Shown: one piece after another, positions 1 through 64,000 of the stretch | How the letters are laid out: every line of letters starts with the position of its first letter | How positions within the stretch are numbered: the first letter of the stretch is position 1 | NCBI GenBank assembly: GCA_963663405.2 | Contig: CAXXSM010000073.1 | Coordinates: 53,388 to 117,387 of the forward strand | Reading direction: 5' to 3' | DNA length: 64,000 nt | From: a bacterium | Lineage (GTDB): Bacteria; Hinthialibacterota; Hinthialibacteria; Hinthialibacterales; Hinthialibacteraceae | Translations under genes and position numbers: made by a program | Notes under the pieces: model-generated | What the model was told of the DNA's origin: nothing | The model's database searches: none | The model's input: only the letters and a program-made list of their open reading frames with translations

Positions 1-580
1 CGCTCCAACATTTTTGTGCGTTGGACGAATAGCCATAGCGAAAGGTATTGATATTGTTGTAAAGGCGTTTGTTGATTTATGGAAGAAAGGTCAATCCGCG
101 CGCTTAGTCTTTTGTGGGCCTGATGAAGGAGGCGTTGGATTGATAACCGACGCGATAAACGCGGCTGGAATTCCCTTTTTTCAAGGCTATATAGAAAATG
201 CCGTGGGAGTATATATCCTTCCACCGATTCCGCATGATTGCTTACCTGGCCTATATGAGAGTGCGGATATAACACTCTGTCCCTCCCCCTATGAATCTTT
301 CGGATTAACGGTCGCGGAATCTCTTTCTTTTGGAACGCCGGTGATTGTGACGGCGGCTTATGGGTGTTTGGAACACCTATCCGCGCCGGAAGAGATGATG
401 GAAATCATTCCCCCTAACGACGCGCGCGCCATGCGGGCCGCGATGGAGCGAATGAGATGGAAGAAGGAATTAAGGCGGGAGAAGATAAGAAACCACGATA
501 TCTTGCCCTCTCAATCCGCTATCGCTGGACAGACGCTTTCCATCTATCAAAATCTGTTGAAACACCGTTCTCATGTGTAG
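1..580 (+). CDS. Glycosyltransferase family 4, C-terminal part (5' end outside the window)
   Basis: VGRI..KG and CPSPYESFGLTVAESLSFGTPVI GT-B motifs; the frame is open to the window edge. Confidence 0.85.
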   Translation, partial: APTFLCVGRIAIAKGIDIVVKAFVDLWKKGQSARLVFCGPDEGGVGLITDAINAAGIPFFQGYIENAVGVYILPPIPHDCLPGLYESADITLCPSPYESFGLTVAESLSFGTPVIVTAAYGCLEHLSAPEEMMEIIPPNDARAMRAAMERMRWKKELRREKIRNHDILPSQSAIAGQTLSIYQNLLKHRSHV

Positions 581-683
581 ATGAAACCTCGATCGGTTCC
601 TATAATAAGGGATCGGCCGGCTGGCTTTTAGTTTTACCGTTCCGTTCGATACAAATCCCGCAGCGAGCACTGGATGTATTTCA

Positions 684-1463
684 TTGGACAAGAGCAACGA
701 GAATTGCCCAATTCAAACCAATCGGACATTGATACTGGTTCCTGCGTATAATGAAGAAAAGCATTTAAAGGGGTTTTTACCTTGTCTGATACAGGAGGCG
801 CGTTTGATCGCCGCGGATGTCATTGGAGTGAATGACGCCTCCACCGATGGCACCCCCGCTCTTTTTCAGAAATTTGGCGTCCGGACATTAAATCATCCCA
901 TCCAGATGGGATATGGCACAACGCTGCAAACCGGGTATAAATATGCGCTGCGGAACGGCTATGATTACGTTATCCAACTGGACGCGGACGGACAGCACGA
1001 TCCCCGCTTTTTAACGCGTTTCTATCGGCATTTGACACGGGGGGACGCGGAGATCGTTATCGGATCCCGGTTTCTGAAAGAATCCCGGCCGTCCTTTTAT
1101 CCGACCGGTCCTCTATATTCAGGAACTTTACTGCGCCGGATCGGCATCGTCCTATTCCGGATTGCGATTGTGATCCTAGGTTGGCGTTATGTGTCCGATC
1201 CGACAAGTGGATATATTGGATTTAACCGCAGGGCGCTTCAATTTTTCTGTGGAAAGGGATTTCCATTCGATTATCCAGACGCCGATCTGATCCTTACGTT
1301 GATCCGGAATCGATTCAAGCTGATGGAAATCCCGGTTTATATGTACGCGAATTCAGAGTATGGGAAACTGCACCGCGGTTGCCGTCCATTGTGGTATATC
1401 TTCAAAGTCTCGCTCTCTTTGTTGGTCACATCGATTCGCGGCCGGGAAAGAGAGCTGCACTAA
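684..1463 (+). CDS. Glycosyltransferase family 2 (DPM1/polyprenol-phosphate glycosyltransferase-like)
   Basis: LVPAYNEE, VNDASTDGT, QLDADGQHDP, IGSRF and DPTSGY motifs. Confidence 0.85.
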   Translation: MDKSNENCPIQTNRTLILVPAYNEEKHLKGFLPCLIQEARLIAADVIGVNDASTDGTPALFQKFGVRTLNHPIQMGYGTTLQTGYKYALRNGYDYVIQLDADGQHDPRFLTRFYRHLTRGDAEIVIGSRFLKESRPSFYPTGPLYSGTLLRRIGIVLFRIAIVILGWRYVSDPTSGYIGFNRRALQFFCGKGFPFDYPDADLILTLIRNRFKLMEIPVYMYANSEYGKLHRGCRPLWYIFKVSLSLLVTSIRGRERELH

Positions 1464-1504
1464 CGGCGTGGTGAATGAACGTTATCAAATGAAGGAGTTC
1501 AAAT

Positions 1505-1876
1505 ATGCTGCCGTTTCGACAACAGATACTAATTTTAATCGTCAGCGGTTCGTTATTAATGGTTATTATTTATTTGATTCAAAAACGCAGGATGTTGGAA
1601 CTCTATTCCGTCGTGTGGTTTTTGATTAGTATTCTCTCAATCTCTTGTCTTTGGCTATATCCTTTTGTCGTTTGGCTGACCGAATTCATCGGGGCGGGAT
1701 TTACGTCGTCCACCATTCTTTTTATCGGCGTTTTCATGGGATTATTGTTAAATATGCAATTGTGTGTAAAGTTGACTGAATTAACCCACCGGCAGAAAGA
1801 TCTCATCCAAGAAATTACACTGCTGCAAAATGAATTGTCCGAGTTGCGTAGGGATCACAACGCGTCTTCTTCATAA
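1505..1876 (+). CDS. DUF2304-like small membrane protein
   Basis: 3 TM segments, YSVVW motif, C-terminal coiled coil (LIQEITLL); directly follows a GT2. Confidence 0.7.
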   Translation: MLPFRQQILILIVSGSLLMVIIYLIQKRRMLELYSVVWFLISILSISCLWLYPFVVWLTEFIGAGFTSSTILFIGVFMGLLLNMQLCVKLTELTHRQKDLIQEITLLQNELSELRRDHNASSS

Positions 1877-1921
1877 AAGCTGGCGCTTTGGCGCTTTGTT
1901 CGATTTATCATTAGGAATCCG

Positions 1922-3799
1922 ATGAATACAATTGAACCTACTCCAAATAGACCCGTTTGGCGCGTTCTTGCCTGGGGCGCGTTGCTTTGTTTGCTGATTT
2001 GCGCCGTTTACATCCCCGCCCTTTGGGGAGGGCTGTATTTGGATGATAAACGCTTTATTTTTGATAATAATAACATACATAGCCTCTCTTCCATCCCTTA
2101 TTTATGCATCCATTTTTTTTATATTCGTGGATGGACACAGATATCCTTCGCTTTCGATTGGTATTTGTACAATGGCAGCGCGCTGGGAATGCACATCACT
2201 AGCATTATCCTGCATCTGTTGGCTACGCTGTTGGTTTGGTTGACGGCTTCCCGTTTGCTGAATGGATTCGGTGATTCCTCCAAAGAGAACAGAACGATCT
2301 TTCCATCAGGTTATCTCGCGGCGGTCTTTTTTGGTTTGCATCCCATCGCTACGCAACCCGTCACGCATTTGATCTCCCGCGCTAACATTCTCGCGGTTTT
2401 GTTCTATCTCGTTGGATTCTGGTTCACTTTAAAACTGATGCAAAAAGGATTCCAGGAGGATGGCGCCCACGAACGAGAGCGGTCACGGTTGCTGTTCATA
2501 TCCTGCGCCGCTGGAGTAATCACTGTTCTCGGTCTTGGCGCCAAGGAAATTATTGTGACGCTGCCCGCGATGGTCTTAATTACCGCCGCTATCTATTGGC
2601 GAGAGGAGACTGTTTCTATTCTTTTCAGGCGTTTAGCGATTCTCACCATTCCCTTTCTCCTCTTCGCAGTATTGTTTTGCGCCACCCGTGTTATTGTCTT
2701 AGGCGGTGTGCTGGGATTTGAAGATGCGGCAATGCGCCCTTGGACCGTGAACTTGATGACGCAGGCTTGCGTCATTGTGTTATATTACATTCCGAAGATA
2801 TTCTTCCCGCTGCGCCTTTATTATGATCCCTATTATCCCGAGATCCATTCATTGAATCTATCTGTTCTTTTTTCCGCTGGACTGATTCTCGCGCTGTTAG
2901 TGTTCGCTGTATTAATGTATAAGAGAGCGCCGGTTGTTTCTCTTGGGATTCTCTGGTTTTTTGTCACGCTCTCCGTCACGTCTTCGTTTATTCCTTTAGC
3001 CGACGTTGTGGCGGAGCGGCGCGTTTATCTTTCTCTCATCGGATTGAGTTTTATTTTTGAATTCATCGTCTTGTGGTTCTTCCAGTTCCGTAAATTCCAC
3101 GTTTTCACCTATCTCTTCTGCGTCTGTCTGGTGATTTCTTTTTCTTATCGGACGTATCTTCGGAACACTGATTTTAAGGATATTTATCAGATCTACGAAA
3201 CCGATTTAAAACAGCAATTGACGTATGGAAAAGCTCGCCCCCGAACCATTCATGGGATCGTCAAAGAATCACTATTGACCGACCAGCTCGAAAAAGGGAA
3301 CGCGATTCTTACAAAATACAACATCGATTTATTCTATATGATGAACCAAGACTTAAAACTGGATGACAAGCACGATTTCCTGTTGTTCGCCTATACGTTC
3401 GACTGGAATGACAAAAGACTGATCTCTATCGCGGAGGATTTAGTGAATGAGAATCCAAAAAAAGCCGGATATTTAATCACGTTGCAAAACCTTTATCTCA
3501 TTCATGGAAGGTATAATGACGCGGAAACGATTGTTGACCGTACGCTGAAGCTATACCCTCTCGATCTCGATTCTTTGCTGAACAAAGCCAATCTTTATAA
3601 AGTAAAAGGAGATACAAAAAACGTTCTCAAATATATCCAAATCGCCCGAAAATATTATCCCAACCATGTCAAACCTATCACCCATTTGATTTACTATAAT
3701 CAAGCCTTTGGCTTGGAAACAAAAGAGTTGGAAGAGGAACTCGAACGGTTAAAAAAACTCCCACAAAATCAATTTGAAACCTTACGGGTGTTGGAATAA
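1922..3799 (+). CDS. TMTC-like GT-C membrane glycosyltransferase with C-terminal TPRs
   Basis: N-terminal DD (LYLDD), FGLHPIATQPVTHLISRANIL and VVAERRVYL motifs, many TM helices, TPR-like tail. Confidence 0.7.
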   Translation: MNTIEPTPNRPVWRVLAWGALLCLLICAVYIPALWGGLYLDDKRFIFDNNNIHSLSSIPYLCIHFFYIRGWTQISFAFDWYLYNGSALGMHITSIILHLLATLLVWLTASRLLNGFGDSSKENRTIFPSGYLAAVFFGLHPIATQPVTHLISRANILAVLFYLVGFWFTLKLMQKGFQEDGAHERERSRLLFISCAAGVITVLGLGAKEIIVTLPAMVLITAAIYWREETVSILFRRLAILTIPFLLFAVLFCATRVIVLGGVLGFEDAAMRPWTVNLMTQACVIVLYYIPKIFFPLRLYYDPYYPEIHSLNLSVLFSAGLILALLVFAVLMYKRAPVVSLGILWFFVTLSVTSSFIPLADVVAERRVYLSLIGLSFIFEFIVLWFFQFRKFHVFTYLFCVCLVISFSYRTYLRNTDFKDIYQIYETDLKQQLTYGKARPRTIHGIVKESLLTDQLEKGNAILTKYNIDLFYMMNQDLKLDDKHDFLLFAYTFDWNDKRLISIAEDLVNENPKKAGYLITLQNLYLIHGRYNDAETIVDRTLKLYPLDLDSLLNKANLYKVKGDTKNVLKYIQIARKYYPNHVKPITHLIYYNQAFGLETKELEEELERLKKLPQNQFETLRVLE

Positions 3800-3915
3800 T
3801 AGGCAAAAGAACCTTTGAAAAACCTGATAGTCATATCGTGAATCATTCCCGGTGGATCGATAAAGCGTGAGGCGCCCTACCGCGACTCATATTCTTTTGC
3901 ACGTTGTGATCTCAA

Positions 3916-4200
3916 TTATGCTGGTTTTATGTTTTTTGTTTCTTGATCGATTCGTTCTTTTAAGAAGATTTTGATCAATGATTGATAGGGAACATCTCTT
4001 TTATTGGCGATTGTTTTGATTTGATCCAAAACAAATTCGGGAAGCCGTAAAGAGATTGTCTTGGTGGAAGGTTTTAATTTGGGAAACGTTACTCGTTCCG
4101 CTTTCTTCCAATCGATATATTCGGTCGAATCGTTCTCCGCCCAAAACGCTCTTTCTTCATCTTGGTCTTTAAATGGTGGAATCGTTTTTCGTTTGTTCAT
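3916..4200 (-). CDS. BrnA/CopG-type antitoxin
   Basis: IPPFKDQDEERAFW...KTISLRLP...DVPYQSLIK ribbon-helix-helix antitoxin pattern. Confidence 0.8.
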   Translation of the reverse strand: MNKRKTIPPFKDQDEERAFWAENDSTEYIDWKKAERVTFPKLKPSTKTISLRLPEFVLDQIKTIANKRDVPYQSLIKIFLKERIDQETKNIKPA

Positions 4201-4258
4201 AATACATTCTTCGCTCCCTATTATTCATATCTCTTGTGGAGATCATTCTGTATCTCAT
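4169..4258 (-). pseudogene. Remnant 3' end of a BrnT-type toxin gene
   Basis: Manual translation MRYRMISTRDMNNRERRMYYEQ resembles the BrnT C-terminal IRIISARxMxxxER motif and overlaps the antitoxin start. Confidence 0.6.
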
Positions 4259-4398
4259 TTTTTCATATATTCTTATAGGAATGATAGGTCTAAGCGAAAT
4301 GGTTTTTTGTTCATGTTAATTATACTTCTATACTGTACCCCAAAATTCGGACAGCCATCTAAGGTAGGTTACCTCGAAGCCGACAATAGGTAGAAGAG

Positions 4399-4698
4399 GT
4401 GAACCAAATGATGAAAATGCGAAAAAATTTTGATGGAGCGTTCAAAGGCAAAGTGGCACTGGAGGCAATCAAAGGAGAGAAGACCTTAACCCAGATAGCG
4501 AGCGATTACAAAATTCATGTGAGCCAGATTCGACAGTGGAAAAAGCGCCTGTTGGAAGAAATCCCAGGCTTGTTTTCACGCAAGCAAGAAAAGAGTCAAG
4601 CGGAAGCCGAAGAACTGACGTCGGAACTTTACCGCCAGATTGGGCAAATGAAAGTCGAACTTGATTGGGTAAAAAAAAAGTCTAACGTGCTCAGTTAA
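4399..4698 (+). CDS. IS3 transposase OrfA (HTH)
   Basis: FKGKVALEAIKGEKT...LYRQIGQMKVELDWVKKK; ends near an A9G run. Confidence 0.9.
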   Translation: MNQMMKMRKNFDGAFKGKVALEAIKGEKTLTQIASDYKIHVSQIRQWKKRLLEEIPGLFSRKQEKSQAEAEELTSELYRQIGQMKVELDWVKKKSNVLS

Positions 4699-5519
4699 GA
4701 AAAGACGAAGTTGGATCGAACTAACTAATTCTGAGATTTCAATAAAGAGGCAATGTGAATTGCTGGGGTTGTCTCGTTCAGGATTTTATTATCAACCCGT
4801 GGGCGAATCAGCCGAAAATGTAGCGCTGATGAACCTGCTTGATGAACAATATACCCGGACACCGTTTTACGGAATTCGGAAAATGCAGAAATGGTTGAGA
4901 ACTCTAGGACGGGTTGTGAATAAGAAACGAATCGGTCGTTTAATGCGAGTGATGGGCTTGGAGACGATCTACCCGAAGCCTCGTTTGAGCCTCGGAAATG
5001 TTCAGCATAAGAAATATCCATACCTGTTGAAGGGAGTGAAAATCGAAAGACCCAATCACGTGTGGAGCACCGATATCACCTATATACGTATGCGCCAAGG
5101 ATTTGTTTACCTGGTGGCGATCTTAGGACTGGTTTAGTCGTTATGTGGTGTCATGGAAAGTCTCCACTTCGATGGAGGTTGACTTTTGCCTCGAAGCGTT
5201 GGAGATGGCTTTTGAAATTGATAAGCCAACGATCTTCAACAGTGACCAAGGCTCTCAATTCACAAGCACGGATTTTACGAGTCGCTTGAAGAAAGAGAGG
5301 ACTCTCATCAGCATGGATGGAAGAGGCCGAGTGTTCGATAATATTTTCGTCGAACGGTTATGGCGGTCAGTGAAATATGAGGAGGTCTATATCAAAAGTT
5401 ACGAAACGGTGAATGATTGTGTGCGCGGACTAACGGATTATTTTCAGTTCTACAATAATGAGCGTCTACACCAAGCCTTGGGATATAAGACGCCGCTTCA
5501 GGTTTATAGAGAACACTAG
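4680..5519 (+). CDS. IS3 transposase OrfB (DDE integrase core), split by one extra base near 5127
   Basis: SIKRQCELLGLSRS, WSTDITY, NSDQGSQF and DNIFVERLWRSVKYE motifs; removing one G at ~5127 restores ILDWFSRYVV. Confidence 0.85.
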
Positions 5520-5932
5520 AAAACTTGACGGTCCAAGAACTTTGCGTTTGAGTTTTTTAAGGCATTGGCAAATGCTCTGGATTATCTTGAAATGATCGAA
5601 AAAAGGGGATGATCTGATACGTCTCCCTGACGGCAATCCGTCGCACACGCACCAGGATATCCCTTGACCGGTTGCTCTACAGCAGAACCGATCTCCGTTT
5701 CTCCTGGTAGTGTATAATATCGGAAAGTTTTATGAGAATCTGGAATCATCATGATTTCCGGATCCCAAATAAGGAGACTTGAGTTGAACGAAATCGAGGT
5801 TGAAAACCTACTTTAAATTTCCTTGATTCCTGTCTTGACAATGGGGTACACCTCATTCCACTCATCCTTCTATGAATTTTGATTTTATATATTGTGTAGC
5901 TCTTTCTATATTATCGATTTAAGTTCATTGAT

Positions 5933-8018
5933 CACCGATTTTCGCGAGGTGCGGAACCGTCATAATTAGACCAAGATTTGGGCGGGTATGAGGCGGGATC
6001 AAGGCGTATATCGTATCCGCATGCGCCTTCCTTCCAGCCAGGGAATTTCAAACGGTTTCTGCAGTTTCTTGATTCCAAGCAAGAGAGGCGTATGAGCCCG
6101 CTTGCGGATGCGCACCTCAAAATTTTGCCCGTCGAAACGGACTTTTCCTGGCATATCGATAAAATTTCGAAAAATATCCGGCGCCAAATGGTTCTCAAAC
6201 CGGGGCAAATCCTGCGCCAATCGCCGATAGAAAAAACTGGCCACCACACTCAACAAGAGATCGAAATAGATCCGGATCATGATCGGTGAAGAGAGCGCAT
6301 TGATGTGAAAAAAATCTACTAACTCGGCCAGTTTATTCTCGATCCGCCACCGGCGCGCATAGATGGCGAGTACCTCAACCAGATCCAAATCCCGGTTGTT
6401 GGTGATGACATAGGTGGGTTGATCCCGCCCATGATCTTTCATAATGATCTGCCGGAATGGCTTCGGGCAGGGTTTCAACGTGACCTCGCTTTCGTGAGCC
6501 AGGAAAGTCTGGTGTTTCCGCTTGGGGATGGGGAGTTTGACTTTCATCCAACTTGAATCCGGCAAGGCTTCCGTCTGCTGGATCAGGCTTTGACAGCGGG
6601 ATCGCAACGTAATGAATTTGATATTGGCCTGGTCCAATTGGCCTAAAATGTTGTACGTGGTTAAGCGGGAATCGAACACCAGGGTCTCGCGGACCACGCC
6701 TCGAATATCTTTCAAATACTCCACAAAATTCAGAATTTCTTCCGAGCCGTTTTTCCGTAGTACATCCGCGTTTGCATACAAAAGGGCATTGGTTTCCGCG
6801 TCTTGGACGAAAAACGTGTTCGCGCCTTTCAGCGCCTTGTTGCGCGCCCCACACCAGACCTTCTCCATCTCGGATTTCTCGCCGAAATGAGGAATGGAAT
6901 GAAAGTCCAGATTGATCGTTTCCCCCGAAAAAAACGATGGGTCCCACGCCGTCATGCGGGTTACCATTTCTTGCTGGAGTTGACGGCACAGGCCGGCGGA
7001 AACGAGGCAGGAGTACGTTCCCATGTACGTCGGTTTGGGCAACCGGTTGAGACCGGCGAACACGCCGAATCCCGCGTCATGATCGTACTGCCGCACGTGA
7101 CAGAAGCGTTCGCCTCCCATCAGTTTCAGGGCGAGAAAACTTAAAAACGCTTGTTTTTTACCAATGACTTTGGATTCGGGGATGGGAAGCGAATCGAGCG
7201 TCTCCATGAGGCCCGATTCAATAATGTAAGGGAGGAACACGAAAAGTCCCGCAATTTGACAATCTTCATGAAAGGGTTCGAGATCCTCAAAATCCAGATT
7301 CTGAGCGGGTTGCGCCAGAAGTGTATTTTTTTTCGTCCGGCCTCGCTGAGCGGCTGTCCGGCGGGGCAGTTTGCCGAAGCCGGCGTCTTTCAAGATTCGT
7401 TCCACCGTGCTGGGGCTGATATCAATATTCTCCTCACGGAGCCGTTCGGTAATATCCGCCGCGGCCAACTGATTTTTTCTCCATTCCACAATCCGCTCGC
7501 GAATGTAGGGTGTCACGCGGCGGTCTTTTGGTCCGGGTGAGCGTTGGGGGAAAAATTCTAGCGTTCCGGCGCGGAAATCGTGAGCCAAGGCATAGAGCGA
7601 ATTTTCGGTGAACCCGAAGCGTTGGGCCACGTCGGCGGCCGGCGTTTCGTCAAGGATGTAGGCGCGCAGGGCTTCGTACTGCCGGTGTTTGGGGGATTTC
7701 GGAGCCAGGAAGAAGGATTTCAAGTCGTCGCGCATGATATTATGCCTAGTATAATTATGAAGGTTATAATACCGCGAAATAGGAAGTAAATGCAAGGGGG
7801 TTAAGAAAAAAAACGTAGAAAAGTACGAAAATTCGAAGATTTTTGACCTGAGATGAAGAGAAATCGGGGAAAATGGAAGAAAGTACGTTCAGATCGTGGA
7901 AAATATATCCGTCATATAAGTACAAAGATTAATACGCATTACGCCTTAAAAAAGCAGTAAAATCCGCGAAAAAACTATAGTTCAATTATGACGGTTGAGG
8001 TTCTCGCGAAAATCGGTG
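5933..8018 (-). mobile_element. Insertion sequence of unassigned DDE family, 2086 bp
   Basis: IRs CACCGATTTTCGCGAG-N6-AACCGTCATAATT at both ends; flanked by direct repeat TTGAT (5928-5932 and 8019-8023). Confidence 0.9.
5999..7735 (-). CDS. DDE transposase (~578 aa, N-terminal HTHs)
   Basis: HTH segments, then NLDFH, VFDSR and YARRWRIEN (YREK-like) motifs; lies inside the IRs; start at ATG 7735 is inferred. Confidence 0.85.
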   Translation of the reverse strand: MRDDLKSFFLAPKSPKHRQYEALRAYILDETPAADVAQRFGFTENSLYALAHDFRAGTLEFFPQRSPGPKDRRVTPYIRERIVEWRKNQLAAADITERLREENIDISPSTVERILKDAGFGKLPRRTAAQRGRTKKNTLLAQPAQNLDFEDLEPFHEDCQIAGLFVFLPYIIESGLMETLDSLPIPESKVIGKKQAFLSFLALKLMGGERFCHVRQYDHDAGFGVFAGLNRLPKPTYMGTYSCLVSAGLCRQLQQEMVTRMTAWDPSFFSGETINLDFHSIPHFGEKSEMEKVWCGARNKALKGANTFFVQDAETNALLYANADVLRKNGSEEILNFVEYLKDIRGVVRETLVFDSRLTTYNILGQLDQANIKFITLRSRCQSLIQQTEALPDSSWMKVKLPIPKRKHQTFLAHESEVTLKPCPKPFRQIIMKDHGRDQPTYVITNNRDLDLVEVLAIYARRWRIENKLAELVDFFHINALSSPIMIRIYFDLLLSVVASFFYRRLAQDLPRFENHLAPDIFRNFIDMPGKVRFDGQNFEVRIRKRAHTPLLLGIKKLQKPFEIPWLEGRRMRIRYTP

Positions 8019-8267
8019 TTGATCTAGAAATGTTCTCCTTTTATTTCTCCGGTTCATAATAAAAAAAATATTTTTTTGTTGACGTAATGAAATTATGTGC
8101 TAATAATATAAAATATATCAGATGATTAAATATTTACCTTTCTAGGTAAAGTTTTTAGAAAAAAGTTTACCGGGAAAAGTAAAGTTCAATCCGGAATGAG
8201 TTTTGAGGATCGAACCTTCCAATAATATCAGACATGCATCTTGATTCGTTGTGTAAAGGAGTCTGCT

Positions 8268-9551
8268 ATGAGAACCGTGAACACATCTTTGAAATCCACT
8301 ACGAAATGTTCTCCGTATCGTTGGGCTTGCCGCCGGGAAACGAATTTGGAACAAGGATCGATTTTAGTCTTAACGGCAATGAGCATTGTATTCATTATGA
8401 TATCCGCCGCGCTATGTCTTGACATTGGATACATTATTTTAGCCGAAGGGCAACTGCAAAACGCCGCGGAAGCCGCCTCACTCGCCGGCGCCGCCGAATT
8501 GATTGATGAAGGTATCTTATATGGTGATGTGTCCTTTGAGGATGATATCACGTTCGCGCGCAATAACGCCGAATCTATCGCTTTCCAGAACAAAGCGGCC
8601 AATAGATCATTGGCCTTACACCGCAATGATGAGAATCTTCCGGATGGAGGGATCGTTGTCGGCTATATTGAAGATCCAAGCGATCCAACGAGTCCATTAC
8701 TCACAGACAATCCGGCCTATTACAATTCCGTCCAAGTTGAAACAAGTCTAACCCATGATGTGAATGGACCGTTGGGATTGTTTTTCAGCGCGTTCGCGGG
8801 AACTGGAACCGTCCAGATCTCCAAACGGGCGACAGCCACGATTGATGACCGGATTATCGGATTCGCCTTATCCGATGGGCCGTATGGTGAAGAGAGTCTC
8901 ATGATGCTTCCTTTCACGATTCTCTACGACACTTGGGTTGAAGGTATGGATGGAGATGATCATCCCCTCGATTGCCCGTGTCCTCATGAACCGGATGTGG
9001 ATGATTACACCTACGATCCAGTAACAGGCGCTGTCTCCCCAGGCAGTGACGGCATTCCGGAAATGAAATTATACCCCAACAAAGACGGCGTCTGCGGCCA
9101 GGAAGATTTACCCGGTAATTTCGGGACCATAGATATCGGCCCCTCAAACAATAGTACGGATGATATACGGCGGCAGATAATTTACGGGATATCGCAGGCG
9201 GATTTGGACGCGATCGGTGGCTTGCTCATGACGGATGAAGGTGGAGGGAATTTCTCGCAATGGTTGGAGGGTGACACAGGCGTCAGCACCACAGTGCGAT
9301 TTGAATTGGATGATATCATTGGACAACCACGTTTGATTGCGTTGTACCGTACTGCAATCAATAATGGAGACAACGCGGAATATAAGATTGTAAAATTTGC
9401 CGGCGTGCGGGTTATGGATGTAAACATGACAGGCGCGTTACAAAACCGGAACGTTGTCGTTCAACCTTGTACGATTACATGTAACAGTGGAATTATCCAT
9501 CCAGACGCGCCTCATTCTGGACTCGTTTACGCAATGGCCCTAACGCGATAA
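8268..9551 (+). CDS. TadG-like (Tad/Flp pilus-associated) protein
   Basis: GSILVLTA-hydrophobic-LDIGY...QLQNAAEAASLAGA N-terminal Tad motif; GNFG motif; start uncertain. Confidence 0.75.
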   Translation: MRTVNTSLKSTTKCSPYRWACRRETNLEQGSILVLTAMSIVFIMISAALCLDIGYIILAEGQLQNAAEAASLAGAAELIDEGILYGDVSFEDDITFARNNAESIAFQNKAANRSLALHRNDENLPDGGIVVGYIEDPSDPTSPLLTDNPAYYNSVQVETSLTHDVNGPLGLFFSAFAGTGTVQISKRATATIDDRIIGFALSDGPYGEESLMMLPFTILYDTWVEGMDGDDHPLDCPCPHEPDVDDYTYDPVTGAVSPGSDGIPEMKLYPNKDGVCGQEDLPGNFGTIDIGPSNNSTDDIRRQIIYGISQADLDAIGGLLMTDEGGGNFSQWLEGDTGVSTTVRFELDDIIGQPRLIALYRTAINNGDNAEYKIVKFAGVRVMDVNMTGALQNRNVVVQPCTITCNSGIIHPDAPHSGLVYAMALTR

Positions 9552-9570
9552 TAAATACAGGCGTTCTTAC

Positions 9571-9600
9571 AATGGAACGCGGGCGTCTCCACCCGTGAAA
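9571..9600 (+). repeat. 30-bp REP-like repeat, copy 1
   Basis: aatggaacgcgggcgtctccacccgtgaaa; 24/30 identical to the copy at 11046-11075. Confidence 0.6.
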
Positions 9601-9618
9601 AACACTATCGTGAATACT

Positions 9619-11040
9619 TTAATAATCCACCCGGCGCGCTTTTGCTAATCGTGCTCCCATCCCACTTCCTGTAAACAGCACAGGCTCAATTCCTTGTTTC
9701 TTCGCGTTATCCATTGTGATCTGTTTCGCGGTTTTCACACCTTTTGGGCCGGCGCACAATACACAGACCGTTCCCCCACTGCCTCCTCCGGTGATCTTCG
9801 CCCCATATACACCCCGCTCCGGCCCCGCCGCTCTTACAGCCTCCACGATTTCATCCGTCACGGCGTTCCCCAAGCCACAGTTTGAGTAACTGGCGTGCGA
9901 TTGATACATCAATTCACCGAGTGTAAACAGATAGTCCCTCCGTTCTTTGGGCGTCATCGTTTCTGGCTTAAACAAGGAAAGCAGGTTCGCGAAGGCGTTT
10001 ACTCTATGGTTTTCATATACTGGATGCGCCGCGCAGTTCTGAATCGCATACTCTTGATTCTGTTGAATTGTTGTGACCGAATCAATCGTTGTTCCATATT
10101 GTTTTAAGAACTCCCGTCCACTCATAACTTCCGGTAGTAGAATCCGGTATTTGGTTTCAAAAAGAGAGGGCGGAATATTGGCGAGGTAACCGGCGTATGG
10201 TAATCCGAAAGTGTCTCCACTGCGTTTCGCTGTTTGGAGAGATTTCATTGTGGCTCCTTCGCTTCGGGCGATGATGGTGTAACCCATAAACGCGGCCGCC
10301 CGCACATCTCCATACGACGCGCCACTCACCGCATGTCGAACTCCGCTGTCAATTCCCACAAAAGAGATGGTGTTTGGGATGGTCAGAGACGGCCGTACGA
10401 GATCCGGCTGACAGAGAATCGGCAACAAACGGTCTTTCTCTCCCAAGTAAGAAGCCAGCTGATCCATTAAACCACAGGGCGCTCCGGCGATCTGGTTCTC
10501 AACAGTCTGCGCCAGAATCGGTAATTCGGTTTTCCCCAGTTTCAACTTGCAGACATGGGCCAAAACTGTCATCACGGCTACTTCAATCGCCGCCGAAGAC
10601 GAAACGCCTTTCCCGATCGGCACATTCGAGTCGATCCAGATATCCGCGCCCGGAATGGAAACGCCCTTCTCACATTGCAAGACTAAAAAACAACCGAGCG
10701 CATACGCCGCCCATTGGCTCTCTTGATCTTTCGAAATCATGGCGCGAGCCTTGGTGTAATCGATTGTTCCATTCTTCCCAACGAAACGGTCTAAGGAATA
10801 TTCAGCGCTCTCCGAAAGTCCGGCTCGCTTCGCCGATTCACTATAGATTCGAACACGCCTATCCTCCCGCTTGGCCAAGAAAGCGTCCGTCCGTTCTTTG
10901 ATCGGCATTTGCAAGACTAATGAACCGGAGTAATCCGCGATCCCTCCCATGACATCCAAACGCCCCGGCGCCGACGCGGAATACACGGACCGATTCTCTC
11001 CAAAAAATTGTTTCATTTCAGTTTTGTTTTTTGTTTTCAT
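9619..11040 (-). CDS. GHMP sugar kinase, L-arabinokinase/galactokinase-like
   Basis: APGRLDVMGGIADYSGSLVLQMPI, PIGKGVSSSAA and GAKITGGGSGG motifs. Confidence 0.85.
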   Translation of the reverse strand: MKTKNKTEMKQFFGENRSVYSASAPGRLDVMGGIADYSGSLVLQMPIKERTDAFLAKREDRRVRIYSESAKRAGLSESAEYSLDRFVGKNGTIDYTKARAMISKDQESQWAAYALGCFLVLQCEKGVSIPGADIWIDSNVPIGKGVSSSAAIEVAVMTVLAHVCKLKLGKTELPILAQTVENQIAGAPCGLMDQLASYLGEKDRLLPILCQPDLVRPSLTIPNTISFVGIDSGVRHAVSGASYGDVRAAAFMGYTIIARSEGATMKSLQTAKRSGDTFGLPYAGYLANIPPSLFETKYRILLPEVMSGREFLKQYGTTIDSVTTIQQNQEYAIQNCAAHPVYENHRVNAFANLLSLFKPETMTPKERRDYLFTLGELMYQSHASYSNCGLGNAVTDEIVEAVRAAGPERGVYGAKITGGGSGGTVCVLCAGPKGVKTAKQITMDNAKKQGIEPVLFTGSGMGARLAKARRVDY

Positions 11041-11045
11041 AGCAT

Positions 11046-11075
11046 AATGGAGCGTGTGCGTCCCCGCCTGTGAAA
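11046..11075 (+). repeat. 30-bp REP-like repeat, copy 2
   Basis: aatggagcgtgtgcgtccccgcctgtgaaa, same orientation as copy 1. Confidence 0.6.
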
Positions 11076-11190
11076 TAATTATATAGTAAGAAGCATTAAT
11101 GCTTTAACATTTCAGGAAATGATTCCACGACTATCAACCATATCCTGAATATCCTTACAACTTGGAAATCCAGATTCAGACAAAAAACAC

Positions 11191-14100
11191 TCAATAAACC
11201 ATCCAAACATCAACTGGCGTTTCTCCCTCTTGAAATCCAGGGGTTGGAGTCTCCGCCGTCCAATTTGTGGGATCATTCCCCGATCGCTGCGCTGAAATCC
11301 TCTGAAGTGATAACCCGGATCGATCCGCGCCGGATGGCCAGGGATCTTTGTCGAAATAAATCACTTCATCCACAATCCCCCATGCCACACCCACCGCATC
11401 GACATATACTGGTTTTTCCAAAGCGATCCGTTCACCCCGGTTGGAGAGTTTACCATCGTAAGGGCCAATAATCGGCGCTTGGATTGAATCAAGTCCATAC
11501 GTATTCTTAAACGCTTTCAGCGACAACGCCTGCGCGGGGAGAAAATTCACAATCAGACAATAATCATGGGATGGAATCAAGGTTTGAGGTGGGAAAGAAA
11601 AATCGATTCCCCCAGCGAGCCGCCATGATCCGTTCTCATTCCAAAGTTCAATGGGCTGATCTGTTGGATTGGATAATTCAATGTATTCAAATCCATTGTC
11701 ATCGCCGTCTAGTGGCGCGTACATGATTTCATTCATGACGATGTGGGGCGGACCGGCGTTATTTTCTATATTGCGGGATGGGTTCATGGTATGCCAGAAA
11801 GTGTTCCCATCAGCGTAACGTCCCAGCGATACTCCAGTTTCCTGCGCTTTATAACGCGCCGTATCTACTACCCGGTCAATTCCTTTGATTCCAGGTAGAT
11901 AGGAAAGGTACAGTTCGCCTCCCCATTCGTCTAATTCAAATCCGTCATGTTCTGAATCAATAGAACTTAAGGTTGTATTGTAAAGAAAGGCTTCTCGATC
12001 GAAACTCGCAAAACCGTTCGCGGCGATATCGGTTGTTAGAAATCGCCATTTATTTAATTCACTGGGATCGTCGCTCAGATACCAGCCATTCATGCCTATA
12101 GGCGCCGGGGATTGATTGTATATCTCAATCCAATCGTTTTCCCCTTCATTCGCCGCCAACTCATTCAACACGAGATTGTCAATAGAGAATGGTTCTTCAT
12201 CACCGGGTGATCCACCAATTGTCTGGCTGGCCTTCCAGTTTCCACCGTAATACAACGATCCCTCCGGCTGCGATCTCACCGCAGTATCCAAAGGGATAAG
12301 TGAATGACCGGCTCCATCGGCGGCGATTGGCCAGCCCCGCGCGTCATTGTACTCAAGCGAAACAATCACCGACACTTCATCCGAAGCGGTGAGGATCAAT
12401 TCCTCTCCTTCGTTCGAAAGATTTTTCTTATACGGTCCGACAATCGATGCGCTACCGTTGAGTTCATAGTGATTGCGAAAAACATCCTGTTCTCTCCCAA
12501 CTTCCGCGTTGATTACTAAAAGGTAAGCGCCCGCGGGCACAAGAGTGTCTGGTTCAAATACGTAATCGATTCCCTCCGTAAACGCCGCGCCGCTTAGATC
12601 GAGCGCTAGCGTATCATGCGAGTTATGCAGTTCAATATATTCAAACGCGCCGCCGTCCGGTGGATTGTACATCAACTCAGTCACTTGCAAATATTTACGT
12701 AGTATGGTGATTTCCGAGGAAGATTCGCCGGTGATAAATTCCGCTTCGCTCAATGCGCTCCAATTCGATCCATCATACGCCCGCGCCCGGATCTGTACGT
12801 TTTGTGTTATTGGAACGGCTTGTTTATATTGGATCGCTGTCTCTTCATTCAGAGCGCCTCCAGGCAGACGTGGATCAGAGCCATCCAAGGTATAATAAAT
12901 TGGATACTCTTCATTGCCATCTATCGGAATTTCAGCATCCAATGTCAGACCAAATACGATATCACTACTCGTCGCATTCGTTTGATGGACTTCTACGGCG
13001 ATTAGATTCTCCCCTGTGGTTAACACATTCACAGGAATCTCAAATGGGCCTTCAAAATCGGCGTCGCCCACTGTCCGGTTGGCGAAATCCGTATAGCGGA
13101 TCACGCCATCCGGCATCCCAATCCGGTATACTTCTTGATCGTTCAAATACACAACCGCGCCGTCATCGACAAATAATCGTAATGTTAATTTGGTTTTGCT
13201 TTAGATCGATTTCGGTGGGAATAGTGAAACGCTTCCGGAAATAGTATGTCGTTTGACCAAGTTCAAGCGGTGTGTTTTTCTCGGCGTTCAAGTCAGAACT
13301 TTCCACATAAAAAAGAGCCTTTCCCGATGGCCATCCCTCATCGTTATAAGCCTCCATTTTCCATCGAATGCCAAGATTGGTCCCGGATTGTTCGTATTTC
13401 CATGTATCATCGATCGCAATGAAAGACACCGTAGTAAAAGATGGCGCTTTACTTGTCATGGTCAACGGAAATCCCACCTGCGTGAGTCCACCGTTATGAT
13501 TGAATTCGGGCGCTGGAATTGTGGGATACAGATTCGCCTGCCGCAGTTGATTCAAAACAATATCCGTCCGGACTGAAAGATACTCATTCAAAATCCGGTT
13601 AATTTCCGGGAGCCAATGCTCGTCCCGTGTGCGTGGCGTGTTGCGGCCTGTATCTCCCCATCGCGCTGATTCTCCTACAATCGCCCGATCGATGTACGCC
13701 GCCAGTTTCCGGTATCGCTCTTGCGAGGCTTGCGCCGTCAACGCGCCTTCGTTGAAAAAGTGGTGATGAATGCGATCGGCCACCCGAATTAAAAATTCTT
13801 TGTTTTGCCGCAGTTGCTGAAAAACATGCGCAGGATTATCTCGCCCATTGTGAAACTCGATTACGTTACGGTCATTTTCTTCCAACGTCCATTCCGAATC
13901 CCAGGCGTAAAAATGATATCCTTCCCCAGGCTTTCGCAGCCGGGAGGAATAAAAATTCCACGGTGTGCCGCCTCCACCGATTACCGTAGGCGCGTCACGG
14001 TTCCCCGTAAAATAGATTGTGAGCATATAGTCGATCAAACCGTCAATATCCACAAAGTCTTGTATTGCCTGATATTGAGTGTCATCTTCAAAGCCTCCCG

Positions 14101-16769
14101 CGTTCACTAACGTGATCATTTGATCCCAGGCGATATTATTCCCAGCTTTGACTTGAACATTGTTATAGTCCCGCGTTCCCCCGGTCACCACATCCCATTC
14201 ATCTTTCTCTCCCCCCAAATGTTCGGCGGAGAAGGCTTCGTCCGGGCGTTCGCAAATGTTGTAAAGGCCCCAATACAATCCATTGAGATAGAGGTGCATG
14301 TATGTTCCATGTGATGCGGGCTGCCCCAGCGCAAGTTGCGTTTTTTCGAGAGAATTCATCACGAATGTATTCTGCTTTTCCGATTGTGCTCCCAAATCCT
14401 CCTTCTTGACTGTGCCACGAATAGTTATAACTCCCACGCAGGGTGATCGTATCGAACCGGTCTACTGGTGAGTCGTCAAAGAGGGGATAAATCAACTGGG
14501 CGGGACCGTATCGTTTCTTGAACAGCAATCGAAATGAATGCTTTCTCCGATCCGGCAGACGGCTGTAACCTCCCTGAATTTGAATTCCACAGTCGATCTG
14601 AAATCCAGCGCGCTCATCGGGATAAATAAATTCCACCGATGTTGGACGCTCCCATTCTTCGCCTTTCTTCGTTGGGTTGGTATAAATCCCCGTGGATGGA
14701 TCAAACAAATCGTCTCTATTTGTCACAATCGACAAAGAAGGGATCGTCAGAAGATCGTTCTGGATCGTGTATTTATAGAGTTCATGGTTCACAATTTCCG
14801 GATCCATATCATAATCCGCTGATACATTGTTTCCCCATCGTGTTGGATATCCATCCGGGCGTGTTTGCTGAAGGATATCATCAAGAAAGATGTAGGTATG
14901 GGTTTCAATATTGGATGGATAGTGATCGGGTTTAAACGCAGCGGCGCGGAGTAAAGTTGTTGAATCAATTCGTATTGGCTCTTGGTATATTTCCCCATTC
15001 GTTTCGGTTGGGGGGCTCCCATCAGTAGTATAACGGATCACCGCCTCTTCATCTTCCACCGTAATGGTCAGATCGAAAAATCCGTCGTAAAATCCCCTTT
15101 CGCGGCTGCATTGAGTTGGACCGGCAAAACTGACCGCGCCTTTCCCATTGACCGCTCCTGGACTCGGTTCGCTGAAATAGCGTTCTTCATAGGCAAGGAT
15201 CTTGGCGGCTTCGAATTCAGGCAAAATAAAAAAATTATCATCCACCGCGTTTGCGTTCAAACCATGAATCGCAAGAACATTCGTCCCCGATCGCAGAAGA
15301 GTGGTGGCGCTCTCAACAATAAGTTTTTCTTCCTGAATCGATTGCCCGGAAGAGAGTGAACCAGTAGCGGAGGAATTCCATTCTACAATATCCGGCGCGT
15401 TTCTTCGTGCGAACTCCTGCCCGTTAAGATACGCGATGAATCCATCGTTATACTGAATGCTAAACAAAAATTCCATGTTGGAAGACAAATCATTCAAAAG
15501 AAAAGGTAAACGTAAATACACCGAAGCGTTTTTCCCTTTCATCTCCTCTTCCAGGTCTCCAGCGATCATCCATCCAAAACCACTCGGGCCGATCCCTCCA
15601 TTTTTTATATCTCCAACAAGCCTGAAGATGTCAGCGTCAAAAGCCGAATGATGGCCGGGCGCGGCGAATAACTCCAATTCAGCGCCCCCATCGCGTTCAA
15701 AATACACTAATTCCAGGTCATGCGCGCCCTCAGTGAGTACAATGAATCCAAATGTATCATGTGGGCTATGCGTAAGGTTGTCTACGATCACGTCCTCACC
15801 ATCAATTCGCAGCCGCGCCCCATCGTCCGAATTGATACCGAAAGTCCAAACACCGGTCTCTGGAATGATTATCTGCCCAGTGACTCGCACTGCGTAATCG
15901 CTGGCGTCTACTCCTGTGCCTAATCCTGGGAACGTTTGATTGGATTCGGTGTAATTCCCATCTGGACCGGTTTCGAGAAAGTTGATGATATCAATCTCTC
16001 TTGAGACCATTCTACTTTGCCTCGATGGATCACTGATGAGAGAATCCGCCGCTGCAAGATTTCGTATCTGTGTTTTCGAAAAAAACGTCTCCGCTAAAAA
16101 ACGCCCTGATTGGGTGTCAAATCCGATCCCCGTTTTTGCTGAAGCCCATGATGAATCATCAAATGTAGGATCTATCCATTGCGCTTCTAAAGATGCGTCT
16201 TCAGGGACGAATACCTTTGCCACCATGCCAGCGCTGATGAGCGTTTCTACTTCTTCCCGCCGCCCATAGGAGAAACCAGGTTTCTGTTCGGGGAAATGCG
16301 GCGTAAATTCATGTTTGATTGTTAAACCATCCGGTTCTACCAGCGCCAAATATTCACCACTTGTTGACAGGCTGAAATTGGTATGCAGGTTTCCCGAAGG
16401 ATCTATACGGTTTTTCCCGGAAGCGAATACGACGAGGCGCCCTCCCGCCGGTATGGAAATATCAGGGAACTTCCATTGCTTCAAATCACGTGGATTATCC
16501 GTCAAATACCAACCGAATAAACTAACCGGTTCCATACTGGAGTTATAGATTTCAATCCAATCGGATAAATCACCGTCTTCATCCGCAAACGTCAGATTAT
16601 CCGCCATAATCTCCGAAATCATCAAAACGCTCTCCGATTCCGGCGCGTTGGCGGGGGCTAGCGTATCTTGAGTGTATCCCGGTTCCGCAAAAATCAGCGT
16701 TAGCAGGCAGAAAAATGATACGATTCCTAAATCTGCTTTAGCATACAGTGTCTCTGTACAATACCCCAT
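11191..16769 (-). CDS. Large secreted CotH-kinase / lamin-tail / PA14 / FN3-associated protein (~1850 aa), split by two frameshifts
   Basis: Signal peptide; lamin-tail motifs (ISEIMADN..DWIEIYN), PA14 (NSDDGARL), YTTDGS, CotH (HLYLNGLYWGLYNICERPD, WDSEW); single extra bases near 14345 and 13178 separate the three ORFs. Confidence 0.75.
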
Positions 16770-17046
16770 ATTTAAATAACCTCATTGGAACGACACGTCA
16801 TTGAAAAGATAAATATTAGAATATTGTTAAATATATTACACCCCAGCAAAAACGTAAAAGTAAAATTTACTATAAATTCTTGTTTTTCATCCTATATTTC
16901 TCTCACTCAATATCAAATCTAATTGCAAAACGGTGATTTCTATCAGAGTAACTTCCCTTCAGCCTTCAGTCTTCAACCTAAACACCTTATAAGACTTGAA
17001 TCTTATCATGGCTATGCAATCCTCTTTTGGACGCAGGGAATGAATT

Positions 17047-18516
17047 TTGAGCATAAGAAAATGTACGATGTCAAATAAAGAGGAATCAATTGTTAGATAT
17101 AAAAACCAGATCGTTCAACGCGATCCGGTTTTCTTCTTTCTTTTGATGAGTCTGGCCGCCGCCTTGACGGTTGTGGGGATCGCCTATCCTCCATACTCCA
17201 CCATATTAGCGTTGGGGATCACGGCGGCTTTCTTTCTTCTCATTACGCGTCCGGATGTAGTTTTCGCCTTGTTTTTCGCTGCCGAAACTCTCTTTTCGGA
17301 AGATATCCTTCTTGTCACTGAAAAACTGGCGATTACGATTTACCGGGTACCACTCCCCTATGTGGGGATCAATATCTTCGAAGCGATCCTCTTAATCCTG
17401 CTTCTCTATACGCTGATTCATCGTAAAGGCTGTATCGTGGGAACGCGGCTTGATTTCACGCTCGGATTATTTGCGGTCGCGTGCGCGATTAGTTATCTCA
17501 CCTGCCTTTGGCTCTATGGCGATCCGGCGCGGATCTTTGAACCCCGCCGGTTGCTCCATTTTTTCGCCGCTTATTTTCTCACCGTAAATTTGATCCAGAC
17601 GAAAGAATCGCTGCGGATGTTTTTAGCGATCTTCTTTATCGCGGTGATTTTAAAAGGTTTGGAAGGCGTGTTTCTCTACACCAGTGGCGCGGGCCTGCAG
17701 ATTAAATGGAGAATCCGGGCGATTTTCACCGGTTGGGGGGATTCCCTCTGTTTTGTGACTTATTTGCTTTTCTTAGGAACATTTCTCTTGGACCGGTGTC
17801 CAATCGCCTGGAAACGATGGATGATTCTTGGAACGCCTTTTGTTGTCTATTCGTTCTTGTTCTCCTACAAACGGGCGTATTACGTGGCCATGGTGGTTGG
17901 TGTGTCCACTCTTTTCCTTCAGTTGCACAAAAAGGCTCGTTTACGTTTTATCGCCTTAAGCGCGGCATGTATGGTCATCATGATGGGAATGATTACTGTT
18001 ATGGGGCAATGGAACGCTATTGGAATGCGGTTTCATTCGATTCTAAATCCCACGAAAGAAAGCAGCGCCAATTACCGGTTGCTTGAATGGAAAAACGCCC
18101 TGATCTCAATCCAAAAACATCCCGTCTTCGGTATTGGTCTCGGCGGTGTGATGAAAATGGAGATTTTCTTATCCCGCACCAACCTCCTTGGCGTTCATAA
18201 TACATATTTATGGGTAGCGGTCAAAATGGGCGCATTTGGATTGTTTACGTATCTCTTTCTCCATTTCGCTTTCCTGCGTCGTCTGCTGCGGCAGAACCGG
18301 CGGTTGTGCGATCCCTTCCTTCGTTCGGTTTCCAAAGCGATCTTTTGTTCCTTCATTGCTTTTTGTACCGCGCAACTCTTCGCGCCCATGTTCTCACAAA
18401 TGCGCACTTCCGCATGGTTAGGAATTATCTTTGGTTTAGGGATGCTCTTGCCGGAATTGGATCGCAGTGACGGGGAAAAATCAGAGGATGCGGCTTCATC
18501 GGAAGTTATCCAGTAA
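17047..18516 (+). CDS. O-antigen ligase/polymerase (WaaL/Wzy_C) family membrane protein
   Basis: Multi-TM; SYKRA, SANYRLLEW, HPVFGIGLG and HNTYL motifs. Confidence 0.8.
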   Translation: MSIRKCTMSNKEESIVRYKNQIVQRDPVFFFLLMSLAAALTVVGIAYPPYSTILALGITAAFFLLITRPDVVFALFFAAETLFSEDILLVTEKLAITIYRVPLPYVGINIFEAILLILLLYTLIHRKGCIVGTRLDFTLGLFAVACAISYLTCLWLYGDPARIFEPRRLLHFFAAYFLTVNLIQTKESLRMFLAIFFIAVILKGLEGVFLYTSGAGLQIKWRIRAIFTGWGDSLCFVTYLLFLGTFLLDRCPIAWKRWMILGTPFVVYSFLFSYKRAYYVAMVVGVSTLFLQLHKKARLRFIALSAACMVIMMGMITVMGQWNAIGMRFHSILNPTKESSANYRLLEWKNALISIQKHPVFGIGLGGVMKMEIFLSRTNLLGVHNTYLWVAVKMGAFGLFTYLFLHFAFLRRLLRQNRRLCDPFLRSVSKAIFCSFIAFCTAQLFAPMFSQMRTSAWLGIIFGLGMLLPELDRSDGEKSEDAASSEVIQ

Positions 18517-18545
18517 ATCGTCATATTGATAGGAGAGAGCCTTCA

Positions 18546-19725
18546 CTATAAGCAATCTTCATACACTTTATACGTGGCTCTCGCCGTCTTTTCCCATGTG
18601 AAATTCTTCGATCGTTCAAGTCCTCTTTTTGATAAATCGTTCCAGATTGATTGATTTTGTACGATTGTATGAATGGCTTCAACAATCGTCGTTTTATCAG
18701 TTGGATCGATAGGCAGCGCTGCGCCGCCGGATATTTCACCCAACGATGTTGTCGAAGAGCAGATCACAGGAGTTCCGCAGGCCATGGATTCGAGAACGGG
18801 AAATCCAAATCCTTCCAAAAGTGAACCATTGATGGCTGCTAACGCCGCCTGATTCAAGCGGACGATATCGTTATCTGAAATCTCTTGCAGAAAATGAATT
18901 CTCGTTTCCAAGTTTAATTGTTCTATAGTCTTGAAAATAGTATGATCTTTCCAACCACGGCATCCCGCAATAACGAAGCATATATCCGTGTCTTTGGAAG
19001 ATTGGAGATACGTGGAGAACGCCTGGATGAGCCGGACAAGGTTTCGCCGCGGATTTAATGTCGTTACACATAAAAGAAAATGGGGTGAGTATAGTCTAAA
19101 TTGCCGCAATAGTTGTTGGGCCAATTCATTTCTATTGATTGCGGGAGTGAAGCGATCGTGATCGATTCCTGGATAAATAATGTTCAACTTGGATTGAACT
19201 TGGGGAAACCGTGTAACAATCTGTTCGGCGGAATAGTGTGAATCTGTAATGATTCCAGCCGCCTTACGAATCGCATGCCGTATTAGAAATTGACACGCAA
19301 TGGCGTCTCTGTACCGGCAAAATTCGGGATTGGTTATAGGAATAATATCATGGAGTGTCACAATCATTGGTATTTTTTTTTGAAAATGGAGGAACCGATA
19401 CATTATCAAGCGCATGAAATAGAGAAGGTTTGGATTCACGAAGAATCTTGGGCAGCGTAAATAGCCACCATAGCTGCCGGAAGCGTTTTTGGGTTTGTAT
19501 TTGGTTCCAATGAGGAGACAGCGTTGGCATTCGTGATTGACTGGTCTCCCGTTGCCTGGCGTATTGAGGGATTGACATTGGGAGATCATTGCGAATTAAC
19601 AGGAATTCACGATCACCATAGAGTTGAACGAAGGATCGGACTAGTTCAAAAGTGTACGTCCCAATCCCCCCGGTGGCTCCTAAGAAACTTGTATCAAGCG
19701 CAATCTTCAATCGTCGTAATTCCAA
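18546..19725 (-). CDS. Glycosyltransferase family 4, frameshifted at an A9 run (19373-19381)
   Basis: N-terminal KIALD...GGIGTYT in one frame; VTLHDIIP...EGFGFPVLESMACGTPV in the next. Confidence 0.8.
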
Positions 19726-19893
19726 TTTTATTTAGCCGTGTAAAGTAGGGCGCGGCTTTATGATCCACCGAATTCTTTCAGCATTTCCTGTGGGCCGGTC
19801 TATCGTGATCCATCCGGCGTTTCTACTTGATCATAAATTTCCTTTATCCTGGATTTTAATTAATGCAATTAACAAACATTTAAATATAGTGGA

Positions 19894-20631
19894 TTAAGCG
19901 CTGGTTCGCTCTTTTTTTACTTTAACCGCCGGTAATTCTTTGTTGTGATCCGCGCCGACGGATTTTCGTTGGGAGATATGGAATGGTGGCGGTGTGACCA
20001 TTCCACTCGATACAACCATCTTCATCGCTTCTTCGACCGTCAGGTCAACGGGGATTAAACTCTCCTCAGGCACGATTAGAAAAAAGCCGGAGGTCGGATT
20101 CGGTGTAGTGGGAAGAAATATATAGATAAGTTTCTCGTCCACATAGTTTTCGAAGATATGCTTATCCTTGCCAGTTAGGAACGCCAATGAATATATCCCT
20201 TTGCGCGGATATTCTAAAATGACGACTCCTTCGAAGATACGAGACCGCCGTCCCATGATCGTCTCGCTGATTTGTTTCAACGCCTGATAGATATTCGAGA
20301 TGATGGGGATCTTTGACAGGATCAATTCAAACAGGTGCAGTAGCTTCCGGCCGACATAGAGCTGTGTGATAAATCCAATTAACGAGATGATGGCGATGAT
20401 GAATACAAGGCCGATGGCGTTTTCTGGAATCCAACTCTCCTCAAACTTCGGGGAGATTTCAAAATTCATTCGTTTACTGAGTAAATCCGTGAACCAGAAA
20501 TATATATCGTTGTAAAAATCGAGTAAAAACATGACCAACCATATTGTGGCCCCAATCGGAAGGATGACCAGCATCCCTGAAAAGAAAAGATTTCGCAGTC
20601 TTATAAAAGGTTCTCTTAAAAAATATCTCAT
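19894..20631 (-). CDS. DUF502 family membrane protein
   Basis: IPIISNIY, LEYPRKG and FLPTTPNPTSGF motifs. Confidence 0.85.
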   Translation of the reverse strand: MRYFLREPFIRLRNLFFSGMLVILPIGATIWLVMFLLDFYNDIYFWFTDLLSKRMNFEISPKFEESWIPENAIGLVFIIAIISLIGFITQLYVGRKLLHLFELILSKIPIISNIYQALKQISETIMGRRSRIFEGVVILEYPRKGIYSLAFLTGKDKHIFENYVDEKLIYIFLPTTPNPTSGFFLIVPEESLIPVDLTVEEAMKMVVSSGMVTPPPFHISQRKSVGADHNKELPAVKVKKERTSA

Positions 20632-21095
20632 GACATCCTCAACGCAAATGAATTGGATTGAATCATATTGACGATTTGGTACAAAGGGCTGGTTTAAACC
20701 AGCGTGTGTTCGTTCTTTATATCATACATCGATCGAGTCCTTTCAATTAAGAAATCGAAGGAATGGATCATATTTTTCTGTTTCATCGAGATTGAACGAA
20801 AATCTGTGAGTTGAAATTACGTATTAAAATACGTTTTACACCATATTTGGTTTATTGCCAATCAACCTGCTGGAATTTAGAAATGGATTTTATGACGAAA
20901 CAGCATGAAGCCGGTAACTTTACTATAGTCTTGGAGGGTCTTATTCCGCCGCGTCTATACTAATCAATTGGTTTCCAATTGTTTGTCTATTGTTGATTGC
21001 GCTTTCTAAAAGTTTACTCGAAACAATAGAAAGCCGCTGTATTCGAAATTCAAACGATATCCGTATTTTCCATTTCTAATTTCATGCGGCCTGTG

Positions 21096-22424
21096 TTAGT
21101 CCATCTTCTCTTCCAATTTTGACTGCGGTGTATCTTCATTCTGAGAAAGGACGATTTTCACTCGATTTATTTTTCGTTCATCTGAATCAAGAATAGTAAA
21201 GTGTAAAATTCCAAAATCAACCTCTTCATCGATTTTCGGCACGGTCCCCGACAAGGAGGTGATAAAACCTCCTAATGTATCGAATCCTTCTTGTGGGAAT
21301 TGAAAATGCAACACATCCGAGAGATCGTTCAGGTTGATTTTCGCGTCTGCGATAAGGCTTCCATCCTCTTGGATTTCGTATTTCGTGTTTTCCTCATCAT
21401 ACTCATCCTGGATGTCTCCGACAATTTCCTCCAAAACGTCTTCTATCGTAACCAATCCCGCCGTGAGTCCGTATTCATCTACAACAATCGCCATATGGTT
21501 TTTTTCGATTCGGAAGGTTTGAAGCAGATCACTCACTTTTTTAGTGAGTGGCACAAATAAAGCCGGCCGGATAATCTTACGTAAATTGAATGACGCCGGG
21601 TCGTTGATACTCAGAAGGTCTTTGACGTAGAGAATACCGGCGATGCTGTCGATATCATTTTCGTAGACGGGAATGCGGGAACGGCCTTTATTGACCGCTT
21701 CCTGACGCACTTCTTCCAACGTCAATTCGATCGGAATCGCTTGAAATTCAACCTGGGGAGTCATGACTTCTTTAACGGTGATTTCTCCAAAATCGATGAT
21801 GCTGTGGATCATCTCCCGTTCTTCTACTTCCAATACCCCTTCTTTTTCACCGATTTCGATAATGGTCCGGACATCCTCTTCCGTCAACAGCGGAACTTCT
21901 TTGATTCGTTCCCCACCCGTGAGCCGGATGAACAGATTGGCGATGAAGACGAAAAAAATAATAATAGGTTTGGTGACTTTGTAGAGCCAATCCAACGGCC
22001 TGATTACAAAAAGAGATACACGAACCGCATGTTCCTTGCAATACGTTTTTGGAATGATTTCCCCGAAGATTAATAGAAGAAAAGTAGTCGCTCCTACGGC
22101 AAGGGCGGAAGCGAGGGCCGTGGAATGTGACGTTTGGAATACGTTTTCTAGAATGAACTTGGAAATATTTGTAGCCAAAACCGACGCGAGGATGTTGGCG
22201 AAATTGTTCGCGGCGAGGATCGTCGTCAAATAGCGGTTGGGATCGTGAAGCCAGGATTCCAACCGGATGTAGGTTTCATCTCCCTCGCGAAATAATCGTT
22301 TCACCCGCAGTTTGGACATGGATGTGAGCGCGGTTTCTGAACCGGAAATAAACGCGGAAACCACTAAGCATAGAATGAAAATAATGATTTGAATCGTTAG
22401 TGTAAAATATGGATCTACATTCAT
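21096..22424 (-). CDS. CNNM/DUF21-CBS-CorC (HlyC/CorC) transporter
   Basis: SGSETA, FGEIIPK, SRIPVY and VDEYG...TIEDVLEEIVG motifs. Confidence 0.9.
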   Translation of the reverse strand: MNVDPYFTLTIQIIIFILCLVVSAFISGSETALTSMSKLRVKRLFREGDETYIRLESWLHDPNRYLTTILAANNFANILASVLATNISKFILENVFQTSHSTALASALAVGATTFLLLIFGEIIPKTYCKEHAVRVSLFVIRPLDWLYKVTKPIIIFFVFIANLFIRLTGGERIKEVPLLTEEDVRTIIEIGEKEGVLEVEEREMIHSIIDFGEITVKEVMTPQVEFQAIPIELTLEEVRQEAVNKGRSRIPVYENDIDSIAGILYVKDLLSINDPASFNLRKIIRPALFVPLTKKVSDLLQTFRIEKNHMAIVVDEYGLTAGLVTIEDVLEEIVGDIQDEYDEENTKYEIQEDGSLIADAKINLNDLSDVLHFQFPQEGFDTLGGFITSLSGTVPKIDEEVDFGILHFTILDSDERKINRVKIVLSQNEDTPQSKLEEKMD

Positions 22425-22452
22425 TGATTGTACTGATGCGCACGGATGCGCG

Positions 22453-22992
22453 TCAATTTATCCTCCCCTCTATCATGGAGCCGCTGAACTCAATAACCTT
22501 GATTCCCTTGGGAATATACGGCGCATGGAGGCCTTGCAGTCTTTCGTGAAGGATCGCCTCCATCCGTTCCCATTGTTCTCCCGTTTCTAGGTCATGGTCA
22601 TAACCAAGCAAGTGAATCAATCCGTGAAACAGCAGTTCGCCGATCTCATCATCCAGGGAATGCCCCAGGTGTTCGGCTTGGCGCTGGGCAGTTTCCACGG
22701 AAAGAACGATATCTCCCAACGCATGATGTTGGCCGATCGCTTCTCCCTCTCGCTGCGAAAAGGAGAGTACATCGGTTGGTTTGTCCAATCCACGGTACTC
22801 ATGATTAAGGCGCCGGATGTGTTCGTCGTTTACGATAGTAACGCTGATTTCCGCATCGTCCTCTCCAGCGGCTTGGAGTAGGGATTCAAGAAAGCGTTTC
22901 TGTCTTTCTCGATCGAACTGGATTAAGATATCATTCACCTCAATTAAAACTTTCATTCCATCCTCATTTTGAATATTCATACTTGATTTCAT
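22453..22992 (-). CDS. ybeY: rRNA maturation endoribonuclease YbeY
   Basis: LNHEYRGLDKPTDVLSF, GDIVLS and HGLIHLLGYDH motifs. Confidence 0.92.
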   Translation of the reverse strand: MKSSMNIQNEDGMKVLIEVNDILIQFDRERQKRFLESLLQAAGEDDAEISVTIVNDEHIRRLNHEYRGLDKPTDVLSFSQREGEAIGQHHALGDIVLSVETAQRQAEHLGHSLDDEIGELLFHGLIHLLGYDHDLETGEQWERMEAILHERLQGLHAPYIPKGIKVIEFSGSMIEGRIN

Positions 22993-23098
22993 TAAAATAA
23001 TATTAAATTTAAGAAGAATTGGTATAATGTTTTTTCGCTTTGTATTTTATGAATAGTACTCCCCTTCTATTCTTCATCACCTTTTTAGAACCAACTCA

Positions 23099-25569
23099 TC
23101 AAGCGGCGCCTTTTTTGATCTTGGATTGTTTGCCATTCTCATTTTTATCTTTAACCGCGATGGGTTGTTCCTCTTTTTCTGAATATCGTTTTTCCACTTC
23201 GGCTTCGGGTTCCGGTTCTTTTCGTTTGGCCGGCAAAACGGGGTATTCGATTCGCTGGTGCATCGTGTGCATGATCGTTTCGGAGAACGTGTTGTAAAGC
23301 GCGTGCAAATCTTTAAGAGTCAAGTCGCATTCATCGAATTGACCGTCCATGAACCGGTCGTTGATAATTTTTCGAACGAGTTGCCGCACGTCTTTTTCCA
23401 AGGTGGATTTCAGCGTCCGGGAAGAGGCTTCCAGAGCGTCCGCCAGCATGACGATGGCGGTTTCCTTGGATTGCGGTTTGGGGCCGGGGTAGCGGTAATC
23501 CTCCTCCTTCACCGTGCCTTCCGTTTCTTCTTGGGAAAGCGCCTCATGGTAGAAATAGGTTAACAAGGTTGTGCCGTGATGTTCCGGAATAAAATCGGAA
23601 ATGACCTTCGGCAGATTATACTGCTTCGCCAATTCCAAGCCGTGTTTGACATGATTACGGATAATAAGGCAACTCATATTGGGCGTTAGTTTGGAGTGTT
23701 TTGCCTTGTCGGCGCTGCTCTGTTGATTTTCAACGAAATATTGGGATTTCAACGATTTACCAATGTCATGATAATAGCATCCCACGCGAGTGAGCAGCGC
23801 GTTGGCGCCGATCGCTTCCGCCGCAGTTTCCGCCAACGTGGCCACGCGCATACTGTGTTGATACGTGCCCGGCGCGTCATTTTCAAGTTTCTGGAGCAGC
23901 GCGTTTTTCCGGCTGAGTTCCAATAGTTTGATATCCGTAGTCATCCCAAACAAGTCTTCAAAAATAGGGAGAAGGGCGATGGATAGAATCGAGACCAAAC
24001 CACCGTTTTACCGCTCCCCAAAGCAGGGACCACTTCAAAACTTTTGTTTGTATCAGCAATTCTTCAAAGGTTTTATATTGCTGCAGAGAAAGCGCGAGGA
24101 TTAGAAAACTGGCGAGGATCATCACAACGCCACCCGCCCGGTATAGATCGCTGCGCTGCCGGATTCTCGCAGCTGTATAGATGGCTCCATAGGACGTGAA
24201 CACGGCGACGAGAATATAAGGCAGCGCTCCCAAACCCATTTCATCACCGATGATAATTCCCATATAAATCGAGGTCAGCACACAGCTAAATGCGGCGAGA
24301 CGCGCTCCCACCATAATAGTCAAAATCACTCCCAATGCGCCCATAGGGATTCCATAGCCGATCTGTCTCAGCTTGTTACTTCCCAGATCAAGCCGGGAGA
24401 GATGATCGAAGACATTGAACCAGCGCGAATACGAGAAGAACTGTAATAAACACCACCGCAATTTTGCGGCCGCTAATGGGCGACTTTCGGGTAGTAGACC
24501 TTCATGAATTTCAACAGCATGAAGACAAAGATCACGGCCAATCCCAAATAGCCGATTTCCGCATGGGGGGGGAGCCGCATTATATTCTGCAGCGCCTGCA
24601 AGGTTGTTAACGCCTCTTTTGTGACGATTCGCCCGGTTGCCGATGATTGTAACATCTTTTTCGACGTGCTTCATGACCGGGGTGACGCTATCGCGTTTTT
24701 TCTCGTTTCCGTTGTTCTGTTAAGGTTTTATTGTATGTCAGAGAGGGTTTTTCATAGACCGCCCGGACTAAGAAAGCCGCGAGTTGTCTGGCCGCTTCGT
24801 TTCGTTCCGATTCAGGATAGTTGAATTCAATCTTCTCATCGAATCGTTGGAAGAATTTGTCCCGTGTTTTAATCTCATTTGCGGCGATGATGGTGTCCTC
24901 ATTCCCTTTCGGATTTAGAAAAGTAACACCGGGTGTGGTTTGGGACACTGGAGCGGATTCGGCGCCTGGATTCATTTAGAATGGTGATCGTATCGGCGAT
25001 TCCCGGACCCGCGGCCGCTTCGATCCACTGTTGCGCCGAGGTCCAGAATGATTGCTCTCCGGCGCCGCTGAAATCCGCTATACTTTTCGCGATGGAAGAG
25101 GGCAGAGAATCCTCAAGTCTGACGCCTGCTTTTCTCAATACGGATAATCCCCATGACTCGATCGCCTGCTCTTCAATAGGTGTCGTTCGCGCGGCTTCGG
25201 CGATGGCTTGTATTTTCTGTTTCATCTGAGGAATGGACGTCTGGATCGCGATTGAAGACAGGCGCGACTTTCGCTTCTTCCTCCAATTGTTTCCGCTCCG
25301 TTTTCTCTTCATCGACGTAGTCAAATTGAAACGGCGCAGTCACCGCGAGAGGGGAGGGTTTGCCTAATTGCACCTCGCTTAAATCCAATACCGCCTGGGG
25401 CCGGATAAGTAAATAAATGAATAAGGACCGCCACCACAAGGGGGCCATAATATCCCGTGTGAGGCCGAATCCCATTCCAAAACTCGCGAAACCGGGTTTT
25501 GAAGGATTGTTTCTTCTGCCCACCACCACGTGTTGACTTTTTATATAAAAATTGGGAAACCGTTTTCAT
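23099..25569 (-). CDS. 7TM HD-domain (HDIG) phosphohydrolase, PgpH-like; split by several frameshifts
   Basis: APGTYQHS, YYHDIGK, HHGTT and YRYPGPKPQSKE motifs; located between phoH and ybeY. Confidence 0.8.
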
Positions 25570-26633
25570 GGCAATATGGGAGCCGTCTCATCCCGATCTG
25601 GAACGGTTGATCGTTTACCGTGGATGTCTTTCTCATGCGCATGGTTTCGTTCCCGGTCACGAATTTCATAAGCGCCAATAATTCGTTGAACCAGTGGATG
25701 CCGGACAATGTCCTTACGGGTCATGTGAATGAAGGAAATACCTTCAATGCCGACCAAAAATTCACTGACTTCGATTAATCCACTCTTTCTACCCGCAGGG
25801 AGATCGACTTGAGTGATATCTCCCGTAATGATGGCTTTGGAATCAAATCCCAAGCGGGTGAGAAACATCTTCATTTGCTCGCTTGTTGTATTCTGCGCTT
25901 CATCCAAGATCACGAACGAATTGTTCAACGTCCGGCCCCGCATGTACGCCAGCGGGGCGATCTCGATAATCCGGCGTTCCATATAGCGTTGAACGACGTC
26001 CGCGCTGAACATATCGTAGAGCGCGTCATTTAATGGACGAAGAAAAGGATCCACTTTCGCCTGCAGATCACCGGGAAGAAACCCGAGGGATTCCCCCGCT
26101 TCAACCGCCGGCCGGCAAAGAATAATCCGCCGCACTTCCTTTCGTTCCAACGCCGAAGCCGCCGCCGCCACCGCCAAATAGGTCTTCCCCGTTCCCGCAG
26201 GGCCGATGGAAAAGACGATGTCGTGATTGGCCATGGCGTGGATATATTGTCTTTGTCCAAAGGTTTTCGGTTTGATGATTCCTTTTTTTCCCTTCAATGG
26301 AACCGTAATCGGCGCGAATTCCTGGGATTCCAAATCAGTAGAGGAATTTTGGTTCATCGAGAGAAGATATTCCACATCTCGTGGTGTGATCCGGTCACCC
26401 TGACGAATCAGTTTCAGGAGATCATCGAGGATCGACGCGGCTTTGTCCACTTCCTCCGAACCACCGGATACGACAATGCCTTCCGAGCGTACGACGATAC
26501 TCACTGAAAAATGTTTGCGGAGAAGCCGGAGATTACGATCCCGTACTCCAAATAGGCAGTGACTTTCTTCTAAATCCATAATAGGGATCGTTTGTTGACT
26601 CTCTTGTGTTTGATCCATAAGTTTCATATTCAC
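25566..26633 (-). CDS. phoH: PhoH-family ATPase (YbeZ-like)
   Basis: GPAGTGKTYLA, RPAVEAGE, LAYMRGRTL and DEAQN motifs. Confidence 0.92.
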   Translation of the reverse strand: MNMKLMDQTQESQQTIPIMDLEESHCLFGVRDRNLRLLRKHFSVSIVVRSEGIVVSGGSEEVDKAASILDDLLKLIRQGDRITPRDVEYLLSMNQNSSTDLESQEFAPITVPLKGKKGIIKPKTFGQRQYIHAMANHDIVFSIGPAGTGKTYLAVAAAASALERKEVRRIILCRPAVEAGESLGFLPGDLQAKVDPFLRPLNDALYDMFSADVVQRYMERRIIEIAPLAYMRGRTLNNSFVILDEAQNTTSEQMKMFLTRLGFDSKAIITGDITQVDLPAGRKSGLIEVSEFLVGIEGISFIHMTRKDIVRHPLVQRIIGAYEIRDRERNHAHEKDIHGKRSTVPDRDETAPILP

Positions 26634-27073
26634 CTGAATGAATTCATACTCCTTCTTTCTAGCGTCACTCAGTCCACTGTTGCGGATTCCCTGGTGAATG
26701 AATTAATAATCCCTTTATTTTTAGAGACTTGCCTTGTTTGATATTTGATAAAATCGAGGTGGATGTTATTGCGCCGCCCTTTCCGGCGATAATAAGCGAA
26801 AATGAAATCTTGACGAAAAAACGCGCTCAAGATGTTTTGTCTGTGTTGAGTTCGGGTATTAAATGAGGAATCTTCGCATATGGAATGGTGTTTTCTGTTT
26901 ATATATGTTTTATTCTCAATAAAACTTTGGTTTTTAAAGGTATAAAGCGACAAAAGCCCCAACGCAGGATCTTCGATCGCATCGCCCGCGGGAGCTTTTT
27001 TTTGATTCAAGATAAAAAGGTATGACGGAGGTTGTCCGTCAGTGTCTTCTGCAATTTCGCTCATATTGCTGGA

Positions 27074-27102
27074 AGTCTACACAGATCAGGTGTCATTGTC
27101 AA
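27074..27102 (-). promoter_or_regulatory. Sigma70-type promoter upstream of the phoH operon
   Basis: TTGACA-17 bp-TAGACT on the minus strand. Confidence 0.6.
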
Positions 27103-27481
27103 TCACTTATTTCGTATACCGGACTTTATCATATCGTTCTTTTTTATGAAAATTAGTCTAGATAACTATTTCATTCGCAATCTCATCCTCGACTCATTTT
27201 CATTTGTTCGTTGTGATCTCGATTATGATGGTTTATATGTATCATTCGCGCCGAATCGATTTTATTTTCCGGTATATTTAATACTTAATTAGTTTACTCT
27301 ATTCAATGCGCATTGTCTAAGGGAAAAAGACCGGCCCTTTTTCTTCTTGAGATGAACGATTTTCACAAAGCGTTCTCATTTTTTTTATTGGATTCATACA
27401 AGAGGCAATGAAATCGTTGAAATAGTAAATCGATCGGATCGTATTTCTAGACTAGATAAGTATGAATGAAGGAGTTATTCC

Positions 27482-27562
27482 ATGGTTGGAATTTGGGAAA
27501 TTCTTATGATTCTTCTCATCGCCGCCGTTTTTGGAATTTTTGCGATTCGATTGTTTCGATAA
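27482..27562 (+). CDS. 26-aa membrane microprotein resembling the TatA N-terminal helix
   Basis: MVGIWEILMILLIAAVFGIFAIRLFR*, with GAAGGAG 7 nt upstream of the ATG. Confidence 0.55.
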   Translation: MVGIWEILMILLIAAVFGIFAIRLFR

Positions 27563-27575
27563 GTTTTCTTCACAA

Positions 27576-28292
27576 TCAGCGGTTTGGAATCATCGCGATA
27601 GCGTCTTTCAAATCTCCTGCTTTTTTGGGTTTATGAGGTGGTTTGATCAGTTTCACACCACGGATTACTGTGATGATATCTTGATAGTCATTGTTTGTGG
27701 AAAATTCCCAGCAGACAACATACCAATTCGGCTTGACGCCCCACCGGGTTTGATAGGGATAGATTTTCGCCTTATGGATATCCATCCCAAATCGTTCGAT
27801 ACGGCTATTGAGACGGTCCTGTGTATATACGGTTTCTTTCGCGTAGGTGAAGCCGGGATTGAAATTCGCGCTTTGAACGAAAAGACCGAACGGGCCCGAA
27901 CCCGGATCGAAGAAATGGGGACAATCTGGCGTCGTGGGCAGACCACTGATTTGGCTCTGATCCCCAGCTTTCAGACCGCAGGTAAAAACGGGGCGCAGAT
28001 CCGGTTCGGAAGAAAATGGATAATAGCCGGCGCGAACGTTGGAGGTGGCCGGTTCTACGCCGAATGAGTATTTGGCGACAAGCACGAGTTCAACCTTCGG
28101 CTCCACTTTTACGAAAAGACCCTGGCTTGGGCCGTCCACGTGGATCTCTTTACTTAAATCCACCTGAATCCCTAATTCACTCATCACCCGATCCAACGGA
28201 GGTTCGGTCTCCGCGCCCGTTCCAACGCTTACCAGAAACAATAGCAGCGAACAAGTGAGTATGCTTCGTAACATTGATTTTTCTCCTTTCAA
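27576..28292 (-). CDS. Secreted hypothetical protein
   Basis: Signal peptide (LLLFLVSVGTGA); C-terminal WEFSTNNDYQD motif. Confidence 0.6.
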   Translation of the reverse strand: MKGEKSMLRSILTCSLLLFLVSVGTGAETEPPLDRVMSELGIQVDLSKEIHVDGPSQGLFVKVEPKVELVLVAKYSFGVEPATSNVRAGYYPFSSEPDLRPVFTCGLKAGDQSQISGLPTTPDCPHFFDPGSGPFGLFVQSANFNPGFTYAKETVYTQDRLNSRIERFGMDIHKAKIYPYQTRWGVKPNWYVVCWEFSTNNDYQDIITVIRGVKLIKPPHKPKKAGDLKDAIAMIPNR

Positions 28293-28327
28293 TTTGTATA
28301 GAGATTGTATTAAAAAAAGAATCTAGA

Positions 28328-29140
28328 TCATTCGGAAGCCCCAGCGTTTGTATCCTGCGCTGGAACCGGCTCGCGCAGACTTTGGGGAATCAATACGGGA
28401 TTGATCCCCAGTACCCAATCTCGTTTGTAACGGCGCCAAAAGGATGGCGTGAAATGTTTTGATCCCCGTAGCTGCGTGTCGTTTAACAGCCGGTCTATTG
28501 GAAGAGAATAGAACTGATCCAGCAAAGGGATCGAGGTGGTTTTATAAGACCAGTGCCAAGGCTCTTCCGCAAAGCCGGTCCGCTTGGGATCGGAGGTATA
28601 GACTTCATAAAATCCATACTGTCCGGCGTTCTTCCGCAACCAGTTGTATAATTTATGAAAAACTCCCCCTTTATGATAATTCCGCGCCTCGAGAAGGGAA
28701 TCCGGTTGGGATACGGCGTGATCGACCATATCTTCAAATCGGTCCCCCAATGGTGCCGTGAGGTTCCTGGAATTGCGGAGTAGCGAATGATTTCATCTAT
28801 GATAACCGCTGGGGTTTTCTTTTTTTTAGAAAACGATGTGTATTTTCGATTCCAGATTTTGCGTTGATGCTCATACCCACGGTAACTGGATTGAGAATAG
28901 ATCGTTATCCCATCTTTCTTAGCGGCGGCGCGCATCGCGTCGAACGCTTCAGCGGCTTCTTTCCTGAGATTGAATCCTTTCCCGAAAAGGACTGGTCTTT
29001 TCCGCCCCAGCAATTCGGGATTCAGGGATTATGGATTTTGCCGGCTGATTGGAACGATCCGCCCCTTGCGCTGTGGGCAACGGAAAAATGACGCCTGCCA
29101 TGAATGCTCCTGTCGTGATTAAGAATGATTTTCTCTTCAT
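28328..29140 (-). CDS. M15-family D-Ala-D-Ala carboxypeptidase, split by frameshifts
   Basis: SSYR, PGTSRHHWGTD and EEPWHW motifs spread over three frames; N-terminal signal peptide. Confidence 0.8.
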
Positions 29141-29305
29141 ACTCCCGCTGTCTTGCCGCTTGACGAATACGGAGCGGACAACCAAGATAATTTGTTTATA
29201 GTTAAATTAAGCGAATTTTCTGCTATCGCTTTCTGGATTACAGTGAGGAACTTCTATCATAAATAGAAACAAGACAAACGTCAATGAAAGGGCTCGTGTA
29301 ACTGA

Positions 29306-30625
29306 ATGAAAGACCAATTGCTGCGGCGCATAGAAAACCGGGAGGCGGTATTGGGGATTGTTGGATTGGGGTATGTCGGATTACCGATTGTGCTGGAGAC
29401 AACCCGTGTGAAATTTCGAACGATCGGATTCGATATTGATCCAATGAAAGTGGAGCGGCTGCAAGAGGGACGTTCGTACATTCATCATATATCCTCCTCG
29501 TTGATTCAAAACCTTCTGGACACGCAATTGTTTGAAGCGACCACTGACTATTCGCGGCTCCGTGAGGTGGACGCGATTGTGATCTGTGTGCCCACGCCCA
29601 TTGGATAATTTCCGTGAACCGGATCTCTCCGCCGTGGACGCGACTGCGGAGGCGATCGCGGAAAACCTTCAGGCGGGGCAGTTGATCGTTCTCGAAAGCA
29701 CAACCTATCCCGGTACCACCGATGAACGGATTCTGCCTCGATTGGAGAAAACAGGACTGGCTGTGGGAACCGATTTCTTCTTGGCCTATTCGCCTGAACG
29801 GGAAGATCCAGGCCGTAAAGATTACACTACGCATAGAATCCCTAAAGTCTTTGGGGGAACGACGCCGGCCTGTCTCGAAGTGGGAATGGCGCTGTATCAG
29901 TGTATTTTTGAAAAACTCGTGCCGGTATCTTCTACCCGCGCGGCGGAATTGACGAAACTTCTTGAAAATATATACCGGGCGGTCAATATCGCGCTTGTTA
30001 ACGAAATGAAAATGCTCTGCGACCGGATGGGGATCGATATCTGGGAAGTGATTGACGCCGCGTCTTCCAAACCATTCGGCTATTCAGCCGTTCTATCCCG
30101 GTCCTGGATTGGGGGGGCATTGTATTCCTATCGATCCATTTTATCTTACTTGGAAAGCGCGTGAGTATGATTTCTCCACCCGGTTCATTGAATTAGCGGG
30201 GGAGATCAATACGGAGATGCCGGAATTCGTTGTGATGAAACTCGTGCAGGCTCTATCCAAAAAAGGAATTCCTATCAAAAATTCCCAGATTCTGGTTTCT
30301 GGGGGTGGCGTACAAAAAGGATGTGGATGATGTGCGTGAATCCCCAGCGCTGCGGGTGGTGGAGTTGATGCGGAATTGGGGAATGCGGGTTGACTATCAT
30401 GATCCGTATGTGCCAGTCTATCCCAAAGGACGTCACGGAGATTTGGGAATGGCTTCCGTCGAGTTAAACGAGGAGACGATCCAGCAATACGACGCGGCGT
30501 TTATTTTGACGGATCATCAATGCGTGGATTACCAATGGATCGTAGATCATATTGATCTAGTCGTTGATACCCGAAACGCGGCGAAAGATGTCGTCCGGCG
30601 CCGCGATCGAATTGTAAAGGCGTAA
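29306..30625 (+). CDS. Nucleotide-sugar 6-dehydrogenase (WbpA/WecC-like), split by three single-base insertions
   Basis: [33 protein letters not shown] and [13 protein letters not shown] motifs. Confidence 0.85.
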
Positions 30626-30627
30626 TC

Positions 30628-31450
30628 ATGAGTGAGAAGCGCGGTCCCTACGAGCAATTAAAGGAATACTATCAAACCAGCGAACGTTACCGGGACGATC
30701 TGGGCGACGCATGACGATATCGTTTCTCGAACCGTTTCTACAATTGATCGAGCGGCGTGTTTCGAAAGGGGGGCGGATTCTCGATCTGGGCTGTGGGACG
30801 GGATTGTCGACTTGTCTGCTGGAACGGCGGGGGTATGAAGCGATTGGTATCGATCTCTCTCCCCTTTTTCTGGAAGTGGAAAAAAGCCGGGAATCCAGAC
30901 GTTTCTCTGCTGACGGCCAATGCGCTGCAACTTCCATTCGCGGATGAGATATTCGACGCGGTCGTTGGATTTGAATTCATTGAGCACGTGCATGATGTGC
31001 CTGCGCTGTTGGATGAGATGATTCGCGTGGTGAAAGTGCGGGGGCATATCATCATTCATTCACCCAATTTACTCTCTCCCTACCTGCCCGCCTACGATCT
31101 GCTGCGCCTGATGCAGGGAGGGAAAGGGCGGCCTGTATTCGCGGAAACCATACCACAGGCGCGCGATTGGTTTAAACAAAATATGCGTCTCTCCATTAAG
31201 AAATGGTTTTCCCCCCCGTCCTCAATTTCTCTATCGTACACCGGATTTATCAGAAGAGCGGATCGGGGGAGACGCGGACAGCATCTACTTGGCTCATCCA
31301 ATCGATCTGGCCTTGTATATGCGCAAGAATGGCTGCGCGATCGATCAACGGGCCCATGCGATGAGTTTCCGTAATAAAATTATCTCAGGCGATCACACCG
31401 AATTTCGCTCCCTATATCGGATTGGTCGCGCATAAACTCACCATTGCCGC
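30628..31450 (+). CDS. Class I SAM-dependent methyltransferase, frameshifted; 3' end approximate
   Basis: ILDLGCGTG, GIDLS and LPFADEIFDAV...IEHV motifs across frames. Confidence 0.7.
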
Positions 31451-31502
31451 CAAACCGGGGCATGTGTTTTATCCACCTGAAAAACGAATAATTTTTTCGA
31501 CT

Positions 31503-32246
31503 ATGGCGATTCTTGAAGCAAGACAATTAAACAAAGATTACGGTTCCAAAACAGTCGTAAGCAATGTCTCCATCAATGTGGACCGCCGGGAGATCGTAGG
31601 TCTTCTTGGACCCAATGGGGCGGGAAAGACGACGACGTTCCGGATGATTATGGGAATCGTGAAACCAAAATCCGGCGAGATTTTCCTCGATGGACGGGAC
31701 GTAACCACGTGGCCTCTTTCCCAGCGCGCGCGGAAAGGAGTTGGCTATCTTTCGCAGGAACCATCCATTTTCCGCCGTCTGACAGTCGAGCAGAATATTC
31801 TGGTAATTCTGGAAAATATGCCGATGAGCGCCAAAGAGCGTAAGGAATACTGTCACAAACTGCTCGGTGAATCTGAACTCACCCACCTCATAGGACGCCG
31901 GGCCGAAACGTTGTCGGGTGGTGAAAAGCGGCGGTTGGAAATCTGCCGCGCATTGGCGTCAAGGCCACGAATCATTTTACTGGATGAACCGTTTTCCGGA
32001 GTCGATCCAATCGCTGTGTCTGAATTGCAAGAAATAATTCTCCAAATGAAACAGCGCAATATCGGCGTCTTAATCACCGATCACAGCGTGCGGGAAACCT
32101 TGGAAGTGACAGACCGGGCGTACATCATGCACGAAGGCTTAATTCTCACCCAAGGACCGGCGGAAACGCTCATCAACGATCCCATCGTTCGTGAAACCTA
32201 TCTTGGCGAAAAATTCTACTACCGCGCTGAATCGAAGCCTTTGTAG
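31503..32246 (+). CDS. lptB: LPS export ABC ATPase LptB
   Basis: GPNGAGKTT, GYLSQEPSIFRRLTV, LSGGEKRRLEI, DEPFSGVDP and ITDHSVRETL motifs. Confidence 0.92.
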   Translation: MAILEARQLNKDYGSKTVVSNVSINVDRREIVGLLGPNGAGKTTTFRMIMGIVKPKSGEIFLDGRDVTTWPLSQRARKGVGYLSQEPSIFRRLTVEQNILVILENMPMSAKERKEYCHKLLGESELTHLIGRRAETLSGGEKRRLEICRALASRPRIILLDEPFSGVDPIAVSELQEIILQMKQRNIGVLITDHSVRETLEVTDRAYIMHEGLILTQGPAETLINDPIVRETYLGEKFYYRAESKPL

Positions 32247-32251
32247 TATCA

Positions 32252-35200
32252 TCATTTCATTTCGGTTGGGTTGTCATCGTTTGTGTCCAGGGCTTCCCGA
32301 ACCGCCCGGATCATGTCCACCGTTTGATAGGGTTTAGAGAGATACCCCACTGCGCCGAGTTGGATTAGAGATTCCTTGATACTATCTTCCGCGTAACCGC
32401 TGCTAATAATGACTTTGACCTCAGGAGACATCGACATGAGCTGCTCTAACACTTCACGGCCAGACATTTGAGGCATGGACAGGTCGAGTATAATCAGGTC
32501 GATTCGATCGCGCTCTTTCAGATAGATGTCAATCGACTCCTTCCCATCATTGGCAAGCAGGATATTGTAACCATACTGTTCCAAAATCGTTTGCGCGAAT
32601 TCACGAATCAGCTGCTCGTCATCGACGAGGAGAATGGTTTCGGAACCACCGGTGATCTCCTCAGCACGCTTACTTGGTTTCTTTATCGATTCCTGTTTCG
32701 TAACGGGAAAGTAAATCTTAAATGTCGTTCCTTTACCCGCTTCACTATATACGTTTATCCAACCGCCGTGTTGTTTGACGATTCCGTAGACGCTGGCTAG
32801 ACCGAGTCCTGTGCCTTCCCCGATTTCTTTCGTCGTAAAAAAAGGTTCAAAGATTCGGCGTTGTGTCTCCTCATCCATACCCATCCCATTATCCGTGACG
32901 CTGACAACAACAAACCGTCCCGGTTTCGCGAAGGAATAGTGTTCGCAGTAGTTCTGATCGATGACGGCGCCTTTGGTTTCCATGGATATCACAAACCGGT
33001 CGCCCCGGCGTTCAGGCGCGATTCTCCCATTCATCACTTCATTAATGGCGTCCCGCGCATTCACACAGATATTCATCAGAACCGAATTTACCTGCGCGGA
33101 GTCCACACGGACAAGGGGAAGATTCTCTTCCGTATGAACGCTTATCTCAATGCGCCGGTCGATGGTCTGCCGCGCAAGGTGGGATACTTCTGTGAGGACA
33201 TCGTTTAAATTCACGGTTTTCAGATCAACATTTGTTTTCCGGCTGAAGGCAAGAAGTTGGCGGATCAAGTTGGCGGCGCGGTCGGCGGCGTTTTGAGCGT
33301 TTTGTAGAAACTGGCATGTTTCCCCGGATTTTTGGTGTTTTGCAAGGGTAATGTTGCCCAAAATTACAGTTAATAGATTGTTGAAATCATGCGCGATCCC
33401 TCCCGCCAGTTGTCCGACCGCTTCCATCTTTTGGGCCTGACGAAGTTGGTTTTCCAAATGTCTGCGTTCGGTTAGATCAAGGAAAGTGCCCAATGTCCCT
33501 AACAGTTCACCCGTGGTTGATAAAAGGGGAGATCCACAAACGAGCACATCGAGTTGTTTCCCATTTTTACCGATGATATTGACTTCGTATGTAGACGCGG
33601 ATCCTTGTAAACGCTTCTGATGATGTTGTGCGATTGTATGAAGACTTTCTGGAGTGAAAAATGATTTCCATGACACGCCCGTCAGTTCATTAGCATTTTC
33701 TATTTCAAGCATACTACACATGGATGGATTCACATAGATCGTTTGACCTTCCGCATCGCATTGCCAGACGCCGATTGGAGTATTATCAACAAGTGTTCGG
33801 AAGCGATTTTCACTTTCGCGCAGCGCGTTCTCGGCTTGTTTACGTTCAGTGATGTCTTGAAGAATGCCTAGGGATCCAATGTTGTCGCCTTGATCATCCT
33901 GCACTTGTACGGCGGCGTTGGCGACCCATCGTTCTTCTCCCGTGCGTGTTTCAATTCGATAATCCGCCCGCCAGCTGATTCCTTCTCCTTTTCTCGCGGC
34001 TTGGATCGCTTCCTCATGGGATAAATTCGACAATTTGCCTAATAAGACCACTTCTCTCGTTATACAATCCCAAATGCCACAATTAAATCCATCCGCTGGA
34101 TATCCAGTCATCTGTTCGATGCCTGGGCCGACAAATTCATAACTCCCGGTTTTATAATTCTGGTAGTAGGGAACGGCGCCCGCCACTTCAATTGCTGAGC
34201 GATACAGTTGTTCGCTCTCTTCCAGCGCTGTTTCCACTTGTTTTTGTTCTGTGATATCACGGGCCATCGAGAAAATTAAATTGTCTTTGATGATGGGAAA
34301 GGAATTCCACGAAAGCCACCGGTAGACGCCATCATGGCGCCGGTAGCGGTTCACAAGCGATAGAACAGGATTTCCTGCGTGTAACCGCTTTGTAGTTTGG
34401 ATTGTAATTGCCCGGTCTTTAGGATGAATGAAATCAAACCAAGATTTATCTAACAACTGGTGTCCGGTCCATCCAAGGAACCGGATACAAGCGTCATTCG
34501 CTTGTTTGAAAGAGCCGTCTAATCCTGTGACACACATGATGTCCACTGACAAATTAAACATCCGGTCCCGTTCTTCTTTGGCCGCGGCGGCGTTAACGAC
34601 GGTATTGGCGATGGAGAATGTCATCAACATAATAAAGGCCATGAACGAATATTCGAGAAGATAGATAAACGAATAGAAACCGGAATTTACAGCCATATCG
34701 TTGATGGCGCTCGCAAATACGCAGGTTGTTGCAAATACGAATAGCGCTACTTTTTTTTGATTTTTATTTTGAAAAGAGCGCACGCCTATCCATAAGGAGT
34801 AGAGGATGAAGCCGAAAGAGACGTATTCTTGAATATAGATAAATGGGCCAGGGGTGATTTCGTAATACGTGATCTGATAGTAGAAGGGGAACGTGATCGT
34901 TTTAACCAGGGGTTGATCGGTTAACCAGACAACGCCAGACCGGTCTAACGCTCCAAACACAGCCGCAAAGAGGAAAAACGCCGAAAAACTATAAATCCAA
35001 TTTCTTCCAGAAAATCCTGTATAGTCGACGACAAACCAAAGAAGCGCAATACTGGCCAGAGCGAGAACCACCATCTGGCCACGCTGCCACCACATTCCTT
35101 CCTGTGGAGAGTTTGCGCTATACAGACCTGTGCAAAACAACGCATACATTCCTACGCAAATACAGGACAATGCAAAGGTCAGATTCTCACGATGTTGGGG

Positions 35201-35287
35201 GCGTTTTAAATAGATGAGAAGGTGAAACACACTGACGTAAAAAATGACGCTGGAGAGCACAATAGGAGGAATTAATAGGCTATTCAT
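32252..35287 (-). CDS. Hybrid sensor histidine kinase (7TM, 3 PAS, HisKA, HATPase, receiver)
   Basis: [29 protein letters not shown] and ILLVDDE...DLSMP motifs. Confidence 0.92.
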
Positions 35288-35530
35288 TTTTCACTTTTCT
35301 CCGATTCCGGTTTGTGATTCACCTGAACCGGTAGCATTCTTCTCCTATCTATTATAAAGTAGATTGATTCAATCATGTAAAAAAATGTGTATCCGGGGTC
35401 AGTTTTTTTAGAAGATCGGAAAGGATTGAATCCAGTTTACTGATGTAGGTGAAAAGTATTAATTAAACATTATATTTCGCGTTGCTGATTCTGTCCATTG
35501 GCGCCGCGATTCAATTTTGGAGAACAAACC

Positions 35531-36970
35531 ATGAAACGCCGGGAATTTATACGCACATTAGGAGCGGGCGCGGCGGCGGTTTCGGCGCCGGTGTTGAGTA
35601 ATTATTCGAACGCGGAGTCGAAAAAACCCAATTTCCTGTTTCTTTTTACCGATGACCAGACATTTCGATCAATCGGTTCTTTGAATAATCCAGCGGTGAA
35701 AACACCGAATTTAGACCGGCTCGTTTCCCGTGGAGTCACTTTTACGCATACATTCAACCAAGGCTCCTGGTCAGGCGCGGTCTGTATCTGCAGCCGAGCG
35801 ATGTTGAATACAGGGATGTATATCTATCACGCCCGGCAGGGCATCGGCGGAAAAGATGGCCCACGCGTTCCTCTCTGGGGAGAGACACTCGGCGCCGCGG
35901 GCTATGAGACATTTATGACGGGAAAATGGCATAATGGCGACCCAGCGTTGCGGAAGAGTTTCAAAACGGTTGGCCCGTATGGAGGCGGAATGCTTCCATC
36001 AACGGATATGGATGGGGACGCCTATAACCGCCCGGCGCCCGGTAATCATTGGAGTCCTTTTGACACATCGCGCAAAGGCCATTGGCGTGAACAAGACGAT
36101 GGCCGTGTGATTCATAGCAGCCGGTTGTGGGCGGACGCGGCTATAGAATATTTAAAAAAACGAAAGAAGGGCCAGACGAATCCCTTTTTTATGTATGTCG
36201 CGTTTCACGCGCCCCACGATCCGCGTCAATCCCCTAAGAAATATGTGGATATGTATCCATTGGACTCGATTGAGATTCCACCCAACTTCATGCCGGAACA
36301 TCTTTTCGAACAAGGCGAACGGTATACGTTGCGGGATGAGAGATTGGCCCCGTTCCCCCGTTCGAAGGAGGCGGTCAAAGTCCACCTGCAGGAATACTAT
36401 GCCATCATCAGCCACGCTGACGCGCAGATCGGCCGGATTCTCGACGCGTTGGAAAAAACCGGTGAGGCGGATAATACCTACATCCTCTTTTCAGCGGATC
36501 ATGGACTCGCGGTCGGTCAGCATGGTCTCATGGGAAAACAGAATCAATACGATCACAGCGTTCGGATGCCGTTGATTATAAGCGGGCCAGGATTGGAGCC
36601 AGGGAAAACTATAGATTCTCTCGTGTATCTCCATAGTCTCTATGCGACAACTTGTGAACTGGCTGGGATTGAAATTCCCGAAAGTGTAGAATTTCCCAGC
36701 TTAATGCCTTTATTGCGTGGTGAAAAGAAAACTCTTCACCATGAAATCTTCGGTTCGTATAAAGATTTCCAACGGATGGTCCGCACGGAAGAATTCAAAT
36801 TAATCCGCTATCCCCAGGAATATCGAACACAGTTGTTTAATGTAAAAGAAGATCCTTGGGAAATCAAAAATCTCGCCCATGATCCAAAATACGCGGACAC
36901 AATCGCGGATCTCAATCAACGTTTGAAACGGTTGCAAAAGAAAGTGGGGGATGAATTGGCGTTGGATTGA
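35531..36970 (+). CDS. Tat-exported sulfatase
   Basis: MKRREFI signal; KPNFLFLFTDDQ, CICSRAMLNTG, GKWH and SADHG motifs. Confidence 0.88.
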   Translation: MKRREFIRTLGAGAAAVSAPVLSNYSNAESKKPNFLFLFTDDQTFRSIGSLNNPAVKTPNLDRLVSRGVTFTHTFNQGSWSGAVCICSRAMLNTGMYIYHARQGIGGKDGPRVPLWGETLGAAGYETFMTGKWHNGDPALRKSFKTVGPYGGGMLPSTDMDGDAYNRPAPGNHWSPFDTSRKGHWREQDDGRVIHSSRLWADAAIEYLKKRKKGQTNPFFMYVAFHAPHDPRQSPKKYVDMYPLDSIEIPPNFMPEHLFEQGERYTLRDERLAPFPRSKEAVKVHLQEYYAIISHADAQIGRILDALEKTGEADNTYILFSADHGLAVGQHGLMGKQNQYDHSVRMPLIISGPGLEPGKTIDSLVYLHSLYATTCELAGIEIPESVEFPSLMPLLRGEKKTLHHEIFGSYKDFQRMVRTEEFKLIRYPQEYRTQLFNVKEDPWEIKNLAHDPKYADTIADLNQRLKRLQKKVGDELALD

Positions 36971-37180
36971 GGAGGGGGAATTGTTTCCGCAATATGAAAT
37001 GAAAAATGTACCCATCGATATAGATTGAAAATATCTTGCAATCTAATTTAATCGAGATTCTTATCTTGCAACTTCTTTTTGCCGCCTCACAGAATTGAAT
37101 AAAACATTATGCTTCATTCTCAATTCTTTCTTGTTAACTTCTTCATCTGAAATAAAAATCAATCAATAGGAGCGCATATC

Positions 37181-38605
37181 ATGAGCAAACATAGACGGCG
37201 TGAGTTTTTAGGATTCACGGCATTGGGAACAAGCGCAACGATAATATCAAACATAGCTTTAGCGGAACAACACGCAAATCAAAAACAACATGATTCAATG
37301 ACATTTGTAGAACCATCCCGGACAATCCCTGTTCAAGGTGATTATGATGTGATTGTTTGTGGAGGTGGTCCCGCGGGAATCGCCGCCGCTGTATCCGCCG
37401 CTCGAACCGGCGCCCGCACACTGCTGATCGAATTGGGAGGGTGTCTTGGAGGCGTTTGGACTTCAGGATTGTTAACATTTATTTTCGATTTTGATAAACC
37501 CGGATTAACGGATGAAATCAAAAAAAGATTAGAACGCTTACACGCCAAACGAAATAAAGCATCAGATAAGTTTGTGTACGCGCCGGAACCGATGAAATTG
37601 TTGCTGGAGAATCTTTGTATGGAAACAGGCGTTGAATTCCTGCTGCATACCCGTGTTACAGCCGCCTATTTAGAAAACCAACGGGTAACAACGATTGTCA
37701 CTGAATCTAAATCCGGCCGGGAAGCGTGGAGAGCGAAAGTATTCATTGATACGACCGGGGATGGGGATCTCGGCGCGCTTGCGGGGAATGGTTGGGATAT
37801 TGGGCATGGAGGAGCGTCATGTCCTTGTCAACCGATGACCTTAAATGCGCTCGCTGTCGTTAAAGACATTGAAGCTCTTAGGGAATACTTGTCATTTTAC
37901 GAGACGGCGGGAACCAATATGAAAGCGCATGTTCCGGCTACTCAAGCGTTTAAGAAAGTGATCAAAGAAACGGGGATCAATCCTTCGTATGGACACCCGA
38001 CACTGTTTCCCATCAAAGATAATTTAGTGCTGTTAATGGCGAATCATGAATATAATGTTAGGGCGTTTGACGCGAAAGAAATCACAAAAGCGACCGTTAA
38101 CGCGCGGGCGGAAATTCATGCCATCGCCTGGGAACTGAACAAATTAGGAGGGCCTTGGGAAGGATTTCAACTCGCCGCCACCGCGGATCAAATCGGTGTC
38201 CGGGATGGACGAAGATTACATGGCCGTTATACCGTGACAAAAGAGGATCTGGTTTCTGGAGCGAGATTCAAAGACGCGATTACCCGTCCCACATTTGGAG
38301 TTGATATTCATGCTCCAGACCAGGAAACGAATGATAAACAACCCATCTCGCGGGGAGGAATCACGATGAAACCCTATGACATCCCCTTGAGAGCGCTGAT
38401 TGCGAAAGATGTAGATGGATTGATGATGGCCGGCCGTTGTATCAGTGGAGATTTTATCGCTCATGCAAGTTATCGTGTAACTGGAAACGCCGTCGCCATG
38501 GGAGAAGCCGCAGGAGCCGTCGCCGCGATCGCCTCACAAAGTAACCGGATGCCCCATGAAGTGGAATGGGAAGAAGCGAGTGAAGTATTAAGTAGTTTTC
38601 GGTAA
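37181..38605 (+). CDS. Tat-exported FAD-dependent oxidoreductase
   Basis: RRREFLG signal; GGGPAG, FIDTTGDGD and YDIPLRAL...AGRCIS motifs. Confidence 0.85.
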   Translation: MSKHRRREFLGFTALGTSATIISNIALAEQHANQKQHDSMTFVEPSRTIPVQGDYDVIVCGGGPAGIAAAVSAARTGARTLLIELGGCLGGVWTSGLLTFIFDFDKPGLTDEIKKRLERLHAKRNKASDKFVYAPEPMKLLLENLCMETGVEFLLHTRVTAAYLENQRVTTIVTESKSGREAWRAKVFIDTTGDGDLGALAGNGWDIGHGGASCPCQPMTLNALAVVKDIEALREYLSFYETAGTNMKAHVPATQAFKKVIKETGINPSYGHPTLFPIKDNLVLLMANHEYNVRAFDAKEITKATVNARAEIHAIAWELNKLGGPWEGFQLAATADQIGVRDGRRLHGRYTVTKEDLVSGARFKDAITRPTFGVDIHAPDQETNDKQPISRGGITMKPYDIPLRALIAKDVDGLMMAGRCISGDFIAHASYRVTGNAVAMGEAAGAVAAIASQSNRMPHEVEWEEASEVLSSFR

Positions 38606-38729
38606 TCTCTACTGTAAACTGTTACCTGATCGTGCTGAGTTTCCTATACAAATAGATGTCAAAGATGAATCGGTGTTGGATTGAGGATGGGGGGATGTTT
38701 CAGGACGGATGGAAAAGGACTATAGTATT

Positions 38730-39152
38730 CTATAAGTCATCGCGTTTCATTAACACAGAAAAACCTTCTTGCTCGAAATGGTGGTCATTTGTCAGCGCTT
38801 CCGCGATTGACTCGGATTCCATGACATTCATGGAAATGCAGTCTTGCAGGCTGTATTGTTTGTCTTTTCACGCTTCATAACGAGTTAATCCCTTTAGAAA
38901 AGAATCACGGGATTGCGGAATGACTTTTATATTTGGATTCGAAAGAATCGCACGCACAGTCTTGACAGCGCGGTGACGTAATTCGGGTCCACACTTAGAT
39001 AGCGCCGCAAGAAATTCAGTCAACACTTCATCCGTTGTCACAAGCCATACGTGTCCCAATTGTTCGCGCGCTCTTTTCGCTGGCTCATTCCATTGGTCTC
39101 TCGGTAATAGAATTGCAATCCAATATACAGTATCGACAAAAACGGTTTTCAT
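38730..39152 (-). pseudogene. PIN-domain (VapC-like) toxin with an in-frame TGA at 38868-38870
   Basis: VFVDTVYW N-terminus; reading through the TGA gives KDKQYSLQDCISM...LTNDHHFEQEGF and ends at TAG 38730. Confidence 0.85.
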
Positions 39153-40063
39153 GCGTCCGTCTTTCCATATAAGTAATAATCGAGTTTATCTGTAAGGTCT
39201 TGTGGGAGGTTGTCCCACTCTTCATCGGGGACATCTTTAAATATGTCCGTAATCACATCCTCAATGGCTGGCGTGCTTGTGTCGAAAACTGGCTCATCAT
39301 TTCGAACGAGATAAAGATGGTTAACGCTGATGATGCGTTTTAACGTCCCGTGCAGATCCAGTTCACCACGGCCTTTTATTCTTAGGCGGACTTCCTTATG
39401 ATCTTTCAGCGCTGTCGTTACTTCGGATTCTTCTTCTTCCGAGAACGAAACTTGCACACTCGTCCCTTCATCTAACCAAATCTGAAATTTCCTATTCCGC
39501 ACATCGGCTTCCAGAACATGTCCTATGATATCTACTTCATCCTCATATGGCAGTTGGATTAAAGTGGATAATCGTTCCCGCTCGCATGTAGTTACACGAG
39601 TGGCGCTTTTCCCTGGCGGTGTGAATTCCAACTCCTCATCCCCGGAAAGACCCTGTCCCCACCGCGCGTATTCGGGCAGGAGTTCCTTTGGGAATTCATT
39701 TGGCAGTGGCTTATTCTCGTGAACCGCTGTAAATGTACGATGGACTAAATCGATCGCCTCATTGGCCTCAACCGGTTCTGGTTCCCAGAATTCGCGTTGC
39801 GCAGGTTCCTCAATGTATACTTCGAGTGGAACAGTGGCGCTGCCTTCCTCGATCTTGCGGAGGCATAGGCGTGTGCGGTCTTCGAAATGTTTTGGCAATC
39901 GATCCCGGTTAGGATTTGCCTTTCGCCACAGGGCTTTAGCGGTTTCAGCGACCATCTTCTGAAATTGTTGAAGTTCGTTAAGGGCAGTAAGATCAAGGGC
40001 ATGGTCACGGAAACGATCGCCTTTGAAATGAAGCCTTACAACTTCCTTCCATAGTCCAGGCAT
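39149..40063 (-). CDS. 304-aa protein with an antitoxin-like C-terminus, translationally coupled to the PIN gene
   Basis: RBS AGGAG; ATGA overlap with the PIN start; tail VPDEEWDNLPQDLTDKLDYYLYG. Confidence 0.65.
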   Translation of the reverse strand: MPGLWKEVVRLHFKGDRFRDHALDLTALNELQQFQKMVAETAKALWRKANPNRDRLPKHFEDRTRLCLRKIEEGSATVPLEVYIEEPAQREFWEPEPVEANEAIDLVHRTFTAVHENKPLPNEFPKELLPEYARWGQGLSGDEELEFTPPGKSATRVTTCERERLSTLIQLPYEDEVDIIGHVLEADVRNRKFQIWLDEGTSVQVSFSEEEESEVTTALKDHKEVRLRIKGRGELDLHGTLKRIISVNHLYLVRNDEPVFDTSTPAIEDVITDIFKDVPDEEWDNLPQDLTDKLDYYLYGKTDA

Positions 40064-40260
40064 CGCTTTATCTCCTAACAATCTGATTCTCAAGGTTCAG
40101 GCTGTTATCAGGAAAAACTGAAATCATGTTTTTCTTTTTACTTTTATAATAATTCTAAAATGGAAAAACAGAATGCTATTTATCTATCATAGAAAACCTG
40201 TTTCTACAAGTGAGAGTTCTAATAATTCTAATTGACCGCTTCAATAGATAGTCTATTGAT

Positions 40261-40992
40261 TCAGGAGATCCGTTTCAGAAAAAACTTAAGCAGAGCATAT
40301 AGCAAAGCAATATGATACACTGTTCCAACAACTAAAAACAGCCAGAAATTCGAACCATTATCAGACAGAATCCAAAACGCTTTCATGGGCCAATAAATAG
40401 GAATTACGCCGGTTAAAAGCTGCCATCCAAATGGCAGGAAATAGGCCGGGACAGGTAGAAACAAAAGCCCGCCGTATCCTTTAATCAAAGCGAATCCCTG
40501 CACTTTGTTTGTGCATAGAACATTCATCAGCAGTGTCGTTATCGGCGCGCCCAAGGAGACGACGATTGCAATGGCAAACAGTGGCAGGATCGCTACCTGA
40601 ATCAAATTTGTCACTTCGACCATTACAACCGTCATGATAATACTTAGGATGAAAGGGATGGCGCCTCGATAGAACAAGTAAAAAGGGAAGGGCAATGGCG
40701 TTACCCGCAGCGCCGTCAATGTTTGATCGTCCCGTTCGTCCAGCAGCAGAAATCCAATCACGCTCCCATACAAAAGTGAAGGTATCATAACGCACATATA
40801 GCTGACAATCAAATGGTAGTAGAGGGTTAAATCCACGTACGGTTCCAACCATACTGTCAATGGAGGAATTGCCCATCGCAACACCAGCGCGTAAAAGACC
40901 GGCAGCCAGATCATCCATATTAGGAGCGAGTCGCGTTGAACTAACTTGTAATCGTTTACACATAATGTATAAAACCAGGCTCCTGCTTTCAT
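40261..40992 (-). CDS. ABC-2 exporter permease
   Basis: GFLLLDERDDQTLTALRVTP motif; 6 TM segments. Confidence 0.85.
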   Translation of the reverse strand: MKAGAWFYTLCVNDYKLVQRDSLLIWMIWLPVFYALVLRWAIPPLTVWLEPYVDLTLYYHLIVSYMCVMIPSLLYGSVIGFLLLDERDDQTLTALRVTPLPFPFYLFYRGAIPFILSIIMTVVMVEVTNLIQVAILPLFAIAIVVSLGAPITTLLMNVLCTNKVQGFALIKGYGGLLFLPVPAYFLPFGWQLLTGVIPIYWPMKAFWILSDNGSNFWLFLVVGTVYHIALLYALLKFFLKRIS

Positions 40993-41699
40993 CGTAGATC
41001 CCCCTCCTTGCGAATGATAAATCGATGGAAGCAGGTGTAGGCCCACCACCAGCCGATCCCGCTCCAGAGGATGGAATAACTAATCGCGTAAAGCCATATC
41101 CATGTGGCGGCCGGTTCGAAAGCGCCGCGTATCAGCAATAGCGGCGCTTGGGTGGGGATCAGGTAGAAGAGCCAATGGTTTAGGATGCCAAGATAATCAA
41201 TAATGGGCAATTGCAGCGCCATCGTTACGAGAACCGACGGCATTAGAAAATCCGTAATGGAGTTGTAGCGGGTTACGAGGATAAATCCAGCGAACGAGTA
41301 ATGGATTGACATAAACATGATACCAGTCAACAAAGAGAGCCAGTTGAAATCGAATCCATACGTGATCAGAAGAACGGATATATTTTCCAGCATGACCAAG
41401 AGTGTCATGGTCACGAGTTTTGAAATTAGATATTCCGAAGGGCGGAGTGGAGTCACGACGATTCCTTCGAGTGTGCCTTCCCGCTTCTCCAACAGCGCCA
41501 TGCCCGCGAAGAGATAGAATGTGCCGCTGCCCATTGTCGCCAGTAGGAGAGGGGGAATCGCATACGCCACCCATTCACGGGCGAAGAACAACCGGAGCCA
41601 AAACGCCGTGAAGGCCGCGATCACCAGCGCGGCGAAATAAAAGCCATTGCGGTACTGGAGCGTGATATCCAGCCGGAAAGTCGCGAGAAGCCGGTTCAT
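40989..41699 (-). CDS. ABC-2 exporter permease
   Basis: LLEKREGTLEGIVVTPLRPSEYLISK motif. Confidence 0.85.
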   Translation of the reverse strand: MNRLLATFRLDITLQYRNGFYFAALVIAAFTAFWLRLFFAREWVAYAIPPLLLATMGSGTFYLFAGMALLEKREGTLEGIVVTPLRPSEYLISKLVTMTLLVMLENISVLLITYGFDFNWLSLLTGIMFMSIHYSFAGFILVTRYNSITDFLMPSVLVTMALQLPIIDYLGILNHWLFYLIPTQAPLLLIRGAFEPAATWIWLYAISYSILWSGIGWWWAYTCFHRFIIRKEGDLR

Positions 41700-42550
41700 T
41701 GGAGGCTCCTTCCCGTAACTTGGATGAAGATATTTTCGAGTGTGGTTTCCTGGGTGTGAATCGTTTCGATTTCCCGTTCGCGCAAGAGTTTGAGAAACGT
41801 CTCGTTCTCACCCAAGCTGGTTAATGGGAATTCCTGGCTTTCGGTTTGATGATCCAAACGATATTCAACGCGGATCGAGCGTTTCCCATATTGGAGTTTC
41901 AAATTGCGGGGAGAATCAATCAAGCGAATTTTCCCATCCACAAGAAACGCGACCCGGTCACAGAGCTCGTCCGCCGTGATCATTTCGTGGGTGGTCAGAA
42001 AAATTGTGACGCCTTCGTTTTTCTTTTGTTTGATGATCTCTTTAATGATTCGAGAGTTGACTGGATCGAGACCGGCGGTCGGTTCATCCAAGAAAAGCAA
42101 CTCTGGATTGTGCAGAATCGAGCGGGCGAAGTTCAGCCGGATTTTCATCCCTTTCGAGAATTGGGAAACGCGGAGATCGATATCGGCTCCTAAATTCACT
42201 TGTTCCAGCAATTGTCGTGGATCGGCTGTTTTCCCATTGTAGAGGGATTGGAAGTAGAGTAGATTTTCGAGCGCAGTCAATTTTAAATAGTGGTTCGGGA
42301 ATTCGAAACAGACACCGATTTTTTCATAATAATCGGACGGCCAGGTCTTGAGATCTTTGTCGAGTACTGTGATGGTTCCCAGGTACTCTTTCAACAGCCC
42401 AATCAGTATTTTCTGGGTCGTGCTTTTTCCAGCACCACTTGGACCGAGGAATCCAAGAATCTCTCCTTTGGCGATCTCGAAATCAAGGTCTTTTAACGTA
42501 GGCTGATTGCATCCGGGATAATGAAAACGCAATTGATTGACCTGTATCAC
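41696..42550 (-). CDS. ABC exporter ATP-binding protein
   Basis: GPSGAGKST, FSKGM and LDEPTAGLDP motifs. Confidence 0.9.
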   Translation of the reverse strand: MIQVNQLRFHYPGCNQPTLKDLDFEIAKGEILGFLGPSGAGKSTTQKILIGLLKEYLGTITVLDKDLKTWPSDYYEKIGVCFEFPNHYLKLTALENLLYFQSLYNGKTADPRQLLEQVNLGADIDLRVSQFSKGMKIRLNFARSILHNPELLFLDEPTAGLDPVNSRIIKEIIKQKKNEGVTIFLTTHEMITADELCDRVAFLVDGKIRLIDSPRNLKLQYGKRSIRVEYRLDHQTESQEFPLTSLGENETFLKLLREREIETIHTQETTLENIFIQVTGRSLQ

Positions 42551-42608
42551 AACCGTGTCCTTTCATTTTCTTTTGGATTCCTTAGCTGTTCCAATTGTAA
42601 AGCGTCTT

Positions 42609-43796
42609 CTATTCCAATTGCTTATACAGGATTTGCGCGAATTTGACTATCTCTGGATTCGAGTGGTTCCGCATTTGAAGAATGAGATCCAGGGAATCGA
42701 TCACCGGATCAAGGTTATCGGCGGCGGTGATAAAATCATCCGTGTGGAAAGGACCGGCTTTGTAAACCTGCACTTTGCGGGCGCCTTTGCCGGATGCGGT
42801 CAGGTCTTCCGATTTCGCGTAGTGCAAACTCCATTCAATCTCGTTATCAATGAATAGTGTCACGTATCGTTCCCGGCGCTTGCCGCTTTCATCCGCGCCT
42901 AGAACGGTTCCAATCCAATCGCCTTTCAGTTTTTTAGTCAATGCATCGAAATAAAGTCGATCCAAAGAAGGCAGATGAATTCGTTTCCGGACGGAAGGGG
43001 GAATGAGTTCCCCGGAAATTTCATCGACTGTCTTATACACGTGTTTGGCGTCGAGACCGGGGATTTCAACAATGGAGAATGTATCATATTCCGTTTGTTC
43101 CGCATGGAATAGTCTCCAATAATCCTCCCCTTCCTGGACGATGGAAAGGACAAAATGGTTTTTCTCGAATTGAGAATTAGGGAGAACACTGCCGGGAAGA
43201 TTTTTCGCCGCTTCATTCCAATTGTGGGCGGTGAATGAAAACATAAACGCAAGATCATGTTCTTGAAAACCGAGGATTCGTAATTCATCCAGCAAACCAG
43301 CGAGAGAATACGTTCCACTTTTATCAACTTCGGGTTCGGAGAGAAGACCGGTTTCATCGGTGGTCACGCAGGTGTAGAGCGAATAAGATCCATCTACCTG
43401 TTTCTCAACAGAATACAGAGCGTCCCATTCGCTATCCGCTTGATCTCCGGGAGCGCCAAGCCAAGTTCCAGGAAGTTTTTGTTTGAGAGTTTCTTGAACA
43501 AGGTCCTCTTTGTGAGGCAGACCGAGAATCCGGCGTTCTTCTTCGGTGATTTCGGGCGTATAACCGGCGCTCTCGTAAAGTTGGTGTAACGTTTGATAAA
43601 CAGAGACGGCGGACAGTGGGTGCGAGTGGAACACGTGTGGCGCTCCGTTTTGTTCTTGAATCGAATGAACGATCCAGCGCGCCGCATCTTGTTTTTCAAT
43701 GCTGACCGCGAGTCCTGAACCTTCCGGGTGCTGATCGTTTAAAAATAAGCCTGGCAGTTGGCCGATGGCCTCCCGCCAATTGATTGCCGCATTCAT
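42609..43796 (-). CDS. Hypothetical protein with an internal tandem duplication
   Basis: Long ORF; two halves starting NWREAIGQLPG and NWNEAAKNLPG; start at ATG 43796 is inferred. Confidence 0.65.
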   Translation of the reverse strand: MNAAINWREAIGQLPGLFLNDQHPEGSGLAVSIEKQDAARWIVHSIQEQNGAPHVFHSHPLSAVSVYQTLHQLYESAGYTPEITEEERRILGLPHKEDLVQETLKQKLPGTWLGAPGDQADSEWDALYSVEKQVDGSYSLYTCVTTDETGLLSEPEVDKSGTYSLAGLLDELRILGFQEHDLAFMFSFTAHNWNEAAKNLPGSVLPNSQFEKNHFVLSIVQEGEDYWRLFHAEQTEYDTFSIVEIPGLDAKHVYKTVDEISGELIPPSVRKRIHLPSLDRLYFDALTKKLKGDWIGTVLGADESGKRRERYVTLFIDNEIEWSLHYAKSEDLTASGKGARKVQVYKAGPFHTDDFITAADNLDPVIDSLDLILQMRNHSNPEIVKFAQILYKQLE

Positions 43797-43912
43797 TTGT
43801 TTATACAGTATCCTTTTTGTGCCGCAAAATCGGTTTGGTTGTTCTGCATTGTATCTCTTAAAAAGGGAGGAAACAACGAAGATATTTCTTTCTACTTTTT
43901 CTGTTTTTATTC

Positions 43913-43940
43913 TTGACAAATACAAGATTCATATTATTGT
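43913..43940 (+). promoter_or_regulatory. Sigma70-type promoter
   Basis: TTGACA-16 bp-TATTGT, preceded by T-rich sequence. Confidence 0.55.
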
Positions 43941-43971
43941 GTAAGTAACGCAGAAAGGAGGTGGTCCACTT

Positions 43972-44037
43972 ATGATAGATGATTATTATGAATGTAAAGA
44001 CACAAGCGTAGGTGGCTGCGGAGGTGAGGAGGGTTAG
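43972..44037 (+). CDS. 21-aa small ORF behind an extended Shine-Dalgarno sequence
   Basis: MIDDYYECKDTSVGGCGGEEG*, preceded by AGAAAGGAGGTGGTCCA. Confidence 0.45.
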   Translation: MIDDYYECKDTSVGGCGGEEG

Positions 44038-44144
44038 AATTTCCTGAATCGAAAGCGGATCAGAATTCCGTATTCGTTTGGGGAATGAAAGGGTAGAGTT
44101 CCATCAAAACTCTCCTGACTCTCTAGTACAAACAGTTAACCGGG

Positions 44145-44180
44145 AAGAAGGCGGTCAAGATTTGGTCGCCTTCTTTTTCT
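44145..44180 (+). terminator. Intrinsic terminator
   Basis: AAGAAGGCGGTCAA-gat-TTGGTCGCCTTCTT stem running into a T-rich tract. Confidence 0.75.
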
Positions 44181-44290
44181 TCTGAGCGGCATTTCTCTTT
44201 CTCTTCCCATATATCGTTCTCTCCAATTCGTTTATGATTAATCATGTGTTTTCCATCCACTCGAATTCTATATACAGATAAGGAGTCATC

Positions 44291-46684
44291 ATGCGCCTTC
44301 ATTCGTTTTATTCAATTCCTGTTCTCGTGTTACTAAGTCTGGTTTGCGGTTTAGTAGCCGCCGCCGATGATGCGGTTTTATTTGATGCGGAGGGGATCGC
44401 GGACGCGCGGATCAATGGATTTTCGGTCGAAAAAATTGGAACCTATACAGTTTGGATCTGGTCGCTTGCCAAGGAAGAAGTGATCGTTGAAATCAATGAG
44501 AAGCGCTTTGTCTCTAAACTGAAAAGCGATGCAGGGGATGGCGTTTATTCATGGAAGCGGCTTGGTTCTGTGGATTTAAACGACTCTGAAACCGCATCGC
44601 TGCGTCTTTATAGCGATGATCTTTCCAAAACACTGAAACCAAAACAGGTGGGATATCTCGCGTTGAATCTACATGCGGATTGGGATCCAGCCGCCTATTT
44701 TGCATTGACTAAAATATTTAACGATTCGGCGCGATCGGTTTCAGACAAACGTCTTGGTATCCTGCGTTCGAATCGGGATTATTATCCCTTTCCAGATTAT
44801 CAAACCAAGGATGAGTGGCTTCAACGAAAACGGGTATTGAAGACTCATCTCCTTAACAGTCTCGGTTTGTATCCTCTGCCGGAAAAAACGCCGTTGAAAG
44901 CGAAAATCTTTGATGTAACCGAACGGGAAGACTACACGGTCGCGAAAGCGTATTTCGAGAGTTATCCCGGTTTTTATGTAACAGGCAATCTATACAGGCC
45001 CAAAGGGAAATCCGGCCCATTTCCAGGCGTGGTATCTCCGCATGGACATTGGAGCAACGGGCGTCTTGAAAATGGGGAGACAGGATCGGTTCCGGGCCGC
45101 GCGATCAATCTCGCCCGGCAGGGCTGCGTTGTGTTTACTTACGACATGGTTGGATACGTTGACAGCAAGCAGATCAACCATCAATTCGGCGGCGAGCGGG
45201 AATGGCTTTGGGGGATCTCGCTGCATGGGCTGCAGCTGTGGAATGGCATCCGCGCAGTGGATTTTCTGCTGACATTGGATGACGTCGATCCAGACCGCAT
45301 CGCCTGCACAGGCGCGTCGGGTGGAGGAACGCAGACGTTCAGCCTTATGGCGGTGGATGAACGGGTGCGCGTGGCCGCGCCGGTGAATATGATCTCCGCG
45401 CATTTTCAGGGTGGCTGTCTCTGCGAGAATGGACCGAATCTACGGTTGGATGCGAACAATGTGGAATTCGGCGCGATGATGGCTCCCCGGCCCTTGCTAA
45501 TGGTTTCCGCTTCAGGGGATTGGACGAATGAAACGCCCCGTGTCGAGTATCCCGCTATCCGGTCGATTTATAAATTATTTGACGCGCCCGATCATGTTTA
45601 TTCCGTACAGATCGACGCGCCGCATAATTACAACAAAGACAGCCGGGAAGCCGTGTACGCTTGGTTTGGAAAATGGCTGCTGGGGGAAGAAAATACAGAA
45701 AAATTGAAAGAAAAAGAATTTACAGTCGAAGAGGATGAAGCCCTGCGCGTCTTCCCCGGTGATCTCCCTGAAGGCGCGGTAGACGCGGAGGAACTTACAG
45801 CGTATTTGAAAAAAATGTCCGAAGCGCAGTTGCAAGAGATATATCCAAATGACGAATCCGCGCTGCTGAGACTGCGCCGGATCGCAGGAACCGCCTTGCG
45901 GCATACCCTCAGCGCCCAGCTCCCGAAACGGAATGAACTTGTCATCGATCGATTGGTGGCGGAAAAGATTCCAGGGGCGTTTGTGGAACGAATGGTAATC
46001 GGCCGTGTGGGGAAAGGCGATCGAATTCCTGGGATTCTGGTGATTCCAAACGATCGAAAAGGATCGTCGTCCGGAACCGTTTTAGTCCATGAAGAAGGCA
46101 AAGCCGCGTTGACGGACTTGGCTTCAGGAAAACCGGGTGGGATTTTGCAGTGTCTCTTGGATGAAGGGCATGCTGTATTCATGCCGGATGTTTTTCTGAC
46201 CGGCGAATTCCATTCTCCATTCGAAAAAGCGATCCGGGATAAAGAGACCGCGCATTTTTTGACTTACAACCAAACGGATACCGCTTTGCGTACGCAGGAT
46301 ATCCTTACATCAATCGCCTTTCTGAATTCCCGCTACGAAGCGGAGACGGTGAACCTTGTGGGAGTGGGAGACGCAGGATTGTGGTGTTTATTAGCGGCTC
46401 CATTGGCCGATTCACTGCATAGTGTTGTTGTGGACGCGGCGGGATTCGATGGCAGTGACGACGCGTATATGAACCGGCTCTACATCCCCGGATTGCGGCG
46501 TGCGGGAGACCTGCGCGCGGCGCAGGCGCTGCTCGCTCCTACGCCATTGGTGATTTATAACACCGGCGGTGTCTTTGACACTGCGTGGGCGCGGAAAGCA
46601 TATGAAACCGCTGGTGTAGAAGAACGCCTTGAAATTCTTGAAGGGCCTGTTGGATTGGATGTTTTAACGAGATCGTTGCGGTGA
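44291..46684 (+). CDS. Secreted alpha/beta-hydrolase (acetylxylan esterase-like), two hydrolase-like halves
   Basis: Signal peptide; PGVVSPHGH, TGASGGGTQT nucleophile elbow, APRPLL and HNY motifs. Confidence 0.8.
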   Translation: MRLHSFYSIPVLVLLSLVCGLVAAADDAVLFDAEGIADARINGFSVEKIGTYTVWIWSLAKEEVIVEINEKRFVSKLKSDAGDGVYSWKRLGSVDLNDSETASLRLYSDDLSKTLKPKQVGYLALNLHADWDPAAYFALTKIFNDSARSVSDKRLGILRSNRDYYPFPDYQTKDEWLQRKRVLKTHLLNSLGLYPLPEKTPLKAKIFDVTEREDYTVAKAYFESYPGFYVTGNLYRPKGKSGPFPGVVSPHGHWSNGRLENGETGSVPGRAINLARQGCVVFTYDMVGYVDSKQINHQFGGEREWLWGISLHGLQLWNGIRAVDFLLTLDDVDPDRIACTGASGGGTQTFSLMAVDERVRVAAPVNMISAHFQGGCLCENGPNLRLDANNVEFGAMMAPRPLLMVSASGDWTNETPRVEYPAIRSIYKLFDAPDHVYSVQIDAPHNYNKDSREAVYAWFGKWLLGEENTEKLKEKEFTVEEDEALRVFPGDLPEGAVDAEELTAYLKKMSEAQLQEIYPNDESALLRLRRIAGTALRHTLSAQLPKRNELVIDRLVAEKIPGAFVERMVIGRVGKGDRIPGILVIPNDRKGSSSGTVLVHEEGKAALTDLASGKPGGILQCLLDEGHAVFMPDVFLTGEFHSPFEKAIRDKETAHFLTYNQTDTALRTQDILTSIAFLNSRYEAETVNLVGVGDAGLWCLLAAPLADSLHSVVVDAAGFDGSDDAYMNRLYIPGLRRAGDLRAAQALLAPTPLVIYNTGGVFDTAWARKAYETAGVEERLEILEGPVGLDVLTRSLR

Positions 46685-46772
46685 TTAGATTAATGTTGTT
46701 GGGATTTAGGCAAGGGTGGAAAAAAGCCTTACCCTTGCTGCCCAGTAATATTATATACGCCTTCATTATTAC

Positions 46773-47933
46773 TTACATTCCCTGAATCCATTTACCTATT
46801 TTGATAACCTGATGAATATCTCCTTCGGGGGAGAGTACATCTCCGATGTTGAGAATGAGACGGCCCTGACTTTCTCGTTCAATCTCTTCGGCCCAGGCGA
46901 GGATTTTTTCATCAGGAATTTTTTGCGCAAAAAGAGAAGCGGGAATACCGCAATAGGCGTATTGTTTATTTCCTAAAGCCGCGCGGAGTTCATGAACGGT
47001 ATAGTTGCTCATCGGCGCCGGCGTGCAGCCGTCGAGTAAGTCTATATCCGTTTTAGGGAGGAGTGTAAAATGTCCATGTATATTTCCATCAACATGAGTG
47101 GAAACATACTTTCCAGCATTGCGCAGTATCGCGCAGGCTTTTTTGTAAATAGGAATGCAGTATTTTTCGTAATGTGGTGGACTGATTAGATGCTCATCGG
47201 CGTGATCGCTGATAATGACAATCCGCGCGGCTGTCTGCGCTGCGGCTTGGATGGTTTCGAAAAACGGTTCGGCCATTTCATCGAGGAATCGTTCCACGGC
47301 GAGGGGCTCATCATGCAGCGCGTAAACGCCGTTGATTAATCCCATCGCGTCGTGGATAAATGTACCGAATGGAGATCGCCCGGCGGTAATGTCGATTACG
47401 CCAAAACCATTCAATGTATCCAGCGCTTTTTGTATTCGCTCTGGATGAACTTCAACTCTTGTATGACGCGCGGCCCAGGCGAGGATTTCCAAATCCTTAA
47501 TGGTTTTGGCAAAATGTTCTGTAATGCAATAACTGCCATCGGCGGCGCGGGTGCGAATTTGCTGAATTGAGCCAAGGTGTGTTGTAAGAATTGTTTTCTC
47601 TAACCGGCCTTCCCGCTGTATCTCTATTTGATAGCCATCACAGATCCGATCGCGCCATTCATAGAGATGAATTGGACATCCCCAACCAAAATTGCGGTAA
47701 AAATCCAGCAGCGTCCAATCTGAGAATTCCGGAGGCATATCAATATTCATATCGTGAAAGGAATCATCGTCATAGATGATCTGACCGGTTTCATAGCGCT
47801 GGTCTTCTCCTGGAGGTGTCCGGCGCGCTTTGTACCAATCCGTGATGTCAGGGAAGAATAATATCCGCCCTGAATGGTTTCCCTCTAAGAATGAAATAAA
47901 ACGCTCCCGCAGTGGTGTGTCATGTTCCTTCAT
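46773..47933 (-). CDS. Uroporphyrinogen decarboxylase / MtaA-CmuA superfamily protein
   Basis: ISPPHYEKYCIP, HVDGN and TPAPMSN motifs. Confidence 0.7.
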   Translation of the reverse strand: MKEHDTPLRERFISFLEGNHSGRILFFPDITDWYKARRTPPGEDQRYETGQIIYDDDSFHDMNIDMPPEFSDWTLLDFYRNFGWGCPIHLYEWRDRICDGYQIEIQREGRLEKTILTTHLGSIQQIRTRAADGSYCITEHFAKTIKDLEILAWAARHTRVEVHPERIQKALDTLNGFGVIDITAGRSPFGTFIHDAMGLINGVYALHDEPLAVERFLDEMAEPFFETIQAAAQTAARIVIISDHADEHLISPPHYEKYCIPIYKKACAILRNAGKYVSTHVDGNIHGHFTLLPKTDIDLLDGCTPAPMSNYTVHELRAALGNKQYAYCGIPASLFAQKIPDEKILAWAEEIERESQGRLILNIGDVLSPEGDIHQVIKIGKWIQGM

Positions 47934-48150
47934 GGATGGATCTTCTCCCCCTTTTTTGAAACGGTGTATTGATTGTAACCGATATCGGGGCGCCGGTCAT
48001 GAGGAAAGAGAAGGAAGAGCGATTGAATGAAATCTATGATTTAATCTAGGTCTTCCGGCTTTGGCTTGAACATCCAAAAAAAGAGGGTAGGATTCTCTCT
48101 CCAGCGTACGGAAGCGTTGAGAGTTTCACTCCTATCATCGAGGTTCATTC

Positions 48151-50139
48151 GTGTCATTAGAAAAAAGTTTAAATCCGCGGCAACGGGCGGCGGTTACGCA
48201 TACAGAGGGTCCATTATTGGTCATTGCGGGCGCGGGCAGTGGAAAAACGCGTGTGATCACCTACCGGATCGCTTATTTAATTCAAAAACAATACGCCGCG
48301 CCGGAAAATATCCTTGGAGTGACGTTCACCAACAAAGCGGCGGCGGAAATGCGGAAGCGGGTGAAGAAATTAATAGGGAAACAGGCGGATGGAGTGACGC
48401 TGAGCACGTTTCATTCACTCGGTCTATCTATCCTGCGCCAGCATGGGAACCGGCTTGGTTACCGCCGGAATTTTACGATTTATGGCGAGGGCGACCAGAC
48501 ATCGCTGGTCAGGACATTGATCCGCGAACATCCGAAGAAGAAAGAAAAATTCGATGCGGGAATTTTGCTCTCCCGCATTAGTTCATATAAGAACGACGCA
48601 GTCGACGCGCGGCGGGATTTTCCCCTTTATAACGATAAATACGACGATGTTCTGCCGGATATTTACGAACAGTATCAACAGGCGCTGCGGGCGTATCAAG
48701 CGGTGGATTTCGATGATCTGATTCTCTTGCCGATCCGTCTTTTTCAGCAGTGTTCTGATGTTCTCGAACAGTATCTGGACCGTTATCGTTATTTATTAGT
48801 CGATGAATACCAAGACACCAACCACGGGCAGTATCGTTTGCTTTCGTTATTGGCTGGCAAGCGGCGCAATTTATGTGTCGTAGGGGATGACGACCAGAGC
48901 ATCTATGGTTGGCGTGGCGCTTTGGTGCGAAATATCCTCCAATTCGACAAAGATTTTCCAAACGCGAAAGTTGTAAAACTCGAACAGAATTACCGCTCAA
49001 CCGGCGTGATTCTCCAAGCGGCGAATCACCTGATCGAGAATAACAGCAAACGGCGCAAGAAAGAACTCTGGACAGACCGGGACCAGGGCCGCAACATCGA
49101 CGCTTTTCTCGCCGTCGACGAAAACGATGAATCAAAAACTATCGCATGGCGCATCGAAACAATCAAAGAACGCATGAACGCCAAATGGCCCGACTTTGCT
49201 GTGCTTTATCGCAGTAACGTCCAATCCCGCGCGCTCGAAAGTGTCTTTCGTGTGGCGGGGATCCCTTATAAAGTGGTTGGGGGATACGAATTTTTTGACC
49301 GGAAAGAGATCAAGGATCTTGTGGCGTATCTCAAAGTAATTCTGAATCCCCATGACGATCTCAGCCTGCTTCGCATCCTCAATTATCCCCGGCGCGGCAT
49401 CGGCGACCGGACAATTGTGGCGTTATCCGATCAGGCGAAAGAGCGGAACGTTCCTCTCTTTGACTATTTGTTGGAAGCGCGGAATGATTCCAATTTAACA
49501 AAACAAAACAGGGAGGGATTGCATTCCTTTACGGAACTTATCGAATCAGTCCGGGCGGAACAGCATACCAGTGATATTCCCAAACTGGTCCGCGCGGTGA
49601 TCGAAGGCAGCGGGTACCGTGAGGAGATCCAGCGCACGATCGATGACGCCATAACGGCCCAGATGAAAATTGACATGGTGGAAGAATTGGCCTCAGCGGC
49701 GGCGTCATATGTCGAGCAGGAGAAAGAAGGAACGCTGCGTGGTTTTATCGATACGATATCGTTGAATGACGATCCATCCGCGAATGGAAATCAACGGAAA
49801 CAATCCGAGGACGCTGTCCTCTTGGCCACGTTGCACAGCGCGAAAGGATTGGAGTTTCCCTATGTGTTTCTGTGTGGTATGGAAGAAGAACTGTTCCCCC
49901 ACGCGCGTTCCATGAAAGACAACGCGAATGTGGATGAGGAACGGCGGTTATGTTATGTCGGAATCACGCGGGCGCGGCGGCATTTAACTTTGAGTTTCGT
50001 CAAAGAACGGAATCAATATGGACGGCGCGTCAAACGAACTCCCTCCCGTTTTCTGCGGGAACTTCCCGAAGAATTGCTCTGTAAACAGTTCAGCCATAGC
50101 CCTCATTTTTTTGATAAACAAAAAAAGTCAACCTCGTGA
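48151..50139 (+). CDS. UvrD/PcrA/Rep superfamily I DNA helicase
   Basis: AGAGSGKT, VDEYQDTN, VGDDDQSIY, LEQNYRS, TLHSAKGLEF and EERRLCYVGITRA motifs. Confidence 0.93.
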   Translation: MSLEKSLNPRQRAAVTHTEGPLLVIAGAGSGKTRVITYRIAYLIQKQYAAPENILGVTFTNKAAAEMRKRVKKLIGKQADGVTLSTFHSLGLSILRQHGNRLGYRRNFTIYGEGDQTSLVRTLIREHPKKKEKFDAGILLSRISSYKNDAVDARRDFPLYNDKYDDVLPDIYEQYQQALRAYQAVDFDDLILLPIRLFQQCSDVLEQYLDRYRYLLVDEYQDTNHGQYRLLSLLAGKRRNLCVVGDDDQSIYGWRGALVRNILQFDKDFPNAKVVKLEQNYRSTGVILQAANHLIENNSKRRKKELWTDRDQGRNIDAFLAVDENDESKTIAWRIETIKERMNAKWPDFAVLYRSNVQSRALESVFRVAGIPYKVVGGYEFFDRKEIKDLVAYLKVILNPHDDLSLLRILNYPRRGIGDRTIVALSDQAKERNVPLFDYLLEARNDSNLTKQNREGLHSFTELIESVRAEQHTSDIPKLVRAVIEGSGYREEIQRTIDDAITAQMKIDMVEELASAAASYVEQEKEGTLRGFIDTISLNDDPSANGNQRKQSEDAVLLATLHSAKGLEFPYVFLCGMEEELFPHARSMKDNANVDEERRLCYVGITRARRHLTLSFVKERNQYGRRVKRTPSRFLRELPEELLCKQFSHSPHFFDKQKKSTS

Positions 50140-50286
50140 ATTACTGGTTTCTGCTATCCAGTAAGATTGAAAGTGTGGAATGACTCTTTCCTTCCCGCAC
50201 TAGCTGCGGTAGTATCGTATTCGGTGTTGAAACAGGATATATCGAACACTCGAAAAATTATTTTATGAAGTATGAAAGGAAAAAGG

Positions 50287-50985
50287 ATGAAACTGTTACG
50301 TCTGTTATCGATCGCTGGATTTATAGTGCTACTGCTTGGCTCTGGCGTGTTGGCGTCGGAAAAAGAAGGATTAACCAAAGCGCCGGCAGGCGGGGATTGG
50401 ACTTCTCTCTTCAATGGGGAAAACTTGAAAGGCTGGCATTTGAAAGTCACACCGGACGAACATAATCGAATGAGCTGGGCGGCGCTCAATGGTGTCCTCG
50501 TCAATGTTCCACCTCAGAAAGAAGGGGAGCATGGCATTGATCTGGTCAGTGATGTGAAACTCGGCAGTCACGAACTGTATGTCGAATTCCTGGTTCCCAA
50601 AGGCAGCAATAGTGGAGTGTATCTTATTGGGCAATATGAAATTCAAGTCTATGATAGTTATGGCCAAAAAACTCCTTCTTCAGGTGATTGCGGTGGAATT
50701 TATGGAAAAGTGGCGCCGAGTTCAAACGCTTCCCTCCCTCCTGGATATTGGCAATCCATTCATGCGGTGTTTCACAAAGCGAAAGTCCGGAATGGGAAGG
50801 TCGTTGAAAAACCCCGGATCACCGTCTATCACAATGGCGTGAAAGTCGTCGATGACGCGGCGATTGAAGGAGTGACCGGCGCCGCTTTGGACGGAAATGT
50901 CATTGAAGAAGGCCCCACGTATCTCCAAGGGAATCATGGCACAGTTCTTTACCGGAATTTATATTACAAACCGATTGAAGATTGA
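50287..50985 (+). CDS. DUF1080 (3-keto-disaccharide hydrolase) secreted protein
   Basis: WTSLFNGENLKGW, NSGVY, YEIQVYDS and LQGNHG motifs. Confidence 0.85.
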   Translation: MKLLRLLSIAGFIVLLLGSGVLASEKEGLTKAPAGGDWTSLFNGENLKGWHLKVTPDEHNRMSWAALNGVLVNVPPQKEGEHGIDLVSDVKLGSHELYVEFLVPKGSNSGVYLIGQYEIQVYDSYGQKTPSSGDCGGIYGKVAPSSNASLPPGYWQSIHAVFHKAKVRNGKVVEKPRITVYHNGVKVVDDAAIEGVTGAALDGNVIEEGPTYLQGNHGTVLYRNLYYKPIED

Positions 50986-51063
50986 GCCGGTTCAGAGCGG
51001 AATATGGCCGTTTGTGTTTCCAGTAGCGGTCACGATTATTTGTTTCTGTGAATTCTTGTGTGA

Positions 51064-53556
51064 ATGGGTGGTTTCATGAAATCGATCCTCGATATGATTT
51101 TTCCTGGACCTGCGAAAAATTCCCGTGCGTTCTGGTGGTTTTTGGCGCCGCAGCTTCTTGGAGTGGCGGCGCTGGTTCTTTTTTATATTGTTTATTATTT
51201 CCGGTATGTAATTATCTGGGATGATTTCTCTTCAGAATTTCTCCACGCTTCGTATTTCATTAATCATTATCTGCGTTTTGGGGAATTGCCCACTACATAC
51301 TTTTACAATTACTGCGCCCAACCGGTCTGGCCGCTTCGATTTGGATGGATTTTAGGTTTACCGCTGATTCCGTTCAGTTGGTTCCTCTCTCTGTTTCATG
51401 AACCGGGATTGTTTTTTTTGTATGATGTGTATGTCTTATCCCGGCTATCGATGGCGCTGTTTGGGATGATTGGTTGTTATCTTCTTGGTTCGTTGTTTTT
51501 GAAGCGCCCCGCTTCGTTTTTTCTTATGGGAATCGCATACAGTTTGCCGGTGTTCTGGACCCAACAAGCGAATGTATGCCAAGTCAGCCCCTATATGCCT
51601 TGGTTCTTGTATTTCACTATACGTGTAGTCAAAGACACTTCATTTTTAAGTCTCGTTTCATTGCTGGTTCTCTCCGTCTGCGCGTTTTATTCCTGTGTGA
51701 CGTATGCGTTCTTTGCGGGTTTTTATTTACTTCTCTGTCTTTTGCTAGCTTATGTTATCAGTGAGCTAAGTCAATGCGTTTTTGGATCTCAGACAATCGT
51801 TTCTATCTATCAAGAGAGTGTAGATCCTATCATCAGGTGGCTTTCCTTGTTTCGGAGGCGGCCTCTTCTTATCCTGTTGTTGATCGCTGTTCTTATGCCA
51901 TCCATTGGTGTCATATACACGTATGTAAGTGATCAGTCGAAAATATACGATTACGCCCGTGATTATTTTGATGAGACGGTGGATTTTGAACGAATTCGGA
52001 TGTCGAGTATCCAAGAGACATATGGCCGCCTATCCATAGGCGCGCATGTTGAAGCCAGTCCTACCCGCAGTGGATTTGTTGGAACGACAGTGATTTTGTT
52101 AGCCGCGATTAGTCTACTGGGATGGAAAAACCGCTATACCCGTCTCTTTTCTCTTACGTTTTTATTAATGATAATGATCTACTGCACACCTCCCGGCATT
52201 GTGTTTCTGAAATGTCTTTTTACAGTGATTCCAGCGTTGAGTCTCTTCAAATATTTCATCGTATTTTTAGCGGGGATGTGTCTTCTTCTCTGTTGTCTGG
52301 CGGCGCTGGGATTGGAATGGTTGCTTGATTCGATGGCTGCGTCCAGTGCGCCGGTTGAACAGACACAGAATAAAAAGAAGGGCGCGAAGGGATCACAAAA
52401 AGTCAGCGAATCTTCTAGTAAATCCATCTATTGGGCGTTGTGCATAATTTTAGGTCTGGGCGTTGTGTCAACAATTTTTATCCATTCGTCCAATGAACTA
52501 ATCGGAGATGCGAATTACTTCGCCTATCTGACTGTGTGCATGGTTGCTCTATTACTAGCTTTGAAATATAAGATTGTGAACGAAACCTGGGCGCCGGTGA
52601 TCATCTGTCTTATCGTTTTTTTGGAAGTGGCGGCGTATTCACATTCCAAACTATTGGCCGTTTCCCGCTCAGCGGTTCCAGACGGGCAGCGGAAAGTATT
52701 GGCCACGATTCAACAAAACGATCCGTACCGTTTGCAATTCAACATGATCTTTCCACATTATCCCGCCTATAAATCCAGAAATACGATCGAAGGGGAATCG
52801 CGCGCCGATGAGTTCCCCCCAACGATTTATCTGAACGATTTTTATGGATATGATTTCGGCTCCAATGCGTTTCAAGGACATATTACACTTCCGTTTTGGA
52901 CTTCGTGGTCGAGAAAACAGATGTATGGGGAATACCACGATCTATTGACAGTCATCGAAAAAAATCCTCTCGCTCAACGGGATCTATGGATGAGTGTCGC
53001 CAATGAGGATACGAAGATGTACGCTTTCTACCATCAAGCGTATGTGGCGCCTGATCGGGAAGATGTTCTGGAAATAATGAAGAATATCTGGTTTTCGATG
53101 GATAATCTCATTCTGGAAAGCCAACCGAAGAATGAAGATGATTCACTGCGCCTGCCCATTACGCCGGAGACCTACAATCCCGAACCCATCATGCGGATGG
53201 AGACCGCGCGCGCGCTTAAGGAAGGGCCGGTCACGGCGAATGATATTCATTTAGAAATCGAGTCGGATAAACCGGGATTTATCGTCTTCTTCATCAATAT
53301 TGGCTATGGATGGAATGCGGCTGTCAACGGTGTAAAAACAGAAGTGGAAAAAGCGTTTGGAACGTTCGCAGCGTTGGAAATACCCGCTGGAAAAAGCGAG
53401 ATTCATTTAGAAAGCGTCTCGATTTGGGGGGGATGGTATATTTGGGTGATGGGCGCTTTTTTCTATGCCATGATTGGCTTGGGAATCGTTGGGGCCTTCC
53501 TGGTTTACCGGCGATTATGGACAGATGGGAAATTCGGTGATCTTCGCGTGCTGTAA
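51064..53556 (+). CDS. YfhO-like polytopic membrane protein (putative GT-C)
   Basis: Many TM segments, early WDD, C-terminal GWNAAVNG...ALEIPAGKSEIHL. Confidence 0.65.
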   Translation: MGGFMKSILDMIFPGPAKNSRAFWWFLAPQLLGVAALVLFYIVYYFRYVIIWDDFSSEFLHASYFINHYLRFGELPTTYFYNYCAQPVWPLRFGWILGLPLIPFSWFLSLFHEPGLFFLYDVYVLSRLSMALFGMIGCYLLGSLFLKRPASFFLMGIAYSLPVFWTQQANVCQVSPYMPWFLYFTIRVVKDTSFLSLVSLLVLSVCAFYSCVTYAFFAGFYLLLCLLLAYVISELSQCVFGSQTIVSIYQESVDPIIRWLSLFRRRPLLILLLIAVLMPSIGVIYTYVSDQSKIYDYARDYFDETVDFERIRMSSIQETYGRLSIGAHVEASPTRSGFVGTTVILLAAISLLGWKNRYTRLFSLTFLLMIMIYCTPPGIVFLKCLFTVIPALSLFKYFIVFLAGMCLLLCCLAALGLEWLLDSMAASSAPVEQTQNKKKGAKGSQKVSESSSKSIYWALCIILGLGVVSTIFIHSSNELIGDANYFAYLTVCMVALLLALKYKIVNETWAPVIICLIVFLEVAAYSHSKLLAVSRSAVPDGQRKVLATIQQNDPYRLQFNMIFPHYPAYKSRNTIEGESRADEFPPTIYLNDFYGYDFGSNAFQGHITLPFWTSWSRKQMYGEYHDLLTVIEKNPLAQRDLWMSVANEDTKMYAFYHQAYVAPDREDVLEIMKNIWFSMDNLILESQPKNEDDSLRLPITPETYNPEPIMRMETARALKEGPVTANDIHLEIESDKPGFIVFFINIGYGWNAAVNGVKTEVEKAFGTFAALEIPAGKSEIHLESVSIWGGWYIWVMGAFFYAMIGLGIVGAFLVYRRLWTDGKFGDLRVL

Positions 53557-53574
53557 GAGAAATCCCTTCATTTT

Positions 53575-54591
53575 TCAATCACAGGTTGATTCAAGAAGCG
53601 TAGTAGAATCCTGCTTCACCACCTGGGGATCCTTGAAGACGTTGAATCCGATGTAGATTGCGGAAGGGATCCCCTGAATCGACGCGCAGAAGATATACAA
53701 CAACTGAAGCAGGAACGAAAACGCCACCGCTGCCGACACTTCAATCCCAAACAAGTTTAAAGAGAGAACACAGGCCAGTTGCGTCACGCCCGTATAGCCA
53801 GGGGTGGAGGGCAGGGAATAACTGATACAGAGAAACACACTGGCCGTAATCGCAGCCAAAAACGGGAGGTTCCATCCGAACGCGCAAATGACAATATACA
53901 TGTAACAGAAATCCGATAGAAACGCGGCGATCGTAAGCCACAAGACCACCACCAGCCATTTCCCTTGATGAATGGTTTGAGTTCCCGCGATCAATTGATC
54001 GAAAAACCGTAGAACAATGTCCGCCCGTTCTCCCAGTATCCATGTTGAAAGGCTCCGTACAACGGGCTTCAGTCTTTTTCCAAATACCAAAAAAAAGACG
54101 ATTGCGCACGCGACTCCCCCTCCTGCGGAAAGCCCTCCCAGTACGAGAGAAGGATCTACATCGACAGCCGTGATAAGCGAACAGAGAAAGAATGACAGCA
54201 TCGCAAGATCGAAAAAACGATCCACCATCGTTGTGGATATAATCTGCATGATAGGAATCGAACGTTCCCGGCTGATGATGTAGGTGCGGACGGCTTCTCC
54301 TGTCGGGGCGGGAAAGATGGTATTGCAGAAATAGCCGATCACAAGTCCCCGCCAATAGTGGAAACAGGGTTTCAAGGAACGTTCTGTAATGGCCGTCCAG
54401 CGGATGGAGCGCAAGAATGCGGAGAGTACGCCAAAACTGATTGCAATCGGAATCAGCCCCCACCGGATCGATGTAAATGTAGTCGAAAATTGATCCCAAT
54501 CCACACGCCAGAGACAGACCGCGAGAAGCAGCGCGCTGAGAATAATTCCAAGAATGAGGCGAATATTGAAGGTTTTAAATTCGTTCGTCAT
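53575..54591 (-). CDS. Lysylphosphatidylglycerol-synthase TM / flippase-like protein
   Basis: LRSIRW, GYFCNTIFPAPTGEAVR, DRFFD and LPSTPGYTG motifs. Confidence 0.8.
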   Translation of the reverse strand: MTNEFKTFNIRLILGIILSALLLAVCLWRVDWDQFSTTFTSIRWGLIPIAISFGVLSAFLRSIRWTAITERSLKPCFHYWRGLVIGYFCNTIFPAPTGEAVRTYIISRERSIPIMQIISTTMVDRFFDLAMLSFFLCSLITAVDVDPSLVLGGLSAGGGVACAIVFFLVFGKRLKPVVRSLSTWILGERADIVLRFFDQLIAGTQTIHQGKWLVVVLWLTIAAFLSDFCYMYIVICAFGWNLPFLAAITASVFLCISYSLPSTPGYTGVTQLACVLSLNLFGIEVSAAVAFSFLLQLLYIFCASIQGIPSAIYIGFNVFKDPQVVKQDSTTLLESTCD

Positions 54592-54618
54592 ATTATCTTT
54601 CTTGCTATGCGGCGAGGT

Positions 54619-55143
54619 TTATTCAAACTCACTGCGCTTGCCGAGAATCAGCCATTTCAACAAAAATACAATTTTGGCGATTGGTACCAACTTAGATTTT
54701 CCCAACACGTATTTTCCATCGCGCATCTGAATCTCTCCATGATCGAGAAGGCGCTGAATCCGCATCGACAAAAGTTCCCGGTCATTGAAGCGTTTGATTA
54801 ACGTCTCTTCTGTTAGACCGTCCGGCGCATGAAGGAGCGCGTCAATGATGCGTATCCGCAGAGAGGATTCACCAAGATTGATGTAGGCGAAATACCCATA
54901 GCCCAAGCAGCCATAGGTGATCGTATTGCATACCCAATACGCGAGGAAATCCAACCATTCAGCGCTGCTGTAGAAAAAGAGAGTCAGTTCCAAAATACAA
55001 ACCAGCAGAAAACCGGCGGCGAATCCAAGCATGATGGATTGAAATAATCGTATGCGTTTTCCAAGTTGAAGAGAGAGAATCTGACACAAGACGTTAAACG
55101 CCAGACCAGCTAAAGGGATACAGAATTGTGTGAACGTTCGCAT
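54619..55143 (-). CDS. Hypothetical membrane protein (paralog 1)
   Basis: 3 TM segments plus soluble SSLRIRII...RIQRL...GKYVL region. Confidence 0.65.
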   Translation of the reverse strand: MRTFTQFCIPLAGLAFNVLCQILSLQLGKRIRLFQSIMLGFAAGFLLVCILELTLFFYSSAEWLDFLAYWVCNTITYGCLGYGYFAYINLGESSLRIRIIDALLHAPDGLTEETLIKRFNDRELLSMRIQRLLDHGEIQMRDGKYVLGKSKLVPIAKIVFLLKWLILGKRSEFE

Positions 55144-55144
55144 T

Positions 55145-55690
55145 TCAGACCGGCCCTGCCTTTGTTTGATCGTTTTGACGGTCCGGACGGTAAAAGAGCA
55201 GTAATTTCGCTAGCCAGCGTCCCTTCGGCGTAGTCTTGTATTTACCATTTTCTAAAACGGCCATGTTGTCATGTAATAAACACTCCATCCGCGCGCCGAT
55301 GAAGGGCCGCTGATCGATGAACCGTTCCAACACCACCGGTTCGAGTCCATCCGGTCCCGCTTGATTTAACATTAAAAGAATACTGAGTGTCGGGCTATCG
55401 GCTTCCAAGGCGGAATAGGTGATGATATAGGCGAATGTCAGAGACATGACGAATAAAGCAAGGTGAAGGTAACTCCAACAATCCTCCGGTGTGGAGAATC
55501 CGGTTAATTCTCCCACCTTTGGGAAAAAATAGAGCGTCACGATCGAAAGAAACAGTGTGAGAAAGAAAATATAAAGCAGAGCGGCGGTCTGATATTTAGG
55601 AAGGTGAATCTTCCATAGAATGATATGGATGAAAAACGAGAGAAGAAAAATGATTCCTCCCCAGATTAATACTTGCATAACAAATCTCAC
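55145..55690 (-). CDS. Hypothetical membrane protein (paralog 2)
   Basis: 3 TM segments plus DSPTLSIL...RMECL...GKYKTTPKG region. Confidence 0.65.
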   Translation of the reverse strand: MRFVMQVLIWGGIIFLLSFFIHIILWKIHLPKYQTAALLYIFFLTLFLSIVTLYFFPKVGELTGFSTPEDCWSYLHLALFVMSLTFAYIITYSALEADSPTLSILLMLNQAGPDGLEPVVLERFIDQRPFIGARMECLLHDNMAVLENGKYKTTPKGRWLAKLLLFYRPDRQNDQTKAGPV

Positions 55691-55871
55691 CTGCTGCGGA
55701 TTCGATATTGAAGAAAATAACTCAAGTAAACAAGTTCGTCAAAAAAATATTCCATAGGTTTGCATTATTAAGGCCGAAATGAATCCGTCAAGTTCTAATG
55801 ATTTTGTGGGATAACTCTCTTTAATGATTCGTATATCCCATCACCTTCTTCTAATTCATTAATAAAGTAAC

Positions 55872-55900
55872 TTCAAGACTCGAATAATTCCTGCTATAAT
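55872..55900 (+). promoter_or_regulatory. Sigma70-type promoter of the sugar-biosynthesis operon
   Basis: TTCAAG-17 bp-TATAAT with an extended -10 TG. Confidence 0.55.
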
Positions 55901-55972
55901 TTATCGTCTTGTTGGAAAAGATGGTTGAGCCCAGTTTTATTTTTTCCCTTGCGCTGTTACGTTGTGGATGAA

Positions 55973-57493
55973 ATGACCTATAAAAATAAAATTCTCCCCA
56001 TACGAGAATTACCCGCCATTCTCGATAAAATCCGGACGGGGAAGAAAGTCGTGCACTGTCATGGCGTGTTCGATCTTCTTCATATTGGTCATATCCGGTA
56101 TATCCGGAAAGCGAAGAAACTGGGGGATGTTTTGGTCGTTACATTGACGCGGGATGAATTCGTCAACAAAGGCCCACACCGGCCTGTCTTTGAAGATTCC
56201 ATTCGCGCTGAAGTTCTGGCGTCTCTAGATTTTGTCGATTTTGTGGCGATTAGCGATTGGCCGACAGCGGTTGAAATAATCCACCTTCTCAAACCGGATT
56301 TTTACGCCAAAGGCGCCGAGTTCCGCAATCAGAAAACGCCGGAAATTATCAAAGAAGAAAAAGCCATCGAATCCATAGGCGGAAAAATCGTTTTTATTGA
56401 AGATATCGTATATAGCTCCTCGAATTTAATTAATAAATATATCTCACCTTTCTCGGAAGAAGTTAATCAATACCTAGGATGGATTTCCGAACGGTATTCA
56501 GCGAAGGATTTGTTGAAGCCAATCGAGAAGGCGCGGTCTCTCCGGCCATTGGTGGTTGGTGAGACGATCGTTGATGAATATCAATATTGCCAAACGCTGG
56601 GACAGTCCACCAAAGATCCTATCTTGAGTATGAAACAGATTTCCAGCGACCGGTTCGCATCGGGCGCGATGGCGGTGGCGAACTACCTTTCCGGTTTTTG
56701 TGACGAGGTGGGATTTCTTTCCGCATTAGGGACGGATGGTGAGTATGTCCGGGAAGAGCAGGTGACGAATCTCTTAAAAGAGAACGTCAAGCCGTTCTTT
56801 GTTAAAAAACGCGATTCACAGACCATCATCCGCCGCCGGTATTCGGAATCCTACTTCTCGCTGCCCATTCTCGAAGTATATAAGATGCGTCAATCCTCTA
56901 TCCATCCAGAGGACGATGAGGCTGTTAATGTCCGATTACTCGATTTGGCGCCTCGATACGATTTTGTCGTATGCGCCGATTATGGCTTGGGATTGATGAC
57001 TGAAGCGATGATCAAAACTTTGAGCGAACGGCCGGAGTATCTCGCGGTCACAGTTCAGACCAACGCGGGAAATCTGGGGTATCATCATATTTCGAAATAT
57101 CCCCGCGCCGATTATGTCTGTCTCGCCGACCGGGATATCCGATTGGAATTCCGCGAACCGGAGGGCGATGTTTTTCCCATGATTGAAGATGTGACGAATC
57201 GTCTTCAAGCGAAAATCATGGTGTTGACGCAAGGAAAACGACGGTGTATCTGTTTTAGACCGGACGAAGGATTTGTCGAAGCGCCGGCCCTCTCAACAAG
57301 AGTGCTCGACCGCGCGGGGGGAAATGAAGCGTTCTTTGCAGTATCATCCTTATGCGCGTATCAGAACGTTTCGATGGATATTCTCGCTTTTTTAGGGCAT
57401 ACCGCCGGCGCACAGGCTGTGGCTGAATATGGTATGGGACAATCGTTCGAACGGCTGCCGTTTTGCCGTCATGTACAGTCTTTATTGAAATGA
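55973..57493 (+). CDS. Nucleotidyltransferase-PfkB fusion (RfaE/HldE-like, reversed domain order)
   Basis: HGVFDLLHIGH, KGPHRP and SSS motifs, then VGETIVDEY, ADYGLG and LTQG. Confidence 0.8.
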   Translation: MTYKNKILPIRELPAILDKIRTGKKVVHCHGVFDLLHIGHIRYIRKAKKLGDVLVVTLTRDEFVNKGPHRPVFEDSIRAEVLASLDFVDFVAISDWPTAVEIIHLLKPDFYAKGAEFRNQKTPEIIKEEKAIESIGGKIVFIEDIVYSSSNLINKYISPFSEEVNQYLGWISERYSAKDLLKPIEKARSLRPLVVGETIVDEYQYCQTLGQSTKDPILSMKQISSDRFASGAMAVANYLSGFCDEVGFLSALGTDGEYVREEQVTNLLKENVKPFFVKKRDSQTIIRRRYSESYFSLPILEVYKMRQSSIHPEDDEAVNVRLLDLAPRYDFVVCADYGLGLMTEAMIKTLSERPEYLAVTVQTNAGNLGYHHISKYPRADYVCLADRDIRLEFREPEGDVFPMIEDVTNRLQAKIMVLTQGKRRCICFRPDEGFVEAPALSTRVLDRAGGNEAFFAVSSLCAYQNVSMDILAFLGHTAGAQAVAEYGMGQSFERLPFCRHVQSLLK

Positions 57494-57527
57494 TCTTATT
57501 TTCTATTGCTAAGTTAAAGGAAATACT

Positions 57528-58535
57528 ATGGCAAGCGATCAGGTGATACGTGAAATTCTGGTAACGGGTGGCGCGGGATACGTTGGCGCAGTGCTCGTTC
57601 CTAAACTGCTGAATGAGGGATACCAGGTTCGTGTGCTCGATTTGTTTATTTACGGTGAGGATGTTCTCAATGAAGTGGCGGATCATCCAAATCTGAAAGT
57701 CATCAAGGGCGATCTGCGGGATCTGAAACTGTTGGAAGAGTCGATCGCTGGATGTGACGCCGTGATCCATCTGGCCTGTATTTCAAACGATCCTAGTTTT
57801 GAACTCGATCCAGCGCTGGGAAAATCAATCAACTTCGATCCCTTCCGCCCGCTTGTAGAAATGAGCAAAAACCAAGGCGTTCAACGTTTTATCTATGCGT
57901 CCTCATCCAGCGTGTATGGTATCAAAGAAGAAGAGAATGTGACAGAAGATCTGCCGCTGAATCCATTGACCGATTATTCGCGGTTCAAAATGATGTGTGA
58001 GGAAATTTTAACGGAATACGAATCACCGGAATTTACCACTGTCACGATCCGCCCTGCGACGGTCTGTGGTTATTCGCCCCGCCTGCGCTTAGACCTGACG
58101 GTGAATATATTAACCAACCTCGCCTTTAATAATGGAAGAATTACGGTATTCGGGGGCGAACAAAAACGGCCGAATATTCATATCGAAGATATTACCGATT
58201 TGTATGTAGACCTTCTGAAACTGCCCAAGGAACAGATCGCGGGAAAAATCTGGAACGCGGGATATGAAAATCACCGCGTGCGAGAGATCGCCGAACAAGT
58301 GAAGGATGAAGTGGGGCCGGACGTTGAAATCGTGACAACCCCCACGGATGACAATCGATCCTACCATATTTCATCCAAAAAGATTGAAAAGGATATTGGC
58401 TTTGTTCCCAATCATACAATTCGGGAGGCTGTACATGATCTTGTTGAAGCCTTCGAGGCAGGAAAGATACCCGATTCACTCACGGATGAGCGGTATTCCA
58501 ATATCAAAACCATGCAGAAGATTCGTATGAAGTAA
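57528..58535 (+). CDS. NAD-dependent epimerase/dehydratase (extended SDR)
   Basis: TGGAGYVG, YASSSSVYG and YSRFK motifs. Confidence 0.9.
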   Translation: MASDQVIREILVTGGAGYVGAVLVPKLLNEGYQVRVLDLFIYGEDVLNEVADHPNLKVIKGDLRDLKLLEESIAGCDAVIHLACISNDPSFELDPALGKSINFDPFRPLVEMSKNQGVQRFIYASSSSVYGIKEEENVTEDLPLNPLTDYSRFKMMCEEILTEYESPEFTTVTIRPATVCGYSPRLRLDLTVNILTNLAFNNGRITVFGGEQKRPNIHIEDITDLYVDLLKLPKEQIAGKIWNAGYENHRVREIAEQVKDEVGPDVEIVTTPTDDNRSYHISSKKIEKDIGFVPNHTIREAVHDLVEAFEAGKIPDSLTDERYSNIKTMQKIRMK

Positions 58536-58560
58536 ACCGGATGGAATCCAAAGGTATCAT

Positions 58561-59391
58561 ATGAGCGAAGAAAAACAAAGCGAATTGGAAATCATTGCCC
58601 GGCGGATTCGCAGCCGGTTGGTTGAGTTATCGCATCAAGCGCGCGCGCCGCATCTCGGTTCGGCGCTTTCATGTGTAGATATTCTAACCGCGGCGTATTG
58701 GGGATGTCTGAAGATCGATCCAGCGGCGCCGGACGATCCCCTGCGCGACCGGTTTATTCTTAGCAAAGGCCACGCCGCGCCCGCTTTGTATATTACGCTC
58801 GCCTTTCGTTCCTTCTTTCCTGAAAACCTGTTGGATACGTATACACAGGATGGTGGTTCTCTTGCTGAACATCCTAGTCCCGGCTGTGTTCCTGGTTTAG
58901 AGGCCGCGACCGGTTCACTTGGACATGGTCTGCCGATTGGATTGGGGATGGCGTTGGCGGGGCGTATTCAGGAGCGTTCGTATCGTGTGTATTGCCTTAT
59001 GAGCGATGGGGAGTGCAACGAAGGATCGGTATGGGAAGCGGCGATGCTGGCGCCGGCGCATCGGTTGGAAAATGTGGCGGTTATTATAGATTACAACCGC
59101 TGGCAGGCGACGGGCCGGAGTGAAGAAGTAATGGCCATTAAGCCGCTCAAAGAAAAATGGCAGTCGTTTGGGTGGAGCGCCTATGAAGCGGATGGGCACA
59201 ATATTGGACAGTTGGTTGGTTTGATGTCTAACATCCCTGATGGATCGGGAAAACCGGTATCGATCATCGCTCATACGATTAAAGGCAAGGGTGTGTCATT
59301 TATGGAAGATGATAATAACTGGCATTACCGCATCCCAACGGCGGATGAAGTGAATGAAGCGAAAAGAGAATTGGGGACGCTGACGCCATGA
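58561..59391 (+). CDS. Split transketolase, N-terminal (ThDP-binding) subunit
   Basis: DRFILSKGH, TGSLGHGL and SDGECNEGSVWEA motifs. Confidence 0.9.
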   Translation: MSEEKQSELEIIARRIRSRLVELSHQARAPHLGSALSCVDILTAAYWGCLKIDPAAPDDPLRDRFILSKGHAAPALYITLAFRSFFPENLLDTYTQDGGSLAEHPSPGCVPGLEAATGSLGHGLPIGLGMALAGRIQERSYRVYCLMSDGECNEGSVWEAAMLAPAHRLENVAVIIDYNRWQATGRSEEVMAIKPLKEKWQSFGWSAYEADGHNIGQLVGLMSNIPDGSGKPVSIIAHTIKGKGVSFMEDDNNWHYRIPTADEVNEAKRELGTLTP

Positions 59392-60320
59392 GAAACGCAT
59401 TCGCCGCCGAACTCACCGCCTTGGCCCAAACCGATCCCCGTATAGTTCTCCTTTCTGGAGATATCGGAAACCGTTTGTTTAATGAATTCAAAGAACGGTT
59501 TCCTGCACGGTTTTTCAACTGTGGCGTAGCGGAAGCGAATATGACCAGTATGGCGGCGGGTATGGCGTTGAGTGGACTGCGACCCATCACGTATACCATC
59601 GCTCCATTCGTCACGACCCGGTGTTTGGAACAAATCCGTGTGGATATCTGCTATCATCATGTTCCCGTTACAATCGTCGGCGTAGGCGCGGGATTGTCAT
59701 ATGCGGGATTGGGCGCGACGCACCATTCGTGTGAGGATATTGGTTTTCTCCGGATGCTGCCGGGAATGACGGTCATCTGCCCAGGCGATTCGGTCGAGAC
59801 ACGCTTGGCGCTTCATTCCGCGATGAAACAGGATAACCCGGTCTATATCCGAATCGGAAAAAAAGGTGAGCCGGTCGTTCATGACGAAGAGCCGGAATTC
59901 ACCATAGGTAAAGCGATTTCATTACGAAAAGGGAACGATATCTGTCTACTAAGCACAGGGAATATGCTTCCCGAAGCGGCGCAGGCGGCGGATCTTCTAG
60001 AAACAAAAAATTGTTCGATTGGTCTCTACAGCTTTCATACCGTAAAACCACTTGACGAAGAACTTCTAACCGATGTGTTCGACCGTTATAAGATCGTAGT
60101 GACCATCGAAGAACATAGCCGCCTGGGAGGCTTTGGAAGCGCTGTCTCGGAATGGCTGACGGATTATGCGCCGCATAAAGCCCGGCTCCTCCGTATTGGC
60201 TCGTTTGATGAGTTTATGCATCAAGCCGGTTCTCAGTCGTTTGCGCGTAAGTTCTATGAAATCAATGCGGAAGCGATTGTCGACAAAACGCTTTCGCTTT
60301 ATAAGGAAACGATCTGTTAA
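59388..60320 (+). CDS. Split transketolase, C-terminal subunit
   Basis: GVAEANM, GATHHSCED and TIEEH motifs. Confidence 0.9.
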   Translation: MRNAFAAELTALAQTDPRIVLLSGDIGNRLFNEFKERFPARFFNCGVAEANMTSMAAGMALSGLRPITYTIAPFVTTRCLEQIRVDICYHHVPVTIVGVGAGLSYAGLGATHHSCEDIGFLRMLPGMTVICPGDSVETRLALHSAMKQDNPVYIRIGKKGEPVVHDEEPEFTIGKAISLRKGNDICLLSTGNMLPEAAQAADLLETKNCSIGLYSFHTVKPLDEELLTDVFDRYKIVVTIEEHSRLGGFGSAVSEWLTDYAPHKARLLRIGSFDEFMHQAGSQSFARKFYEINAEAIVDKTLSLYKETIC

Positions 60321-60354
60321 TTCATGTATTCATTGTATTTCATGATATTATGGG

Positions 60355-61035
60355 TTGAGAATAATGCAGAAAAATTTAAATAAGGAAGCATCTCAAACCG
60401 CGCAACAATACGATTCTGAATTCCGCGTTGGCGTTGATTTTGATAATACAATTGTTTGCTATGATGAGTTGTTCCATCGTGTCGCGCTCGAACGGAATTT
60501 GATTTCCCCCGATCTTCCTAAATCTAAAAACACTGTCCGCGATTTTCTGCGGCGTTGCGGAAACGAAGACGCCTGGACGGAAATGCAGGGGTATGTCTAT
60601 GGGGAGCGTATGGCCGAAGCGGTCATGTTTCCAGACGCGTTGGATTTTTTTATTGCCTCTCATCAGAACGGAATATCGGCGTTCATCATCAGTCATAAAA
60701 CCCGTCATCCCTATGCCGGACCAGAATATGATCTGCATAACGCCGCGCATCAATGGTTGGATAGCCAAGGTTTTTTTAATACAGAACGGACCGGTCTTAC
60801 TCAGGATCGGATTTTTTTTGAATTGACTAAAGAGGAAAAACTGCAGCGCATCGGTTCATGCCGCTGTTCCTGTTTTATTGACGATCTACCGGAATTTCTC
60901 GCCGAACCGGATTTTCCGAAGGGAGTAAAAAAGATATTGTTTGATCCACACCAGGCGTATTGTTCTTGCGAACAATTTACCCGTGTGGAGTCCTGGCGGG
61001 ATCTTTTCTCGATTGTGGAAGAAATGAGGAGATAG
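60355..61035 (+). CDS. HAD-superfamily hydrolase
   Basis: GVDFDNTI, SHKT and FIDDL motifs. Confidence 0.75.
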   Translation: MRIMQKNLNKEASQTAQQYDSEFRVGVDFDNTIVCYDELFHRVALERNLISPDLPKSKNTVRDFLRRCGNEDAWTEMQGYVYGERMAEAVMFPDALDFFIASHQNGISAFIISHKTRHPYAGPEYDLHNAAHQWLDSQGFFNTERTGLTQDRIFFELTKEEKLQRIGSCRCSCFIDDLPEFLAEPDFPKGVKKILFDPHQAYCSCEQFTRVESWRDLFSIVEEMRR

Positions 61036-61037
61036 GG

Positions 61038-62075
61038 ATGAACGCCGAACGGTTGCTGATGACCGTCTCGAAGATGCTTGAATCCATTGAATTACACGAC
61101 GCTTTCAATCTTATCCCCATTGAAGGAGGAGGGAATAACAAAGCGTACCGTGTCGAATCCGGCGTTCGGCGATTTTTTTTGAAAGAATATTTTCATCATC
61201 CAAACGATCGGCGCGATCGGGCTGGGGCGGAATTTGCCTTCAGCTGTTTCGCTTGGAAGCAAGGTCTGCGTTCTTTACCCCAACCAATGGCCTTTGATCG
61301 AGAGAATCGATTGGGTCTGTATGAATTTATTGATGGCCACCGTTTGGCGCCGGATGAGATTCATGAGAGGGAGATCCTATGCGCGTTGCGTTTTTTTCAG
61401 GAATTAAACCAACACCGTGATTGTCCAGACGCGCGGAATCTTCTCCCCGCGTCTGAATCTTGTTTTAGCCCTGTTCAGCATCTTGAATGCGTAGAGCGCC
61501 GTTTGAACAACTTGAACGTATTGGAAGAATTCTCAATAATTGACACGGAGGCTAAAACATTCGTTCAAATGGATCTGTTTCCTGTTTGGACCCGGATTCG
61601 GACGAATGCGATACGGAGTTTTAAGGAAACCGGTATTTCGCTGGAAAGGGAATTGATATGGGAAGCGCGTTGTCTCTCTCCATCGGATTTTGGATTTCAT
61701 AACGCGTTGATTGAATCCAATGGGGAAATTCGTTTTCTTGACTTTGAATATGCTGGGTGGGATGATCCTGCGAAAACAGTTTGTGATTTCTTTTGTCAGA
61801 TAGCGGTTCCGGCGCCGATGATTTATTATTCGAAATTTATGGAAACCGTAACGGCTGGTTTTCCCGATTCGGAACGGAACAGAAAACGAATCGGCGCTTT
61901 GTTTCCTGTCTACCAGATCAAATGGTGTTGCATTCTTTTAAATGAATTTCTGAATACAGGATTTGCGCGCCGTTCATTCGCGAACCAGGAGAGCGATCTG
62001 GACGAACGAAAACGAATCCAACTTGAAAAAGCGCGCGCGGCGTTGCGGCGCGTATCCTATGAGGGAGTGTCATAA
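61038..62075 (+). CDS. APH/choline-kinase-like phosphotransferase
   Basis: GGGNNKAY, SPSDFGFHN and LDFEYAGWDD motifs. Confidence 0.8.
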   Translation: MNAERLLMTVSKMLESIELHDAFNLIPIEGGGNNKAYRVESGVRRFFLKEYFHHPNDRRDRAGAEFAFSCFAWKQGLRSLPQPMAFDRENRLGLYEFIDGHRLAPDEIHEREILCALRFFQELNQHRDCPDARNLLPASESCFSPVQHLECVERRLNNLNVLEEFSIIDTEAKTFVQMDLFPVWTRIRTNAIRSFKETGISLERELIWEARCLSPSDFGFHNALIESNGEIRFLDFEYAGWDDPAKTVCDFFCQIAVPAPMIYYSKFMETVTAGFPDSERNRKRIGALFPVYQIKWCCILLNEFLNTGFARRSFANQESDLDERKRIQLEKARAALRRVSYEGVS

Positions 62076-62741
62076 ATGGCTTATATCGATTTTCTGTCTT
62101 CCATTCATAAAAGCACAAAACGGGATTATATCGGACGAGTGAATGAATACCCCAAAGCAAAAGCGGCGGAACTCGCCAAACAATTCGGTAAAGATTATTG
62201 GGACGGTGACCGGAAGGTTGGATACGGGGGGTATAAGTACATTCCAGGCCGCTGGGCGCCGGTGGCGCAGGCGATCGCCAAACACTACGGTCTGAAAGCA
62301 GGAGACAAGATTTTAGATATCGGCTGTGGCAAAGCCTTTCAACTCTATGAATTATCCTTGGCCGCGCCTGGATTGGAATTGAGTGGGATCGATATATCAG
62401 ATTACGCGATTGAAAACGCGAAAGAGGAGATGAAACCTTTTTTACGCGTTGGACACGCGGCTGATCTCCCGTATGAAGATAACGAGTTTGATTTTGTCTA
62501 CTCCATCACGACACTCCACAATCTCCATTGCTACGATTTGGATAAGGCTTTACGAGAAATGGAACGGGTGGGCAGGAAATATAAATACGTAGTTGTTGAA
62601 TCTTACCGGAATGAAGAGGAAAAAGCGAATCTATTATACTGGCAGCTGACATGTGAGAGTTTTTACACTCCGGAAGAATGGCAGTGGTGGTTCGAGCATT
62701 GCGGTTATACGGGTGATCACTCCTTTATCTATTTTGAGTGA
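62076..62741 (+). CDS. Class I SAM-dependent methyltransferase
   Basis: YWDGDRKVGYGGY, LDIGCGK and GIDIS motifs. Confidence 0.85.
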   Translation: MAYIDFLSSIHKSTKRDYIGRVNEYPKAKAAELAKQFGKDYWDGDRKVGYGGYKYIPGRWAPVAQAIAKHYGLKAGDKILDIGCGKAFQLYELSLAAPGLELSGIDISDYAIENAKEEMKPFLRVGHAADLPYEDNEFDFVYSITTLHNLHCYDLDKALREMERVGRKYKYVVVESYRNEEEKANLLYWQLTCESFYTPEEWQWWFEHCGYTGDHSFIYFE

Positions 62742-62747
62742 GGTGGT

Positions 62748-63811
62748 ATGACAAAAATCGAATATCCCCAGACGATGAAAGCGGCTATTCTGGTTGAGCA
62801 GAACCAGCCATTAGTAGTGGATACGGTTCAGTTGCCGTACGCGTTGGACTATGGACAGGTTTTAGTAAAGGTCCATTTCAGCGGGATTTGCGGCTCCCAG
62901 ATTGGGGAGATCCAGGGTGTGAAAGGCCCTGACCGTTTTTTACCCCATCTACTCGGTCATGAGGGATCCGGAACAGTCATCCAGACTGGACCGGTGTCAG
63001 CCACGTTCAAGCAGGAAACCGGGTGGTCCTGCATTGGATGAAAGGGAAGGGAATCGAATCGAAGCCACCCGTCTATCAATGGAAAGGAAAGCCTTTAAAC
63101 GCGGGATGGGTGACGACATTTAATGAATACGCCGTGGTTTCTGAAAACCGCTTAACCGTCATCCCGGATGATTTCGATTTGGAGGTAGCTCCCTTATTCG
63201 GCTGCGCCGTTACGACGGGTCTAGGAGTCATCAATAACAACGCGCGCGTGAAAATCGGGGAATCCATTATTGTCTTCGGCGCTGGTGGTATTGGATTGAA
63301 TGTAATCCAAGGCGCCGCGCTGGTTTCGGCGTTTCCCATCATCGCCGTGGATTTATACGCGAATAAACTCGAACTAGCCAAACGCATGGGCGCCTCGCAT
63401 CTCATCCAATACCGCCCTGAGAATCTTAAACAAGATATTGAGAACATCACTGGCGCTGGTGGCGCGGATGTAGCCGTGGACAACACGGGAAATCCAGCAA
63501 TCATTCAACTCGCGTATGAACTGACAAAACCACAGGGGAGAACGATCCTCGTTGGCGTTCCAAAAAAAGGAAATATGATCTCGATTTATTCTCTTCCCTT
63601 GCATTTTGGGAAAGTCCTGACTGGTTCTCATGGAGGGGAAACGGAACCCCATGAGGATATTCCCCGTTATATCCGTCTGTTCCAATCCAATCGATTGGAA
63701 TTGAAGGAGTTGATAACGGATCGTTTTACTTTGGATGAAATAAGCGCCGCGATTGAAAAAATGAAGATGGGGGAAATCGCTGGACGCTGTCTTGTCACCT
63801 GCGCTCCATAA
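62748..63811 (+). CDS. Zinc-binding alcohol dehydrogenase (MDR), frameshifted near 62993
   Basis: GICGSQ and LGHEG in one frame; GCAVTTG and GAGGIG in the next; one base appears missing. Confidence 0.85.
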
Positions 63812-64000
63812 GTAGACGGACTACATGGGGGAAACATGGCGTGTCTTAAAAGAAGGAACAATTTCAAGAAAGGCGCGTCATTGAAAAGGTTCGTGTTAAG
63901 GTAATGGTTTTTTTTTAATAATTATACGAAAAAAACTGACCATATAATTCATTGCCTATTCAGTATTGGTAGTGGTTGACTTACTATATACTGACTATGC

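What the first reader, a model, noticed from the sequence alone, without database searches (positions are those of the whole stretch)
43913..44180. Stand-alone mini transcript with a 17-nt complement to the 16S rRNA 3' tail, a 21-codon ORF, a hairpin and a terminator
Seen: a promoter (TTGACA-16-TATTGT), then AGAAAGGAGGTGGTCCA at 43952-43968, then ATG 3 nt later opening MIDDYYECKDTSVGGCGGEEG*. A second SD-like run (GGAGGTGAGGAGG) lies just before the stop, followed by a hairpin (GAATT..CTGA...TCAGAATTC, ~44038-44069) and a strong terminator before the next gene. Established: the canonical 16S 3' end is UGGAUCACCUCCUUUCU, so this 17-mer pairs at every position (one G-U), far longer than an ordinary SD, and reaches the base of helix 45. 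Inference: the ~230-nt RNA could trap or tune 30S subunits, act in 16S 3'-end maturation, or express an acidic two-Cys peptide. No annotated feature explains it. The host's own 16S is not in the window.
Basis: partly seen in the sequence, partly recalled or inferred. Interest (0 to 1): 0.8.

Follow-up and report, generated by a model that had tools for sequence, protein, structure and literature searches.

The report
Small RNA with built-in ribosome-binding mini-gene
This is a real, separately transcribed small RNA gene, a distant relative of a known but unexplained mycobacterial small RNA, which combines an unusually strong ribosome-binding site and a tiny reading frame with a conserved RNA fold that a translating ribosome would have to open.

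Summary
Promoter, 17-nt complement to the host's own 16S 3' tail, a 21-codon ORF, hairpins and a terminator lie at 43913-44182. The 17-mer occurs nowhere else in the 8.4-Mb genome except in the 16S gene itself.

The element is not an orphan. One copy per genome is found in most genomes of the window's small phylum. Elements with the same layout occur in Acidobacteriota, Actinomycetota, Eisenbacteria and Binatia.

Three Actinomycetota copies match Rfam RF02471 (Ms_IGR-5) above its cut-off. This is an experimentally seen mycobacterial/Streptomyces sRNA of unknown function. The window copy does not reach that model, but a model built here without its phylum links them.

Conservation is mainly at the RNA level. 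The motif GGUGRCUG at the end of the ORF pairs with a conserved tail just before the terminator, with covariation. The same nucleotides are read in two different frames in different lineages, yet an ORF is almost always kept open up to that helix.

Best reading: a ribosome-loaded small RNA whose short ORF is translated to remodel the RNA. The peptide is probably not the product. The output of the switch is unknown. I rate it a new, distant variant of a known kind.

The parts
43913..43918 (+). -35 box TTGACA
   Evidence: A TTGAC/TTGAW box stands at the same place in 26 of 26 distinct relatives (alignment).
43935..43940 (+). -10 box TATTGT
   Evidence: 16-nt spacer, 10 of 12 matches.
43947..43951 (+). 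Predicted 5' end (A at 43947/43948) and a 5-nt leader AACGC
   Evidence: Inferred from its distance to the -10 box. Models R1 and RF02471 both begin with A-C 6 nt before GAAAGG. The M. smegmatis homologue starts at an A (passage read).
43952..43968 (+). 17-nt complement to the 16S 3' tail (extended Shine-Dalgarno), AGAAAGGAGGTGGTCCA
   Evidence: GAAAGGAGGTGGTC is kept in 27 of 28 loci of the phylum.
43972..44037 (+). 21-codon ORF including the TAG stop (44035-44037)
   Evidence: Among 26 distinct relatives' ORFs, with 10 different lengths, frame 0 is open in 26 of 26; frame +1 has a stop in 21 of 26 and frame +2 in 26 of 26.
44010..44018 (+). AGGTGGCTG, 5' strand of the long-range helix Ha
   Evidence: Covariation across phyla. 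In the window copy only about 3+3 pairs are possible (alignment; not in the MFE).
44020..44035 (+).
   Evidence: Paired with 44108-44124 in the MFE and centroid folds. Helix cells are 85-94% paired in 20 sequences.
44039..44102 (+). Variable apical hairpins (44039-44086 and 44091-44102)
   Evidence: Length and sequence are not conserved among relatives.
44108..44124 (+). CU-rich 3' block (..CTCTCCTGACTCTC..), 3' strand of helix X'
44125..44131 (+). Junction (AGTACAA here; CAATCCA/AATCC in most relatives)
   Evidence: It aligns with the AAUCC junction of other phyla in L004 and L011.
44132..44143 (+). Tail ACAGTTAACCGG, 3' strand of Ha
44144..44182 (+). Intrinsic terminator (stem 44144-44158 / 44162-44176, then a T run)
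   Evidence: 23 of 25 relatives passed a crude hairpin-plus-U-run test. The stems differ in sequence between relatives.

Best explanation
The locus is a single-copy gene for a roughly 230-nt independently transcribed structured RNA. It is a distant, previously unrecognised relative of the Ms_IGR-5 sRNA family (Rfam RF02471).

Shown:
- Its first 22 nt are little more than a 17-nt perfect landing pad for the 16S 3' tail.
- A start codon follows 3 nt later and opens a short ORF.
- The last 8-9 codons and the stop codon form one strand of a long conserved helix (Ha plus X'). The other strand is the CU-rich block and tail that lie just before the terminator.

Inferred:
- A 30S subunit loads on the 5' end as soon as it is transcribed.
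- The ribosome that translates the ORF must melt this helix. That frees about 35 nt of CU-rich, anti-SD-like 3' sequence.
- This stretch can re-pair with the RNA's own SD, which is explicit in Acidobacteriota and Actinomycetota through an internal GACCACC. Alternatively it becomes available to other partners.
- The act of translation, not the peptide, is what selection keeps.
- The RNA would then be a translation-gated conformational switch or reporter of ribosome availability. Its downstream target is unknown.
For: (1) Real and conserved.
- A blastn-type search found the element in 18 of 19 same-family, 6 of 6 same-order and 3 of 9 same-class genomes.
- A strict pattern hits 25 of 35 genomes of the phylum, always once, with 0 control hits.
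- Promoter, ORF, 3' block and terminator align.

(2) Same architecture in other phyla.
- The 14-mer is present in 108 of 401 sampled Actinomycetota genomes, against 21 genomes for the reversed control by my count.

(3) Link to RF02471.
- L165, L164 and L162 score 168.8, 97.9 and 80.6 bits (cut-off 45). Seven further loci score 26-40 bits.
- Model R1 was built from 28 sequences that include these three and none from the window's phylum. It hits 99 of 100 loci.
- In the window it gives one hit, 43947-43990, E 8.7e-6.
- It aligns the 5' block, Ha, junction and tail in register in relatives L004 (38.1 bits) and L011 (36.5 bits).
- Genome-wide, its only hit in the own genome is this element.

(4) RNA-level constraint.
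- Ha: 88.9% of cells are paired and 4 of 9 pairs change on both sides.
- Whole 12-pair structure (Ha plus the base of Hb): covariation score 0.264, against 0.186 +/- 0.006 in shuffles (0 of 500 as high) and at most 0.097 when slid.
- The motif is read as E-V-A in 82 sequences and as G-G-[GD]-C in 5. Both frames occur inside Eisenbacteria.

(5) The ORF is kept open.
- 87 of 99 aligned sequences have an ORF that ends at the aligned stop. Ten more are off by one column.
- In the window's phylum 26 of 26 distinct ORFs are open, with 10 lengths.

(6) Helix Ha plus X' in the window's phylum: 91.5% of cells paired, against at most 60% when slid. X' is present in the MFE and centroid folds while the SD and AUG stay unpaired.

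(7) Expression.
- RNA-library contigs of 4 runs cover only 43952-44199.
- Passages read: IGR-5 is a validated, uncharacterised, NAD-capped sRNA in M. smegmatis. It is RNA-seq-validated in S. lividans. MS_IGR-5 homologues carry ribosome footprints in M. abscessus and M. smegmatis.
Against: - The window copy does not match RF02471 even at E <= 10. None of the 35 genomes of its phylum has a hit at the element.
- R1 aligns only the 5' block of the window copy itself.
- Covariation inside the window's phylum is weak: score 0.156 against 0.138, 6 of 500 shuffles reach it, and one slid register scores higher at 0.177.
- Ha is only about 3+3 bp in the window copy and is absent from its MFE fold.
- The window's phylum lacks the internal GACCACC anti-SD (0 of 32). 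The self-closing half of the switch is therefore not evident there.
- Its possible substitute, the 3' arm of the terminator, ranks 4th of 412 terminators, and an ordinary terminator scores better.
- Ten of 87 ORFs have only CTG or ATT as a start.
- All expression evidence for the window copy comes from assembled contigs. They cannot show ends, strand or level.
- No target or phenotype is known. The remodelling step is inference.
Confidence: 0.55

Rival explanations
1. It is simply a very highly translated gene for a small Cys/Gly-rich acidic peptide, for example a metal- or redox-active peptide or a RiPP precursor. The RNA structure only tunes its expression or stability.
For: - The ORF is intact in 28 of 28 loci of the phylum and in 87 of 99 aligned sequences elsewhere.
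- The peptide end S-[AV]-G-[GD]-C-G-G is kept within family and order.
- E-V-A is kept across Actinomycetota and Acidobacteriota.
- The SD is the strongest in the genome.
- Homologues carry ribosome footprints (passage read).
Against: - The same conserved nucleotides are read in two frames, including within Eisenbacteria (..ISGGGCS* against ..IAEVAVR*).
- Synonymous positions of four Gly codons are fixed, as expected for a paired RNA strand.
- Cys is absent from many family members.
- No conserved neighbour, and so no maturase or partner gene: at most 30 of about 146 loci, and 11 of 50 Actinomycetota loci, share any neighbour.
- There is no Pfam match.
- Some members have only CTG or ATT as a start.
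Confidence: 0.15
2. The RNA acts through its 17-nt antisense to the 16S tail. It would work as a 30S sponge or titrator, as a factor in 16S 3'-end maturation, or (with an internal copy of the tail) as a decoy for proteins that bind the 16S 3' end.
For: - The predicted duplex of -30.4 kcal/mol is stronger than any of 4128 gene upstream regions.
- The block sits 5 nt from the predicted 5' end.
- Many Acidobacteriota (68 of 72) and Actinomycetota (20 of 49) copies carry an internal 16S-tail-like GACCACC that pairs with it.
Against: - There is one gene copy, and no evidence that the RNA is abundant enough to titrate ribosomes.
- A start codon at proper spacing and an open frame are conserved. A pure sponge would not need them.
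- The position that makes G-U with 16S is G in every copy seen and never the perfectly pairing A. For the pattern-derived loci this is by construction, because the search pattern fixed that base. It fits intramolecular G-C pairing better than maximal 16S pairing.
- The window's phylum lacks the internal tail copy (0 of 32).
Confidence: 0.12
3. It is a cis-acting leader, a leader-peptide attenuator, that controls read-through into the downstream gene (here the 797-aa AXE1-like esterase at 44291).
For: - It has a short ORF followed by a terminator on the same strand as the next gene.
- The 5' block is complementary to the 3' arm of the terminator in about 14 of 27 relatives (my count of the rows).
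- The own terminator ranks 4th of 412 in the genome for this complementarity. This could in principle compete with terminator formation.
Against: - Downstream genes differ between genomes. No neighbour cluster is general. NUDIX and flavoprotein neighbours occur only within Acidobacteriota.
- In some loci the neighbour is convergent.
- The ORF has no conserved regulatory codon run.
- The terminator is a 15-bp GC-rich local hairpin.
- RNA contigs end at the terminator (a weak hint).
- An unrelated terminator is even more complementary to the 5' block.
Confidence: 0.04

Closest known systems
Rfam RF02471, Ms_IGR-5 (IGR-5 / ncMSMEG15794c of Mycobacterium smegmatis; SLIV_16488 of Streptomyces lividans)
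   Same: - 5' end A-C-N3-4 followed by G(A/G)AAGGAGGUGGUCC.
- A start codon a few nt later and a 12-14-codon ORF that ends just after GAGGUGGCUG.
- The stop codon sits at the base of a hairpin.
- A single-stranded AAUCC-like junction, then a tail CAG..CACC, then a terminator.
- It is a stand-alone gene. Its function is unknown (passages read).
   Different: - The window copy scores nothing with the Rfam model.
- It lies in another phylum.
- Its ORF reads the shared motif in the other frame and is 8 codons longer.
- It has an extra helix X' (GGAGG-UGA-GGAGRGY with a CU-rich block).
- It has no internal GACCACC.
- Rfam's own consensus structure does not mark helix Ha.
Leader-peptide transcription attenuators (trpL / hisL type; recalled, not tested against a model)
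   Same: A short ORF whose translation determines which downstream RNA pairing can form, with an intrinsic terminator behind it.
   Different: - No run of regulatory codons.
- No conserved downstream operon.
- No demonstrated antiterminator.
- The RNA appears to be the end product.
STAB-SD / 5' mRNA stabilisers of Bacillus (for example the cryIIIA leader; recalled from memory, not read here)
   Same: An extended SD-like GAAAGGAGG close to the 5' end. Bound 30S could protect the RNA from 5'-end-dependent decay.
   Different: STAB-SD elements are not followed by a start codon. Here a start codon and ORF follow at normal spacing, and the block is part of a conserved multi-helix RNA.
Dual-function sRNAs with a small ORF (SgrS/SgrT, RNAIII/hld, SR1/SR1P; recalled)
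   Same: A small independently transcribed RNA that is both structured and carries a translated sORF.
   Different: Those families are narrow in range, and the peptide and base-pairing functions are separable. Here the ORF overlaps the conserved helix, and the frame, and hence the peptide, is not conserved.
Type I toxin mRNAs with 5'-3' fold-back that hides the SD (hok type; recalled)
   Same: In Acidobacteriota and Actinomycetota copies a distal internal anti-SD can close onto the 5' SD.
   Different: The peptide is short, hydrophilic and not toxin-like. No antisense RNA gene was seen. The window's phylum has no such internal anti-SD.

Membership tests
Rfam RF02471 Ms_IGR-5 | Score of at least 45 bits (gathering cut-off) with the Rfam covariance model | tested here: not met
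   The window shows no RF02471 match at gathering or at E <= 10. In 35 genomes of the phylum, 0 are over the cut-off and no weak hit lies at the element. Actinomycetota homologues L165, L164 and L162 do pass.
Rfam RF02471 Ms_IGR-5 | 5' block ..GRAAGGAGGUGGUCC a few nt from the 5' end | tested here: met
   Window 43952-43968 against the Rfam consensus printed. R1 hits this block at E 8.7e-6.
Rfam RF02471 Ms_IGR-5 | GAGGUGGCUG near the ORF end paired with a ..CAG..CACC tail; AAUCC-like junction; terminator | tested here: inconclusive
   AGGTGGCTG (44010-44018) and the tail ACAGTTAACCGG (44132-44143) are present, but only about 6 pairs are possible and the junction reads AGTACAA. Relatives L004 and L011 align in register with R1. 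Within the phylum 95% of Ha cells are paired without double changes.
Rfam RF02471 Ms_IGR-5 | Independent small transcript | tested here: inconclusive
   Promoter and terminator are predicted. RNA-library contigs are confined to 43952-44199, but contigs cannot show ends or strand.
Leader-peptide attenuator | Conserved downstream operon controlled in cis | tested here: not met
   No general neighbour.
Leader-peptide attenuator | Run of codons for the sensed amino acid | tested here: not met
   Peptides share no conserved codon run. Cys is frequent but absent in many.
6S RNA | Match to RF00013; one per genome | tested here: not met
   The genome's 6S gene is at C94:4085-4261, 54.8 bits. It is not here.
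tmRNA / tRNA-like | tRNA-like domain and tag ORF | tested here: not met
   ARAGORN found 0 genes in 43000-45000. There is no Rfam hit.
RiPP precursor | Conserved adjacent maturase or transporter genes | tested here: not met
   Neighbours in the window are an ORF without Pfam match, an ABC transporter and an AXE1-like esterase. Neighbours are not conserved across loci.

The most novel reading that the evidence does not exclude
An ancient riboregulator shared by at least five bacterial phyla that uses a single round of translation as its input. A 5'-terminal near-perfect 16S landing pad captures a ribosome. The ribosome's passage through a 12-29-codon frame unzips a conserved long-range helix and flips the RNA into a second state. 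In that state an internal 16S-tail mimic re-closes the SD and/or a CU-rich tail is exposed. The cell would thereby read out free-ribosome or translation capacity through an sRNA. This would be a class of 'translation-sensing' RNA switch that has not been described.
Probability: 0.25. Interest if true: 0.85.

Novelty: new variant of a known kind. Interest (0 to 1): 0.6.

Why it matters
Ms_IGR-5 has been listed since 2013 (year recalled; the original paper was not held) as an actinobacterial sRNA. The passages I could read call it uncharacterised or assign it no function.

This window extends the family in four ways.
- The same gene plan reaches well beyond Actinomycetota: a small uncultured phylum, Acidobacteriota, Eisenbacteria and Binatia, with one copy per genome.
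- It points to what is conserved. That is a 5'-terminal extended Shine-Dalgarno, an ORF that is kept open whatever frame it is read in, and a long-range helix that covers the ORF's end.
- This gives a concrete hypothesis, translation-gated RNA remodelling, that can be tested in easy model organisms such as M. smegmatis and Streptomyces.
- It also flags a gap in RNA annotation. The Rfam model misses most of the family.

Tried and rejected
- Direct Rfam match of the window: none at gathering or at E <= 10. Twelve loci from several phyla at gathering: none at the element. The family surfaced only with the permissive scan.
- 6S RNA: rejected, because the genome has its own 6S gene.
- tmRNA or tRNA-like: rejected.
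- 'SD-poor organism with one special SD': rejected. 43% of 4104 first-ATG long ORFs have a 4-mer SD core upstream, against 10% in controls.
- Conserved neighbour or operon: none.
- Internal GACCACC anti-SD in the window's phylum: absent, 0 of 32.
- Terminator 3' arm as the anti-SD of this phylum: only weak support (rank 4 of 412). The best-scoring terminator in the genome is an ordinary one behind a gene.
- Pairing of CCAC in the 5' block with GUGG of Ha: seen in the MFE, but not kept in relatives on inspection.
- Peptide family search: no Pfam match. NCBIfam was never run, because one search failed on my wrong coordinates and I did not repeat it.
- Literature by sequence strings and keywords found nothing relevant. 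Searches for IGR-5, RF02471 and the MSMEG gene names found 7 and 1 papers. The passages read in five of them describe no function, no SD/sORF architecture and no member outside Actinobacteria. The original description (Li et al. 2013, recalled) is not held. Supplements are closed, so Ribo-seq and sRNA tables of PMC4974804 and PMC10454040 were not seen.
- Read laying: the stretches without cover (43800-43951 and 44218-44350) are no evidence of absence. The small-share runs X4-X10 say nothing about habitat.
- Complex prediction, structure prediction and the protein searches were not used, because the peptide is too short and not the likely product.
Full report
OBSERVATION

- TTGACA (43913-43918), a 16-nt spacer and TATTGT (43935-43940). 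The consensus scan also found this promoter, 10 of 12.
- AGAAAGGAGGTGGTCCA at 43952-43968.
- ATG at 43972, opening a 21-codon ORF that ends with TAG at 44035-44037.
- GGAGGTGAGGAGG just before the stop.
- Hairpins after the stop and a terminator. Folding gives a 15-bp stem at 44144-44176 followed by a T run.

The host's 16S gene lies on another contig. Its 3' end reads ...GGCUGGAUCACCUCCUUUCU, so the 17-mer pairs at every position with one G-U.
- The 17-mer, with A or G at the wobble position, occurs twice in 8.44 Mb: here and in the 16S gene.
- It is the longest 16S-tail pairing in the genome apart from the 16S gene itself.
- Its predicted duplex energy of -30.4 kcal/mol is unmatched among 4128 upstream regions of long ORFs (mean -9.1, sd 3.3, best -23.5).
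- The organism uses SD sequences at an ordinary rate (43% against 10% in controls). The site is extreme, but not because the genome lacks SDs.

CONSERVATION IN THE WINDOW'S LINEAGE

A DNA search of 61 genomes found the element in 18 of 19 same-family, 6 of 6 same-order and 3 of 9 same-class genomes. The one family member without it is 86% complete.

A strict pattern hits 25 of the 35 genomes the collection holds for this phylum. It always hits once, and the control pattern gives 0 hits.

The alignment shows several conserved blocks:
- the -35 box;
- the block A-(A/G)-CGC-(A/G)-GAAAGGAGGTGGTC;
- an ATG 5-6 nt later;
- a block AGCGCAGGTGGCTGCGGAGGTGAGGAGRGYTAA at the ORF end;
- variable hairpins;
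- a CU-rich block GCTCTCCTGACTCTCCAATCCAAACAGCTTACCGG;
- terminators whose stems differ in sequence.

All 28 loci keep an 18-29-codon ORF. Among 26 distinct ORFs with 10 different lengths, frame 0 is always open. Frame +1 has stops in 21 and frame +2 in 26.

THE SAME PLAN IN OTHER PHYLA

Most are Acidobacteriota/Terriglobales and Acidimicrobiales. Others are Eisenbacteria, Binatia, Vicinamibacteria, Solirubrobacterales and a few records labelled only 'bacterium'.

In each of five such genomes the 14-mer occurs exactly once. In an even sample of 401 Actinomycetota genomes, 108 carry it, or 97 of 390 without the flagged unpublished genomes. It is nearly always single. The reversed control pattern hits 21 genomes by my count.

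All these loci show the same order of parts:
- a promoter;
- a 5-6-nt leader and the SD block;
- a start codon (ATG, GTG or TTG, sometimes only CTG);
- a 10-22-codon ORF;
- GAGGUGGCUG and a stop codon at the base of a hairpin;
- an AAUCC-like junction;
- a tail CAG-n-CACC;
- a terminator.

Neighbouring genes are not conserved.

IDENTITY

A permissive Rfam scan of twelve of these loci matched RF02471, 'Actinobacteria sRNA Ms_IGR-5'.
- L165 scores 168.8 bits, L164 97.9 and L162 80.6, against a cut-off of 45.
- Seven further Actinomycetota loci score 26-40 bits.
- The Eisenbacteria and Rubrimentiphilum loci score nothing.

The window itself and the 35 genomes of its phylum do not match the Rfam model.

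To test the link I built model R1 from 28 sequences (alignment A2). These were Actinomycetota, including the three Rfam-positive loci, plus Acidobacteriota, Eisenbacteria and Binatia. None came from the window's phylum.
- R1 finds 99 of 100 loci.
- In the window it gives a single hit at 43947-43990 (28.3 bits, E 8.7e-6). Only the 5' block is aligned.
- In relatives L004 and L011 it aligns the 5' block, Ha, junction and tail in register (38.1 and 36.5 bits).
- Genome-wide it hits only this element in the own genome. It also hits one of 26 genomes from other phyla and 13 of 121 sampled Acidobacteriota (strict filters, so an undercount).

The chain runs from the window, to its order-level relatives, to R1, to RF02471. 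I take this as homology, with the caveat that the window copy alone would not prove it.

WHAT THE LITERATURE SAYS (passages only)

- IGR-5 lies between MSMEG_5794 and MSMEG_5795. It is called a validated but uncharacterised sRNA, is NAD-capped and starts at an A (bioRxiv 10.1101/2021.12.14.472595).
- It is re-detected as ncMSMEG15794c (PMC10454040).
- A Streptomyces lividans copy is RNA-seq-validated (PMC8079986).
- A S. avermitilis sRNA unit matches it (PMC8780764).
- MS_IGR-5 homologues show ribosome-protected reads in M. abscessus and M. smegmatis (PMC4974804).
- None of the passages read describes a function, the SD/sORF/helix architecture or members outside Actinobacteria. The original 2013 paper and all supplements could not be read.

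RNA OR PEPTIDE?

The motif at the ORF end pairs with the tail (helix Ha), and the partners change together. The pairs below were found by duplex search:
- CUGGC with GCCAG;
- CCGAG with CUCGG;
- CUGCC with GGCAG;
- CUGUC with GACAG;
- CCGG with CCGG;
- CUGAG with CUCAG.

The model-fitted alignment of 99 sequences gives these figures for the whole 12-pair structure, Ha plus the base of Hb:
- 88.1% of cells are paired;
- 6 of the 12 pairs change on both sides;
- the covariation score is 0.264, against 0.186 +/- 0.006 in shuffles (0 of 500 as high) and at most 0.097 in slid registers.

For Ha alone, 88.9% of cells are paired and 4 of its 9 pairs change on both sides. This alignment leans towards the structure it was fitted to.

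The same nucleotides are translated as E-V-A in 82 sequences and as G-G-[G/D]-C in 5. Both frames occur within Eisenbacteria. The window's phylum uses the second frame with an 8-codon extension. Yet an ORF that ends at the aligned stop is present in 87 of 99. Ten more are merely misaligned by one column and two lack the stop column.

What is conserved is therefore an RNA helix plus the fact of an open frame running into it. The peptide is not what is conserved.

STRUCTURE OF THE WINDOW'S OWN RNA

The 230-nt RNA folds at -75.2 kcal/mol with z = -4.16. In the centroid fold:
- the leader, SD block and AUG are unpaired;
- GGAGG-UGA-GGAGGGU (44020-44035) pairs with the CU-rich block (44108-44124), forming helix X';
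- the terminator is formed.

In 20 sequences of the phylum, Ha plus X' are 91.5% paired, against at most 60% in slid registers. Covariation there is weak (0.156 against 0.138; 6 of 500 shuffles; one slid register scores higher). By eye X' does co-vary in the more distant members (alignment rows).

Ha itself is weak in the window copy.

THE INVARIANT G

The block reads GGUGGUC, never the perfectly 16S-matching GGUGAUC.
- For the pattern-derived loci this is by construction, because the patterns fixed that base. It was not fixed in the 28 loci of the window's phylum, which came from the blastn-type search; there 28 of 28 have G.
- In Acidobacteriota (68 of 72) and Actinomycetota (20 of 49) an internal GACCACC can pair with it. 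Some Actinomycetota also carry UCCUUUC further on (seen by eye). Together these form a split copy of the 16S tail.
- In those lineages the SD can be closed intramolecularly. The internal CCACC segments can pair either with the SD or with the ORF end.
- The window's phylum has no GACCACC (0 of 32).
- There the best partner of the block is often the 3' arm of the terminator. That is only marginally unusual: rank 4 of 412 terminators, and an ordinary terminator scores better.

MECHANISM

Shown:
- a 5'-terminal, extremely strong ribosome landing site;
- a conserved start and an open frame;
- the end of the frame and the stop codon embedded in a conserved long-range helix;
- a terminator;
- single-copy, stand-alone genes.

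Established knowledge (recalled): a ribosome unwinds mRNA about a dozen nucleotides ahead of its P site, and a terminating ribosome covers the last codons.

Inference:
- Any ribosome that completes this ORF must have opened Ha/X'. That frees the 3' block, junction and tail.
- Because the SD is the first thing transcribed, loading can precede folding. The presence or absence of a pioneering ribosome could then decide the RNA's final fold.
- What the freed tail does is unknown. It may close the SD, pair with other RNAs' SDs, or bind a protein.

I put about 0.9 on 'real independent RNA gene', 0.8 on homology with Ms_IGR-5, 0.7 on ribosome engagement and 0.4 on the remodelling mechanism.

EXPRESSION OF THE WINDOW COPY

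Contigs from four RNA-labelled libraries of four studies cover only 43952-44199.
- A 185-nt contig spans 43959-44143 with 5 differences.
- Three others span 43968-44137, 43982-44144 and 44002-44152.
- Nothing lies on the flanks.

One of the four runs is marked 'probably DNA'. Contigs cannot give ends, strand or level. This is a weak hint of a discrete transcript.

VERDICT

The finding is real and well observed, but it is not an orphan.
- It is a divergent member of a superfamily whose actinobacterial branch is already in Rfam, without a known function.
- The new elements are the range across at least five phyla, the SD/sORF/long-range-helix architecture with frame plasticity, and the variant form in this phylum.
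- I rate it a new variant of a known kind, interest 0.6.

Noticed in passing
L059:60-421 (-) and L059:1646-1717 (+): In one Terriglobales MAG the element (about 1290-1431) lies roughly 870 nt from a tmRNA gene (159.6 bits) and next to a tRNA. In L160 a tRNA-Sec lies about 800 nt away. This is probably coincidence.
   Followed up: no
G053:C4:168645-168763 (-): One of 26 genomes sampled from other phyla (2.8 Mb, 100% complete) has a strong R1 hit (47.3 bits, E 1.1e-8). Its phylum is not named, so the family's range is wider than the named records show.
   Followed up: no
G000 contig C125, about 22690-22725 (+): An ordinary gene-end terminator has a 3' arm that is even more complementary to the 17-mer (-28.2 kcal/mol) than the element's own terminator. 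It shows that 16S-tail-like terminator arms arise by chance.
   Followed up: yes
window 42609-43925 (-): The ORF listed upstream on the minus strand (438 aa from a TTG) has no Pfam match. As listed it would overlap the element's promoter. An ATG at about 43796 on the minus strand looks like the more likely start (read).
   Followed up: partly
window 40989-42550 (-) and 44291-46684 (+): The neighbours are an ABC transporter pair (ATPase plus FLQE3-type permease) and a 797-aa secreted-looking protein with an AXE1 acetyl-xylan-esterase-like domain. Neither is conserved next to the element in other genomes.
   Followed up: partly
ORF middle parts in L033-L180 and the window's relatives: The early, variable part of the ORF is AU-rich. 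It is full of NGU/AGU/UGU/UUA/AGA-type codons and recurring GUAGU strings, even in GC-rich Actinomycetota and Acidobacteriota. Either an unstructured landing zone or deliberately rare codons could explain this; neither was tested.
   Followed up: no
Actinomycetota loci, e.g. L088, L156, L162-L166: GGAC(N) inside the ORF co-varies with (N)GUCC in a hairpin loop downstream of the tail: GGACU with AGUCC, GGACG with CGUCC, GGGACC with GGUCCC. This was seen by eye in the listing and suggests a loop-ORF pseudoknot. No equivalent was seen in the window's phylum.
   Followed up: partly

Follow-up and report, generated by a model that had tools for sequence, protein, structure and literature searches.

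The window analysed here is a stretch of 64,000 nucleotides from a bacterial contig, and the unit of interest lies between positions 43913 and 44183 of its forward strand, in the neighbourhood of genes for an AXE1-like esterase and an ABC ATPase and of an ORF without a Pfam match. It consists of a promoter, a 17-nucleotide (nt) complement of the 3' tail of 16S rRNA, an ATG opening an ORF of 21 codons, a second run resembling a Shine–Dalgarno (SD) sequence, and a terminator hairpin, all of them at the positions given in the initial annotation. The features, including the paired strands of the RNA discussed below, are as follows.

43913-43918, + strand: −35 box TTGACA, from direct reading and a promoter scan.
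43935-43940, + strand: −10 box TATTGT, after a 16-nt spacer from the −35 box, with 10/12 consensus matches.
Near 43947, + strand: predicted transcript start, from the promoter spacing.
43948-43951, + strand: 5' strand of helix P1 (ACGC), at the extreme 5' end of the RNA, pairing with 44006-44009.
43952-43968, + strand: 17-nt complement of the 16S 3' tail, AGAAAGGAGGTGGTCCA (extended SD, SD1), from direct reading, genome scan and alignment.
43972-44037, + strand: short ORF with its ATG at 43972, 21 codons and a TAG stop, translated as MIDDYYECKDTSVGGCGGEEG.
44006-44009, + strand: 3' strand of P1 (GCGT), in the Ser-Val codons, from covariation with 43948-43951.
44011-44018, + strand: 5' strand of helix H1, GGTGGCTG, in the Gly-Gly-Cys codons, from duplex and alignment tests.
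44020-44035, + strand: second SD-like run, GGAGGTGAGGAGGGTT, which is also the 5' strand of helix H2 and has the stop codon at its end, from reading, duplex tests and fold.
44038-44107, + strand: variable insert with a local hairpin GAATT...AATTC (about 44037-44070), from the fold of the window RNA.
44108-44124, + strand: CU-rich 3' strand of H2, AACTCTCCTGACTCTCT, from duplex tests and fold.
44125-44132, + strand: internal loop AGTACAAA, with the family consensus AATCCAAA, from the family alignment.
44133-44141, + strand: 3' strand of H1, CAGTTAACC, anti-SD-like (...NACC) and directly 5' of the terminator, from duplex tests and an HMM of the 3' block.
44142-44183, + strand: intrinsic terminator hairpin and U tract, from the fold, at the same position in the related copies examined.

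By itself, the promoter motif is not significant (2 promoter-like sites per 2 kb, compared with 2.6 ± 1.9 in shuffled sequences), and the hairpin at 44142-44183 was not listed by a consensus terminator scan; a cTTGAC motif is found approximately 39-41 nt upstream of the 17-mer in most of 26 related copies. Within the second SD-like run, GGAGGTGAGGAGG is read directly at 44020-44032, and the insert that separates the ORF from the 3' block varies between 30 and 303 nt among relatives. The ORFs flanking the unit differ between copies, and the downstream gene often lies on the opposite strand (at least five loci). With promoter and terminator motifs of its own, and with relatives located next to unrelated genes, the unit is indeed a stand-alone mini-transcript unit as originally proposed.

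The 16S gene of the host (G000:C76:93360-94922, minus strand) has a 3' end that reads ...UGGAUCACCUCCUUUCU, in the context of the gene ...GGCTGGATCACCTCCTTTCT|AAGGAG. All 17 positions of the complement pair with it, comprising a 12-nt Watson–Crick run, one G-U pair, and four additional pairs, and the extended pairing far beyond GGAGG, first proposed from the canonical 16S sequence, is thereby found for the host as well. Nucleotides ~6 to 22 of the RNA are the complement of the whole single-stranded 16S 3' tail, with the complementarity ending exactly at the predicted mature 3' end (the latter assumed from sequence). With up to one mismatch allowed, AGAAAGGAGGTGRTCCA is present at two sites in the 8.44-Mb assembly, namely the locus and the 16S gene itself, with one site found for a reversed control; the locus is the sole such site of the host genome apart from the 16S gene, and homologous loci are present in relatives. 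Strict Watson–Crick runs of at least 12 nt to 16S occur at further places in the genome (10 of length 12, one of 13, and one of 14), the organism using long SDs generally, and the part unique to this locus is the 3' extension GGTCCA. In 23 aligned relatives the pairing of the 17-mer is kept in 389 of 391 cells, with all 17 pairs present in 21 of the 23 sequences, and most of the substitutions exchange A and G opposite U or replace C by U opposite G. All 16S ends that could be assembled in relatives have the A variant, which was found in 15 of 41 genomes, the G variant being found in none. Since the 17-mer is conserved in relatives, its chance origin is untenable.

The element was verified in 30 of the 34 other genomes of the phylum (18/19 in family f1, 4/4 in f2, 2/2 in f3, and 6/7 in f5), bearing out its conservation in homologous loci, and most genomes contain one copy. 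The locus is a real, conserved stand-alone small gene. The whole unit is present in other phyla as well, and its layout recurs in distant ones. Nearly all of 120 metagenome loci fetched solely by the 5' 19-mer have ORFs of 12-31 codons, and the HMM of the 3' block of the window's family locates the expected place in the MDSCH-type and Eisenbacteria-labelled families, where the internal-loop motif is also positioned just 5' of the 3' strand of H1. The H1 octamer GGTGGCTG is found, in an alignment by eye, inside the second SD-like sequence GAGGTGGCTG of the GTG-type relatives. A blastn comparison of an Eisenbacteria-labelled copy with the PLSDB plasmids gave no match at E ≤ 1.

The distance between the ATG and the motif GGTGRCTG is divisible by three in all 26 copies, in spite of 10 distinct distances and ORF lengths, and the two other frames carry stops in 20 and 26 of the copies, respectively; judged from these alignments, the frame of the ORF is under selection. 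The size of the ORF is 18-29 codons within the order and 27-30 codons in the sister family f5.

In the window's family, the 5' end of the RNA is closed by P1, a helix of 4 bp that it forms with the Ser-Ala/Val codons and that is paired in 98.9% of the aligned cells. Compensatory changes are seen in three of its four pairs (11 cells), and none of 500 shuffles reaches the covariation score. The conserved block abutting the terminator is complementary to the last 26 nt of the ORF, a stretch that contains the stop codon as well as the second SD-like run. Pairing in the resulting H1 and H2 holds in 93.4% of cells, compared with 36-55% when the partner is slid. There is little covariation in these two helices (five compensatory cells, with the score reached in 30 of 500 shuffles). 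As far as the alignments can tell, the RNA is under structural selection in addition to the selection on the frame.

The fold of the window RNA has a z of −3.85. H2 is present in the thermodynamic fold, P1 and H1 are absent, and CGUAGGUGG is the partner of the AUG and of the 3' part of the SD. The alternative helix CCACUUAUG:CGUAGGUGG pairs in 84% of cells (33 of 207 are unpaired) with no compensatory changes, and was rejected as the principal pairing and kept as a possible alternative state. RNAalifold, applied to the 5' half, did not recover P1 and gave two small local hairpins devoid of covariation, and in the Eisenbacteria-labelled family it recovered the H1 helix. When the duplex between the ORF end and the 3' UTR was compared with dinucleotide shuffles, 20 of 104 loci had p ≤ 0.01 and 38 had p ≤ 0.05, most of the strong duplexes being of the RreB type; the window, with z = −1.8 and p = 0.06, is modestly better than its shuffles. 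A noisy test in 16 family representatives, in which duplex energies of cognate and non-cognate combinations were compared, placed the cognate one best or second-best in some families. P1-like helices beside both SD runs had a mean of 3.7 bp for cognate (n = 34) and 3.4 bp for non-cognate (n = 1090) combinations across families, which are indistinguishable, and P1 is therefore claimed for the window's own family only; one compensatory pair, L154 (CGCG:CGCG) compared with L114 (CGCA:UGCG), was seen by eye.

The closest described case is that of rreB and rreR, small mRNAs of alpha-proteobacteria with a 17-nt SD (Hahn et al. 2016, RNA Biol, PMC5711450), and the window element is a variant of that kind in new phyla, the rre class having been reported only from Caulobacterales, Rhizobiales, Rhodobacterales, and Rhodospirillales (PMC5711450). 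Both are stand-alone transcripts of ~165-235 nt with their own promoter and terminator, in which a 16-17-nt complement of the 16S tail is located near the 5' end, directly before an ORF of 14-29 codons; in both, the genomic context differs between clades, and a hairpin can hide part of the SD together with the start codon. In rreB and rreR the tract ends with the G of a GTG start, whereas in the window the ATG follows the tract after 3 nt (3-4 nt in the order). The Eisenbacteria-labelled relatives have a GTG whose G ends the tract, as in rreB and rreR, and Azospirillum is an exception with ATG in the rre class itself (PMC5711450). The tract of the window includes one G-U pair, unlike that of rreB and rreR. 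The peptides are dissimilar by eye (RreB is MSYLKRCHLAGIAR, compared with MIDDYYECKDTSVGGCGGEEG in the window), and the ORFs of metagenome loci that we labelled RreR-like, MSRVILERGVGTV..., are also unlike the window peptide by eye. In rreB the SD pairs with CACCUC inside the ORF, whereas in the window it is the second SD-like run that pairs, with the 3' block by the terminator, and the P1 helix closing the 5' end distinguishes the window's family from rreB. Measured by what defines the rre class, the window element has the predicted stand-alone transcript and the 16S complement of at least 16 nt, and lacks the GTG-overlapping start and an RreB- or RreR-like peptide.

The window copy matches no Rfam model, even in a search at E up to 10, and in this respect it lies, as the initial annotation supposed, outside the described families. 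The broader claim that no known feature explains the locus must be amended, since the published rre genes and the Rfam sRNA families Ms_IGR-5 and CC2171 are relatives or analogues. The best match of Ms_IGR-5 (RF02471) in the window's own genome is elsewhere, at 13.8 bits (gathering 45), and relatives of the element score below that threshold, with 31.7 bits for L153, 29.4 for L154 and L121, and 19.4 for L037. The RF02471 consensus includes the same collinear blocks as the window's family, with GGAAGGAgGugGuCc near the 5' end, GUGAGGUGgCugCc, and GCgAAUuCCccGcAGuCACC directly before the terminator, and inspection found the SD tract, GAGGUGGCUG, AAUyCC...CAGnyCACC, and the terminator in the same order. 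This suggests that the window's family is homologous to Ms_IGR-5 through the MDSCH-type and Eisenbacteria-labelled intermediates, which the HMM of its 3' block connects with it and the RF02471 scores of which lie below the threshold. In the structure line of RF02471, the 3' part of the SD pairs with GCUGCC, and the AAUUCC...CACC block is unpaired. Ms_IGR-5 is an actinobacterial sRNA expressed in Mycobacterium smegmatis, and in the accessible portions of its descriptions neither an ORF nor a complementarity to 16S is mentioned (10.1101/2021.12.14.472595; PMC10454040). For CC2171 (RF01867), the best match in the window's own genome is likewise elsewhere, at 13.6 bits (gathering 75). Among the metagenome loci fetched by the 5' 19-mer, L082, L083, and L146 match it with 101.3, 88.8, and 75.4 bits, and L006, a relative, reaches only 22.3 bits. 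CC2171, expressed as an sRNA in Caulobacter according to the accessible part of its description (10.1101/2022.01.24.477521), differs from the window element in its ORF family (MSH[CS]...) and in its 3' part.

The locus is probably the gene of an extended-SD (rre-like) small mRNA of ~235 nt, the functional core of which would lie in the RNA and in how it couples to the ribosome, with the peptide largely a by-product. By analogy with rreB, the most likely mode of action is that of an RNA tethered to the ribosome and coupled to translation. The 17-nt tract would tether a 30S subunit very tightly, as has been measured for rreB, and initiation would have to open the 5' structure. A slowly departing ribosome would then unzip P1, H1, and H2, terminating inside H2, and every translation event would remodel the RNA and possibly destabilise it, as translation initiation shortens the half-life of rreB (PMC5711450). 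These biochemical steps are borrowed from rreB, the ORF and fold of which differ from those of the window RNA. As to the cellular role, we can only guess at a read-out or modulator of free 30S subunits and of initiation capacity.

It is possible, although we find it rather doubtful, that the product of the gene is instead a small, Cys-rich, acidic protein (metal- or redox-active, for example), with the extended SD and the fold tuning its synthesis. Selection on the frame over 10 ORF lengths is what such a gene would show, and the peptides contain 1-5 Cys, with the start M-[ILQ]-[DE]-D-C (xDDC) recurring within the order and Cys or His located near the N terminus also in further families retrieved with the 5' motif (MSHC..., MDSCH..., ...KRCH...). 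The peptides of the latter families are, however, unrelated to each other, and within the phylum the middle part varies in both sequence and length. The C terminus is GGCGGEES (CGGEE[SG]) in the order but GGWEGSPG in f5, where the SD-like GGGAGG run and the length of the ORF to its stop are kept; a frameshift as the origin of the C termini of f5 and L079 was rejected, since the equal distance of 24 nt from GGC to the stop indicates a substitution. P1, H1, and H2 fall on the conserved codons of the C terminus, with the third positions of TGC GGA GGT nearly invariant (22/23, 23/23, and 23/23), and the Ala/Val codon covaries with a base of the 5' UTR. Neither Pfam nor NCBIfam yields a match for the peptide, and no maturation or partner genes are conserved near the loci examined. 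Synthetic RreB and RreR are unstructured, and growth was normal when a translated rreB derivative was over-produced, presumably with an excess of RreB (PMC5711450). The reading as an acidic two-Cys peptide, postulated initially, is weakened, as the conserved C-terminal half overlaps with the RNA pairing and is replaced by other residues in the sister family; the peptide is probably secondary to the RNA.

An action of the RNA in trans, in which the RNA caps or sequesters idle 30S subunits (as a sponge, a shield against 3' exonucleases, or an aid to 3'-end maturation or proofreading) and the ORF provides release, seems to us unlikely. It would explain the complementarity that spans exactly the predicted mature single-stranded tail and then stops, the wobble-compatible changes through which pairing is kept, and the recurrence of the layout in distant phyla, and it agrees with the co-sedimentation of rreB with 30S subunits, for which three nucleotides at the 5' end of the tract, upstream of AGGAGG, are needed (PMC5711450). 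That co-sedimentation also lends support, by analogy, to the engagement of 30S subunits suggested in the initial annotation, rreB being weakly translated (PMC5711450). Simple trapping, suggested with it, is disfavoured by 17c-rreB, a ribosome-binding rreB derivative, the 20-fold over-expression of which left growth unaffected, and ribosomes far outnumber rreB RNA according to the authors (PMC5711450). Moreover, the element is mostly present in a single copy per genome, and selection on the reading frame would be left unexplained.

A cis-acting leader, in which a ribosome-dependent (e.g., Cys-sensing) attenuator governs whether transcription runs past the terminator into the gene that follows, is highly improbable. 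The sequence of a short ORF with Cys codons and then a terminator is suggestive of it, as are alternative pairings around the AGCGYAGGUGG segment, but the genes downstream differ among the copies examined and may be oriented oppositely, the next gene in the window has a separate SD and a gap of 110 nt before it, and no anti-terminator alternative was found; the leader was rejected because there is no conserved same-strand downstream operon. Finally, a strong SD placed by chance before a spurious short ORF, an idea to which the frequency of long SDs in the organism (12 sites with 12-14-nt Watson–Crick runs) and the non-significant promoter motif might lead, has practically no credibility in view of the unit kept in 30 of 34 relatives and in other phyla, the covariation of P1, and the conserved frame.

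Beyond the rre-like small mRNA of the window, we can speculate, tentatively and with the odds rather against it, that a single ancient class of small mRNAs with one architecture (a helix that closes the 5' end, an anti-SD complement of full length, a very short ORF, another SD-like run in duplex with an anti-SD-like strand, and a terminator) extends over several phyla as a dedicated ribosome-directed device. Its RNAs would dock on idle 30S subunits through the free tail of 16S, and a single slow round of translation would clear them. Such a class would hold the window element, its relatives in Eisenbacteria-labelled genomes and in Actinobacteria (Ms_IGR-5) and, by analogy, CC2171, rreB, and rreR. 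If it exists, the RNA could serve to report on or buffer the supply of 30S subunits competent for initiation, or to protect the tail of 16S against 3' exonucleases. Extended-SD small mRNAs have hitherto been described as an alpha-proteobacterial curiosity, and two seemingly related Rfam families of sRNAs are annotated, in the accessible portions of their descriptions, without reference to the ribosome. New here are the occurrence of the same design, mostly in single copy, across almost the whole of another phylum, with similar units in Eisenbacteria-labelled genomes and actinobacterial-type sequences, and the apparent selection both on the ORF frame and on an RNA fold that embeds the ORF end. 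P1, H1, H2, and the second SD-like run are elements that can be mutated, making a role of the rre type testable in the tractable hosts of Ms_IGR-5 and CC2171. Genes of this kind escape gene callers as well as current covariance models.

Among other known systems, the 5' stabiliser SDs of Gram-positive mRNAs (such as the STAB-SD of cryIIIA) likewise have a 5'-proximal SD-like tract, to which 30S subunits bind and which influences the stability of the mRNA and not initiation alone. They are located in the leaders of long mRNAs, which they stabilise, whereas the tract of the window heads a dedicated mini-gene. A RiPP precursor was rejected because there are no adjacent conserved maturation enzymes and the neighbours vary. 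A type I toxin-antitoxin system was rejected since the peptide is acidic and hydrophilic and no antisense promoter is listed next to the element, the sole minus-strand promoter-like site of the promoter scan being at 44824-44796.

All four sequencing runs available for the locus are contigs, which carry no transcript ends, strand, or level and the uncovered parts of which are uninformative, and one of the RNA-labelled runs, X3, was flagged as probably DNA. In two RNA-labelled runs, short contigs fall entirely within the element and end at 44143-44144, where a DNA run continues past, a weak hint that the locus is expressed.

The small gene at 43913..44183 on the forward strand carries every feature that the initial annotation had attributed to it, comprising a promoter, a 17-nt complement of the 16S rRNA 3′ tail, a 21-codon ORF, a hairpin and a terminator, and direct reading of the sequence places them as follows.

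Features of the element (window coordinates)
43913-43918, +, −35 box TTGACA, followed by a 16-nt spacer to the −10 box (sequence reading)
43935-43940, +, −10 box TATTGT (sequence reading)
43952-43968, +, 17-mer AGAAAGGAGGTGGTCCA (sequence reading)
43972..44037, +, short ORF with start ATG at 43972 and product MIDDYYECKDTSVGGCGGEEG (translation)
44020-44032, +, second SD-like run GGAGGTGAGGAGG (sequence reading)
3′ of the stop codon, +, local hairpin (sequence and fold)
44142-44183, +, long hairpin and U tract forming the terminator (RNA fold)

The promoter motif is not significant alone (2 sites in a simple promoter scan, versus 2.6 ± 1.9 expected), and the hairpin at 44142-44183 is unlisted by the terminator rule of the scan. 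The end of the tract is spanned (43963-43969) by an inverted repeat, GTGGnCCAC (GUGGUCCAC), a product of a G-for-A change and likewise present in many relatives. For the divergent ORF upstream (42609-43802, −, ~397 aa), Pfam gave no match at E ≤ 0.01. The downstream ORF (44291-46684, +, 797 aa) shows a weak match to an acetyl-xylan-esterase (AXE1) domain (26.2 bits; cut-off, 21), as well as, by eye, a hydrophobic N-terminal stretch resembling a signal peptide; its gene has its own SD 110 nt past the terminator of the element and is not conserved beside the element in relatives.

When the region 43880-44290 was compared by blastn with 40 relatives, the matches formed two blocks, one running from the promoter to the stop codon and the other covering the region 5′ of the terminator. 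Conservation at homologous loci, which the initial annotation had left to comparison, is evident from the complete element, judged by inspection, in 30 of the 34 other genomes of the phylum.

Occurrence of the element in families f1-f6 of the host phylum (G, genome; L, locus)
f1: 18/19 genomes, missing in G016 (86% complete); L005-L023 except L006, L007, L009, L013 and L017, plus L055, L060, L068 and L069
f2: 4/4 genomes; L006, L007, L009, L013
f3: 2/2 genomes; L017, L052
f5: 6/7 genomes; L079, L200-L204
f4 and f6: element not found (one genome each)

The ORFs of all copies span 18-30 codons, and each copy also has a terminator and, ~40 nt 5′ of its tract, cTTGAC. Because the flanking ORFs vary between genomes and in several loci the next gene lies on the opposite strand, a role as leader or attenuator is excluded; the locus is a conserved stand-alone gene. 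In two genomes, G029 and G033 (L074, L075, L078), additional exact matches to AAGGAGGTGGTCCA either fall within longer ORFs or have no start codon, and they resemble chance or ordinary SD sites, so a tally of 27 of 35 combines real elements with such matches.

Expression data consist of contigs only. A DNA run covers the locus with near-identical sequence. Two other runs, which come from two studies and bear a metatranscriptomic label, include short contigs wholly inside the element, of 185 nt (43959-44143) and 165 nt (43982-44144), both ending there without loose ends; the same runs include contigs of relatives, and one of the two is flagged as probably DNA. The short contigs are a weak hint of expression of the element.

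The window occupies positions 53388-117387 of contig C73 in assembly G000; the host 16S gene, located on contig C76, ends with ...GGCTGGATCACCTCCTTTCT, followed by AAGGAG. Alignment of the 17-mer with it confirms the full pairing proposed initially, with all 17 positions matching the 3′-terminal 17 nt of the mature 16S rRNA as predicted, one of them as G-U, and the complementarity ends exactly at the predicted mature 3′ end. With R at the wobble position and up to one mismatch allowed, the 17-mer is matched in the 8.44 Mb assembly only by the element and the 16S gene. Since Watson-Crick runs of 12-14 nt to the 16S tail occur at 12 further sites in the genome, and are thus not rare, the unusual part of the tract is its 3′ extension. 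Elsewhere in the genome, no Watson-Crick complement of the tail exceeds AGAAAGGAGGTGAT (14 nt, G000:C6:17125, +), which lies outside the window. Among 23 aligned copies, pairing is kept in 389 of the 391 cells of the 17-mer; positions that vary mostly show A/G opposite U, or U in place of C opposite G. All 16S ends assembled in relatives (15 of 41 genomes) have the A variant, and none has the G variant.

A published counterpart is rreB of Bradyrhizobium, a stand-alone mRNA of 165 nt, in which the last base of a 17-nt 16S-tail complement is the G of the GTG start of a 14-codon ORF (PMC5711450). This RNA sediments with 30S subunits, for which it needs the first three nucleotides of the tract, 5′ of the canonical AGGAGG, and it is weakly translated; its half-life rises from ~10 to ~37 min upon replacement of the start codon, and no growth phenotype accompanied either 20-fold over-expression of 17c-rreB or strong over-expression of the translated 14c-rreB (PMC5711450). 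Its analogues (rreR and others) are reported only in four alpha-proteobacterial orders (PMC5711450). In the matches listed by a literature search, only that paper uses the name rreB in the bacterial sense, and the three citing papers found come only from the same laboratory. We regard the element as very probably an rre-like small mRNA with an extended SD. The locus singled out initially is real, conserved and richer than described, but it is not categorically new; what it adds to a class already described is new phyla and a distinct fold.

Between ATG and the conserved GGTGRCTG lie 30 to 63 nt, with 10 distinct distances, and the distance is a multiple of three in 26 of 26 copies, with stops in the two other frames in 20 and 26 of them; such periodicity would be hard to explain unless ribosomes read this frame. 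In the conserved C-terminal half of the peptide, conservation extends to the nucleotides, the third positions of TGC GGA GGT being invariant in 22/23, 23/23 and 23/23 rows. Three helices are distinguished. In P1, the tract is immediately preceded by four bases, GCGC, ACGC, GAGC or ACCC, whose partners are GCGC, GCGU, GCUC or GGGU, the four bases before AGGTGG in the Ser-Ala/Val codons; pairing holds in 98.9% of cells (4-47% in slid controls), and compensatory changes affect three of the four pairs (11 cells), a covariation score reached by 0/500 shuffles. In H1 and H2, the 26 nt that follow in the ORF (GGUGRCUG, GGAGGU and AGGAGAGC) are complementary to a conserved 3′ block, GCUCUCCU-GA-CUCUCC-AAUCCAAA-CAGCUUACC, adjoining the terminator; 93.4% of cells pair, versus 36-55% with the partner slid, and with only five compensatory cells and a score reached by 30/500 shuffles, the complementarity is conserved but does not amount to proven covariation.

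Compared with shuffled sequences, the RNA of the window's copy folds more stably (−76.4 kcal/mol, z = −3.85). Counting against the P1/H1 model, its minimum-energy fold contains H2 and, in place of P1 and H1, pairs the tract end and AUG with CGUAGGUGG, an alternative helix with no covariation; RNAalifold on the 5′ half did not recover P1. From this conflict, the region AGCGYAGGUGGCUG may switch pairing partners. In f5, where the tract has 15 nt (GGAAAGGAGGTGGTC), the peptide ends in ...SASAGGWEGSPG instead of ...SAGGCGGEES, with equal length and the SD-like GGGAGG retained, so what is conserved is evidently something other than the tail of the peptide. Early in the ORF, most copies of the order conserve the nucleotides of a GAYGACTGTA motif (Asp-Asp-Cys; A2 columns 36-47, window ~43981-43998), of which the window's copy has a degenerate form; no strand that pairs with this motif was found.

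A scan of species genomes for the tract together with TGYGGAGGTG yielded 28 loci: 15 belong to the window's family (four records titled Candidatus Omnitrophota), 10 to a compact family (MAG titles Candidatus Eisenbacteria, 8; Binatia, 1; Dormiibacterota, 1), and three are chance matches. The tract and start of the compact family read CGCGGAAAGGAGGTGGTCCA-GTG; its ORF of 16-17 codons (e.g., MHKCGLSAVLNCGGGCS) keeps its frame through 3-nt indels, and GGAGGTGGCTGC, GGCGAATCCCAACAGTTCACCG and a terminator are also present, with a GGUGGCUG:CAGUUCACC helix recovered by RNAalifold. In one compact-family genome, the element is of the G variant and the 16S end of the A variant. The 19-mer GAAAGGAGGTGRTCCAGTG is present in 33 of the 201 genomes sampled from the Eisenbacteria-labelled phylum (one unpublished, G060; control 0) and in at least 120 metagenome loci (L080-L199). 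Among the matches listed, nearly all carry an ORF of 12-31 codons from that GTG, representing at least six unrelated families, such as MSHCLSPRSPASVSWILAS.EV.., MTYSPTVICEVVAS, MDSCHKPCEVADA, MSRVILERGVGTV.. and MSYTKRCHLAGIAR. Many of these ORFs have Cys or His near the N terminus and GAGGTG (Glu-Val) near the C terminus.

A function of the peptide itself is less favoured as the role of the element, because the peptides differ between families though the design persists, and because within the family the conserved codons coincide with the RNA-paired ones; an RNA-centred, ribosome-coupled function is favoured instead. The sequence data show the gene unit, its full complementarity to the 16S tail of the host, selection on the frame, helix P1, and a conserved match between the ORF end and the complementary block preceding the terminator. 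Beyond this, we can tentatively propose that the 5′-terminal tract would anchor a 30S subunit, with initiation competing with the 5′ structure, either P1 or the alternative helix hiding the AUG. A slowly departing ribosome would then unzip P1, H1 and H2, and termination inside H2 would leave the RNA remodelled and probably destabilised. The chances that this RNA-centred mechanism is right seem a little short of even.

As the initial annotation had suggested checking, Rfam was searched, and the window's own copy matches no family. Some of the GAAAGGAGGTGRTCCAGTG metagenome loci match RF01867 (CC2171) with 75-101 bits and others RF02471 (Ms_IGR-5) with 53.5-60.5 bits, and loci sharing the 3′ block of the window's family score 20.0-29.4 bits on RF02471 (L154 and L121, 29.4; L114, 20.0). 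The RF02471 consensus has the same three collinear blocks as the window's family. An HMM of the 3′ block, run against 130 loci (80.6 kb) that had been collected independently of that block, matched only Eisenbacteria-labelled and MDSCH-type families (best E = 0.0015), on the right strand and 100-190 nt past the tract. Ms_IGR-5 is described as a validated, uncharacterised, NAD-capped sRNA of M. smegmatis, and it is named in Streptomyces and, as IGR-5, in M. smegmatis; for CC2171, Northern analysis has confirmed the sRNA in Methylorubrum. In the passages found by a limited literature search, no link of either to 16S complementarity or rre genes was seen. Just 5′ of RreB-type metagenome loci lies a tRNA gene (L113, 80-150; L112, 81-151, minus strand; Rfam tRNA, 72.8 bits), in agreement with the tRNA-Gly neighbour reported for rreB.
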